Shown: in pieces, positions 1 through 64,000 of the stretch
How the letters are laid out: the number at the start of each line of letters is the position of its first letter
How positions within the stretch are numbered: position 1 is the stretch's first letter
Source of the DNA: Laetmonice hystrix
Taxonomy: Eukaryota
Assembly (NCBI GenBank): GCA_965235115.1
Contig: OZ249437.1
Coordinates: 10,602,001-10,666,000, forward strand
Direction: 5' to 3'
DNA: 64,000 nt
The notes under the pieces: model-generated
Seen by the model: the letters and a program-made list of their open reading frames with translations, nothing else
Told to the model about the DNA's origin: nothing
The model's database searches: none
Made by a program: the position numbers and the translations under genes

Positions 1-484
1 GGTCACCTTACATCGTTTGGTTTGTCAGTGGCTGTGTCATGATGACACAGTACTAATATACAGTCAACTACGCATGCTCAGGTTGCGCGCGCAGTTTCTT
101 TGCCTTCTTGACGAACAGTTTACCCAGTAAAACAGAAATAACATAGAGACACGGCTAGCTCGCCCAGTAACGGCTAGTAGAAACATTTTCTACAATTAAA
201 TAAGACTTTCCATCAAATTGGAACATCCTTACGCTGTACATGTACACAGGCAACTCTCACATGCACCCCCTTGACTGTGCCTGTGCTATTATCCCAACCC
301 AATATTAATTCATACCCCCAAATCAATTCGTACAGACAGCAGAAGACTGTTGCAGCCCGGAATATATACAATCATGTGGTCGCTCACACACTGACTTAAG
401 ACTTATTAAGGAGAAGTAAATATACAGAGATATTCTGGACGCGGCTACATATGACGATGAGCGTTTCCAGAGCAATGGTGCACC

Positions 485-699
485 CAGGCCCACAAGTAGA
501 ACACCAGCATGGTGTATACAGGCCCACAAGTAGAACACCAGCATGGTGTACACAGGCCCACAAGTAGAACACCAGCATGGTGTACACAGACCCAGAAGTA
601 GAACACCAGCATGGCGTACACAGGCCCACAAGTAGAACACCAGCATGGTGTACACAGGCCCACAAGTAGAACACCAGCATGGTGTACACAGGCCCACAA
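485..699. repeat. 34-bp minisatellite, 6 full copies plus a partial
   Basis: Unit caggcccacaagtagaacaccagcatggtgtaca starts at 485, 519, 553, 587, 621, 655 and 689. It explains the repetitive ORFs at 323-699. Confidence 0.95.
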
Positions 700-1022
700 T
701 TATATCGTGTAAACAGACCTACAAGTAGAGCCTTAAAGTTACTTTCCCAATATTTGAATCATTATCTGAAATGGGTTTCCTTTGTTCGAATTTCACCAGT
801 GGTTGGTAGGTTGGCTGGGTCTAGACTGGTGAAACAGTTCCATATGTATACGTATAATCAAATACTGGGACTTCAACGACACGAAAGAAAAACCTAGTAT
901 CATTACATGTGACTGGGATTTCGTCATAATGATGATGTCATGTTATTCAATCTTGGCCATTATATAATCTTTGCAATAGAAGTTCATTACATCCGACCGA
1001 TATTTCATATAGTGCGACCAAC

Positions 1023-1028
1023 TTTATT
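1023..1028 (-). terminator. Possible polyadenylation signal AATAAA (would imply a 3' UTR of about 2.7 kb)
   Basis: The only AATAAA I found on the minus strand downstream of the stop codon. ATTAAA variants occur near 3636 and 1522. No clear downstream GU-rich element. Confidence 0.25.
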
Positions 1029-3781
1029 GGGTACTTTTTTCAATACACCAATGATAATGATGAATAGTTCCGCCTTTTGCCGCTTGGAAATACAAACACT
1101 CTAATGACAGTTACTCCACAACGTTACGTACACTATCATCATGCACCGAAAACAAAAATTTTAAACTGAAACGTTTGATAGAATTCGCAGCATCTTTCCC
1201 GGACTCTCAGGCATCCCCTGGCACTTAGAGAGTTACAGAGTGGAACACGTCAGCTGTGCATCATGGGATATCCCCGGATGTTACAAAAGGAACCAATGGA
1301 CTTCGACCTCAAATCTTTGATACTCCCATTCTGTTATTTTGCTTGTGGTTTGTTGCCAAAAATAATCAGCATCTGACTTTGGTAATTAAAGTGTCCTCAT
1401 AACGCTCACTGCTTTTTCTCTCTCTCAGGCACGAAATACGCACACTTAATGGAAATTATTAACAGAACGGTGAAAATATTAAATAGAAAAGTTCGCCAAA
1501 CTTCTATTACGAATTGCACTCTTTAATTGTCCACCATTCTACCTTAGAATCATTACTATATTTTTTCATTACAATACGACTAGAGGTGACGTTTGTCCAC
1601 TTTCTTTATGCCTAATCCCATCATTCCCCACCCATATAATTAAGCTTCTGGCGTAGTTCTGGCTCATGACCTATTAGGTATAATTAAAACATAGACAGTG
1701 CTTACGAAACAGTGCTTAAAACATACAATGGGCAGGAGGTATATGTCTTTGAAATTGAATGGAATCTTTGAAACACCTTCTTTTTTTTATCGTGTCAGCT
1801 TTTAGAAAGAAAACCCACTCAAACAATCAATGCATCACTATTAAAACACGAAACTGTACGATCCTACTCGTTGTAAAACGATCCAATGTATTTAGAACAC
1901 GAAGAGAAATCATACTCATCGCAAGACTAAAAACTATGCCAGTTGATTTGGTTCAACGCCGGGTACTTAGGAACTACTCCGGAAGCACCAAAAGGCACTT
2001 AAGAATTTTAGGATAATGGCCAATGTGCAGACTTTGTCACAGGCCAGCAAGTTCTTAAAGTATTAACAGTTCCTATAGCCGGGCGAGCAGAACGCCATCT
2101 TGACGACATTCACTCTCGCTCACACGAGATTCCCGCACTAATTTAAAAACAAATCCACGCACACGAGAATCGGCTGATGCGCATACATAACGAATCAGGG
2201 TACAATTATTATTATTATTATTATGGCCTGTCAAAAGACTATGTACATCTTATCCGGACAAATGCTTGACTCATTCAATACGTGTACATTACATCTATAA
2301 AGTCGGCTGCAAAACTTCTTATTGATTTCAATGTTCCTGCCACGATTAAATACTACTCATTAAATAAAGTAATAACATGGTCAAATTACCCCATTCATAA
2401 GCATTTGTCTCTGTTTAACCAAAGAAAATGGAATGGCTGAACCAACGAGTAAACTTAAGTGAGTATTTACCAATATAATGTGTAGAGTATTCTCTTTGCC
2501 AGATACACCTTTAAAAAAAGTTGATAAACTCTAAAGTAAACAATTGATACATCGTGATTTTTGCCAGAAAGCCCGATCTTGCGTACCACTGCAGGGACCA
2601 GTCGCCTGTCTGCCAGAATATTTGGGCAGTGTTTTTTCTTCTGTTAATACAAGTAAGGTAGCATGCTTCTCTCTGTCTCTCTGTAGTTGTATGGTAAGAC
2701 GATGCATTCATCCAGACCTCGTGACGGGTGGTTCTTTAAGAGAAATATACTCTCTTGTTTTACTGCAAGATTCATGTGGCTGCTTCACATGAAGAAACCT
2801 ATAATCTCATACTTCTCATGGAAGGTCTGGTACAGCGGCAACTGCGTTCAATGCTTGTGGCTACCCTTTGACACAGCACAGAATGGTGTCCGGATTTAAC
2901 CTAGGAATTGGGACTTTGACGCATGTTGTTCGGTGATGATTTCTTCATGTAACAGTATTGAACACTCCAAACTTCAAATTACCAATTTTTTTATGGCAAG
3001 AGTTAAGGACAAGGTCACATTCAAACTTTAGATCTCAGACCAGTCTCCATGCGTTCTTCCTTAACGACAAAGCAAAGCGTTGCCATGGTGACCACCACGT
3101 AGGGGGAGTTCTCTGTCCTCCGTAGACTGAGTATTGTCGTTATCACAAAGTGCTCCTTGTGTAATATTTTTGGACACGACCAACTGTTTTTCCCCCACCC
3201 CTGTCTCCGCGCTTTGACAGTGCCACTGATTCTACACATTCTGGTATAGGATGAGTACCTTTGGCTCGTGTGTGTCGCATTCTCGACTCGGGTCGTCTGC
3301 GCTTTCCCGCGCAATTTTACCTCGTTTGACAGCCTCTGTCGTCTGCCATCGGGATATTCACCACTCGGCCGAAATGTGCGTCCGGTTTTTTTTTCAATAT
3401 GTATCAAAGTTCCTTCACGCACCAGTACATACAGACCACAACTCTATACAACATTCATTTATATTTAAGTACCTGGTCCACATGAAGTAGGTCAATGCGT
3501 TCTCATCTCGAGGTCTCCCTGCACTTCATAGTAAGAGGAAAAAAAAGAAAAGGATCTGGCACCATTAAGAACCGGCAAATCGTTCTTCCATTGTTGATTT
3601 CGCAATGTCCCCTCATTTGTCAACATGGAAGAGTTTTAATATGTCATCCGTTTTGCTTGTCGCAGGCCTGAACCATGCCAGCGCCACGGCCGACCAATCT
3701 TATGACCTCAACTGGGCCTTAATTGTCTCTGCAATACGAGATTAAGCAAGTACGTCATCTCCTGGTGACGTCAGCATCATC

Positions 3782-4085
3782 TCATTTCCGACTTTCATCT
3801 TTGTCGACTTTTACTTTTCCGTTGGAGTCTATCTGAGAGTTTCCTGAAAGGCCCGAGTTTTGTGTTTGTGGATAGTTCTTCTCAACAAATTTGAGCATTT
3901 CGGTCAGATAGTTCTGTACGGCTGTCATGGCGGCTACTAGTGCGGGTCCGCCGAAACCATGTGTTATCAGGGAGAAGTGCGTCAAATGTCTCTGAATGTT
4001 GGGCTCCAGGATCATCTGCGGCCTTGTGTTTCCCAGCGGGGTCCGGTCTTGGTTCAAGAGGTCCACCAACTCCTTCATTACTTGT
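3782..4085 (-). CDS. TFAP2: AP-2 transcription factor, last coding exon (exon 7; C-terminal helix-span-helix dimerisation region, stop TGA at 3784-3782)
   Basis: Acceptor ttttacag|A CAA GTA ATG completes the AA left by exon 6 (Lys). Translation [64 protein letters not shown] matches the conserved AP-2 C-terminal DR(T/S)P...HFSLI(T/S)HGFG motif. Confidence 0.96.
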
Positions 4086-6686
4086 CTGTAAAAACAACAA
4101 CATAAAACCGCCATTAGATTGGATTAAACATGCATTTAAAACAACAGTGAACCATCAAATAATTACGTCAGACATTTGGAGACATCGATTTGTTTTAACA
4201 GTTCTATATTACTCTGTGCAGCAGACAGATTGGGTCTTACTGCTCGGTTTTAGTTCAGGCGCACGGCTGGCATTATCGCCCAGATCTAAACTGGTGTCAG
4301 AATTCTGGGATCACGTGGGTTTCTAACACAATGACGTCGTGACGTGCATGCGCACTGACCCGCGTTCGTCTGCGACGGGCACCCACAACAAAACCACCTG
4401 GCACGGTCTGAGCAACGACGACAGGTGCTGGTCCCCGTCACCATGGAAACGGATAGATCAAATAACGCCCACAGATTCAATTCCATGTGACCCAAATCAA
4501 CTTTTATCAGGAAGTATTACATTATCTGTAAATGGACGTCGATGACCTGTACGGTGGCCGGTCATTACAATCATAATAGGTGCACATTATTCCGCCACGA
4601 ATCTGGCGCATTTCCACTGGCATTTACACCCCTACATTTAACAACCCCCACCACCTGAGTAGGGCGAGGACATGGTGTGAGTGTATTTCAATATAGGTTA
4701 ATGCGTTTTCGGTTTTTCTAATGGCAAACGATCCCCAAATATATGGGTAGAGAGTAGTTGAGGGTCGCGTTTTGCCACGTGTCTTTCCACATGCTCGCGT
4801 CGCTTCCACTAACACTACGCGACGGCGTCAGTCAATGGGGCAAACGTAACTGGAGAAATGCGGTTTCTAACGTAGAGTGACGCTTATAGCTACAATGGGA
4901 GCAACCACAATTGCACCCTTTCCTGGTTCATGGCACGGTGCTGCCGTAAAAAGCCAGTACGATTAATCTAAGCTAAAACGCGCCAAGGTAGAGAGGTTAT
5001 TACAGAGACAAGCCCCACGCATGCGTCGTCGGCTAACAAGGCAATGCCATTGACTTCTGACACTTTTTATGGCGCCAATTCATTTACTGCACGACAGTTT
5101 GAGTGGCGAACATAAGGACACTCAGTCCATATTTTCGCTTCCCTCCTCCACTGTGGTTTTCCCAGGTGAAGCTTCAACTTCAGCATGCAAGGCATTGTTT
5201 TTCACAAGTTACTGACGTTATCCGAAACCTAATAAACATTATAACCAATTATAGGCCCATAGAGAGTTGTGCACTGAATAATGATACCTTGTATCTTGGA
5301 AACATTTCAAGTTTGACATGAACCAATTTTTATGACATGGCCTAAAGTAATATATCCAACTGCAAGTCATATGCCAACCTATAAGTGCTTTTCATTGGGC
5401 CATAGATCTTCGGCAGAACTGGTGAATGAAAATATAAATTGAAGTTTGGATTAAATTACATATAATCGCAAGACTCTCATATACAGACCTTGGTGCGATA
5501 GCATGTACACGTAATTCAATGCATACTTTCTTTTTCATGGATTCTCATGCCTGATCTTCAATTCGTGAGCTGACACTATCAGGCCAATTCTTGTTTCACT
5601 TGTCCGACACAGTGCGAACTTTGAACTGAACAAACAATTCCAAATTCCTCGAATACGCCAATGGTTGGACGACCAAGGCATGATTTTCTGGAGCACAAGG
5701 CGTACAGAAACTAGGAAAACAAGACTGCCTTACGTTCTTGCCAGATGGACGCTAACTGTGATACATGTTGCGCATTCCCTTGGTTTCCATCACTTTCAGG
5801 GATTGACAGGTTCTATCCTAATCTAAACCACGTCTCCCGAGGCCAGGTGTCTTGTCAGCCTATTTACAAAGGTTTATCACTCTGGTATTGACGTGACGTA
5901 ATCTCCACAAGAGTTGCTTGTTGATGCAAGCGGCCGTGATAAAGGGCCGCTTATAGCACCCGCGCAGCTGTCATTGGCACATAGCGCACCGCCGACTGTC
6001 CATCACGTGACGTAACATGCCGGCAACGTGTTTGTTCCTTTAAATGTGAGACTCACTAGGAAATTAAGTTAGGAGGTCGGAAAATGCACGCTTAGCTGAG
6101 AATGTCTGTACAAAGTTGAGAGTACTACTTCAGTCCTGATTAATGGTTTTAAAGGTTGCCTAACCATAGCTTACGATTAAACTGATCTGTTCACCTGTAG
6201 ACTAGAGCTATATCCCTTAGTTCAGCCATTATGACAAAAGGGGATCTGACAAAAGATGACCAGCTTTTCTCACTATACTTATATTTCTGTTAATAATAAA
6301 TAATAATACTTAATAATATTATTTCTCTGAAGAGAGAAATGTGGGTTGGTGATCTGAACCTTTGCTGCGGTCAAGGTTGTGGTTGGCGAGGGTTGGTCTT
6401 GGAACCCCTACCAACACATGGCTCACACGCTTCTCTACAGATTCTGCAGGTCATGATCTTCCACTGACACCGACATATGACTCACAATAGTCAGGAACAC
6501 ACGGTATCACTACAAACGCCTCCCATATCCACTCACACACACTCACACACCAACACACCCACACCTGGACTGCTGGTGGCATTCTCATTCCCTTTCCCTT
6601 TACAAGTGGTAAAGTGTCTGGAAAGGCGATAGCCGTTGGTTCATTGACGGCTGTGGCTTGATGAATGAGGCTGCAGGCGGTACAAT

Positions 6687-7158
6687 GCCTGTGGCTGGCA
6701 GGCGAGTGGCAGCGGCCTGGGGCGCCGACTTGGACCTCGGCGGGCAGCGGTGGCCACCGGCACAAGGCCGCCAGCCCTGCTGCCCACCGGCACAGACACA
6801 GACACAGACACAGACACAGACACAGACACAGACACACGCACGCACATCTGAAGGCACGCTCACCCCCTGAACTGCCATTAATCGACATAGTCGTGGAAGT
6901 GGTGTTTGGGAGGACCAACCGACCGCCCTTGTTGCAGCAAGGTGTTGGGGAGGGGGGGGGGGGGTTGCTAGGGGGTGATTGAGGGGAGGTAGCACGAGGC
7001 CATGGCGCCTGGGGGATTTCGACCCCCGGGCAGTTCCCCGTCAACCCCCTGCCACCCGGCAAGGTGGGCCCCGCGGCCCTGGGCAGACGCCAGCCACACC
7101 TGAAGGCCTTCTGCCCCTCCCTCCCCCCCGAGAAGGCCACAACGCTCAGCCACAAGGC
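6687..7158. promoter_or_regulatory. GC-rich intron 6 segment with 8 AP-2 consensus sites (GCC-N3/4-GGC); candidate autoregulatory enhancer
   Basis: Sites read directly at 6687, 6715, 6753, 7076 (N3) and 6782, 7051, 7068, 7149 (N4). Confidence 0.45.
6791..6832. repeat. (CACAGA)7 microsatellite
   Basis: Direct reading. It produces the CLCLCL/QTQTQT/HRHRHR tracts in spurious ORFs. Confidence 0.95.
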
Positions 7159-7941
7159 TGACAGCCCTTTCTATGGCCACTGACACCTTGCACTGATTCA
7201 AAACGAAATCTGGTTACGTCCAGTCCCTCGCTGTCTGTGCCTACATTTCCTTGCATCTATAACACTGCTTTTAATGTTTAAATTTTAAAACAAATCCACA
7301 CCTACGGTCCTAATGAAGAATTCCTTCCATTTTCCAGGCTTATGCGTCTTTAAAAAAAAACCCACGTTAATGGAATTAAAACCTTCACCTATTGGCCGTG
7401 AAATGTGTTTTGCCCTCCCCCCTCACGCCACCCGCCGGTCTCACCAGTAGCGCCGGGTACGTACTCCAGGGACTGTCGACACGTATGGCGCTAACACGCG
7501 TCAGCCTCGGCCAATGCCGGTAATATTTACTCCATATGAACCCGGACAGCTGTCTGGGTGACGCCTGTGATTTTCCACTGGCCCATCACGCCTCAGTGAG
7601 TAACTGATCTTTGATTAAATCCTTGCAGGGTGTGTGTGTGTGGGGGGGGGGGGGGGGTGCGAGGATGTCATTGGGTGCGTTCCCCCTGCGAGTCCCAGTG
7701 CACCGGGTGAACGATGCTCTCACCTAACTTTGCCTTTTTCATATTACCAATTACTCAACCGATTAATTACCAAATGATGCCGTAACAGATAATTTAACTT
7801 CTAAGAAAACCATTAAATGTGGATGAATACAACACACCTCGGCAAGCCAGCAAGAAATCCGGCTTGGATGATATTTAAAAAATAAAGGTTTTGAAAAAAA
7901 ATATTTTCTTCTTTAGATGGAAGTTTGTATATTATACTTAC

Positions 7942-8083
7942 TTGGCAGATAAGATCATATTCTTCCTATTGTGTTGTTCTGACGGGTCGCTGTGTTGTCG
8001 GGAGATGTACTCTGCTGTTTGGCGGGCGGGGAACTCCGTTTCACAGAGGTAGCCAAAGTCTCTTGCTAACCGCACGGCTTCAC
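7942..8083 (-). CDS. TFAP2: AP-2 exon 6 (142 nt; first helix of helix-span-helix)
   Basis: Acceptor tttcctgtctgtag|GT GAA GCC and donor GCC AA|gtaagt. Translation (G)[46 protein letters not shown](K) matches the AP-2 EAVHLARDF..CETEFP motif. Confidence 0.96.
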
Positions 8084-11000
8084 CTACAGACAGGAAACAG
8101 AACACCATTAGTACCGACACTCATTACATGACGTCACTGATGAAATGACCTGAAGTTGATATGGAGGGGGAGGGGGGTGCGGATGAAGATCGGTGAGTTG
8201 GGTGAATGCTTGGACATGATGATGGTTACACTCAGAGTTGTAAACTGATACACCAGTTCTGGAGAGTGCCGACGGATCATCCAACGGGTCGAGGAGAAAA
8301 TCGAGTTATGTTGTGTTTACTGACACAGTAGACGGCAGCGAATTTTGGGGGCGAATTTAATTTATCATAACTTTTACAAATAAAGTAATAACATATATAA
8401 TACCATACGGGGAGATCTTATATTTTGCTGCAGTGATATAGGCCTATGTATACATGTACAATGTTAATGTTTATGGAGCCAAAAATAACCAAAATGTTTT
8501 AACTGATCACCACCTAATTCACAGGAGGCAATAAGTGATCAATGTTTAAACACGGCCGACACGCAATGTCATGAGGGCAGACGGTGGACAATCTATAACG
8601 GGGGAAACCAGTTTGATTAACACTGAGTCTCCCGCCTGGTAGAGTCGGGGAAATCCCACCAGTCAATTGGGTTTCCTGGTTAAATACGAACACATTTTCG
8701 AGGCAACTCCCCTTAACGCGGAAATCTGCTTCTGTATCGAGGAGGCAAGATGCGCAGAACGATGCGCAAAGATTCCTCCACGCAAATAACATGCACAAAC
8801 CACAAATAATTACACCCTCGGGTGTAAAACTATGCGGTTTTAATAAGCATGTTCTTAATTTCGACACGGCTGTTGAGGACGAATCAATAGTTTGATTGGT
8901 GCTTGCCTGTTTGGTAGGGTCCGTAAATAATTACCAAGGGGCTAACTTTTTTTCCATGGAAGTCCTCATCCTATCGTAGTCACCACATTGGTTACAACAC
9001 TAATTAGCCAGAAACGGCCTTTATCCAATTAGATTCCGTTGAAAGGTAAAGGTGTAGAAATAATTATTTTTTTGGTGTTCCATCTAAACCGGAAGGTTTC
9101 TCCATCTATAACAGATGTCTGTACTGGCAGTTTGCACGGATTACGCCTGACCCCTCGGCTGTCTTGCTAAAGACATCTTACATTCATGTGTCAGCGTTTG
9201 TGATTAATCCCTGGTCAGCGTATAATGTCTGAGGATAATTCCTACGGTGACCTACATAATTCTTTGCGTTTTCGTGCACCTCGTGAAAGCCACCCTCAAG
9301 GCATACGGATTCAAGGTAGCACATTAGTGGTGACTATATTATAGGTGTGAAGTGTATTGTGAGGTGGTGTCGGTTCAAAATGACGTAGCCACCGACTTCC
9401 TTCAGGGCATGCTCCCGATGTAAGGAGCGTCCGATTCATTATATTCCCTCAAGAAATGATCCCCTTTTCTCGGAAATTAAGGTCAGTGTTTTTGAATGTC
9501 CCAAGGCTCGAAGAGAGAGATCTCTATAGAAAACAGTCGTGATTGGCTTCCGAATCACTGCAGTTTATAGATCTAAAATACGAATAAAAACCGTCCATAT
9601 ACGAACGTCTTCGCTCTCTGTCTGTCTGCAGGTCTGTCTCTGTCTTTTTCCACAGTGCTGACGCAGACAGACTTGCCAGGTGCAGACTGAAAGCCGTCAA
9701 GATTCAGCCTAGCTAAACTTGGCCCTTGGCGCGCCGAGACTACCAGCGGGTCGGCCTATTGTAAACAGTATGCAATAGAGGGCGCACTAAGCGATATCCT
9801 TGCAACAATCGTGCGCATCTCGGCAGTTTCATGTGGGTACGATCAAAGGCATAGCTGGGGTGCCATGTGACGGACGTCAGCGCGGTTAGACCGGCGGTAG
9901 CCTCACATCTGCCCGCCCAATGACACCCGACTCCCGACGATATTTAGATTTAACACATCGTGCGGACGGTGTCATATCGCCTATGTTTCAGCCCCACATC
10001 GCGCCTCATACCACTGCAGCGCCAGTTTTCGCGCCAGCGCTCACGCCATTTCCTCGCATTCAAAATGTCGTCTGCTACGTCGTGACGTACTACGATCACG
10101 TCAAACAATTCTTTTCGGTTGTTTTGTTTTGTCTTTCATGAATCGATCGTGACAAGTGTCCGCAGAAGCTTTCTCAGAACCCACCGCCTTTTATACCCCT
10201 ACACAGACTTTTAGACTTCAAATCCACCGGCATCTTGTAATCTTAAGTGGGATGCCATCTTCCCCTTGTTTGTGCACAGACCGACAGTTCGCACAGTCAA
10301 ATACCATATCTTATCTACGTCTGAGTGAATCGGCCGTTGTGAAACCTCATCGTACAGGCGACTAAATAGGGCGGTCAGCAGACGATATGGCTCATGTGAA
10401 CAGCGGCGCGGTGCCATCAAAGTGTCACATGGCACCGCCTCCTTGTCATACACTGGGCTCGTTATCCACCGGGACCCGCCAAGGGACCGATTTAGGAAAC
10501 AAACACACACGTTGTGGCTCTCCGACACCGGCCTCGACCCAGACCTCCCGAGTTCAACCCTGAGATGTGGCCGGTTGCGTAACACTCTCAACCCTACTTA
10601 TGTTTCGGATGGAGATTTTCTTCACACGTCCACGAGTCGGACCACCCGGAGGCTGTGAGGGAGAATGACTCTCACTGAGTCGGACATCCATACTCCTAAC
10701 CCGAACAGAATACTGTTGATCATTCCACGGCACGATGGCCATTTTTTCTCCTCACTCCACAGATACCACATTACCAGTTTTGTTTTTGTTATACATTATG
10801 ACAACAACAGGTGTGTTAATACATGTTGAACATGAATCTGTTTACTTATTCAAACTAAATGGATTATCGTCGTTAAAGATAATTCATTTATTGTATAACT
10901 GGGTGATGTTAACTCCATTCCAACCCCAACGGTATAAAGTTGGCGCGATCTTGCTCAGCCGATGTGTAGTTCATACATTGGCCACCAGATGTCTCTGTCA

Positions 11001-12102
11001 TGCCTCGCGGCGGTAGAGTTCGTCGCCCTCTGACTTGTTTTACCAATACTCGTGCCCCTTCGTTTAATCGTCTTTTCACCTTTCGATTCAGCACTGGTAT
11101 GTAATCCTATTAAAATGAGTGTTTTTCTTCACTAACACTGATTCTTAACGTGCCTACCCATGCACAGACTTTTAATGTCGGGGCCACGCATAGTTTGTCT
11201 CAAATTTGACTGGGACTTGTTCTATGTCTTCACCGCAAACGATAACGCTCTGACGGAATTGCCCGACATAGATGAGAAACGAGATGCTTTGGAAGCATAC
11301 ATCAATTGTGGATAGACTGAGAAACTTCACTGGCAGTCAGGTGGAACAACGGTGGTTGACAGTACAACGCACGACGTTGGGATTTGTTGACATTGTCTTG
11401 ATGAAGTACCCACGGAGACCTATACACGGTCGGTGGGGCACGGTTCACGGCAGGCGTAGTATGCGAGAACAGGTAAATGATAGACCCAACCCTCCCACTA
11501 CACCCTTTCACCGTGGCTCGCACAAGAGGTGGGCGACAGGGTGAATAAATGAACTAGCTGTATGATTACAGGTTTGTAGGGGGATGGGGGGGGGGGGACC
11601 TCTTCCAATGTGGGATAGGGGGCTGGGGGAGTTCACAATCAGACACCTTGACTATTACTCGAAGACGCCTGGGAAGAAGCATCCCGTGTAGTTTTATGAC
11701 CTTTTAATGTCTTCACTCATTTACTCAGATGTCAGTTGCTATCCAGGTATCAATACTCTCAGATCGTATGTAACATCCATGGATACTGACGCTAACATTC
11801 CGTCACCGTTATGACGTGTGCGTCTCCGAGGTCAGAACGAGGCAGAAATAGCCGCAGGGGTGAGGTGAATGTAAATACAAATAGTGACAGTGAATCACTG
11901 CGATATCGATCCGGGTTCTGTCAGCATTGGGACCAGTGAGATTCACAGCGATGTCACACCCCCCCCCCCAACCCCAAACAAGGGACGCCCAACATCCACC
12001 ACGATACGTGCCCTATTGTTTCTGCGGCCCGACTAAGTAGTATAATGAAATTAACGTTCGGTTCGGGCTCTTCATTGTAATGAACCGCGCTGCGTTGCAA
12101 GA

Positions 12103-12151
12103 GGAGAGAGAGAGAGAGAGAGCGAGGGAAAGAGAGAGAGAGAGAGAGAGA
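12103..12151. repeat. (GA)n microsatellite, interrupted
   Basis: Direct reading. Confidence 0.9.
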
Positions 12152-14104
12152 AATATGTTGGCATATTTATGCTGTCACCTCGGTCCTAGCACTATTTATG
12201 CAGTCCCAAGTGACAGAATCACAGCGTTCAAGGCGGCTGGTGGGTGGAGGCTGCGAAAGGTCAGGTCATTTCACTTCAATGCCAGCAATGTTAATCAGCA
12301 GCTTCATTAAGACGGGTGCCGCCGAGAAATTTCTCTCACAATTGTGTCGTCTACAAACAGTGGCGTCCCCCATTACCACAGCGGCTGATTTTATTTGTGA
12401 TGGCATCACTTTTACGACTGCTTTCACAACTATCCTCTCCATTATTCCTCACCTCAGTTACCTTTAACAGTATGTGGCCTGGGTTTTCTTTTATAAACAC
12501 ATTGAGTGTGGGAGAGACTCTACAGACAGGCACATAAAAACTGGAGAATGGGCCATTAATGCAATGTTTGTAATCGCATTACCGTCGAAGAACAGGTTAC
12601 AAAACCTACCCGTGTTTGCACTTTAATTAACTTTGCCACAGTCTCTCTTCAGTCTTATTGTGCTGACGAGAAGGTATTCCACCTGCAATGCTCGTCTTAG
12701 TTCTACATGCCCGTCACGTTGAATCTCGCGGTAAGCGAGAAGTAGCGTTATTATAACGATCCTTGTGGAGTTTGTGGTTTAAAACGAAGATGTTTTTTTA
12801 TTCTCTCTCTCCTCTCTCTCTTCTCTCTCTCCCCTCTCAATGGTAGCGTACGATAAGTACTGAAACCACCCACATCGAGGCAGGAACTGAGCAACATACG
12901 TAATCCAATCGCGCAGCTCCAGTCCAAAACGAGGCAATTATCAAACGAGGATGAGTTCGAGTCTATTTATTTGTGCTGACAATTTCCATTCCATTCACCC
13001 GCATAATTATACCTATTAAACGGGCTTGGAAATAGACGCCATATGCCTGCGTCCGACCACCAACCACCATTACACGGTCTGGCTCCAGACAATGCGGACA
13101 CGCCAGCCCCAATCACAGCTCAGCCTCACTTGACTTGAACGCGAAATGAAAGGTGGAGTTACTGGACAAAACGATGTCTTTTGTGACTAGGTTCTGGTCG
13201 TGATTCGACCAGCCTCAGTGACAAGGGAAGTTGTTTGGGAGGTGACAAGAAAGGCCGAGTTCAGATGGGGAGTCAGCGAAGCGTTCTTTTCCCTGGCACA
13301 TTCCGCTGTGTCAGAACGTTGCGATTTTAGTGGACCCAAAGCCAGCTTTTCCAGACTCTTTCAAGATTTGACTGACTACGGTGGCTTAATTAAAAACTTC
13401 CATGTCTCTATATATCGCGGGACTTTTTTTACACAGTGACACGTCAGGTTTTCCTTGTTCTTTTGGTGTCTCATGAAATAAATTAAAGCAGATGTGAATT
13501 TCAACTGGTCCTGCTCGGAGAAGCCATAGAAAAGGGCCCACTCATTGAGAAGGTCGGGTCAATTTACAAGTCACCGTGACAGGCATTCAACTGATACGAG
13601 TTCAACAAGGGTCACATTGTCTCTCTTGTTGTCCTTCGGTTTTTTAATAATTAAACTTTCCACTTGGGCGGTTTTCGAAATGGATTCTATTGTTATGCGA
13701 GAACGTCGCAGTAAACTTGGACTATAGGCCTATAGGTAGTGGACGGCCAGACCCTCTGGGTTAGCCCCGGCACCTGTGGTCTATCTCAGCGCCACCGTGC
13801 GGTGGCGAGGGAGACTAATCGGGATAAGGAGATATTTAAGAGAAATAGCGACCTAAAACGAGCTATGCCTGGATTTCGCGGGTAAAGGCTAGATGTACGT
13901 TTATACACGTTAATTCGGGGTTGACTTGCTGAGCTATGGCGGTGGTAGGGCACGCCTTGACATTCCTTGAGATGTTGTGGGTAAGGCGATATGCGAACAG
14001 CATCTTTCATCGTTTAATTGGAGCAGTTGTGAGAGATGTCGTTTAGGGTGTCGGTGGTCTTGTCGCCGGCCGGTGTCTGACTGGGCGACAGGGGCCGATA
14101 AGGT

Positions 14105-14161
14105 GGGGGTACAGTGGCGGTAAGGCGGGGGTACAGTGGGAGGAGGGCGGGGGTACAGTGG
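14105..14161. repeat. 22-bp-period repeat with core GGGGGTACAGTGG, 3 copies
   Basis: Core at 14105, 14127 and 14149. Confidence 0.85.
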
Positions 14162-15462
14162 GGGGGGGGGGGTCCTGGGGTGTACCGACCGCGGGGGCGG
14201 CCACTCGGAGAACCGTACATCGTCCAAACGTCAGGGCCGAGAGGACAATGAATCCCCGATCTAAGATATATGTTGATATGTCACTGATCTCATAATGGTC
14301 ACAGGAATAACAACACGATATGACGCTTATATATCAGGACGAATCGTCTGGGAAACTGTCTGGTTTTCTTCTGTATCCAGGGGCAAAAGTCTCTAGTCAT
14401 AACTGGGGAACTAGTTGAGGGAATCCGGGGTTCATGGGGACACTATGCATGTCTGGATCATGGCATGTTCAGAATGGCAGTCACAGTACTAGACGGCACC
14501 CTTTCTCAATCACCCCCGGGGGGGTGGGGGTTAGCTAACCTCGGGATCCACACCCCGACCCCCTGCTGACACAGCTCAGGTCTGTCCCTCACAGCCCTCA
14601 CCCCGAGGAGTTTACTGTACACTCATTGTTTGAAACGAGCGAGCGACCAACAGCCAATCCGAACAAAAACCATCCAAGGCAATTTTACCTCCCGACTTGT
14701 GATTGCCCTCCAGCTCTTCGTTATGTTAGCCGCCACTCGGATATATAGTCAAACATAGAAGAATCTGTTGGTCAGCCCTGCTTGCTTACATACTGGTGCT
14801 CGTGTTTGTACCCCACGGACAGGACCCACGCGTATGTTGGCGACTGGTATTGAGGGGCAGGGGGGGGGGGGGTGGTGAGTTATAATCCTAGGGTTCACTA
14901 GATGACTATCGGGCATATACAACTACCTCCTGCATAGGATGTATCGTGTCAAATACTTGCTAATTGAGACAATAATTATAATATCAGTTTTAACATATCA
15001 ATTCATACAGGCCCGAAATGATTAACTTTTTTGAGTACGTGCCAAGTTATGAACAAACTAGATGTCTATTGGCCCGCAGGCTTGAAATAAATCCGTGCGG
15101 CATCCCTGCGTGATGGCCTTGAAGAAATTCTCGGAAAAGACACATTTTAAAAATCTGGGGTGAGTTTGGGGGGCACGTCAGGATGCTCTGTGACCGATGT
15201 GACCGACAGATGTGACCGATCGATTTGAGAAATCCGGATTAACATCGGAGGACATGCACAACATGGCGGTCGGGGCAGATATCGAGCCGGCTGGGGGTGG
15301 GGGTGAACTGGGGGAAGGGTAGGATCGGGGTGAGGGAGGGGATGTAAGGGGGGGTTGGGACCGGGGGAGGTAGGGTGGCAGGGCATTCAGTTTGCTCCCT
15401 ATCTGTCTGAAACGTCTGCCTCGTCTGGGCCACCTGCATCATCCGTGCGGTGAAAACCCCAT

Positions 15463-15526
15463 GGCCTGCAACCTGAACGTCCGGCCTGCAACCTGAACGT
15501 CCTGCCTGCAACCTGAACGTCTGGCC
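15463..15526. repeat. 20-bp tandem repeat (ggcctgcaacctgaacgtcc), 3 copies
   Basis: Copies at 15463, 15483 and 15503. Confidence 0.9.
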
Positions 15527-16351
15527 AAATCAATGGTCAGATCTGACCATGCATTACAACCCCCTCCCCCCTCCTCCTCATCTCCCATCCTCCCCTCTCC
15601 ATCCTCCTTCACATACCGTCACGGTGTTTCTCACACCACAGCCCCCCCCCCCCCCAGAAACACAGGACCACGAACCCGAAACCCCCCGACCCCCCCCCCC
15701 CCCCCGACTGAAGGAGGATTTCTGCCTCTCCATTAGACTATTCGACCTCTCGGCATCCAAGACATAGCGTGCCTTTTAATCGTGGCTCTGATCCGGTCTC
15801 GGATGTCGACTAGTGTTTGTTTGAAGGTAATGTGGATCCGCCGGTCTTGCGATGGACATCTGTACATGAAAGGTAATGGTGTCGCACTTCATATTCGGGT
15901 CAAGCTGACCCTTGTACTCCAGGCGGCCGTACCAGATCAGTCAGATAAAGGGACACCTCTGGGTACAGACTTGATATGGTTATGATGTGACGATGAGGGT
16001 GTAATGAACATGAAAACGAAATGAATGCAATATATTGGGAGCAGAAGGAATGTATAATGGAATGAAGCTTGTTTTTTTGGTATTAATAGTAGTAATTTCT
16101 AGTATTATGCATTATAAGTTGACATTTTGAAAGCATGTTACAAAGGCAAATAACCGGACCACGCTACGGGTCTATCCAATAAATCTTTAACAGTGCAAAC
16201 GACAGTTGTGATGATGACTTCATGTAATCTTAAACTTGTACAAGACTCAAAATCATAATCTTAAATGACTATTAAACAGTTATAATAAACAGTAGGCGAT
16301 ACAAGGGTTACTAAAATGGAAGGAAGCTTGGGTTAGGTATACACCAATGCA

Positions 16352-16374
16352 ACCGTACCCCCTGCAGCACTGGA
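16352..16374 (-). promoter_or_regulatory. Putative downstream docking element B (intron 5)
   Basis: RNA UCCAGUGCUGCAGGGGGUACGGU is complementary to element A. Pairing would loop out exon 5b. Confidence 0.6.
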
Positions 16375-16915
16375 GGAGGACACAACACAGGAATAACACA
16401 GGAGGAAAGTCCCATTGTACCAACACAGCACCAGCCAACAATATACCAGCCATCGCCGCAGTGTACACGTATATATAGGCGCCAGTATAGAGAAAGATGA
16501 ATTAATGCATAAATACATTGAAGCTTGAAGCACAACATAATGTCTGGAGAATAATGTATGGGGGAAAAATATAAAACATTTGATACTAATTGGGTATAGC
16601 GGTTGGAATACCATACGACGCAGCACGATTTAAAAATATCCAAACGTCCGAAGTTAAATAACGGACGTTTTTGGCCTAAGGCTGTGGCCTTTTGGTTTTT
16701 CTCTCTCCATTTTCCTCCTATATGCTTTTCGTTTTCAAAACAGTTGGGTGAGGAGATATGTTGTTGCGTGTAGGGCGTATTATACTTGCAGCCGGAGAGC
16801 GCATGAGGCCAGGTACCGAGCATCCGGTATATATAGCGACCACATTATATACTGCACACAGACTACTGCATGCACGGCAAAATATACGTATGCCTATTAT
16901 CGCCTCCCTACTTAC

Positions 16916-17034
16916 CTTCGACTAAAGCAGTATACAGTGTACAAGTGACTGCTTTGCGCCGTCCGGCAGGCAAATTTAAACCTATTTTCTCTAACCGTTC
17001 TCTCAGAGCTCGGCCACCGTTTTTCGATTTGGCC
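16916..17034 (-). CDS. TFAP2: AP-2 exon 5b (119 nt; divergent duplicate, putative mutually exclusive exon)
   Basis: Acceptor ctttctctaattgcag|G GCC AAA and donor GTC GAA G|gtaagt. Encodes (R)[39 protein letters not shown](G). Phase 2 in and phase 1 out fit exons 4 and 6. Confidence 0.88.
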
Positions 17035-17065
17035 CTGCAATTAGAGAAAGCCGGCAGATTGTATA

Positions 17066-17078
17066 CACGAGACATTTT
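17066..17078 (-). promoter_or_regulatory. Putative selector D, 32-44 nt upstream of the exon 5b acceptor
   Basis: RNA AAAAUGUCUCGUG is complementary to element C. Confidence 0.5.
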
Positions 17079-17231
17079 GTTGGCTAGTGCTGCGTTGGTT
17101 GCGACTGCTCCATGCTGTCCCGGGGGTGTTCTGAGGCAGGGCGCCTGCATCGTGGAGGAGGAGGAGGAACGCAGGAGGGGGGAGGGGCAGGGACATGTTG
17201 TTGGCATTCTGTTCAGGAGCAACAGAGGCAT

Positions 17232-17259
17232 TCCAGGTGCTGCACTCAGGGGGTAAGGT
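17232..17259 (-). promoter_or_regulatory. Putative splicing selector A (intron between 5a and 5b), complementary to 16352-16374
   Basis: RNA ACCUUACCCCCUGAGUGCAGCACCUGGA can form 22 bp with the RNA of 16374-16352 (3 bp, one mismatch, 9 bp, 4-nt bulge, 6 bp, 1-nt bulge, 4 bp). Confidence 0.6.
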
Positions 17260-17279
17260 AATTTTTTTAGGGTCTTTCA

Positions 17280-17432
<153 letters not shown>

Positions 17433-17504
17433 TTATGACGGGTGGGTACAAGACAAGGGCAATAAATGTTACAGGTGTACGTCAAAACGTCAAGTGCACA
17501 ATGA

Positions 17505-17529
17505 CGTCACGTCACGTCACGTCACGTCA
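17505..17529. repeat. (ACGTC)5 pentamer repeat upstream of the exon 5a acceptor
   Basis: atgacgtcacgtcacgtcacgtcacgtcaa, with two further acgtcaa copies just before it. Confidence 0.85.
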
Positions 17530-17547
17530 AAGACATACAAGTAAGCT

Positions 17548-17560
17548 AAAATGTCCCGTG
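17548..17560 (-). promoter_or_regulatory. Putative upstream docking element C (intron 4)
   Basis: RNA CACGGGACAUUUU forms 13 contiguous pairs (one G-U) with AAAAUGUCUCGUG at 17078-17066. Pairing would loop out exon 5a. Confidence 0.5.
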
Positions 17561-20500
17561 GAGGCATACGTCAAACTGATATAAAAATAACAATAACATA
17601 TGGAATGATTGAATATTTTCATATACATAATGACAATCTATTATAAGCAAATGTAAAGATATATGTAAAGTTATACACATTACACATCAGTATATAGAAA
17701 CAACATTTAATGGTAGGCCCCTACTATCATATATAGTAATTATGAAAAGGTTCTATTGAACATTAGGTCATAGACGCCAAGAGACCACCGTAACAACAAA
17801 CTATTCATATAAAAATAATCATAATTTAGTAGATTCAGTCGTGCAGAGACGTATACGCAGACCCAATTGTCTAGACAATTAATACATAGCATGATAATAG
17901 TACGGTGGTTTTGGTAGCAGTAATTATTGCGCTACATATCCACAGTCTGGATCCAATCCCTCTGAGAAACCCGATATTAGATCAGGCATACTGCTCTTGG
18001 CTCGACTCGGGGTTTTATGAATACAGACAAATCCATCTTTGCCTGTCGCTCACATTCGGCCGGGAGCGGGGGTTTCTGCCCGTATCACCGACAGGCAGAC
18101 AAAGTACAAATCAGTCATTGTCCGAGAAACTGGCATCATCCAGATAAACCTTCGGACACCTGCATCCTCTGGGCCCCCAGCTCATCATTGGCGATAAAAC
18201 CTTACATGAATACTAATGAAGGGGCAATGTTTGGACGACTAGTGTGACGTGGGTGTTTGTAGTTCAATGTTAGAAATACAATACTAAACCTATAATACGC
18301 AACAATACAAATGGCTTGAAATACGTTTTCTGACTTCGCAAGTGTTGGTGATCAAGTAGCTAGGCCTAGGCCTATACTAGAAAGAGAGTTGGCACTAACG
18401 CGATTGTTAGGACCCCCTACTACTGAGCGATAATAGGGAAAGGGTCCTATATTTCAGGGAGGGTTTATTATCTTCAGTCGGGGCTGATTGGAATGGCACT
18501 TGACGGCCACTACTGGTCTCTCGTCAGAGCTGGCAAACTCCTCGTTGGGTTTCCAATACCTTCTCCCGACACTATTGGGTGGTGTCGGGCCTCAGAAACA
18601 TCGACGCTCAAGTACGTTACACGACGTACAATACAGATTAACACTTTGCCTTTAATGAGGTCCAAGAGGCGCGAGTTTTGTTCTGGACGCGTTGACAAAC
18701 ACTAGGGGAAGGCGCGCCGGGCTCCGAGTGGCACTATTGAACGTTCGGTAACAAGTCCAACAGAGCAGGCGAGGACTCTTGATATTTAATTGCGAAGTGA
18801 GAGGGGGCAGAAGGACTGAAGTCGCAAACCGGCCCAGTGGCTGGGCGAGTGCCGGAGTGCTCATTATCCGGCTGTCGGATCTGAATCCGGCTGACGAACT
18901 TCACCACAATGACATCTCCCAACGAGCATGCGCACTACTCTTGTCCGAGACTCCACCCCACTGAGAAGGTCACCTCGTTATGGGATTATCATCAACGGAT
19001 TATCGACTGGGATATATTCTGTTATCGATTTATAAGTGCATCCTGCAACATGACAGAAATGTACTTATAGCCTACATTAGAGAGTTGGTTCCTGCATGAC
19101 TCGTTACTATAATAATGGCACAACTCATGGAAGGAGGGGGGGGGGGGTTAAGGCCGAGTAACATAGTACATTAACACCTTTGATGGGGGAAGTTGTATAA
19201 AATGTATGAGTCTTAGATTGTAACTTTGTTACAGGTGCACATCATCACCAACCCTTACTTGAATACTTCCCCGGGCCCAGATTAATCCCATTGCAGTTAT
19301 TTTCGCACCATAAGATTTACTATACCGCTAGAGACAGCTGGCCCCTTCACCAGCTGTGTCCATGTGCTAAGTACGGGTCACGGCTCCATTTGATTTTGAA
19401 TTTATGACCGTTAAGATGAGCATTATTATGTAATTATTATCCGACCCGGTCAGTTCGTAAGACCAGGGTTTTTTTCATCTTCTAGCGGGGTATTATAGAG
19501 ATGCACAGCGGCAGAATGAAGCGACTACAATCGACTTCCTGATCTGGGCCCGGTGGAATGACATAAGATGCACATATCATTTCTCGAGTGGCGGAGGTAA
19601 AGCAATCGGCTTTACAATAGGTATCTCGGAGAGGTGGTTCGTCGGCAGACGGAATCGGGTCTAGAGTTTCCATCTTACTCCCATGCAATGTCAAAGGGTC
19701 AAAGAGACTGCTCCTCCCCTAACAATGGGACTGGACCTTCATGACAAACTGACCGCTCCTTTCCACGTGACCGATCAAAAACTCTTCAGAAGCCGTTTCC
19801 TTGGCTTTTACGACATGCCGCTGACCCCCCCCCCCCCCCCTGCAATTCCCACAGAGCGACCCCTAGCGGAGCCAATCGACAGGTTCAGGCGTCGCATCTC
19901 CATCGCGGATCCATAATGAAGTGACTCATAAGGCACCTTTGTGGTGGACAAGGCAATATTTCCATGCACACACCGAAAACAACGTGGCAAAGGAAAGTGC
20001 AAACAGGACGGCCGGGTTTGAGCCGCCCGACGCCCCGACCCGCACCGGTCGGACCTTGTGTGATATATGCCCTAAAAGCCCCTTTTATTCAATTGCACGA
20101 CCCCCATAAATGTGATTATTCTATGGAAAGGCCCAATTAAGCCGAATTTCTGTAATTCCGCACTGGCCGCTTAACCTCTGCAGGGACTCTGTCGCTGTGG
20201 GCGCAGGGACCGTTTGAAATGGATACTCGCAGCATTCAACGGCATGAAAGCTTTTTTCCCCCATAATCCACTTGAGCTGGGGCTAGTTCAGCGCTGGCAT
20301 CAATGGGTTGGCTGGGCCAAGGTCTGCAAGTGTTAGGCCCAGCCACAGCAGTTGTTAGATGGAAGGGATTGGGGGGGGGGGGGTCTAATGTAGTACCACC
20401 TCCCCACTCGACGCACTGAGCGTAAACTAAGGGATTAAGACAGCTGAACAATGACCAACACGACTGGTTGCCAATAGCGATCTTTGCCAATATCTCACAG

Positions 20501-23500
20501 GGAAGAGATCTACTCTTGTCACTGTCACCCCAAACGACTCCGAACGCTATGTCTGAACTTTGTCCGTAATGCGCATGCTCACGCGCATGCTCATGATGAT
20601 GAATTGCCGGGCGAGTCGTACACCTGACATTTTGCTACTCCGGCTCACGGAAATGTATCACAGGAGGCGGAAAAGGTGAATCGATAAGACGTGAGCACGA
20701 AACGGAGTTTGTCTTTGCAATCATCTCGACAAGGTCCACAAAGGAAGAGGTGACCTGTGGAGAGCTATCTTGGATCTGATTTCTGCCATCGATGCCACAT
20801 ACTTCATTTATCTTCGTCAGAGTCGGACGACAAGTAAACGTCAAACCGTCTCCGAGTTGACTTTTTATCGCTTGCCTTTCAGTGTGGACATTACCACTCT
20901 CCACTCTCAGTCGCCGCCGCCGAGGTGTAATTTGTCCACCGCCTTTCTACACAAACCTTCCTATGGAAAAGTCGTTTGATTTCCATTTGAATGCGACATT
21001 ATATACTCCGACAAAAGACTGGCACTCTATATCAGCAATAACCGGTCAGTGGTAGGACCAGTCGAGCGGAGCCTGAAGTACCAGTTGTCATTCAGGGAAC
21101 CTAATAATGGTCCTGACCGTGCGGAAGGACATCGACTTAAGTCGACCGACCAACTTGATTATGATCGACTCTATACAAATACAAGCCGCCGTCGATATTG
21201 TTGCAAATCGTGGTGTAAGTAAAAGGTTCGTGTTGCAGAAAACCAACACGGCCTGACTGGAATGTCATCTAATGAACAGTTTTAAGAGGTCAGCTCGAAC
21301 CTGAGATTGGCCATGCGGTCAGTCACCTTTTAAAAACTGATTTGTCAAGTTATCTGGACTACATGACACACTCTGAGATTTGAACCCTATAATAATAGGT
21401 GGCTTGATTGGGACTGAACATATATCTTGTAGTTAGATGAAGCGCAGTTCACGTGCGTGCACGTTCAAAATTACACTTCTTGAAACCCGTTTTCACTTTC
21501 CCACACATTCACACATTTCACAGACAAATGAACACATGTTCCTATTTAGCAGCCGTGGTGGAATGTGTGTGCCCGTCTCTCACGAAGGCGGTGGTACGAA
21601 GCGGACATAGATCATCGCGACCCACCGGGGTCCACCGTCCTGCCGGCCGGGGACGCCATCCAGCGCCGCTTGACCACTTGTCCCGGCAGGGTCCTTATCA
21701 AGAGACGCCGGCGGGTGGCGCACAGAGAGAGGTGGAGGGGGGCTGGGGGTGGGGGGTTGGCAGCGAGCGGCTTTCCATGGGAATGTTTGGTGGGAGGGGG
21801 GTGGCAGGACCTCACTTATCACTCGACCTGGTCGCCACGTCGTCCTTCTCAAGGCACATGATTAATCGTAGACAGATAAGGCAAATTATCCTTAGATTTG
21901 TTTATGTGACCAAGCCAACAACTAAACCCGTCCAGCGACACGGGGGCTGCTCCAAACACCCACTACCGTTTTGCTATTGGTCATCATCACACCAGTAGGG
22001 GTCACTAAGGGCAGCTAAGAGAGATAGCCAGAACGCCTTGGAACGCCAGAGTCCTCTCCTGACGTTATTGTCCTTTGGTGACAGAGAAAACAGCAGGCAG
22101 ACCAGCACGGGGTTGACAGTACCCCGGTGTAGTAGAGTGACGTACGGGGCCAATCTAATGTTTTACTCGCTGCATGGTACCACACACACCCCTTGTTGCA
22201 CTGATTCAAGGGATAAAATGGCCTCCTGTCGGGTTTCACCCCTTTGCCGTTTTTGGTCAAGGATAGCCTGCACAACATAACTGGGAGGGGTAGGTTGCCT
22301 AGGGTCTGTGGAACCTGTGACAGATCCTGTGAGTGACGGCAGTCGTACACAGTCGAGCATTGCTGCCACATGTCATCAGGTCGCTAACCAGCCACAACCC
22401 CACACACCCTCACCCAACCACAGTTCGGACAGCAAGGCCTGGTTCTCTACTCTTGGCATCGCACGCACGCATGACATCAACTCAACCTGTGCAGTCTGTC
22501 AACATCCACTGACACGTAACAACACGACACCGTACTCTATAGGATAGAAGAAATCTCGGCATCTGTCACTCCGAATTCCTCTTTTACAGGAAGGGTGTTC
22601 CAACCAAAGGATGAACATCGAACGAACCCGTCTATTTCTGCCGTAACGAAGTCCTTGTCTACGGCACAGACTGATGCTCACCGTAGAGGTGTATAGATCT
22701 ACAGGATTGAGCTTCAGAGCCGAATTCCAAGCTTTAAGCAATCAAGTAGAAAGGCTAAGCGTGTTTGGCTTTGAATCAAAGACCAAGGTCTCTGATGGCA
22801 TCGTTCAAGGGAGGCAACTCGGCCCAAAATCAAAGGGGCATTACCGTGTTGAGCAAGCACGTCTGCTGCCGAGCGAAAATTATGACTAATGACACAGTGT
22901 CAGTCTGTGTAAGTCAATACTCACATGGACACCAAATGTATAACGAGGAGAACCCGCTCAAAGAACAACTCCATGACGTACCACCTGCTACCGCACGTTA
23001 CGCGAAACGTCACTCAAGACGCAGACGACATTCGGGGAAGCTTCACTGACTTGCCGAACTGTGAACATGCACGTTTACCAGCTCATCGGATCACATGTGG
23101 GCACACCGATTTACTTTTCATAAACGACAAACATTATTTCCATATGCTGGGACGACGATGTGTTGAGTCACAGATAATTTAAGGGGATGAACCGGAAACT
23201 TATAATCATATTAAAGCCTTCAAGCAGGGCGATAGTTCTACCGACTACGGCAGACTTCCACTATAGGAGACCCAAGACTAACGGCTCCAAACCAGTAGGC
23301 GAAGTTCTACTAATGACATTGCGTTAAGTAGACTGCAACATTTCAATCACGTAGACATGGTAACTGCTATGTGACCACTCGTCCCACATCAGGGCGACCA
23401 AACTTCCAAAAGGCTAAAAAGTTTGAATGAATGCACCGAATGAATGAATTCCATATGAGCCATTGTGGCTTGTTAGGTAAAGAAAGCTTCGCCTCGGCCA

Positions 23501-26157
23501 ATTCTTAAATACAGTGTCATTTAAGAAGTTGTGGTGTGGAGCGGAGTTAGCTCGTCCCTTGTTGGTCGACGGTGGAGACGCAGGCCACGGGTGGCACGGT
23601 AGCTGTAGATTACCATGCATCCTACGTTCTCACGCTGACTGTTCCTAATTAATAAATTGCTGCGACGTGCTCGTGCAAACAAACTAGTCGAAGTCCTTTA
23701 GATGGCCTACAACACTAAGCGGCGACCCGTCACACCCGAGTCTAAATTCAAACATCCTAATTACGCCAGGACCGTTAATTGGCAGTTTCCAAGTTTCTCC
23801 CTTTGCCTTATTGGTGAATCGGGCTCCGACGCTCTCGAGAATGGCAATGTCTCTCGTGGCTCGCGCGATTTTGCAGGCCAATCACCTTTGTTCGCCCCTT
23901 GCCTCCTTTACATCGACATTTCTCGGCAGTCTTTTCGTCTGAAAGGCTGTCTTCGTTATAGCGACTTGTTCCTTTTCAAGGCCCTTCCCTGCTCCATTCG
24001 GAAAACGGGGCAGTGAAGTGACTCCCAATACTATATTTATTACCAGAAAGGGAGAACCCGGCATGACTCCGAACTGAATATGATTATTTCAGAGTCGATG
24101 ACGTCATGACGTACTGAACGTTATAGCCGCCTTGTGACGTCCTGCGTGACGTAGCCATGTCGTGTTGCATAGAAAAGTCTGAGCCCATTCCAAACATGTG
24201 TTCATATAACATGTGTGTTGACAGACGGCCACGTTTTAAATGTATGTGTAAGGTGCCTAGAGTTCTGATCGTCCTAGCCTGGGGGTTATAGATGTTGTGG
24301 CAGCACAGAGGTAGGGGGCTCGATTAGCCAGATACTTGGGTCTTGTTCAGTGTATATAGACGACATCGTGCGTGGGTCACCACACGACAACATGCCCCTG
24401 AGGCAGGACTTTCTCTTCCCAAAAGGGGCGAAATAAAGCTGTCGGTTTTAATAACAAGTGGCTGTACGGAGGCTCCTTGGTGTGCCCCTACAAGGGTGGT
24501 ATCTCATGCTGTGAGACAGACGTGGAATTCTACCATGCATGTCACTTTAATAGAGATTCTATTTGTTAGTTAGACACCCTTGAAAAGTGAAATTGAAGCC
24601 CCTCTTCACGTGTTGAAAACATAAAGTTCAGTGATGATGTCTCTAGTATGAAGAGTGTGAATGATATAATAAAATGTCAAAGATTCTGCTGCATTCGTCT
24701 TCCACATGGAAATATTAGGGGCAGTCATCTGTTGTATCTTACTTGGATACTAGGGAGGTGCCGATTTCAATATAACTCACAGGATGGAGCCAGGAAAACA
24801 CCTGTGCTTTTTTCCACAGGAGGCAAGGCAGTTTTGTTTACCAGCCCAATGCTAGTATTACGTGGATCTCGTATACACCCCCAGTTTTCAATTTGGCACC
24901 GGGAATGTATTCAGTATACCGAACAAAAATGTCTTGGCAGTCTTGGTATGGCTGTGCCCCGCGTGCTGGTGTATGTGTTGTGTATGTGCCCCAGCTGAAG
25001 GTGGTAAGTGGGGGAGGGGGTTGGTAAGGGGGAGGGGGCCCCAGACGGTCATACGATGGTTGTTCAGATCATCAAAGAACGAAGTAAGAAAAACATGTTC
25101 GCAAAATAACAGTTTAACGCTGTCGCCGCGGGGATGCTTGTTTCCTTCACGTGCTCCACCCAGACTTGCATGTTCTCCTTCGGCTTTGCGAACTCTGGCA
25201 TAACGTGCTGGTATTATACATGAAACAGAGCCATATGTTGTCGATTTTTGGTCTCCAATCACGACCACACGACGATGGCAGCGTAGGATTGAGAGATAAT
25301 CACACTTTTTTCAAAGGACATGCCTTCGAAACTTTTTTAAGTGGGGAATATCTTTTTTCAAAGCCGCCCCGCCCCTTTAGCAAGTAATGTAAGTCGCATG
25401 CTTCTTCCTGCCGCGGAAGTCTCTGGATATAGTCCCTGTCAAATTTAGAAAATACGGTCCTTGTACATATAGGCCTATATGTCAAAAAGGACATAGAATT
25501 TAAGTTGTCTGGAGTTTATCATGCCATTCCATCAAACAAGTAGATCTAAGGGATGGATGAACCTGCCTGACAGGCAAAAGTTCTGGTCCTATAACTGACA
25601 GACAGAACATTTCCTGCAGTTTGCCCGTTTTTGCTATGATCAGAATGTGCACTAAAGGTTCGGTTAAGTGGGCAGGGGGCGGCCTTATACTGCCTGACCC
25701 GCCGGAATGTCAGAAAACGGAGCGGGTTTGGCACCGCGCTGTATAAGTCTGTGAGGTTCACTGGTGGAATGAGATCCCTAAGTAAAAACGGCTGCCAACG
25801 TCAACAATAAGGAACGGTTAGCGCCGGTACGTCACGTCCGTCATGCAGGAACCGGCCACCAGAGGGCCACTCATTCAGTTAACCAATCAGAGACCGAGAT
25901 AGTCGGTCCGTCATTCAGCTCATCGAGGCCAGGCATGAGATGGCCTGTCGACGACCTTACCATGTATACCCACACTTTGGTCCATCAGGGACAGAGGTAG
26001 TTCCAGCCAGGACCGTGGCCAGTCTCAGACGTCAGTACAGACATGTCGGAGGGTGTGCCGCTAGTTACGACCTGAGATTGAGCCCATAACTCAGTTACAA
26101 CCAGAGTAGAATACCGCAGCCACACGACCGTAGGCCTATAACTCAGATACTGTATGA

Positions 26158-26209
26158 GAGGAGGAGGAGGAGGAGGAGGAGGAGGAGGAGGAGGAGGTGG
26201 AGGAGGAGG
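26158..26209. repeat. (GAG)n trinucleotide repeat
   Basis: Direct reading. It gives the poly-P/poly-S tracts in spurious ORFs. Confidence 0.92.
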
Positions 26210-27125
26210 TCGTCCGGTTCGTCCTACACAAGGCCCGGACCTCAGCCTGTAGGAGGAGGGGAGGGTCTGCCGTGTAAATGTCGACCATGTGCCCGGGGAG
26301 GGGAGGTCTGGGTGCCGCCACACGGTCGGTCGGCCGGCCGGTCAGAGCCAGGGTCGACAGGGTACACAACACGAGCACTCAACAGACGCCTGCCCTTTTG
26401 AGCACTTCTCAAAGTTCCAAATCTTTCCGAAGTTAAGCGTCTCTCCTTGTGTGTTCTCAACGTAAAACGGGATGAAGGAAATCGTGAACGAAAAGGGCAA
26501 GGAGTTCAGAACTGATGAACTGCAAAACTAGAATATGTTCATGCTGTGTTGATCAGCCAAAAAAAATTATTCTATATACTAACATACTACGTACACTTTA
26601 AAGTGCATTGTCTAAAGTCCTTTTTTCTGCTTTATAGCAAGTTCAAAGATGCTGTTTCGCGATCTACATATGTAGAGACATATTTCATTTGAGAAAATAG
26701 GGATGGAAATTCCGCCAGGCCAATGAAAATATGGTCTAAAAATGCACTTAAAAACCTCTCCTGAATTTGATATTAGGAAATGGGTATCGCCACCTTCCTC
26801 TCGTGCCCTGGGGCGCCGTCCCCACTCTGGGGTCTGTTTAGCCGATCCCAGAGACAACATTCGCACATGGCAATGAAACACATCAAAGGCACCGACGACT
26901 GAAGCTATGGAATTTCAGTCAAACTAGGCCAAAGATGCGCCAAGGCAGCCAAGCTCGCCAAACAAGTCCTAATTTTTCTCATGAAGACAATACATTTTAC
27001 ACATGATCGCTTACGTATGTATGAATACGTGGACACTGTTTTAACGTCTCAGGATTAAATTCATTTCCGTACATCTATGTAAGAAGGTTAATATCTTCGC
27101 AATGTCTCAGGGATTTACTGTGAAT

Positions 27126-27129
<4 letters not shown>

Positions 27130-27179
<50 letters not shown>

Positions 27180-27272
27180 CACAGAGAGACAGAGAGGCAC
27201 AGAGAGACACACAGAGAGACACATAGAGACACATAGAGAGCAGAGAGAGACACATAGAGAGAGAGACAGAGA
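27130..27272. repeat. (GA)n microsatellite with a degenerate GA/CA extension
   Basis: Direct reading. Confidence 0.9.
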
Positions 27273-28306
27273 GAGCCTGTCTTGGCGCGCAGTTTACAAG
27301 AGGCCCAAGGTCTTCCCTCTGACACATGGACTTCGTCACCGATGGACGTCAATTTTCCAGCACACTGCCCAGTTCTGGCTGACGGCGTTCAGACACAACA
27401 GTCCCAATACCCGGGGCGACATCGCTCTTTGATGTCGATTCTGACTTAATTGACCAAATACTAACAAATATTATCCTCAATCGACGAATCAATAACAAAC
27501 AAGCCAAACTACATCTGCTTTACATATTAACATCTGACGCCCTGTCCTTTGCCCGAGCTACAGAGTCCCTTAAGATGATGATGAAGACCTCAGAAATACC
27601 GACGAACGGTCGAGCTCATTAGCGCTGGCCTTCAAAGTCAACCCATCGTAACCATAATATACAGACACATGGGCTGAGGAGATGGCGATGACAGCAACTC
27701 ATGCAGAAAGGTGCGGAGACTTTGAGCTGAGCACCTCATCGATGCTGTAATCATTGTCGGTTGACCTAACTCTATCTCATTCCGTCCCCTACTCAAGGCT
27801 CAGCGACTACTAGAAGCCATCACAAATCCCACACTCCCTGAGGGGCGCAAAACAGCGCAATTATGGCCAGAATAATGTCTGTATCGGCAAAAGTGCGAAT
27901 CAGAATCAATTAATTTCAACGGCTGATTTATGGGTGGTGTACCGTTAAGCGGTGGGGAATGGTAACAGACTTTGTTACTGGAACCTCCCGTTACTGAAAC
28001 TCTAACGACAGGACACAGTTATCGTTGAGGGACTAAAGGCTGCAATTGATGCAAATTCCATTTAGGGCACTGGACAAAACGGGGCTGACCCTTGAACCGG
28101 TGTTCGCCTGGAGACTGGGAGGTCAACACGATTTTGCAGGCGCGATAATGGGGTTGCCTTCATTCAAAGCGCTACATTACCAGACTGACAAATGACACCT
28201 TGTCTCGGCCGATCTGGTCCAAATGTAACCGAAGCAAGAAGGCAATACACTGCCTCCATTTCCCCTCCTGCAAAAGTAAGCATGTGAAAATGTTTAAATA
28301 ACTCAC

Positions 28307-28505
28307 CTTCGTAATACTCCTCCTAGAAGTGATGCATTTAAACATTCCGGTGGTGATAGTCGTCTTTGAACTTCAGCTACTGTCACCTTGTATTTTGAGG
28401 TGCTGCTTAGCAACGAGAGACGGCCTGGTACACTGCAGAACACATCAGTCGGCGCTGTCACCCCTGAGATCACGATGTCTTTCTGGTCAGGTTTACGAAT
28501 ACCGG
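28307..28505 (-). CDS. TFAP2: AP-2 exon 4 (199 nt; N-terminal part of the basic DNA-binding domain)
   Basis: Acceptor tttttcttgcag|CC GGT and donor CGA AG|gtgagt. Encodes [65 protein letters not shown], the AP-2 signature sequence. Confidence 0.97.
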
Positions 28506-31256
28506 CTGCAAGAAAAACAATACATTTCACCGTTAGCTCTTCGCTTATTTTTAAAGATTTAAAGTGATGAAGGATGCTTCCAGAGCATGTAATTTCCTCG
28601 AAGTCAATTGCAGAAATCATATGATTTCTAAATGTCAGATTTTAATCACCATGCAAGCAAACCATTCCCTGAAATGCATGATCCGTGCATGATTATTTTT
28701 TGCTGGAGTTCTACAGATTTTCTCCTATAGCTGAAACTCGTAAGTATTAATTAGAATATACAGCATATAGCAATCAATGAGTACAAACAGTTATTATAAT
28801 AAACCACTTCATGATATGAGCCAGTGGGGAAAGAGACTGGCGCCAACTACACACATAAAGTTTCGTACAGAGGCGTATAGGGTAAAGAAGTTAGCACAAT
28901 ATAATGTACGAACATTGAAAAACATTGAATAACAACTTGAAATGTCTTTCACAATGCCATGTCGTTGCCATCGAAGTTAAAGCGCACACTAATTATTATC
29001 AGGACATCCAAGCCTCAGAATTATCTACTTGCGGTGTAGTATGCCCGACGACTTCTCTGGTGCTTAGCGAACAAATAAAATAAAACAAAGGTGTGTATAT
29101 GTTAGAGAATGCGTGCTGCCACTACCACCGAAAGGCATTTTATTTCATGTTAGAGCCACAAATTATCCTCCATATTTAGTAACACCGTGGATGTCAAATT
29201 TGACTCGCTACAAAAACCCAGCCAATATCCCTTTGCCCCCATAGAGAGGTCTAGGCCTCACCTCCCTTTTGTATATCGAGTCGCCATCAGTCATCAGGAG
29301 AGAGTCGGTTATCTCCGCTGGTCTGGCCTCAGCCAATGAATAGTTTACAGATACTGTATACTGATCTGAGACGATTTGACAAGTTGATTTGACAGTTTGT
29401 CCACTTAGTGCACCTTCAGCATTACGACCGTGTTTATATTTCGTAAGAGGCCAAGGCGCAACAAGTCATTGGAATGAAAGTAGGCACCGTCAACGGGACG
29501 TCACGGGCGTTCGTCAAACGTCTTAGGTGAGCAGCCTTAACGTGTGAAGTACTCCAGTCTGCCCGCAGAGATGCCCCAGAGCCGGGTGCATTAGCTCTGC
29601 CCTCCGGTCAAAACATGTATAATATCTCCCGTGAACTGCAGGGACCCCATCTTCCACTCTTAACCGAATAATATGTTTCCATGAAGAAAGGACGTAAAAA
29701 TTGCAGACGGAAAACAGCCGCACTTTGGGGCTTGGGAGCACGTCAATCTAACGTGTACTCGAGACAAGGGGATGGTGGGTAAGGTTAGCCTCAGTGACGA
29801 CGACTGTTGACAATGAACACGAAACAATTTGGACGTGCCCGGTCATATTTAAAACAATGGAGGTTGTTGCAGTACAAACAGCAGCGACAGTTGTGGCAGT
29901 TGGTGCGGTACTGCGGCCGTCTCACCACGACGTGTTCTATGACTTAACGTAATTACGTCAACAATGACGCTGCCTGAAGCCGGCCACTGCCAACCTGGAT
30001 AAGGGCAGTCATATGTAAGCGTTCCACTTGTCTCAATAACGAAAGGTTCTACCCCAGACTCTCCTATATGGGTATTGTATACTTCTAACTACGATGTAGA
30101 CATCTCATGCTTATCATGTTACAGAGGTATAGTAAATGTACATTAAATAGATCCTACTCGCTTGAGGACGAATTCTAGTGTCTTGATATCATGGTCGCAA
30201 GATAAAGCATATAGATATGTATCTTATGACATCATGCTTCCATCGAAGTTCAGTTTGAAAGTATCATGAACCATTCTGTTGTCTGTAGTGCGCCAATTAA
30301 AATGCCATATCTTATTGCGCACATGTATTCATGAACCTCTACCCCCCAAGGCGCGGACCATGTGCACAGGGGGTATACTAATCGCCCCCTGCAAACTTTG
30401 AGGTCAAGACACGACCAGCTGTCCACCTCAGGGTACAAATCCCAGCCTGACCATGGCCCCACGGCTACTAATTAACAGATATGACGTGAACTGATCGTCT
30501 CCACCAACAAACAAGTGACACGCCTTTAAAGTAATTCGTAAATAAACCCCATATTGTTTTCTTCCACTGTCTCAAAAACGTCAAATGATATCTTACTTAA
30601 AGGCGTGTTTGGACCCGCGCATAGCTTTAATGCTTTAATAGCCGGATCACTTCCTTTACATTGAAAGCTCGCCTTTAATAAACTGTTCGTGCATGCCGAC
30701 ATCATACGAGGAAGTCTCGTCTCCAGGGACTGCCCCGTTTAAGAAAAGTCCCCCTGTATGCTCGCAGGAGATGGACTAATCATACAGTGATCCACACCCA
30801 TCGTTTTCTGTGCCATACGAGAGCCACGACCAGTCCCTGAACGCAAGGCTCTGTTCAGGCAAAGAAACGCCACCAGTGTTGCCCCCACAAGTACAATCGT
30901 TTCTAGTAATTTTCCCCAAGGCTGCACAGCTATTGCAGTCTTATTCATTTGCGCGCCTGGTCGCACAATCCACCCTTATTATCATTAATCAGAAATATGT
31001 CATTTGCGGTGCGAATATCACAAAGAATCTGTTCCATGGTCAGCCCTATTATTTGTTATATTGGCGAGCAGGTTGTCCATTGCCAATATATGTGAGGGTG
31101 TATATAGAGTGGGGACTTTATTCGTGAATAGAGCGGAAGTGTGCACATGGTGCAAGACGTGGACGGGTTCCATGGGCCTTCTGTATACAATGGGCATAGT
31201 TGGTCCGACATGAGAATTATCGCACTGTCCGATTCAGGCTTGTGACACTTGGGCGT

Positions 31257-31323
31257 GGTCAAGTCAGACACCTCGGAGTTGGTGTTAAGGTCAAGTCAGC
31301 CACCTCGGAGTTGGTGTTAAGGT
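31257..31323. repeat. 32-bp tandem duplication (1 mismatch)
   Basis: ggtcaagtcag(a/c)cacctcggagttggtgttaa x2. Confidence 0.9.
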
Positions 31324-34300
31324 AACAATTATACATGCTCGTATACAGGTAAACCATTTATCTTTGATATGAAAATATTAACAGGTAGTATTATAATATT
31401 ATAATATTATCATGTCATTCTAGTTATGGATCAGTCTTCGCTTATTTCACACATAAACACGGGAAAACTGATTGATTAATAAATAACGTGTGAAGCATTG
31501 TATTGGACGAAAACATAAACGAAAAAAAATGTTATAAGGCTATCGATGCACACAAAAAGAGCGTTATAGTCGTGTCTGATGCGTATCTATAGAAATGTCA
31601 TAGGTCTATGTATGCAATTAGATCCACCAAACACGCTCATTCCATCGTGCAAATGAAAATCAATTGGTATAAGTAAGACACAATCGAAGGAGAGAACGCA
31701 ACACACAAAAAGGGAGAGACAGATAGAACACAAGCTTCAGGCATTAGTGGATTGGTTACAATATCGGCATGGTTACGATGACGTAACAGGCGCAACATGT
31801 TCTTAATGAGAGAGGTATATATATATACACGTGGAACACGCTAATGATGTATTTGGTTGGTACATACATGTAAATGTAGATCTCGGTAACGCATGGAACC
31901 ACGCAGAACGAGGAGGCCCTGCATAGGAACATAAAGTCGCAGAAGTTTAGAATTCACATAGTTCGTCCTTGGATTATGTATATATAATATAGGTTATTGT
32001 TATTGGTTTGGATTGTATACAGTTTTATCATACATCATCATCTTTTATATCCGATTGACAGGTGTGGTTCCATGACTGCTGTTCTTTTCCTTTCCTTTGT
32101 CACGTCACTAAAAGAAAGTCGGTTTGGATTCCGTGATTGTGTATAAACATTTATGGTGCATGGTATAAAGTGTAAGACGTCATTCAGTATAGTGTACAGT
32201 GGTAAACGTATGGTTTGTGGTTATTATGCGGCATTTTATATACAGCAGTTCACGGGTTGTCCAATGAAAAAGGACAGTCCGTCTGAAATAGTTTTCATTG
32301 GCATTTTTATTATAATCCGCAAGGGGTGTTATGTGTTTTTCTCTCTCTTTCATGTTACTCTCCCTCTCTCTCCTTATGCGTTAATTTCAAGGATACGTCC
32401 AGTGGGATGGAATAGCGAGAGTTTAAGACAATGTTTCTTGAGAAAAGGAATCGTTGGAGAGATCGATACAGTTTCATTATGTGCTACTAATTACTGGCCG
32501 GGATACGGCCGTGTCTAGGCCAGACACGCGGCCGTGCGGTGCACGTGCTTCAGTTGACAGGAACATTACCGAATCAAAAATGATGTCCACCTACCGGCAG
32601 CGTTCTAATTATGCTCTGTAATGAATGTGGAGCGTTCAATGACACAATCTATTCGTCTCGAACATCTCAATTATACTGCCCGACAGTCCTGGCCGGTGGC
32701 AGCGGAATTACCTTTGTACATAACCTAGCTCCACAATAGCAGCGAATGGAGGCCATCCAACAGCAGTAACAGGGATTATATACCCAGGGTCAGTCTTTAA
32801 CCCATCGTGCCCCCAGCTTCGCAGCATCTTTTAGTTAAAACCCACATGACGGCCCAAAAAATTGCATTCATGGAAATTGTGCGGAAAAGCGTTGTGTCTG
32901 ATTATGAGAAGGTTGTGTGCCGTTGGACTGGTGGTCGCAAGGCCGGTGTGAACTATGGCGTAGCGAGTGCTTTGTTTCCAGCCACTCTGCCGTGCTTTGT
33001 CGCGCTGGGAGGAAATTTGAGAAGACTGGAACCTTGAGCAAATGAAATTAGGCCCCGCGCAAAGATGGGGGGAAGGGGGGTGCTACAAAGAGCCAAGGGT
33101 GCCCAATTCATTTCAATATGCCGCTGACTCGTTCAATTTTTCACTGGCCGTGCGCGTACACACCTTTCACAGCGTTTTCCGATGGAGATCCACCATGGCG
33201 AGTATTGATCAGTGGCCCCGGGCTATGGGGGACCGAGGCCCGGCGGCGGTGGCAACCCTGGCTCACTCGGTTCGTCCCCAAGGGGCAAATACGGCTGGTT
33301 CAACCCCCCCGACTGCCATGGAGGCTGACCGGGTGGTGCACACCTCACGTGGATCCTATAGTGTGATGATGAAGACCTGCGTTTGCTCTCCGTGTATCAT
33401 AATACCAAGGACCCAACAGGTTTTATCTCACTCGCTAACCACCGCAAACCGTCTGGGAGTATCACAATGATGAAACAAAGTCATTCACGCTGGCTTATGT
33501 CTCAGTGGCTCTATTTGTTATATCACAGACCCAGTTCACAAAAAATAAAAACCCGATTTAATGAGTCAGCCCGATTTATATACACGATACTATGGGATGT
33601 AGTGGCATTGACAAAGATTCGAGTCCAGGGTAAAAACAAAAGAAAACCTCAAGACAGGTGTGGCCTATTAATTATGACAACTATAGTTCAGTTGCCCTCA
33701 GTGCCGTTCCACAGTATGGTGTAAGCATTACGACATGTGCGTCAATGGAAACGTAACAGTCGGCTGACAATTAAAAAGGCATCACCAGGTCGTATACATA
33801 ATGATTACATGTAATGATGTATGAACACTATCTCTATGTCATCCCATCTTACATGTTTTCATACTCATTATCGAGGTCTCAGTCCCTCTACCATACACAA
33901 CCATAACTATACATTTATTAAACACACCACACATTTATTAAACACACCTTATACATTTATTAAACTCCTTCTTTTCCTGCAGAACTGCGCTTAATGGTCT
34001 CCCCCGATAAAAACGTGGTCTCTATACATCTTAGGTGTGTGGTGTATTTATAGATTTAAATAATAACGAATAAACTAGGGAGGCACTGCACTAAAGGATG
34101 AAAGTTAAGCGCGTAAAAATAGATTTTTCTGTTCTAGACGACTCCTTACTTGTTCTTCGATTTTCCCTTGAATTTCCCCTCATAGAGTTATTTGACGTAC
34201 ATGTACAAATGTATATGAGTAAAGATTTGATCACGTGACACAGCTGTCGCGAGGGGTGGGGTGGGGTGGGGGTTGAGCCCCTTGCGTCCATATAGGGACG

Positions 34301-37300
34301 AACACAGTACAACATTCCGGGAATGTGGCCTGTATTGTTGTTTCGCGTTTCCCATTACGACAAGGAGACCCAGTCCGTGTCCAACTGTTGGGTAAATCTC
34401 TCCCTGCTGACAGACATTAGCCACGAGCTGGTCGGAGCACGAACAATGGTGCACGGAGTAAGGGTGGGAGGAGCGGGAGGGCTGAGAAGGGCCCGGATGG
34501 ATGGCTAACCCCCTCCCCCTGGCGGTCGGTCCGCCGGGGGAGGGGCACCAAGGTTGGGTGGGTCCCTCCTGCCCGACAGCGGAAGGGACGCCGATCCGCC
34601 AACACACAGCCTCGACACGGAAATGAACGTCTTTCCGATGGGCAGCGGCAAATTGGCTGCTGCTCATTACCGTGTCCAGACGGAAGGATAATCCGCATGG
34701 GAGGATGGTGTGTGGATTAAAACGTGACCCACACACCCGCCGTGGATGATCTGAAACCAGCATCGTTAGGTTTGTATCCATGGTCGTGACAAACGTTTCA
34801 AACGTCTTTCTCCCTTCATCAAGTCGATCATACAAAGAAGCTATGCATACTCCACCATGGATGCGAAGGTTTCAGTTTTGTTCAACCCTGTATAAACGTC
34901 AACAAGACCTCGTGGACCCTCATTAGGAAATAACAAAGAGATTTCTCTCTCAGTGGCACACATAGTTCCACATCCTGTCCGGCAGTGTGCCCTCACTTCA
35001 TCATAACGATTTAGGCTAATGAAGAACGCGCGTCCGTCTTGCAGCAGACGACATGACGTGATAATCAACGCGTTCCTCACTGACTACATCAACGTTTCCA
35101 CAAATAAATCGGCAGGCGGAAGGCGATGAAAAGTTCCGAGGCTGTGGCCCTTATCTTCTCCGGCGCCACTCCCGGCTCCGTACACCGCTGTCAAACTAGA
35201 TAGAGGTCGAACGGCCGACCAAAGGAAAACACGGCCGAGTCGTTTGATAACGAAACGAGTAACACCGACGGCGCCCGAGAGTGGTAAATACAAGGTGTGC
35301 TGATTGTTACAAGGCACCATTAAATCTGTCTGTATTTCTTTATATGTCTATTTCACCTTCACATGCCTCCTAACTTCTGTCCAGACACAGAAACTTCTCT
35401 TGTCACTTGTACGTATAGAGATTACTTAAAATGGTTTGAAATTTGCGCCTGTGACCTTTGCCAGCGCGCTAATTAATGGCGACCTTTTGCGATTTCCGGG
35501 CCCAGTTGCATGGAACTCTAAATTGGGCGAACACGACAAGAGAATACAGTTGTGAAACCTGGAGGATCCCAACCAGTTGCCAACTCAGTGAATCTCCCTC
35601 GGCAGCCCAGGCCTGCCATAAATCAAATTAGGACCGTCCCCACGAGATAGTTTTGAATGTAAATGTTATGAGGCTGAAATATTGCCGGCTAAGCCGGGCC
35701 GTAATCACAGCGCAACCCTGTTTACGCTGTATTTCATCACGTGCTTTGTGACCACTTGCGCGCGCACACTTATCCAATTAGCGGTCGTGATAAACATTAA
35801 GAACTTGGCTGGGCGATAATAAAGGTACGGACACGTGGATTGGGGTCAGGAGCATGCGCACTTTTCTCCTTAATGTTGACGGCAAACTCTACTTCATACA
35901 TTTCTCATCGAATCCGGAAATAACGACCATGAAGGGTCATTATGGCCGACCAAGTGCCAGAACTGCCTTGGCGTATAACTTCTTCAACATCTATCCATTG
36001 ATTTATTAGGCCTACATACTTTTCTGAAGACTCTTTGTTATACCGTTGCAGCGTGGGTGTGCGATCAGACCCATGGGGTTTATCACTTTGCTATACTGAT
36101 TAGATATTCTATGGCAGTCTGTAACATGTTAAATTGTAATAATTATAGTAAATTGCAATTGCCATGCAAATCTGTATCCGATGATGAGTGTTATTCGTGT
36201 CTATAATATACAAAATAAAGAACGGTGCGTATATCTGTGTTGTTATAGGTGTTTCTCAAGTGTTGCATGTTTAAGTAATGCAGCGTGCATGCACCATGAT
36301 ATGTGACCGGCTGAAAGTGGTTCTGTCTGGTTCTGTGAATGATTTCAGTCGGATTGAGAGACAGCCAGACGATGTACACGGTCGCAGGAGATCCAGGTGA
36401 AGCCGAAATCTCCGCTCCATTGAGGCCGCTCCATTTGTAGGATTTAAAGAAGTCATGGTTGGTTACCAAGTCGTAAATACGACCACACACGTTGTCGCTC
36501 ACCGAACTGAGAATCATGAATTCCAGTAGCCGAGATCTGCACGGATGGTGGTACGCCACTCAATCAAGATTACAACCAGCACCAATGTTAATCACAGACC
36601 GTGTCAATGCTCACGGGACCAAACTCTGCCACACGCATAAAGACGATGTTGTTATAATATCCGCATTGCAATCTTCTTGAAAGGGGCATAATTTAATGCG
36701 AGCGGTTCAACAGTGCTTTTTTGTTATTAGTCAATTAGTCAGTTGGGGATGTTGGGGCGGCGTGGTAGCAGAAACACCCGGCCTAAGTCTGCCTTGCTCA
36801 TCTGTAGAGATCGAAATCCGATCGTTGGAATCATTTTCTATCACACCCGCACAATCAACGTATTAATGGAACATCTTCGATTTTTAGTTTCGCTCGTATT
36901 TCTTTGTCGGCTTCTCGTTTACACGACCGATCTGATCTTACGACGACTGACAGGCACACCCTAGTGATCCTAGCAGTGCCGTCTGAGCTTCGTTCAGCTA
37001 CGTCAGTACTAAGCAATAACACGGCGTCACTTGTGCAGTGAATACGCCGTGTGTATTTCTACCTGACGAAATCGGACGACAGCCAGTGTCAGCGATACAG
37101 AGGCGGCTTGTATTTTCGCCGAGTCTTCTTCGCCAACATCAGAGAGCGGTCGGTGGCCGCGCCGCCAGCCGGCCTCGCGTCTCTTCACGCCTCCGGGCAT
37201 TGTTTTGGGCCCTCGAGCAGCTTCCCTTCGGCTTCAAGGGAAAAAACGGCGAAATCGCGCACCGCTGCAACTGACAGTGTTGTGTATTGCAATGCGCGCA

Positions 37301-40300
37301 TTGGCGGGCGCCGACCTGCACCCATATCCATAGGACGCACGCGAAGACTTGTTAAAATAAATATTGATCACATCTTCAGTTTTTAATCTAAAGCAGCCGT
37401 GAAATTTGATTCCGTTTCAACTGCGCTCGGCCTTCCAGATAAATCAACTCAGCGACCCGTTTGTGTGCTGTACCGACATCTATAAACGACTCATTTTTCG
37501 CTAGGCATTTTTAATTCTCACCTCAGGAGCTCGTTTAAACCTGCAGCCCTGGCCGATGGGGGGTGCTGCTGCAGAACGATGATGAAGACGATAGAAAAAA
37601 ATGAGCGTATATCTTCTCTTTTTTCGGAAGGGGGAATGTTAGCGGGAGCTCAGACTTACGTATTAATCATTCCCTTTAATAACTATGATATGTTATACCG
37701 CGCCAAGCGTCGTCCGCTCCAGTTTTACTTGTTATTATCCGAGGAACATTACAGAAACCAACAAAAAACGCGGTAAGACTATAGAGTAGGAAAAACAACT
37801 TGGGGAAGCCATTATCAACTTTAACGCGTGCACTGTTCTATTCTTTGACACGCGAGTGTAGATCTACAGCAGGCCTATGGATGATCCAGTCAATCGTGCG
37901 ATTATACAACATGGTATACGGCCACTGATGGCTGCCGTCAGCCCCACCCCACCCTACACCCCAGCCCCTAGCCGGGCACACACAGACACACAGACAATGT
38001 CAGAAAGCTGCGACAGCGCGGAAAGATCAAAGACTTGTCAGCCTAAACAAACAAGAGATGAACAAAGGATCAGGTATCACCCAGACTGAGCACGTTGTGG
38101 AGGCTGGTCGGGCTGGCCATGGAGCCGGGTCAGGAACACTGCCTGTATCCACCAAACTGGTCCAACTCCCGGTCACTTCTTTTAACAACGGTTAACGAAA
38201 AACAACACAAGACAATAGGATGCTGCACTAAAAATAATTCCTGCCAACTACACAAAAAAGTCTCGTCCTTCCCGCATCGCGATGAAGGTGTACCGACCAG
38301 CCTACTTTTATTAGATAGTGACAGGCTGATCCGACCCTTGGGCCGAGGGGGAGGGGTTAAATATTATCGGGTAGCACGGCCCGGCCTGGCCGGCGAGTAC
38401 GCTAGGCCCCCTCAGGCGATCCGCACCCATCAAAGACCGTCTAGTCACAGACTGGGTCCCTCCACCCAATGTGGAACCATGCACTGCCAGCTAGACCCAC
38501 ACATATTGTGGGTCTATTTGCGCCATGGTGCCCCAGGCTGTCCACATGTGGACTGTACTTGCACTGTGCATGTAGTCTCATCGGTGGACCATATTGGAAT
38601 CTGACGATGGGACAAACAGACTATGGAGAAAGGTCAAGGGTCAGAATCTCAACCTATGATAGACAGATCTCTATAGTAAAATAAAACATGGTGTCAAAGG
38701 GATAGTATACAGGTTTTGGCATACTATAAAATTCTGTTGTTTTGAAACAATTTTAACTTCTTTACAGGTACTTTATGTGGCTACAACATAGCCATACTGT
38801 CGAGATGAAGAAGCTATTCCGTTACTTTCAAGTGAAATTAATTACTTTTTTATTGTCATCAGAGGTATTCAGCATTTTTTATATACTGTGCATGAATATG
38901 CAACGGCCTAATTATCTATGTACGAAATCTTTGTGTTGGACATAAAATATGATATTTGACAGGTGGTTTCCAGGCGGATGTGTTGACATGTGAGGTAACT
39001 CTTTATAAATTATACATTAACATAGTAGTAGAGCTTTTTAACATTTTACTATTGGAAACGGTTGGAATGAGAAGTTTTTAAACGCCTATTTTGATAGTCT
39101 GCATGGAATACCTATAATTGTATAGGGCGACCTTTGACACATGGGTACGTATAAAGTCGATATCTGTTGGATTTATTTCTATATAGTTATTTTGTATAAT
39201 GTACACAGGTTTTTCGCAGTGGATGAGGTCAAGCTGGGGGTTAAGCTTGCACTGTGTTGCATCAAGTTTAAAGTTGCTACTCCAAGCCTATAATTTTGTT
39301 GGCCTATACGTGGCTTAATCCTTACTTAATGTATGTCTGCTTGACTTTGAAATGGAAATTTGGAAGAAGAAGAAAAGAGAAGCGGTTATTTATCACGAGA
39401 GTTTGTTTCGTCTTTGGAAATTTGCCATTTGAATTACAAATCTGGCGACGGCCTACGGTTGGCCCGGCCTTTCGGCTGAAATAGGAAAGGTCATTTGGCA
39501 TCTCTTTGATGTTTGCCGATAATGTATCCTTAATATACATCTAGGTCAACGTCTTTCGTGCATGTTTATACAAACGTCGCGATGTCCTCAAAGAAATGCC
39601 ATCTTGGTTAAAACCATAAGAGATTCACCTTAATATATAGAAAGATGACTTGCTTTCTATTTGAGACATTTGAATTCAGAGTTATTAAGAAAGATCCATT
39701 ATTTTCTATGTATTTAAATTAAACTACTCTTATTGTTTAAACTATAGGCTGGAACTTCTTTAGTCATCATATATTTCTCTCCAGTAAAATGTTGTTGAAC
39801 AAGTCATCTCCGAACTGTTGGGCATTGATCTGAATTGGCAGGATCCCTTCTATTTATATAACTGATTGGGGCGTAGTTATACTCGTCCTCCCACCACGTT
39901 CTCTGCCGTCGCATGCTGTGGCTGTTTTGATCTTGTTTAGTCGTGCAGACGTACGACCATCACCAATGAGGAGATAAAATGAATGTCGGTTTTATTACAC
40001 TGTTTGCGATTAGCCCCGACCGATGCTCTCAAATTATCGTCCACTTCCGTCAGTCGCGTTTCATGCCTTCTTCTCGGAAAATCGAATATAAAAAAACCAG
40101 AAGCGGCGCCATATGGTGCTTCCTTTAAAAGACAACGCCCATGTGTCAAATCATGTTATTGTGATTCCAGCGTTGGTTCGCAAGCCGACCGACTCGCCAC
40201 GCCGCGGAGTCAATTTATCCGACGGAGGAAGCGAGTAGAGACAAAGAAACTGTCGTTGTGGATTGGCGAGCAAGGCGCTCTGATTGTCTTTATTCACCGG

Positions 40301-43300
40301 GCGTGGGGTTTTTGGTGGGGGTGTGTTTAGTGGGGTGGTAGTGGTTGGGGGCTGCATGGTATTGATTCATATTGCGATCATAAGTTGTATCTTCACCCAC
40401 GGCACCATGTCATTTCAACTAGTTTGGGAGTGAGACGTCGGCTGTCTGCAGTGCCTTGCTGTGACGCGTGACAAATATAACGTCGATATACATATCTACA
40501 CAAGACATCACAGATGTAACTTTACCGTGCTGTAACTTCACATTCCATGAGGCACGGTTGGGAACAGTTTGCACTTGCATGTAGTAGTGGGGGCCTATAC
40601 GGGTATGCGGCTCAAAACTTGTTTTCAAAGACAAGCAAATTAAAAGCGTGGAATCTAACAATGCAGTATGTCATCGTCTCTCCCTCTATAGTAATTACAA
40701 ATATCACCATGCACTGCCCACCATATCGGCAATCATATTCATACAAATTTATTGAACGTATTCCATTCGCTGTTTATTAATGGAGACACCTGACAGATAT
40801 TTTTATGACAATGGTCACAGTGCTCTCTATCCTTGAACAGACCTTGACAGTCAGACGACTCTCGGGTCATTTTGTCCATCTGAGTGATTGTGACGAAATT
40901 TAATGAAAGACTTGTCTTCGCCTGGCCCCCTCTGACCAAATTCACCATGACAGATGTAATAGATAGCATAGCACACATGTTCCTGTTGGCTGAGCCACCC
41001 GACCGTTCGGGTTCTGTGGCCCTTTGCAATAGGCGTGGTCGAGTATATAGGCCTACGTGTCGCGTGAACAAATACTTCAGTCAGGGGCTGATACCTCTGA
41101 GTTCAATGTCAACTAATATATCTGTCAGATATTTCATGAAGTGGAACTGATCAGCAAGGTTGAATATGTACATATGTATGTACATTTATATATGTCGTAC
41201 GAAATGTATTGAAACATTGTCAATGAGTGCACACATGCAAATATAACATTATACATGTATATATAATATAGGTATATCCTCCAGCAATGTCATTAATAAT
41301 TGCACGTTGCCACATGTATAGGCGCACTTCACTATACAGGTACGAATTAGAGTAGGTAATAATGTTACCTGCTCATTGAATGATACACCACTTATAGAGA
41401 TGTTCGCCTACAATATACGCGCCAACCCCATGGAATGCACTTGGTTGATATCAATAATTCAAGGTAGTTAGGAACACGATCATATCGCACCAATCAATGA
41501 CGATTCACACCCAGCCACAATGATACACATCTCGCAATCTCTCGCCGTCCGCGATCTCGCCGTCATCTCGCGCTGATCTCGCTGTGTTCTCGCGGTAGCC
41601 GTCACCCGTCCACGGCCTGTATAGATACGTCAGTCGGTTGTTCGGGTCGGAGGGCGGTGAGAACTTCCCGCAGTGTTCACGGCACAGATTAGGGGTCTAG
41701 TCGTTGGGTGGACCGCGGGGGGCAAGCTGTCGGCACCTGGACCAGGGGCCTGCACGCTTGACGGACCAGCCAGGTCTCTCGCAGCGTGCGTTCACGGCAA
41801 GTCGGGTGGAAAAGGGGCAACCCTCCCTCTCTCTCCAACCCCCCCCCCCACCCCCTCCAACCTACCACTCCACACTTCTACCGTCAGAATCACACACGCA
41901 CCTGCTAGTACCAGCGGAGATTTCAGTCAGCGTATAGTATATAGCAATCAATGATTTCATGCAACTTGGACGAGCCACGCGACTGACACGGCTAACTTAG
42001 TAGACTGGCGTAAGGCCGCGTGCTCCCCCGACCTTAATGCTGATTGAACCGGCCACGTAATCACACTTTCCGTGTGCCCAACAGCGGTTCATAAATAAAA
42101 AATGAGCGGTTTTTTTTTCACTGAGTGAAATATAACTATGTGCATGTCGGTCCTCCGCTAATGGAACTGAATCATACTATGCTTTAACTCTGACTAGAAG
42201 TGGCATGCATTGCGAGTGATGGTCGCATATCTTTGGTAAATTTGTATTTGACGACCTTTGTACACAAAATGACGTGACGTATACGTCAAGCAGAACTTAA
42301 TTTGATGTAAAGAAATGTCTGACTTCCAATGACGAAGTTGGGGACACCAGCGCTGACATATACTGACCTGACAATGGTCCGACAGGCAGCTGGGGTCAGC
42401 ATCTAGCGCTAGTCGTCATTGTCAGTTAATCGTACGTCACACTGGGCCCAGCCGATGCCCAAGATGACATCTCCACCTTTGTGCTGTTGTTAGAACATGA
42501 CGGTAAGCACGTCCTCGTCTGCTAACAAGACGTGCTCTGAACGTGACCAAGACCAGTCACTGGCCGTCGCCCTCCTATTTGAATTTGAAGCACACCTCGT
42601 ACATGCCCCCCCCCCCCGCGTCCACTGTCCGCGTCCCCCACCCCTCAGACTCCCACGGTAATGAGGCAAGGCAGTACGCCAAAGTGCTAATTGACGCTTC
42701 ATTAATGTTTGACTTCGTCATTTTCGGCGGCGGTCGTCATTAACGACGCTGACTCTACAAGGCGTTGAAATGCGACTTTTGAAGGGGGGTTGTGATAACC
42801 CGGGTTAGCCCTGACACTGGATAATAAGCAGACGATAAGGGGCCTTGAACGTGGGGTAGACCGAGTTGGTTTGTGGGCAACTGTCACCTCCAGCTGTCTC
42901 CCGGCCTCGCTCGACACGTGACGTAGTGGCACTGTGAATGTCCGTATAAGACAACTGTCGACCCACCACCGAGGTGGGGTTCTCTGCTGGTGGTAAGGTT
43001 ACCCTTCAGTGTCATTGACATCATCAGCAGCCAGTACCCCTATCAGACCAGCGGGTGTACGGAGAACCTTGATACAGCACGGAAACAGTCGACTCCCGCC
43101 CAGACTGCGAGCTGTTCCATCACGTCGTCGGCCGCCATTGCCTAATTGATGCCGAGCAGACGACTTAACGCGACGCGACCCTCACACTCCTTGCATCACC
43201 TTCGCAATTGCGCGGGCAATTGTTGTTCATTGATTAACACTCATACGGATCTGCCTTTCGTTTTGGGAGCTCCAGCTCAAGATCGAAAGATCCCTCCCTT

Positions 43301-43774
43301 CCTGGAGCAAGGGAAAAGTCGGCGTCTCGGAACATGAGGCTGGGCCAATCGAAAATCCCATTATGTCTTGATGGGGTCACGATGCCCAACGAATGCCATT
43401 AAAACCTCGATCTTGGCTGCCTTCATCGGATGCACGATATATACATTGTAGTCTCAAGAACGTAATTATCTATATGTGTGCATATAAACAACCATGCAGT
43501 GATTGTGTTTGTATGTATGTGTACACAAGTGCCTAACGTATCATCTATATGAACAGAAGGTATACAGAGGACCCTGTATTTCATACAATCATTTTCTCAT
43601 TGTCCATACCTCCGTACACCTCCACTACCGTGACCTGCTCCCTGGCCCGGTAAAAACAAAACAAAAACCAAATGATATATTGTGACGCGGCGTGTCAGAC
43701 ACACGTGCCGCCATTATTACGTCATGAATTAATGCCATCCCTGTAACACGACCATCATATATACGTCTGCTCAC

Positions 43775-43832
43775 CTCTTTTGATTACCGAGTTGTGTTCG
43801 CCGGATATGTAGTTGCCAGTGTCTTCCATGCT
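43775..43832 (-). CDS. TFAP2: AP-2 exon 3 (58 nt short linker exon)
   Basis: Acceptor ttttacag|AGC ATG GAA and donor AAA AGA G|gtgagc. Encodes SMEDTGNYISGEHNSVIKR(A), resembling the vertebrate exon 3 ending TVIKK. Phase 0 in and phase 1 out exactly bridge exons 2 and 4. Confidence 0.86.
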
Positions 43833-46222
43833 CTGTAAAATACGAGACAACGAGAAAAGTGTTAATTGATTCTATATTAATTGTTGTGCAGGTTTATAAT
43901 ACATCTGTGATAAGCTCAAATAGTATATTGTTTCGCAAGTGTACATAAAACATCAAGTATAGACCAATGCTGGATTCACAGTCGACAATAACAAGGCAGT
44001 TACGAACAGAAAAATAAGAAAAGAAAGAAAAAAAACTGGAATGCTAGGCAGAGTTGATACCAGGCTCATACCGAGGTGAAGCGACACTGAAGGCGTGAGA
44101 CCCACTTGGAGGCCTTATTGTCTTGTAGGATTTCAAGGTTTCCCCCTCCCCCCTACCTCCCTACAGATCAGCCACCTCTGCCCTCGTGCTCGCAGCATCC
44201 CCATCATTAAGCACGGCACAAAAGCACTCTTTGACATCGTAATGGCGCTATTCGTGGCGAAATCATCGCCGCACATTTGTATTTCCCCCCGCCCGAAACA
44301 CGATTACAAACCTATTATTTATGATAATACAGCGGCTTTGTCACCGACCAGAGAACGCTTCCCCCCGGGTAATCCTCCGTAAAACGGGCCCTTTTAGTGG
44401 TGTGTGATTATTGTCACAACTAAATAATCGGCCAGCTTTTCATGGAAGGCCAGAATTGTGTGTGATTGTGCCCGGCTGTGTTTTTGTGCGAAGCGCGCCT
44501 CAAAATGAGTCGATAAGAATGGTTCGACAGACTGGCCATTTGGTGGCGGAGTCTGCGCGTGCGCAAACAGAAGCAAACAGACGTACATATGCCGACGCTC
44601 AAATTGATACGTCGACCTTCTGCCTCAGCAAGCAGATGCCAATGATGCGGCCACCAAGGGAGAGAGGGAGGGGAGAGAGGGAGGGGAGAGAGGGAGAGAG
44701 AGAGTGGCGTTGAGAGGAGGCGTAGCGATGACTTGCGATGTCTGCGTCACCGTCACATCCCCTCGCCACCACACATCGCCTATTCTCTTTAACTCTTCGC
44801 TCGCCTCCCTGACAAATCGGTGCATCCGTCTGCCATCTAGCTGCTTAAATCAATACCTTTAGTTTTTATCATTTCTTTTTTTTCTACTTCTGTCTTTTAG
44901 ATTCTCTACTCAGCTCAAGTCTTTAGTCTTATTCACTTTCAGGGTATAGAATAAATTCGTTTAGACGTCTAGCGCGCATAGATGCTCCATTATTGTTTTC
45001 CGTCAACGCTTGTTTGATAGATGAAGTGAAAAAAGTTGAGCAGAGAGGAGGGGGGGGGGCACATGTAACCGAACCCGACCAGTAGGGGCTTAGAGTTAGT
45101 ATTGATGTCATTCGGAGGAGCTACGTTATGCGAAAGAAAGGAATAAGGATAAATAATGCACATTATAGGTGTTTATTATTTATATGCTCGGCAGACAACG
45201 TGTAATAATTGATGGAGTTGTCGGGCCGGTTCAAAGCGAGTGTAAAACAAAAGGTTTTGTGGCAATGGCTCTCAGGCCAGCATCTCCGTGGGAGTAAATG
45301 GGGAGAGTGACTGGCTCGACAAACTGTCGTCGAGACGCGCTGATTGCTTTGTTCATTTTGGCAATCAATGGCAAAAATCCAGGGTAAGTTTTTGCCATAG
45401 ATAACAGACTATACACCCATTTCGTTGGTGTCGCGTAGAAAGCCTATACCGTACTACCATGTACTGCTTACTGCAATCTATGATGTACTGTCTATATACA
45501 GTGCGTCGCCAGGGTAACTGTCAACACTCAGCACATCTGCCGAGAACCTGTCTGCCACGGTGACAATAGCACACTCACCCCAAACACCCCCAATTAAAAC
45601 AGCGTCCATCTGATCAGTATCGGGTTTCTCAAACTGCCTCTTTTAAATTGGTAGAGTAATTTTTATAGGTGCTTCAAACAATAACTGTATACAAGCGAGT
45701 CGGCTGGCATCTCTTTTTAGAACAACTGGGATATAAATAGATCATGTCGCCCGGAGCGAAGATGGACAGGGAAATATGGTATACGCATGGTGAAGAGTAG
45801 GCCGACTTGCATGGTTTACGGCGTAAAGGTTTAACATTCGGCACTTTTTGACAACAAACTGACTTTGCTCAGTCCAGAGGGGGAACTGTCCATATTAGTC
45901 TATTTCTCTGTCAATTTATTTATATTTTTCTTCATGGTTTTCTCTATAAAAACCCGGTATGTATAATGTGACATTAATGTAAAACGGACGACACTTTGTT
46001 CTTTGAGGGGTCAGTTACGGTTTTGTTGTAATACCCACCCGCTGTGACTGATGCCTATTCGTAACATATGCTGCCATCACAAACCAAAAGAACCGATGCT
46101 TTAGACATCAACATTGACGTCGATTCCATAGGAACGACCACGTTATAGTGAATAATCCATTGATCGCGTTATATTTAGGTCATTTGTCCAATTGTTGCTA
46201 AAAGGGTTGCGCCCACCTCCAA

Positions 46223-46321
46223 TGCCCCCGGGCGCCCCACAATCACAGCCCGGGCACAGTTTCCAAGATGGCTGGCCTTGCCCCAGGGCCCCCGGCCTAC
46301 ACGGCCGTGATGCCCGCCGGC
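46223..46321. promoter_or_regulatory. Intron 2 cluster of overlapping AP-2 consensus sites; candidate autoregulatory enhancer
   Basis: TGCCCCCGGGCG (46223), TGCCCCAGGGCC (46279), GCCCCCGGC (46288), GCCTACACGGC (46295, N5) and GCCCGCCGGC (46312). Confidence 0.45.
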
Positions 46322-49300
46322 GATTCCCCAACTCTGCCTCCCAACCCCGTCACATCGCATCAACTCATGTGTGACCTACACTGGCGGTAAGTGAGGGAAC
46401 TAGGCCCCCTTACACGCCCAGGCTGATGACAACGCGACACTGGACGAGCCGACACCCCATCACACAACCTTCACAACCCAACGTATGTCCTCTTCATCAA
46501 CCGACCAGAGTTCGGGCTAGGATGGTTGGTAAAACTCCCATCTCAGTATAAATGTATCATTATCTCACAGGAGACGAACACTCCTGGCGAGGGGTTAACA
46601 CCAATCGCTGGGTGAGGTCCTAGCTGGAAAATTTCACTCCCTTCAAGATTAAACAAAAGCGTATTGTTCAATGTCGGCTTTAAGTTACACTCACTGAACG
46701 TTCAGATGGAAACGCGATACTTATTGAAAAGCAAGATTTTTTTTCCTTTCGTCGGCCTGGCACTCTCTATCACTAAGTCAATGATTCTGCCGAGCCATTT
46801 CCTAGTTCCTGAAACTTTGATTCAACAAAACCTTTGCGAAAAAGTTCACCAAGGCCCGGCAGTCCCAGGTACCATGCAGCCAGACAGTGCTGCGTGCGAA
46901 TTACGAAAGTCTCTTTTTTTCTCTCGTCTCTCTCCCAATATCTGTCTAAAGAACATTTTGCCCCGTCAACACGTTCTGCATGTGGTACTGGTAGGCGGTG
47001 GCTTCTCTAGGCCCCAGACCGTCGTATCCGACATTTTGTCTGGGCGGCGAGAAGGGGTGACTCCGAGGGGGAGCTTGGTGGGGAGGCTACATTGAGTCAG
47101 CTCGTGTCTGTTGCTTTTGTAGTATGACCCGCCTTCAAAGGGACTACGGAGTGCGGCTTTGTTGGTTGCCTTTCTCATGCAAAGCCCAATCAAACAAGGG
47201 TCCAAAAGGAGGCTGCGGACTCAAGTAACTGGCCTAATTGTCTACAAACACCCAGGCTAAGCGAACTGTAGTTATAGAGGTCATACGTCAAAGCGGCCTA
47301 GTTGGAGGCGTGACGTAATCAGATAAAGCATGTATCTTAGCTGGACTGGAGTCCATTAGAACGAAGGCCACCAGGACGAGCGTGGTGTCATCTTTGTGAA
47401 GGATGCGTTGACAGACTCGCTTTAGTAACATCTGGTTTGGAAGGACACATTATACTTTCACTCAGCAGGTCTCGCTTGGTCGAGCGTTCATAACAAACAC
47501 AAGTGGAGAACAGAGAGAGAGAGGAGAGAGGGGAGAGAAGGGAGAGAGAGGAAAGATGTGGCTGCGCGCGCACGGAGACAAACATGAACGGAACCACTGG
47601 CGTGCAATTAAAAGGATTGTCGTACATCTGTTTCAGGACCCTGCGTCCTTGTACAACAAGCTTTATATAAATAAAACCGAATGTCCTGACGTGAAGCCCA
47701 TCTGATCTGCTGATCCAGATCGATGTCCTCTCTAACCCACACTCCGAGTTAAAACTAAAAACACTTTGAGAATAGATCTCTTGACGGGGGGACAGAGGGA
47801 AACTTTGCGCATTGGTCGACGCACGACGCCATACCCGAACAATGCATTCCGGCCAAATCACATAAACCATCTCACTCCATCATTTAGTTGGACACTACGC
47901 TTCATTTTCAACTCATTGCCCTCAACACAATCGACCGACAACTCAACCGACGGTCTCGGTCCCAGTGGACACTCGGGCAAGATGGGACAAATTTGAGTCA
48001 AATTTCCCGGGTTGGATTCGCGATTGTCCGTTTCCCAGACGCCTTCAGATTTCGATAGAGTGTCTACCATAGACCCTGAATCATTGCACTGTGTAATGCA
48101 CTTGGGGCTGAAACCGCGCCCCACAGTGGGAGACCGTGGTAGCGAACGGTCGCCACGAGATGGCGTTGTAAACGCATTCTGCAAGACGCTTCCTGATAAA
48201 AAAAACCCCACTCGGCCAGGGCCACGTTACCAGACGTGAACGTAAATCGAATCGGCGAATTTTTCACCACCAGGCTCCGGAGTGCACTATGTTGTCTGTG
48301 AAAAGAAGCGCAGCTGATGGCTTTCCTGCGAAATATACACAGACAAGGGCATGTTTGGTTGTAAGGGTCTGCCCATGTAGCCTGCTGCCTCGACTCGACG
48401 TCAGGCTGGTTGTATGGAGGCAGACAGCGTGAACGGGTGATCATGGTCACGTCTTGCCGATCGACTGTGACTCGTACAACGTGACAAATGGTCGGCTTCC
48501 AATGAAGCCATGTGTCATGTTACGATAGCATATCGTCAACCCACTCTCCGCATCATGCTGTCCTTAGTTATCGTATTCACAGGGAGAAAACTTATCCGTG
48601 GAGGGCTATACATGATCCTTACTTCATGTACACATGGTAACATATGAAATTGTATGCATTGTGTGATATATTACACTTGCCACATTACTTATGGTAGGTA
48701 GGCCTATCACTCGGTTAATGTAGCTACACTCGGACTTTGAGCGTCTGTTGCAGGATGTGTATAGGTCCTCTATGTAAGACAATATTAGCGTAAAGATCTT
48801 AATTTTGGACGGTGATATTCATTTTGATCATTTACAGATCAACAGAAACATTAATTTTATAGAATACGTAATGACTCAAAGTACCATGTTGAAATATGAT
48901 CTGCCTGTCGGGATGGTAAATTCCTAACCCGATACATGTAAGTACAACTTGTATCATATAACACTTGGGCTGGCTGGACGGTGGTCAGTCAGGCTGTTGC
49001 TGAGGTCAAGTCGGAGTTAGGTCTATTGGGGCACAGATACACACCTTGCTGACACTGACCGCCCAACAAACTGACCGTTCGCCACCGTGTGTGCGCATAA
49101 CGTCACCACGTCAGGCTCCGACAGAAAAACGTGTGTACGCATGCGCCGGATCCCTCACACATCTCGCGAGAAGCGAGAAGCCAGGGTGTGTACACGTGAC
49201 GATCTCAGAGTGAGATCCGGGGTGCAGTGATTACCTTCATTAGCGTCTCTCAATGGCGACGATCGCGCCTCGGTCGCCGACAAGAGGGAGAAATTGAGCG

Positions 49301-52300
49301 ACGCTACGCACAGTTCTATTACATGTGCTAATAAATAATTTACCCGTTGGCTGCTCATCTTTCAATGTCCATCGTTTGCAATTAGCCTCACTACCGACAG
49401 TGGATGCGAACGGTTTCTATCCGTGTCGTCTTGGCCTGTCCTTTCATGCTAGCGGTGCACTCGGTGTATAGGGGACGGAAGGGGGCACATAGGTGTGCGT
49501 GTCTGCCGTGAAAAACTCCCCAGTCCGAGTTCCTTAGAGATCCAGGCTTCAGTGCCTTAGTTACTCCAGCATCAACACTACCACAACCCCTCTCCCTTCT
49601 CTCTCCCTCTCTCCGCTAACTCTCTTCCAGATGCTCCTTTTAGTTTTTGTCCTTTTTTTTTCTTTCGCACAATCTGCTCACGAGGCAGAAGTAGATGGAG
49701 CCGCGGAATTCCCGATAACGTTGGTGTATTTCTCTTAGCGCTCTGGTAACCCTGAGAATTGAGATGTGTTGGGGGGTGTTAACACACGTCCGTCATGCGT
49801 ATGATTACAGTAACCTCACGTCATGCAGCGTTCGCAGTCACAGGTGTTGTCAGCCCAGGTGAGACTCCGCTAATCATACCCATTCATGACCAGAACCTAC
49901 ACCTATTATAGTCATTACATGTATGTCTTTACCCTTTTTTCCTTATTATATTCATTGTGTTCACGCTACTGGCTGGGTCTCTGTCCTGTAGTCTGATAGA
50001 CAGTAGTAATTGGGTCGATCAAGACTGTAATACATGTAATACATGTAATACTGCAGGTAACACCTTATACTTACACCTATATTATATTCATCGGGGCCTG
50101 ACCTGATTAGAGGCGTTGTTATGCAAACTGTTAACTCTCCTTCATTAATTGTAACCCCCCTGTGGTCAGACCCCTTGCGGTTACTTTGCCACCTGCCCTC
50201 AGGGAAGGAGTGTTACAAATTCAACTTACGAAATTAGTTTAGATTAGTAATTTCTCTCAAAGAATGGTGGTGCTTTGTTAATTTTCTAGTGATATAGTAC
50301 GCTGTAATTGTTATTGGCCATTAAGCATAGGTTTCACATAACACAGTAAACGGTAGCGGTATACTGAAGGTTTGAATGGATTCCTATACTTTCACCTCGC
50401 GTGTACTGATACTATAGGAAGGCGCCTTTTCTTCAGGAAGGAAACCAAGGAAAGACTGCCAGGATCCTAGAGTTTTACAGGTACAGAGTGCACGCGCGTA
50501 CCAAAAGTCCAGACGAATCTTGTTTTCATAAACTTGGCGCGGGGTGAGTGCCATTTGTTGCCGCATAAAGTGTTTAAAATGGTGGAAAATCGGTCTATTC
50601 ATGACCAGCGATGGCATTTGGCACTCGGAGGGCCGAGTTCTCCGGACAGAAGTAAGGTTTTGCCCGTGTCGAGGCAATCAGTCTACGTCTGCACCTGCTT
50701 AGTTTAAAAACTACCAGCCTCGGAAAGAAACATCACCCTGCCATCAGACAAAACCGAAAAAAAGGACGCCAGAAAAATAGTCTTGCAATATTCATTTCCT
50801 CTTCCCACAGAAGCAGGATTTAAATCACTCCAGATGCATAGATATGTTAACTAATATATTTTAAAAAGTAACTACGGGAGTTAAGATTTATGGAGGCAGT
50901 TTGTCTCTGTGTTCTTATTTCCAAGGCAGATTTTAGTTTGGGCTATTTGTCTTGATAATATAAGACCTTGCTGTGGTGAATTAACCAGACAGTCTGTTAG
51001 AGCCATCCTGCGTAGTTCGAAAGACCAACTATACAAGTACCACGGATACAGGGGCAGCTCGTTTACCGTTATCGGCATTTGGCCGCATTGGTCTAAAATC
51101 CCAGCTCCTTTAAGGCATTTCCCTTACAATCCGCTCCAAGACGGCACGCCCCTTTCTAAACGGAGTATTTGCAGAGGAGCAGCCATAACAGTATTAGTGG
51201 TTGGGGCGTGGACTTAGGGAAAGCCACCCCCGCATGCACGGTGTAGCTCGTTAAGGCCGTTTTCATGTTGCTTGAGCCCGGCCTTCCGCTGGTGGGAGGG
51301 TGCCTTGATCACAACATGAGCTCAACATAACCCTTGACCGACCCCAGCTGATGGCAAAGTTTTCAGGCCTGATTAACACTGGGGTTCAGTCACAGAAAAT
51401 ACTGTGGAAAATACAGCATGGCTGGCAAGTTCAGATTATCAGGAGCGATGTTTGCTAATCTTAAAAACAAATATTTGAAGACTGGCTTGTTGGGTTCGTA
51501 GAGTTTACGTCATAGGCAGCGCTTGGATTCACATTCTTGGAATCTTACTTTACACTGAAGTTCAAAAGTTTCCTGCTAGTATTAACACTACTGAAGAAAC
51601 ATGCATGTCGGTAGCTCGGCTATATCATAATATTTTATACTCTAAGTTCTGCATTCAATGGTTCTCCCATCCAGAGGCTCACTGATTGTATTATAGCTAT
51701 TTTCGATCGCCCGACCTCCAATTGGCCTGTTAACCAATGGAGAACTCAAAAATAGCTTGTAGTGATATATTGTTAGCTTGTCCAGACGTGCTGTCCCCGT
51801 GATATTCCCAGCCAGTTATCATAATTAGATACGTGTCCTGATACACCCCCTGCCCTCGTACCCCAAACCTCAGCCACACCCTATACCCCATTATAAAACC
51901 TACATGACTGGTGGGATTTGTTAGGGGGGCTGCCCTGATTTTTGAAGGTGGGGTTAATTTTTGTGATTACGAAGCGTGTAAAAGGCTGGCACAAAGCGGT
52001 CATTGGCGGCTAGATAAGGACTCAAATAGGGGTTGGCAGTGGTCGGGGGTCTGGTGGATACCTGATATGCCTTCACTGGCAGGGCTGCCTTATATCGAAC
52101 AAGTTGGCTGTGAAGCGGAGGGCAGGGAGGGGGGTATAGTGAGTATGGCCGGTGTGAGCCTACGGATTTGGCCGTGATAATGCCTCGCTGTGTTCGTCCC
52201 CCCGGCCCGGACACAAAGGCAGCGGGACACACAGGGACAGACTTGTCCCAGCGGAGGCCAAGGTGTGGTCGCAGTATTGTCCCTGACCATAGCGTCCACA

Positions 52301-53562
52301 GATCGGACATGACGTTAGGGGATGGATGACCCTATATAAAGACAGGTCCTTGTCTGTATATTCAGATATATCCAACCACCACCTGAGCGGTCCGTATATA
52401 AAACATTCAATGGGGTAAGTCTGCCAGTCTATCCTAGAGGGATGGGTGGGGTGTGTAAGTAGAAAATTACTACAGCTTTATTCTGGTCTCTTAAATAGGT
52501 CAAAGTATTGAGTAAGTGGGTGTATGTGTGAGCACGAGGTGCTGGCCATGATATGTGGACATATACACACAGTCAAATCGAGTGTTTCACTAATGCAGCA
52601 ACTATATGGATTGCCAAACAACCGTGTTTGATTCATGAACCGACATGACTAGCTCCTGACTTACAACATGTCCGTAGGGGGTCTCTTCGCAAATCACACG
52701 GCTATAACGGGTACACAACCACGTCACTATATGTCAGTCACATCATAACTAGAACGCATAAAGGAGGAGCGTTTGTAAAGACAACCTCGGAGAAGTTGAT
52801 CAGAACGGTTCATTCAGCCCTTATAATGCACGGGTTATGCGTGCACAATGCCCGGTTATATTTAGCTCGATTGCAAAATAATGTAACGGAGGTCATCTGG
52901 GTGGGTTTGGGCTCCCGGGGCTATGGGTCAGGACGCGCCGGGCGTCTGGGAGCGTAGTAACGGGTAGTAACAGTAGTCGTACTACGAGCGGCCGTGCGGT
53001 CTCTATATCTGTAGTCGGATCCAGAGCAGAGCGCCCTAAGTTACAGATATCATCAAGGCCTTGCCACATGTACACCCCGCTGGTGGGGTGGATCTGAGTC
53101 TACACTCACGTTCGTCATGTGAATAGCCCCAATCATCGGAAGTTTACGACGGTTGTCGTGAGGCCGACAGAACTAACACGATCACTGCTTTAAACACGTC
53201 ATGCAGTCAATTTCATTCGACTGCGGCGTCGCTCGCCCAACGATTCAATAGGCGAATAAGGAAACGCGGTTAGTCATTAATTGAACGGAAAATAAAAGAG
53301 AAAATCGAATTGATCGCCGACACTATCCCGTTGGCAGACAACTGGGCATTGGGTTGTTACGTGGAAAAAAGGGGCTGTGTGGGGTGGGTGGGGGTTGGGG
53401 CAGGGGTCGATCTGGGTCTATGGGGGAAGGGGTAGGCCTATATCTAGGCCTAAAGTTTCAGTTAGTGGTTAACTGATGCAGAAACTCCCGGACTCCGTCA
53501 AGCCCGGAAGGATGAATGTGTGGACAGGGCTCGCGGTCCGTCTACTTGATCGACTGATACTC

Positions 53563-53646
53563 ATTTGGTGTGGGTGTGGTCATGTGTACGGTGGGGGTGG
53601 TGGGATTTGGTGTGGGTGTGGTCATGTGTACGGTCGGGGTGGGTGT
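53563..53646. repeat. 42-bp tandem duplication, GT-rich
   Basis: atttggtgtgggtgtggtcatgtgtacggt... at 53563 and 53605. Confidence 0.85.
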
Positions 53647-56600
53647 TGGGGGGGGGGGGGGTAGGTCGGTCCCACCGTTTCAAATTTGATTCGGTCGGTG
53701 GGGTACTACTAGTCTATAATACTACCAGTAAATTCGCCATGATGCTCACTCATAGTATACGCAACCCTCTCTCCCCGGTAGTCCACACCACCAGTAGCTA
53801 GCCCCACCTATCTCCTTAGTGCACAACCCGACCTAGCGGAAGAATTACGTGTCAAATCAGGTGAATGATATTATTGAGTTCAGTGAAGCCCGTGCATGTG
53901 TGTAATGTACCGCTAGTCTCAGTCTTGATAAGGCCACACCTAACACTTCCTATAACCTTACATTATACAGCAACGGGTTCTCGCTCAAACTTCAATTTAT
54001 AACCGAGTCGAGTGGAGTTTAAGAGAAGAACGTCGGAATGTTATGTGAGCTAAGAGAAATTGGCATGCTAACTATGCCGGGACAAACTTCGTACTGACCA
54101 GCGCTGATGGCCAGTCCCATACACTCTCACCCCACGCCACAGGACAAAATTGACCAAATTGAAGACAAATAAACACATAAAGCACGGTCGATGTAGTCGG
54201 GGAAGTTCCAAAGACCTCATGGCGCGGATCAGATGTGGTCTCAGCCGAAAACAATGATAAGACGTCTTTGAGCTCTGTGAAAATCGAAACCCTGGGCGAT
54301 AAAAGGTGCAGTGGCCAGTGCCAGCCGCGTGCAAGTCCCACCCGCTGTAGGGTAAATATTTATACGAGAAAATGGTCAAGGCTTGCTACTACAAAGGTTA
54401 TGGCCAACCTGGGAGTTGGGGGGCGTGGCTATACAACGCCGAAATTTGCAACAGTTGAAGATTGACGGTTGCCATTAAGCGTCAGCATATTGAAATGCGG
54501 ATGTAGCTACACACACGCTTGGCAGCCCCTAACTGCATATTTTAACAATGCAAGCATGACCTTATAAACAGATTTCGTCGATGTACCATGGTGGTAACGC
54601 CTCGCCTACCTATCCAACCGTAGTGTTGACCCATATTTCAAACACCTACCGAGTGAAGGGTGATGACGCAGGCGTAAAGTTTAAAGTTCTGATTGAAAAA
54701 TAAACTCTTCCTCTTTGTTTCTGATTCTCCGTCTAGACAAACACGTCTAGACAAACCGAAGTTCGATACTGTACAAACTAATTAAGGACTCGGCTAAGTG
54801 GATTACAACAGTACTGAGGTATGCCACAAGTAGGCCTACCCCCCCCCCACCTCCCCAATAGTATCGAGTATTTGATACAACTTGCGAGGTATATCGGCCC
54901 CCTACTGTGACGCCCCTCGGCATTATGACTGATCAGGCAACGAGGGGAATTGAGGGGGGGGGGGCAGACGTGTCAATTAGCATGTCATGTATACTCCGCT
55001 AAACGTGTGATATACAAGCTTACATAGACGAGACGCTATCAATGACGTCACAGACATGCTCATCGCCCGACGCGCCATCTGTCATCTGGGCGTAGTTTAC
55101 GCCGCGGTTCGAGTGCTGCGGTCGAGACTCATTCGTTTCCCAAACTCTCCCGCGCCGGGGCAGATAAGCGTAAAGATGTCAACACAAGTCTGTTTTGCCC
55201 AACTGATTGGCATGCATCTCTGAGTTTGTGAGTGAAAGCAGGGAGAGTCTGTGGCGGATCAGTGCCAGTAGGTGTACCGGAATTGGGTCTGCCGAGAAGG
55301 CGATGCCAGCCAAAGCAGCCGCGTTGTACTGCGTAAGGGGGAGGGGAGGGGGGTTCGTGCTGGCATCATTAGAAGATCAACGTGCGAATTTGCCTTGCAC
55401 CTTGCCTCTCGTCAGCCCTCCAAATTGGCCTCATAAGAAGGGCGAGTCTGTGACGGGGCGGGGCGGGTGTTACGCCGAGTTACGGGAGGTGCCCTCGGAC
55501 GTACGGTGGCGCTGAATGCAGCCACTTTCCTCCCATTATCTGACTTGATGGTCACCGTACTGCTCATCGTGGCACTGCGACCCTGCCTGGACCTACCACC
55601 AGTAGGCTACTTACCCTGCCTCACCACATCTCACAAACAAACACAGCCGAGGAACACCCCAACAGGATAATAAAAAAAACTGTGTGGGATGGCCTGGTTT
55701 TTATTGTAAAATCGTTAATTTGTTGGTCACTCAATTTCGGAGGAAGTTTAAGGTTAGTTTTGGAGATTTGCCTGTCAATTAATTGCTGATTACAGGTCTG
55801 TTTCAGTGTGAGAAACGAATGGGTCTGGTTAAAGCTATCCAAATGATTGAATTGGATATTAGCGACATTATTATTACGTGCTTCACCTGGAGCAGTTATA
55901 AATTGTTATGACACATGACCATCTTTTATTACGAGCGTTTTTACCACTGAGACGATAGGCGCATTTTACTGCATGCATGCATTCCCAAACGCGTGCTTCA
56001 AATAATACCAAAATAAGTTTGCGCTGTCTGAAACAGAAAAACCTAGCTCCGGTTACAGACATCGCATGCTAACCCCCTGTGGTTTCTTCAAGTCAGAGCT
56101 ATCGTGCGTTTCCCGCCAGAACTGGCATAAATCAATGACCCATTTTTAAGGAAGGTAACGCAACCTTTTCTATTGATCGATACCGTTTTTCACACCTCCT
56201 GTACATACGAGACGTGGTGTATAGACCGTTTCTGTGCAGGCATCGTGCCATTTCTCCTTGTTTTATACCTTGTCCAAAGGTTTTAACAAAGGTACCTGAA
56301 ACACGAGTCCTGGCTCGACACCCAACTATCCTGATAAAGCCTACCACAAACAAACGGAGAGCTCAGGGTTTTTTTTAACACTGCAAGGCTTCTGTTGTGT
56401 CTGATACCGTGGAGTGACACGTGGTCACAGTCGAGGCTGATCTTAGTATTTTGTCAGATTTTGTCTTCTCAAGCCAGCCTTCTCAATTTGCTCTCTGCGA
56501 AAAGGCAAACATGATCACGACATCCACGGTAACTATACCCCGTTCCTTGGCACACTCCCCAGAAACTGTTTCTCAAAATATGTGGTATGTATTTGTATGA

Positions 56601-59600
56601 CCTCGATTGCACACTTCATAACGTATTGCCGATGACCTTTTTGAATCAAACATATTAATGTAAGGGTATGCATGCAGTAGGTGTTTTGGCCGCTCACCCT
56701 GTGTATTCATCCCCTAGAGTCTGATATCTGAGTTAACCTTAGTGATTGTCAAACTGCGGCTTGGCTTGGCTTGGCTTACATGTGGTTTCTGAGCTGGCAC
56801 CGGAGTCTGGCTACCTATAACGCCAGTCGCCCCAGGCTACAGTCCCCGTTACTTTTGCGTGGCGGGGGAGGACAGGTCAGCGAGGGTGAGTCTCAAATTA
56901 TGAGGGACTTCATTCAGGCAGGTATTTGATTTCCGAGTTCCTTATCTAGACTATAGACCCTTAATTCCACCACCACCACCACCATCTATATTCCAGGCAA
57001 ATATAACCATATGGGCTAGCCTATAGAGGCAATTACTCAAACATGTTTTCGGCTAAGGAATGCATACATGAATCGGACATAATATTAGTGTACAAGGGAC
57101 GCGTTGTCTAATGGCGAGCCGTAGGATGTGTAAGTCAAAGGGGAAGAAGAAAGCATCAATAAGTCTAACGTTCTGGCCAAATGATAACATATGATAATAT
57201 ATATTATTATGCATTCATTTGTGAATACATTTTCTTTGACCGTTTCATCGTTGCACCGACTGCCCCCCGTACTTCTAAGACGTCCGTACGTTTAGCTACT
57301 CACTTAACACGAAAAACAAAGGCGCCAATGTTGGGGTGTCCCGACCAAAGTGAAGCCATGCAAAATTTGACCCTATTCCAGATTCTGTTGGAAGTGTTAG
57401 GTTACGGTGCTTTGTTAACTAGCTTACCACATGCGTTTCTTCCGTTTATCCACAGCTGTGGGCCATACATTGAGGACAACATTATAACAACCTAAAGAAG
57501 TTAACATGGGAGATGATATGGTACGACCGTACTTTCAACGTTTACAATAATGTATAGTCATATCCAGCCAAACTCACACAGGGAGATTGCCGCACGGTCT
57601 AATGGTAATAGGCCTGAGGTCATAGGTCAAGATGGGGTGAGGGTGGGGGTGGGGGGTGGATGGGGTTGGGGTGGAGGGGGAGATCCTTACGTGGATGACG
57701 CTATAATCATTTCCACGCGCCGTCGTCGCGCGGTTGTTCGGCCCTAGGAATGAGTGTTAAGTGCTTGAATAAAGGGGGTCAATCCTGCTAGAGATAGGTG
57801 GAGAAAATACGACGGCAGTGGGTTCTAACCAATGGCTTCAGGGGCACCGCAAAGTGGGCAGCTTTTAAAGGTGTTTGTTGGAGGAGGGAGGGGATAGAGG
57901 ATGGGGGGGGGGGGGGTTAATGGTAGGTAGGGGGTGTTGTTAGGGGGGGGTGTTACCCAGCTGGCGGGCAACCAGTCAATATGACAGAACTTATAAACAA
58001 ACCTAGCCATCAGTACGTTGTCCGAGAGGTAACACCAAGGGAGCGGTGGCTTCACAAGTGATGCGTTTGACCGCCATGATTGCACATATAAATCTGTTCT
58101 GGTCGGCTGCCGACTCACTTAGCTTGCCGCACTCCTGTCATATTTATCTGTTCTGTGGTGCCAGTACACAAGGGCCCTCCGCGGTGAATATAGGCTATAT
58201 GATTCTTAAACTACACTTTTTTGTTATGAAATATAAAACAAAATTACAATTAAATTTACTGTTGGACTATGCTCTTTGAGCATCTTATTATATTATAAGC
58301 AATATTGCTTTGACAATTCCAGGTTTATAGAAAGCCTAGCCATAGATTTGGTTTTCTACTTGTTGCCTCCTGATGGCGATGTGTATTAATTAACCAGGGT
58401 GGTACGATAGTCGGTGCAGTGATCACCGGCCAGGGCGGGCACACTGGCCGCCAATAGTTCCAAGATATCTGGCCTTATCAACCGTACGTCCGTGGCCACT
58501 CCACGGCATGCTGTATCTGCACCCTGTACCCCCGCCCCCCTTAAACTCCCCGCTGGACGAAAATTGAAACCATTCGCTCGGCTCACAAAGGGGAGTGTGA
58601 GAGTGGCTAATTCCAGCAATGATGTGATCTCTGGGTGAGCTGGCTCGGTGCTGTACCGGCCACGTACGTAGTACAGTATTTACCACAGTCAGTATAGCCC
58701 TCTCTATACTCAGGTCTGGGAATGGGTGGGTTAGGAGAACTGTGAAAAGAACCACTATACTTCTCCACTAACAAGAGGGGCAGGCCCCTGACATACACCA
58801 AGGGTGGGGTAAGACGCCCCCTTTTTTTAGGGGGGGGTAGAGTTCTTGTTTAATCTTGAGGTCCCTGACTCGATCAATACCATTCCAGTGAGACCCCCTA
58901 GACGCTCTCCATATGATATTAGCCCATACCATCGAGCGTATCGCACCGGTAAATGACAAAAAGATGATAGCATCGCAAACTCGCGCTTATATGTGTCTGG
59001 AGTTCATGGGGAGTTGGGGTGGGGAGTATAGCGTTCTGGGGGTCTGCTGACATCTTGTGAGTTACACATCTGTGATTGTTTAGTGCAGTGCTGTGACTGC
59101 TCATACGACATGCCAGCAGACATGCACTCTCGTTATCTGATGAACGGCAGACGGCTCCTCTAGTCTAATATCGCCAATTTGTTCCCATTTGGACATCATA
59201 TCCCGCCATGATTTCCCTGATATATGTGCCCGTCTCAGTCAGGGTGACCCTCGTGTCGTGTTAAGGCGTCAAACAAAAGCAGACGACAGATAAGCAAAGG
59301 TCGCTCTGCGAGGCGCTCGTATCAAACAGGAGTTTTGTTTGTTGGCGAAGGCTTGGTGCCAGTGGCCCATAAAAGCCCGTCATTGACGTCACCAAACTTT
59401 GTTTTTCTGACGTGGCCGGCTCGTGCTGCGCCCACATGGATGATGGCGACGTATAGTATACTAAAATTGAGCCAATTTCAAGGGAAATGAGCACCAGCGA
59501 AACGCAAACGTCCCAGGGATATGGCACGCGGACCCTGTACTCACTTAACTGTTTACACTAAAATATGACCGCGCGATTTCATTACAATCGCGTTATATTC

Positions 59601-59862
59601 CCTCCACCCGCCAACACCCCCTACCCCCATCCCCTTAGTACTTTGACAGTTCTCGCCATGGTTCGAGGACTGCATGTGGTCTATTTCGGGCACAACTCTA
59701 AACACATATTCCTAACAAACTGGCCAGAACCCATGCAGTGGTGGGACCGACCCTTTAAAATGGGGTCAAAGTTGGACGATTCGCCGCCATGTTGTTTACG
59801 GTATTTTAATTTGAGGAGTATTTCAAGAACTTTGAACTGGTAAGCTTGCTATATGAACGGGG

Positions 59863-60017
59863 NNNNNNNNNNNNNNNNNNNNNNNNNNNNNNNNNNNNNN
59901 NNNNNNNNNNNNNNNNNNNNNNNNNNNNNNNNNNNNNNNNNNNNNNNNNNNNNNNNNNNNNNNNNNNNNNNNNNNNNNNNNNNNNNNNNNNNNNNNNNNN
60001 NNNNNNNNNNNNNNNNN
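59863..60017. other. Assembly gap (155 N) in intron 2
   Basis: Run of n characters. Confidence 0.99.
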
Positions 60018-60717
60018 AGAGGTATCTGTTTGCGTGTCATGCCACCAAAGCCTAGGATCAGTGAGTTAATAATCTCAGAACGAGTCGCCCCTACCTGTTC
60101 TAATTAATACCTGCCGACCCCCCACCCCCTCCACCCCCTCCGACCCCCGTTGTCTTTGTGCACAGCCCTGGTGCTGCCCGACCGGAGTTGACAACCAGTA
60201 ATTGGGATCCACTAGACTGCCATCCAATTGTTCTACTACATCAAGGCCTTTGTCTCCCCCACTTAACACTTTTTAACCGTATAGCCATTTTAAGCGCGAA
60301 TACTCCCCCATTTTCCCGACTCTGTCATGCGCGCCTCGAATAACTTCTCCGCAAAGTTCAAATCTAATAACCACCAATACAAAGAGATCCATCAAGGCTG
60401 GTTGCGTTAATCCGATGCCGATTTTTTTGTCGGCGCCGTAAACTAAGTTTGAACGACAATTTCCCTCGAGTGCCAGTTGCACTGTGTCGGCAACGTTGAT
60501 GAATTTCTGTTCTAACAGCAATGGGGAGGCGGTGTGGGGGACAAGTTCCACTTTGACAACACGATTCAGGAATTGGCGCAAAGTTTCAGCTCTGACCACC
60601 AGTTTCAGTGAGTCACAAGTCTGGCCGGCCTCCCTCATACATCCTAGTAAAAACAGCACGTCGACATGGGCCGACGGGACGCCTCCGACGGGTTCCATCT
60701 GTCACAGAGTACGTCCA

Positions 60718-61351
60718 CCAGTTTACTCGACAACCCTGTCAGACGTTCACCAGTTTACTCGACAACCCTGTCAGACGTTCACCAGTTTACTCGACAACCC
60801 TGAATATTCACACTGTCAGACGTCCACCAGTTTACTCGACAACCCTGTCAGACGTCGACCAGTTTACTCGACAACCCTGACTATTCAAACTGTCAGACGT
60901 CCACCAGTTTACTCGACAACCCTGTCAGACGTTCACCAGTTTACTCGACAACCCTGACTATTCCCACTGTCAGACGTCGACCAGTTTACTCGACAACCCT
61001 GACTATTCCCACTGTCAGACGTCGACCAGTTTACTCGACAACCCTGACTATTCCCACTGTCAGACGTCCACCAGTTTACTCGACAACCCTGTCAGACGTC
61101 GACCAGTTTACTCGACAACCCTGACTATTCCCACTGTCAGACGTCCACCAGTTTACTCGACAACCCTGACTATTCCCACTGTCAGACGTCCACCAGTTTA
61201 CTCGACAACCCTGACTATTCCCACTGTCAGACGTCCACCAGTTTACTCGACAACCCTGTCAGACGTCGACCAGTTTACTCGACAACCCTGTCAGACGTCG
61301 ACCAGTTTACTCGACAACCCTGACTATTCACACTGTCAGACGTCCACCAGT
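60718..61351. repeat. Composite minisatellite: 16 units of 32 bp or 45 bp
   Basis: Core ccagtttactcgacaaccctgtcagacgtc(c/g)a, with or without a 13-bp insert (ctgactattccca). Unit order is 32,32,45,32,45,32,45,45,45,32,45,45,45,32,32,45. Confidence 0.96.
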
Positions 61352-61747
61352 TCAAATGACAAACTAAGATGGTTCGTGGCCAGAATGCATGTTGTCTTTA
61401 ACCTAGACATTATTCTACGCCTACGTTATCTGGGGAGTAGGCCTATGCGTATTATATAGGAGGAACTGTCCATACAAAACACAACACTGATCTATTATAA
61501 CTCGCAGAACAATTACACAAAAAACGTGTCATTCCCCCTCTGGATGTTTTTAAGATTCTTCACGGAATAATAGCATCACCTGATGATAATTGAGTGACTA
61601 TTTTTAAGTAGCCGGTTCTGGTATACGCGGACTGGTCATTAAAATACATCGACGTAACTTCAGAACGAGGTCAGCGCCCCCCGCGGCGAAAGTCGGCCAC
61701 AAATACACAGGAATCAGCTGACGAGCTCGGCCATGCAATCAGTGGAA

Positions 61748-61869
61748 TCACACCGTAATGGTGGCCTGCCATGAATCCACCTACTCCACATTATTTATAT
61801 ACAACCAGGTAATTCACACCGTAATGGTGGCCTGCCATGAATCCACCTACTCCACATTATTTATATACA
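61748..61869. repeat. 56-bp direct duplication with a 10-bp spacer, 150 nt into intron 2
   Basis: tcacaccgtaatggtggcctgccatgaatccacctactccacattatttatataca at 61748 and 61814. Confidence 0.92.
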
Positions 61870-62018
61870 CGTCTTCCCTTTATAATAATTCCAGTTTTTT
61901 TCTTTCCTGTCGAACTGCACAAAAATCCCTGATACGTTTATGCTGTTGAGTTATACAGACAAGGCCTGCTTTGTATGGTATATAAAAAAGATAATAAATA
62001 TATGGTAATAGGTCCTAC

Positions 62019-62486
62019 CTGATTGCCCTCGTCCAGTCCCGAGATGCCGGTGCCCTGGAGAGATAGAAGTGACGCCGAGTCGTGTAAGTCATGCGGCCCT
62101 CTGGGCGGAATGAGCACCTCGGGTCGGTTGACGGAACCATAGTCGGCACGTCGGGTATCGTAGGCGCTCGGGAATCCTCGGTGTATGGAGTTGGCCAGAG
62201 GGTCACTGCTTCCACTGAGCAGTTGCTGGCGGTCATGAGGGTTAACATACTGTTGATGGTGTCCCGTGTTGTAATGGTTAAGGTGAGCGTACGGGTCCGG
62301 GTTGACATGGTGGTGGAAGTCGACGCCCGGCTGCTGGGGCACGGAGTAAGGGGGAGGGAAGTAGGGCGGCTGGAAGTCGGTGGTCGGGGTGTGCCGTAAC
62401 CGGTGGGTGGCGTTGGAGAAGGATGAAGACCCAGTTGTACCCAGCTGGTCGAGCGAGCCATGCGTACCGACCAGGTCTCGCCGGTC
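62019..62486 (-). CDS. TFAP2: AP-2 exon 2 (468 nt; Pro/Gln/His-rich transactivation region with PY motif)
   Basis: Acceptor tggctttgcag|GAC CGG CGA (DRRD, cf. vertebrate DRHD) and donor AAT CAG|gtagga. Contains DFQPPYFPPPY, the conserved AP-2 PY motif. Confidence 0.95.
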
Positions 62487-63785
62487 CTGCAAAGCCAGCA
62501 AGGGGCCAAGGGAAACAGCGTTAAAACATTGTATCGCAGGCAAGGTGTATATACGAGGCGAACTCATAGTAACAAAAATATCAACCTTTTAGAATATCTT
62601 ACAATCTTTAAAAATAGAAAAAAAAACACATTTAAACTTGGTGTCATTGATGTCATTCAAGCGAGGCACTTTTATAACCAACATTAAGAAACATGCATCA
62701 CTACATATCTCATTTCATTTTAGATATTAAGATTACAATATTTATCAGAACATCCATAGCATTAACAGTTTCCTAATGACATAGTATTGTCTTTGGGAGC
62801 CAGGGAACGATTGCAAAAGAAGAGTGTCATATATTTCCATGACAAAACAATGTAGGCCTGTACTAATGTAGGCTACATGTGTATGTTTTGGTTGCAGTAC
62901 TTTTGTACACACGTATATGGAAGAGAAAGTGTCCGCTGGGAAGAAGAAACTGTCCCTGAGATCAGTCAAATATTTTGAAGAGAGATTGTAATTTGCCAGG
63001 CCGTCAGCGGTCGTACAATGAGTGGTCGGTAACGGTGCGGGAGTGTGGGAGTTGACGGCCCATCAATCAGTGCAAGACGGTTTCATCCATCACCCCTCAC
63101 CCCGACCCAGCCCGACCCGGCCCGCCTGCCTGCACGGCCCCGGCAGACCGCCCCCACCACCGCCGCTGTCCGGGGCACGGGGCCGTAACCCGCCGGGTGG
63201 TGGTCCCCCGGCTGGCCGGCCTACACACACCCGGGGGAAACCCCCACCGGGCCAGCAACAATCCCGGTCTCATCACCTCCCCCACTCTACACTCGGCGTC
63301 AATAAAACACAGGTAAATACGATACGGATAGGTAACCCCAGTACAAAAAAATATGAAATACCAAACGTCGAAAAAAGAAATAAAGAAAGGACAAAAAGAG
63401 AGGAGAGAAAAGTGTCTCAACTGCTGACCTTTGACTTTTGCTAGGCCTACCATTACCGGCCGCATAACAAGTCTACACATAAAATACAATGGGGGCCAAT
63501 TACAATGCGGTAGTGGGGGAAGCCTTATCGTCTCATCAGCTCATGTCATTTGGATGAAGACATAATTCCCGACCAGGTGGAGGCAACTGATAAAATAAAG
63601 GTTATTAAACCCAGAGCCCACCACTACTTCTTATACCGCCGCCACGCTGACAAATAAATGGGAAAGTTATATCGAGAAAATAAAGATGTCAGGCGACAGC
63701 ACAGACAGGAAAAAAAACTTATATACACTAGAAGTTATAACGTCCATAATGATGTCACGCATGTAGCAGACGACGGATACCCTAC

Positions 63786-63803
63786 CTCCATTGGCAACAG
63801 CAT
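63786..63803 (-). CDS. TFAP2: Candidate first coding exon of AP-2 (MLLPME)
   Basis: ATG CTG TTG CCA ATG GAG|gtaggg is a phase-0 donor matching the phase-0 exon 2 acceptor. There is an in-frame upstream TGA at 63902-63900. Vertebrate AP-2 genes use similarly short first exons (e.g. MLVHSFSAM|DRHD). The Kozak context is weak and there is no transcript evidence. Confidence 0.4.
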
Positions 63804-63931
63804 TCGTGAAGTTGTCGCGGCCAAGCCGACAATACAATCCAGAGAGAAAAGATTGGATTCCACCGTCCGGTCTGGTGGAAGACCGTGGTGAGTTTCTGGT
63901 CAAGTCTGGACGGTCCCGGAGAGTCCGTGAT

Positions 63932-63988
63932 ACGAGGTGTTGTCCCAGAGAGCTCTATAAGACGAGGTGTTGTCCCAGAGAGCTCTAT
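63932..63988. repeat. 27-bp duplication (period 30)
   Basis: acgaggtgttgtcccagagagctctat at 63932 and 63962. Confidence 0.88.
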
Positions 63989-64000
63989 CCTAACACATGC

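What the first reader, a model, noticed from the sequence alone, without database searches (positions are those of the whole stretch)
16352..17259. Downstream RNA pairing A:B that would loop out exon 5b
Seen: the RNA 26-53 nt after the 5a donor (ACCUUACCCCCUGAGUGCAGCACCUGGA) is complementary to an element about 540 nt past the 5b donor (UCCAGUGCUGCAGGGGGUACGGU). The duplex has 22 bp with one mismatch and two bulges. A 9-mer match alone is expected by chance in this search space, but the 13 further paired bases are not. Established: selector-to-downstream-docking pairing controls mutually exclusive exons in Drosophila 14-3-3zeta and Mhc. Inference: A:B pairing hides 5b and favours 5a.
Basis: partly seen in the sequence, partly recalled or inferred. 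Interest (0 to 1): 0.8.

Follow-up and report, generated by a model that had tools for sequence, protein, structure and literature searches.

The report
RNA stem enclosing AP-2 exon 5b

Summary
The A:B pairing is there as described: 22 bp, one mismatch, two bulges, about -36 kcal/mol. On its own it is not beyond chance. 24% of same-genome control tiles and 4% of shuffles reach that energy, and it disappears from a 2.25-kb fold.

It has 25 of 26 positions paired including two G.U, at -45 to -49 kcal/mol. None of 300 shuffles and 4 of 334 natural controls match it. The 26-mer is unique in the 627-Mb genome, and its pair probability is about 1 in every fold.

A' ends 39 nt before the exon 5b acceptor. 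The stem encloses 5b in a loop of about 630 nt, and 5b's 3' splice site also sits in a local hairpin.

Three other species have tandem exons 5a/5b separated by only 57-63 nt. Here the intron is 250 nt, and removing the block from A to A' leaves 64 nt.

Best reading, at about 45%: a lineage-specific insertion created a stem that represses 5b and favours 5a, much like stem II of Drosophila srp. There is no RNA data, no close relative and no convincing competing helix, so function is inferred.

The scan had separate notes on this same stretch for the exon pair and for a C:D pairing.

The parts
17285..17403 (-). Exon 5a of the single TFAP2 (AP-2) gene, 119 nt. Acceptor is cuuucag|G and donor is AAG|gugagu.
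   Evidence: it matches PF03299 profile positions 46-84 (E 1.6e-12).
16916..17034 (-). Exon 5b, 119 nt, a tandem copy of 5a (75-76% nucleotide identity). Acceptor is aauugcag|G and donor is AAG|guaagu. It has three residues (V29, C31, Y34) not seen in 53 distinct exon-5 peptides.
   Evidence: searches (D1; the same PF03299 positions 46-84; PDB 8j0q and 8j0k), 51, and 61 (long branch).
17232..17259 (-). It contains the core GCAGCAC.
16352..16374 (-). It contains the core GUGCUGC.
17074..17099 (-). Element A', the upstream arm of the dominant helix. It ends 39 nt before the 5b acceptor AG and contains GCAGCAC. Predicted pairing extends over 17132-17061.
   Evidence: (I1).
16419..16444 (-). Element B', the downstream arm of the dominant helix, 472-497 nt after the 5b donor. 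It contains GUGCUGU. Predicted pairing extends over 16382-16468.
   Evidence: (I1).
16618..16639 (-). A third, partial docking-like site (GUGCUGCGU ... AUUUU). It is the partner of A' in a fold of the nascent RNA before B' has been transcribed.
   Evidence: (I16, 73% complementary).
16994..17055 (-). Local hairpin holding the 5b polypyrimidine tract, the acceptor AG and the first exon bases: -23.7 kcal/mol, z -2.3.
   Evidence: There is no equivalent hairpin at 5a or at 5b of L001 and L003.
17150..17196 (-). C/U-rich low-complexity tract inside the block between A and A'.
15641..15705 (-). Two poly-G runs in the RNA sense, which can pair with the C-rich tract at -50 to -56 kcal/mol. The sequence is low-complexity and repeated across the genome.
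   Evidence: and 14 (spike in depth).
28307..28505 (-). Exon 4. It ends with AG of a split Arg codon that is completed by the first G of 5a or 5b.
7942..8083 (-). Exon 6, 142 nt. The 5b-to-exon 6 intron is 8832 nt.

Best explanation
The 250-nt intron between the two alternative exons 5a and 5b of this animal's only TFAP2 gene carries a 186-nt block that the other three species lack. The block's two ends, A and A', are complementary to elements B and B' lying 470-560 nt downstream of exon 5b.

In the pre-mRNA, A':B' forms a long-range stem. Its core is 25-28 bp, and predicted pairing extends to about 40-59 bp; A:B is a weaker outer extension. The stem encloses exon 5b in a loop of about 630 nt, and its base lies 39 nt from the 5b acceptor, so the branch-point region is squeezed between the stem and a local hairpin over the 3' splice site.

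This should hinder use of 5b, both 5a-to-5b splicing and exon 4-to-5b splicing, and favour joining 5a to exon 6. Reading frame backs up the exclusion: 119 nt is not a multiple of 3, so including both exons or neither shifts the frame.

Shown: the sequences, their uniqueness in the genome, their statistical excess, the predicted thermodynamic stability, and the short ancestral-type intron in the other species. Inferred: that the stem forms in vivo, that it lowers 5b inclusion, and that the block was an insertion that replaced steric exclusion.
For: - Strength of A':B': 26 nt, 25 positions paired including two G.U, -42 to -49 kcal/mol.
- Controls: 0 of 300 dinucleotide shuffles reach it (z -6.3), and 4 of 334 same-genome tiles do (2 if low-complexity hits are dropped).
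- Uniqueness: the 26-mer with up to 3 mismatches occurs only at these two places in 627 Mb, and neither arm region belongs to a repeat family.
- Folding: pair probability is about 1.0 in both the 1104-nt and the 2251-nt folds, and adjacent pairs 17116-17100: 16395-16414 have p 0.8-0.98.
- Strand asymmetry: two of the three differences between the arms are G.U in the transcribed sense. The sense duplex is -42.3 against -34.5 kcal/mol for the antisense; for the extended arms it is -75.5 against -55.5.
- Shared core: A and A' share GCAGCAC; B and a third site share GUGCUGC; 4 of the window's 13 copies lie within 880 nt.
- Local structure: the 5b 3' splice site lies in a species-specific hairpin.
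- Relatives: L001/L002, L003 and L036 have tandem exon 5 with introns of 63, 60 and about 57 nt. Removing 17259-17074 here leaves 64 nt.
- Exon identity: both exons map to the same Pfam positions, and each is 119 nt.
- Experimental analogue: srp stem II (PMC4691838).
Against: - No RNA data, so neither use of 5a or 5b nor any effect of the stem has been seen.
- No close relative was found, so no covariation test was possible.
- The pairing is absent from the three distant species with the same exon pair, and their introns cannot be aligned to this one.
- Local inverted repeats of this strength occur in about 1% of random tiles of this genome.
- There is no convincing competing helix, so as it stands this is a constitutive stem, not a switch.
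- A:B alone is at chance level and depends on folding context.
- The G.U asymmetry is weak evidence; my estimate of its chance probability is about 0.16.
- Thermodynamic folding of kilobase-long pre-mRNA ignores bound proteins and transcription kinetics.
Confidence: 0.45

Rival explanations
1. Neutral by-product. A small local inverted duplication or templated insertion left complementary intron stretches. These either do not pair in vivo, because proteins and co-transcriptional splicing intervene, or they pair without changing exon choice. Mutual exclusion then rests only on reading frame and nonsense-mediated decay, plus splice-site competition.
For: About 1% of random tiles of this genome carry an equally strong inverted repeat. 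There is no conservation in L001, L003 or L036. No competing helix was found. Including both 119-nt exons, or neither, shifts the frame.
Against: The helix sits exactly around one exon of the pair, 39 nt from its acceptor. The three arm differences have left 25 of 26 positions paired, two of them as G.U in the sense strand only. The flanks and the stretch between the helices show no residual homology (p 0.4-0.7), so a neutral duplication would have had to be only about 26 nt long, or else only the arms were preserved. The shared 7-nt core in five elements is also hard to explain this way.
Confidence: 0.3
2. The inverted repeats drive back-splicing of exon 5b into a 119-nt circular RNA, as flanking complementary introns do for many circular-RNA exons.
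For: The complementary arms lie 39 nt upstream and 472 nt downstream of a single exon that has strong splice sites.
Against: From my general knowledge, a 119-nt exon is short for a single-exon circle. No RNA data exist, and the DNA-only contigs cannot show back-splice joints.
Confidence: 0.08
3. The repeated GCAGCAC / GUGCUGC cores are binding sites for a splicing regulator, for example a protein that binds YGCY-type motifs, and they act as single-stranded elements. On this reading the complementarity is incidental.
For: Four of the window's 13 copies of the 7-mer or its complement cluster within 880 nt around 5b.
Against: Complementarity runs far beyond the 7-mer: 26 nt for A':B' and 22 bp for A:B. 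The two motif orientations are sorted strictly by side of the exon, which is what pairing predicts.
Confidence: 0.07
4. Only A':B' is a real feature, and A:B, the finding as submitted, is a chance match that plays no part. This is a sub-question that overlaps the other readings, so its odds are not additive with theirs.
For: 24% of natural tiles and 4% of shuffles match A:B's energy. Its probability is 0.00 in the 2251-nt fold, where A and B each find another partner.
Against: It is nested collinearly just outside A':B', shares that helix's 7-nt core, and has p 0.4-1.0 in the 1104-nt fold. B is also transcribed before the competing partners at 15.4-15.6 kb.
Confidence: 0.4

Closest known systems
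Drosophila serpent (srp) exon 4.1/4.2, downstream pairing 'stem II' (Us-Dd), Yue et al. 2016, PMC4691838
   Same: A two-exon mutually exclusive cluster in a transcription-factor gene. A selector lying between the two exons pairs with a docking site downstream of the second exon. That pairing promotes the upstream exon, and the exon inside the loop is suppressed.
   Different: srp also has a competing upstream pairing (stem I), its elements are conserved across Drosophila, and both were validated with disruptive and compensatory mutations. Here there is no credible competitor, no conservation data and no experiment, and the animal is not an arthropod.
Downstream-docking-site systems of Drosophila 14-3-3zeta, Mhc and MRP1 (as summarised in PMC6071210)
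   Same: The docking element lies in the intron downstream of the cluster and the selector lies in the intron between the variant exons.
   Different: In those systems several selectors, one per exon variant, compete for a single docking site. Here both selector-like elements (A and A') lie in the same intron, so every combination encloses the same exon.
Steric-hindrance mutual exclusion, where the intron is too short to splice (classically alpha-tropomyosin exons 2/3; cited from my own knowledge)
   Same: Three other species have only 57-63 nt between 5a and 5b, and this species has 64 nt once the block from A to A' is removed.
   Different: In this species the intron is 250 nt, so steric exclusion should no longer hold.
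Duplication model for the origin of competing RNA structures (Ivanov and Pervouchine 2018, PMC6071210)
   Same: Arms sharing a common core (GCAGCAC x2; GUGCUGC or GUGCUGU x3) suggest that the arms themselves were copied.
   Different: That model copies one stem arm together with the exon. Here the exon duplication is older (or recurrent) and the arms appear to have been added later.

Membership tests
Docking-site/selector (competing RNA structure) control of mutually exclusive exons | A tandem cluster of homologous exons of which only one is used | tested here: inconclusive
   There are two 119-nt exons, 75-76% identical, both matching PF03299 positions 46-84. Including both or neither shifts the frame. 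Actual usage was not observed, because no RNA run holds the locus.
Docking-site/selector (competing RNA structure) control of mutually exclusive exons | Intronic elements flanking a variant exon whose complementarity exceeds chance | tested here: met
   For A':B', 0 of 300 shuffles and 4 of 334 natural tiles match it, and the 26-mer is unique in the genome. A:B alone does not meet this (13 of 300; 79 of 334).
Docking-site/selector (competing RNA structure) control of mutually exclusive exons | Competition: two or more mutually exclusive pairings that each select a different exon | tested here: not met
   The best pairing between the upstream and middle introns is -33 kcal/mol, which is background level. 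C:D is -21.9 kcal/mol with p 0.00. Both A and A' enclose the same exon.
Docking-site/selector (competing RNA structure) control of mutually exclusive exons | Conservation of the elements, with compensatory substitutions in related species | tested here: not met
   In L001, L003 and L036 only the exons align, and there are no strong pairings around 5b in L001 or L003. This rules out deep conservation only. Close relatives were not available, so covariation could not be tested.
Docking-site/selector (competing RNA structure) control of mutually exclusive exons | Disruptive and compensatory mutations change and then restore exon choice | not testable with these tools
   This needs a minigene or a genome edit.
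TFAP2 (AP-2) transcription factor gene | TF_AP-2 domain encoded across exons 4-7, with vertebrate-like exon sizes | tested here: met
   PF03299 positions 1-45, 46-84, 78-133 and 134-197 fall on successive exons. Exon 5 is 119 nt and exon 6 is 142 nt. The best PDB matches are TFAP2B and TFAP2A. The gene is single-copy in this genome.

The most novel reading that the evidence does not exclude
An evolutionary hand-over between two ways of enforcing mutually exclusive splicing. The ancestral AP-2 exon pair was kept exclusive by an intron of about 60 nt, too short to splice. In this lineage a 186-nt insertion destroyed that block and, through its two ends (A and A'), created a long-range stem that encloses 5b and took over the job. 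This would be a docking/selector-type RNA structure outside arthropods and vertebrates, in a worm's master developmental transcription factor, caught close to its origin.
Probability: 0.2. Interest if true: 0.7.

Novelty: new member of a known kind. Interest (0 to 1): 0.45.

Why it matters
Exon 5 encodes the most conserved part of the AP-2 DNA-binding and dimerisation domain, so the choice between 5a and 5b gives this animal's single AP-2 gene two versions of its core. Vertebrates get comparable diversity from five paralogous genes.

Nearly all validated RNA-pairing controls of mutually exclusive exons are in insects, with a few in mammals. A candidate in a spiralian-type worm would broaden that picture. 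This one comes with sister species that still use a too-short intron, so it offers a natural experiment on how such RNA structures arise.

If the stem has no effect, the locus is still a useful negative example. It would show that a 25-bp, genome-unique inverted repeat placed exactly around an alternative exon can be neutral.

Tried and rejected
- RNA evidence. Two searches for sequencing runs found only DNA runs of one sample.
- Run X4. Laying the reads showed that X4, a different organism, shares only poly-G sequence.
- Transposon origin. Rejected: both arm regions and both short arms are single-copy in the 627-Mb genome.
- One long decayed inverted duplication. Not supported: the stretch between the helices and the outer flanks show no similarity above shuffles (p 0.4-0.7). 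An apparent gapped alignment owes most of its score to the 26-nt core.
- Close relatives. Searching the protein collection with intron-spanning open frames found none. The closest exon-2 match (82% identity, P0234) lies on a 1-kb contig for which no DNA is served.
- Analogous pairings in L001 and L003. Only background-level pairings were found.
- C:D 'switch' partner. It is -21.9 kcal/mol and never forms in the fold.
- Known RNA families. Only a sub-threshold mir-214-like hit turned up 600 nt upstream of 5a, and it folds into three small hairpins, not a precursor.
- Exon tree. The tree meant to date the duplication is unresolved with 119 columns.
- Unrestricted RNAduplex on whole introns. It gives meaningless giant 'duplexes', so I replaced it with 40 x 40-nt windows.

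Full report
**What the locus is.** The finding lies in a minus-strand gene. Translating the minus strand recovers a complete TF_AP-2 domain split over successive exons:
- Exon 4 is 28505-28307 (PF03299 positions 1-45).
- Two alternative exons, 5a (17403-17285) and 5b (17034-16916), both match positions 46-84.
- Exon 6 is 8083-7942.
- Exon 7 is about 4100-3785.

The best solved-structure matches are human TFAP2B and TFAP2A. Only these two exon-5 copies exist in the 627-Mb assembly, so this is the animal's single AP-2 gene. Both copies are 119 nt with consensus splice sites. Because 119 is not a multiple of 3, using both or neither shifts the frame. Notes by other agents on this genome describe it as a worm; I could not name it.

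**Checking the observation.** They pair as described: 22 bp (14 G-C, 8 A-U), one U.C mismatch, a 4-nt bulge and a 1-nt bulge, at about -36 kcal/mol. One contig of an independent DNA run spans the whole region without a difference, so the sequence is real.

- I scanned 40 x 40-nt windows between the 250-nt 5a/5b intron and the first 1000 nt downstream of 5b. After dinucleotide-shuffling both, 13 of 300 shuffles contain a duplex at least as strong (z -1.9).
- Among 334 tiles of identical geometry, cut from 18 other 10-kb pieces of this genome and from the rest of the window, 79 (24%) do.
- In the full 8.8-kb intron, A:B ranks about 15th.

**The stronger helix.** The repeat finder's top inverted repeat is 17074-17099 against 16419-16444: 26 nt, 88% complementary at the DNA level (I1). 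In the transcribed sense, two of the three differences are G.U pairs, so 25 of 26 positions pair. The energy is -42.3 kcal/mol for the bare arms, -44.6 with four further pairs, and -49 in the window scan.
- No shuffle out of 300 reaches it (z -6.3).
- Four of 334 natural tiles do, two of them low-complexity.
- With up to three mismatches, the 26-mer occurs only at these two places in the whole genome, and the reversed-pattern control gives none.
- By my own arithmetic, the expected number of such pairs between a 250-nt and an 8.8-kb random sequence is about 3e-5.
- Neither arm region has any other copy in the genome, so this is not a pair of transposon copies.

I call these elements A' and B'. 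They are nested inside A:B, giving the order 5a - A - A' - 5b - B' - B.

**Folding in context.**
- In an 1104-nt stretch (5a to 616 nt past 5b), both helices have pair probabilities near 1.
- In a 2251-nt stretch (17700-15450), A':B' stays at about 1.0 and is extended by neighbouring pairs: 17116-17100 with 16395-16414 at p 0.8-0.98, with weaker pairs out to 17132/16382 and 17061/16468.
- In that longer fold A:B drops to 0.00. A and B find other partners near 15.46-15.62 kb, including G-rich runs.
- B is transcribed before those rival partners, so A:B is not excluded kinetically. It is, however, the fragile part of the structure.
- Before B' is transcribed, A' is about half unpaired. Its only partner is a third, partial site at 16618-16637, which also lies downstream of 5b.

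**Anatomy relevant to splicing.** A' ends 39 nt upstream of the 5b acceptor AG. The loop closed by A':B' is about 630 nt: 39 nt of intron, the 119-nt exon and 471 nt of intron.

The 5b polypyrimidine tract, the AG and the first exon bases are also predicted to sit in a local hairpin at 17055-16994 (-23.7 kcal/mol, z -2.3, 4 of 200 shuffles as stable). The equivalent 66 nt at 5a, and at 5b of two other species, fold no better than shuffles. Any branch point at the usual distance from the acceptor therefore lies between two helices.

A and A' share the 7-mer GCAGCAC. B and the third site share its complement GUGCUGC, and B' has GUGCUGU. Four of the window's 13 copies of the 7-mer or its complement lie in these 880 nt, sorted by side of the exon.

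**Other species.** Searching the protein collection with open frames that run through 5b or 5a found three further species with tandem exon 5:
- L001/L002 (assembly GCA_022702875.1), with a 63-nt intron between the two exons.
- L003 (ERZ21781341), with a 60-nt intron.
- L036 (a marine metagenome scaffold), with an intron of about 57 nt.

Other animals sampled have a single exon 5. Introns that short are the classical steric way of preventing two neighbouring exons from being spliced together (my knowledge; alpha-tropomyosin).

In these three species only the exons align to the window. No pairing above background surrounds 5b in L001 or L003. L036 was only aligned to the window and was not scanned for pairings; its 849-nt scaffold ends about 200 nt past its 5b.

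In the window the intron is 250 nt. Removing exactly the block from the first base of A to the last base of A' (17259-17074, 186 nt) leaves 25 + 39 = 64 nt. That fits a lineage-specific insertion bounded by the two selector-like arms, but it is an inference. I found no target-site duplication and no donor copy. The stretch between A and A' shows no significant similarity to the stretch between B and B'.

**Exon 5b itself.** Exon 5b is the more diverged copy. It has a long branch and three residues, one of them at an otherwise invariant alanine, that are absent from 53 distinct exon-5 peptides. This fits either a specialised exon or a rarely used one.

**Interpretation.** The best-supported reading is that A':B', with A:B as a possible outer extension, forms in the pre-mRNA, encloses 5b and lowers its use. 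This favours 5a and prevents wasteful 5a-5b joining now that the intron is long enough to be spliced.

The nearest experimentally established analogue is stem II of Drosophila srp. There, a selector between the two exons pairs with a downstream docking site, promotes the upstream exon and suppresses the exon inside the loop (PMC4691838). Downstream docking is also described for 14-3-3zeta, Mhc and MRP1 (PMC6071210).

This locus fails the defining 'competition' feature of those systems. I therefore describe it as working like the loop-out half of such a system, not as a member of the docking/selector class.

**Limits.**
- No RNA run holds the locus.
- No close relative could be found, so there is no covariation test.
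- Inverted repeats of this strength occur in about 1% of random tiles of this genome.
- The sense-strand G.U asymmetry is only suggestive.
- The three DNA runs show no single-base variant between 15917 and 17585 in the rows listed, while the flanks carry roughly one per 100 nt. One individual's haplotypes cannot separate constraint from coalescent chance.

I put about 45% on a real effect on 5b use, about 30% on a neutral inverted repeat, and the rest on circular-RNA formation, protein-binding motifs or other roles.

Noticed in passing
window 17074-17259; L001:2347-2409; L003:10137-10196; L036:467-523: The intron between 5a and 5b is 57-63 nt in three other species but 250 nt here. Deleting the block bounded by A and A' leaves 64 nt. 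This looks like a lineage-specific insertion that abolished a steric (short-intron) exclusion.
   Followed up: partly
window 16994-17055 (-): The 5b 3' splice site is buried in a local hairpin (-23.7 kcal/mol, z -2.3). The equivalent stretch at 5a, and at 5b of L001 and L003, folds no better than shuffles.
   Followed up: partly
window 16364-17243: The 7-mer GCAGCAC occurs twice upstream of 5b in the RNA sense, and its complement GUGCUGC occurs twice downstream, plus GUGCUGU in B'. Four of the window's 13 copies lie in 880 nt, sorted by side of the exon.
   Followed up: partly
window 17150-17196 and 15641-15705: A C/U-rich tract lies between 5a and 5b, and RNA-sense poly-G runs lie about 1.2 kb downstream of 5b. 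They could pair at -50 to -56 kcal/mol, which would also enclose 5b. The sequence is low-complexity and repeated across the genome (large depth spike at 15600-15799).
   Followed up: partly
window 15464-15526: Three tandem copies of a 20-nt unit (GCCTGCAACCTGAACGTCC-type). One DNA run lacks one unit, a 20-nt indel polymorphism at 15503.
   Followed up: no
window 17497-17536: A run of ACGTC repeats containing TGACGTCA-like (CRE-like) palindromes, about 100 nt upstream of exon 5a. The read-laying tool also skipped it as a repeat.
   Followed up: no
window 15917-17585: The listed rows show no single-base variant in three DNA runs of one sample across 1.67 kb around both exons, while the flanks show roughly one per 100 nt; 13 variant rows were not shown by the tool. 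There is only a 2-nt indel at 16718.
   Followed up: no
window 16916-17034 (-): Exon 5b carries V29, C31 and Y34, none of which appears in 53 distinct exon-5 peptides from 219 related open frames. Position 29 is otherwise an invariant alanine. In L036 the second copy is also the more diverged one.
   Followed up: partly
window 18022-18118: A weak mir-214-like Rfam match on both strands (24.8 bits against a gathering score of 66.7). The RNA folds into three small hairpins, not into a precursor.
   Followed up: yes
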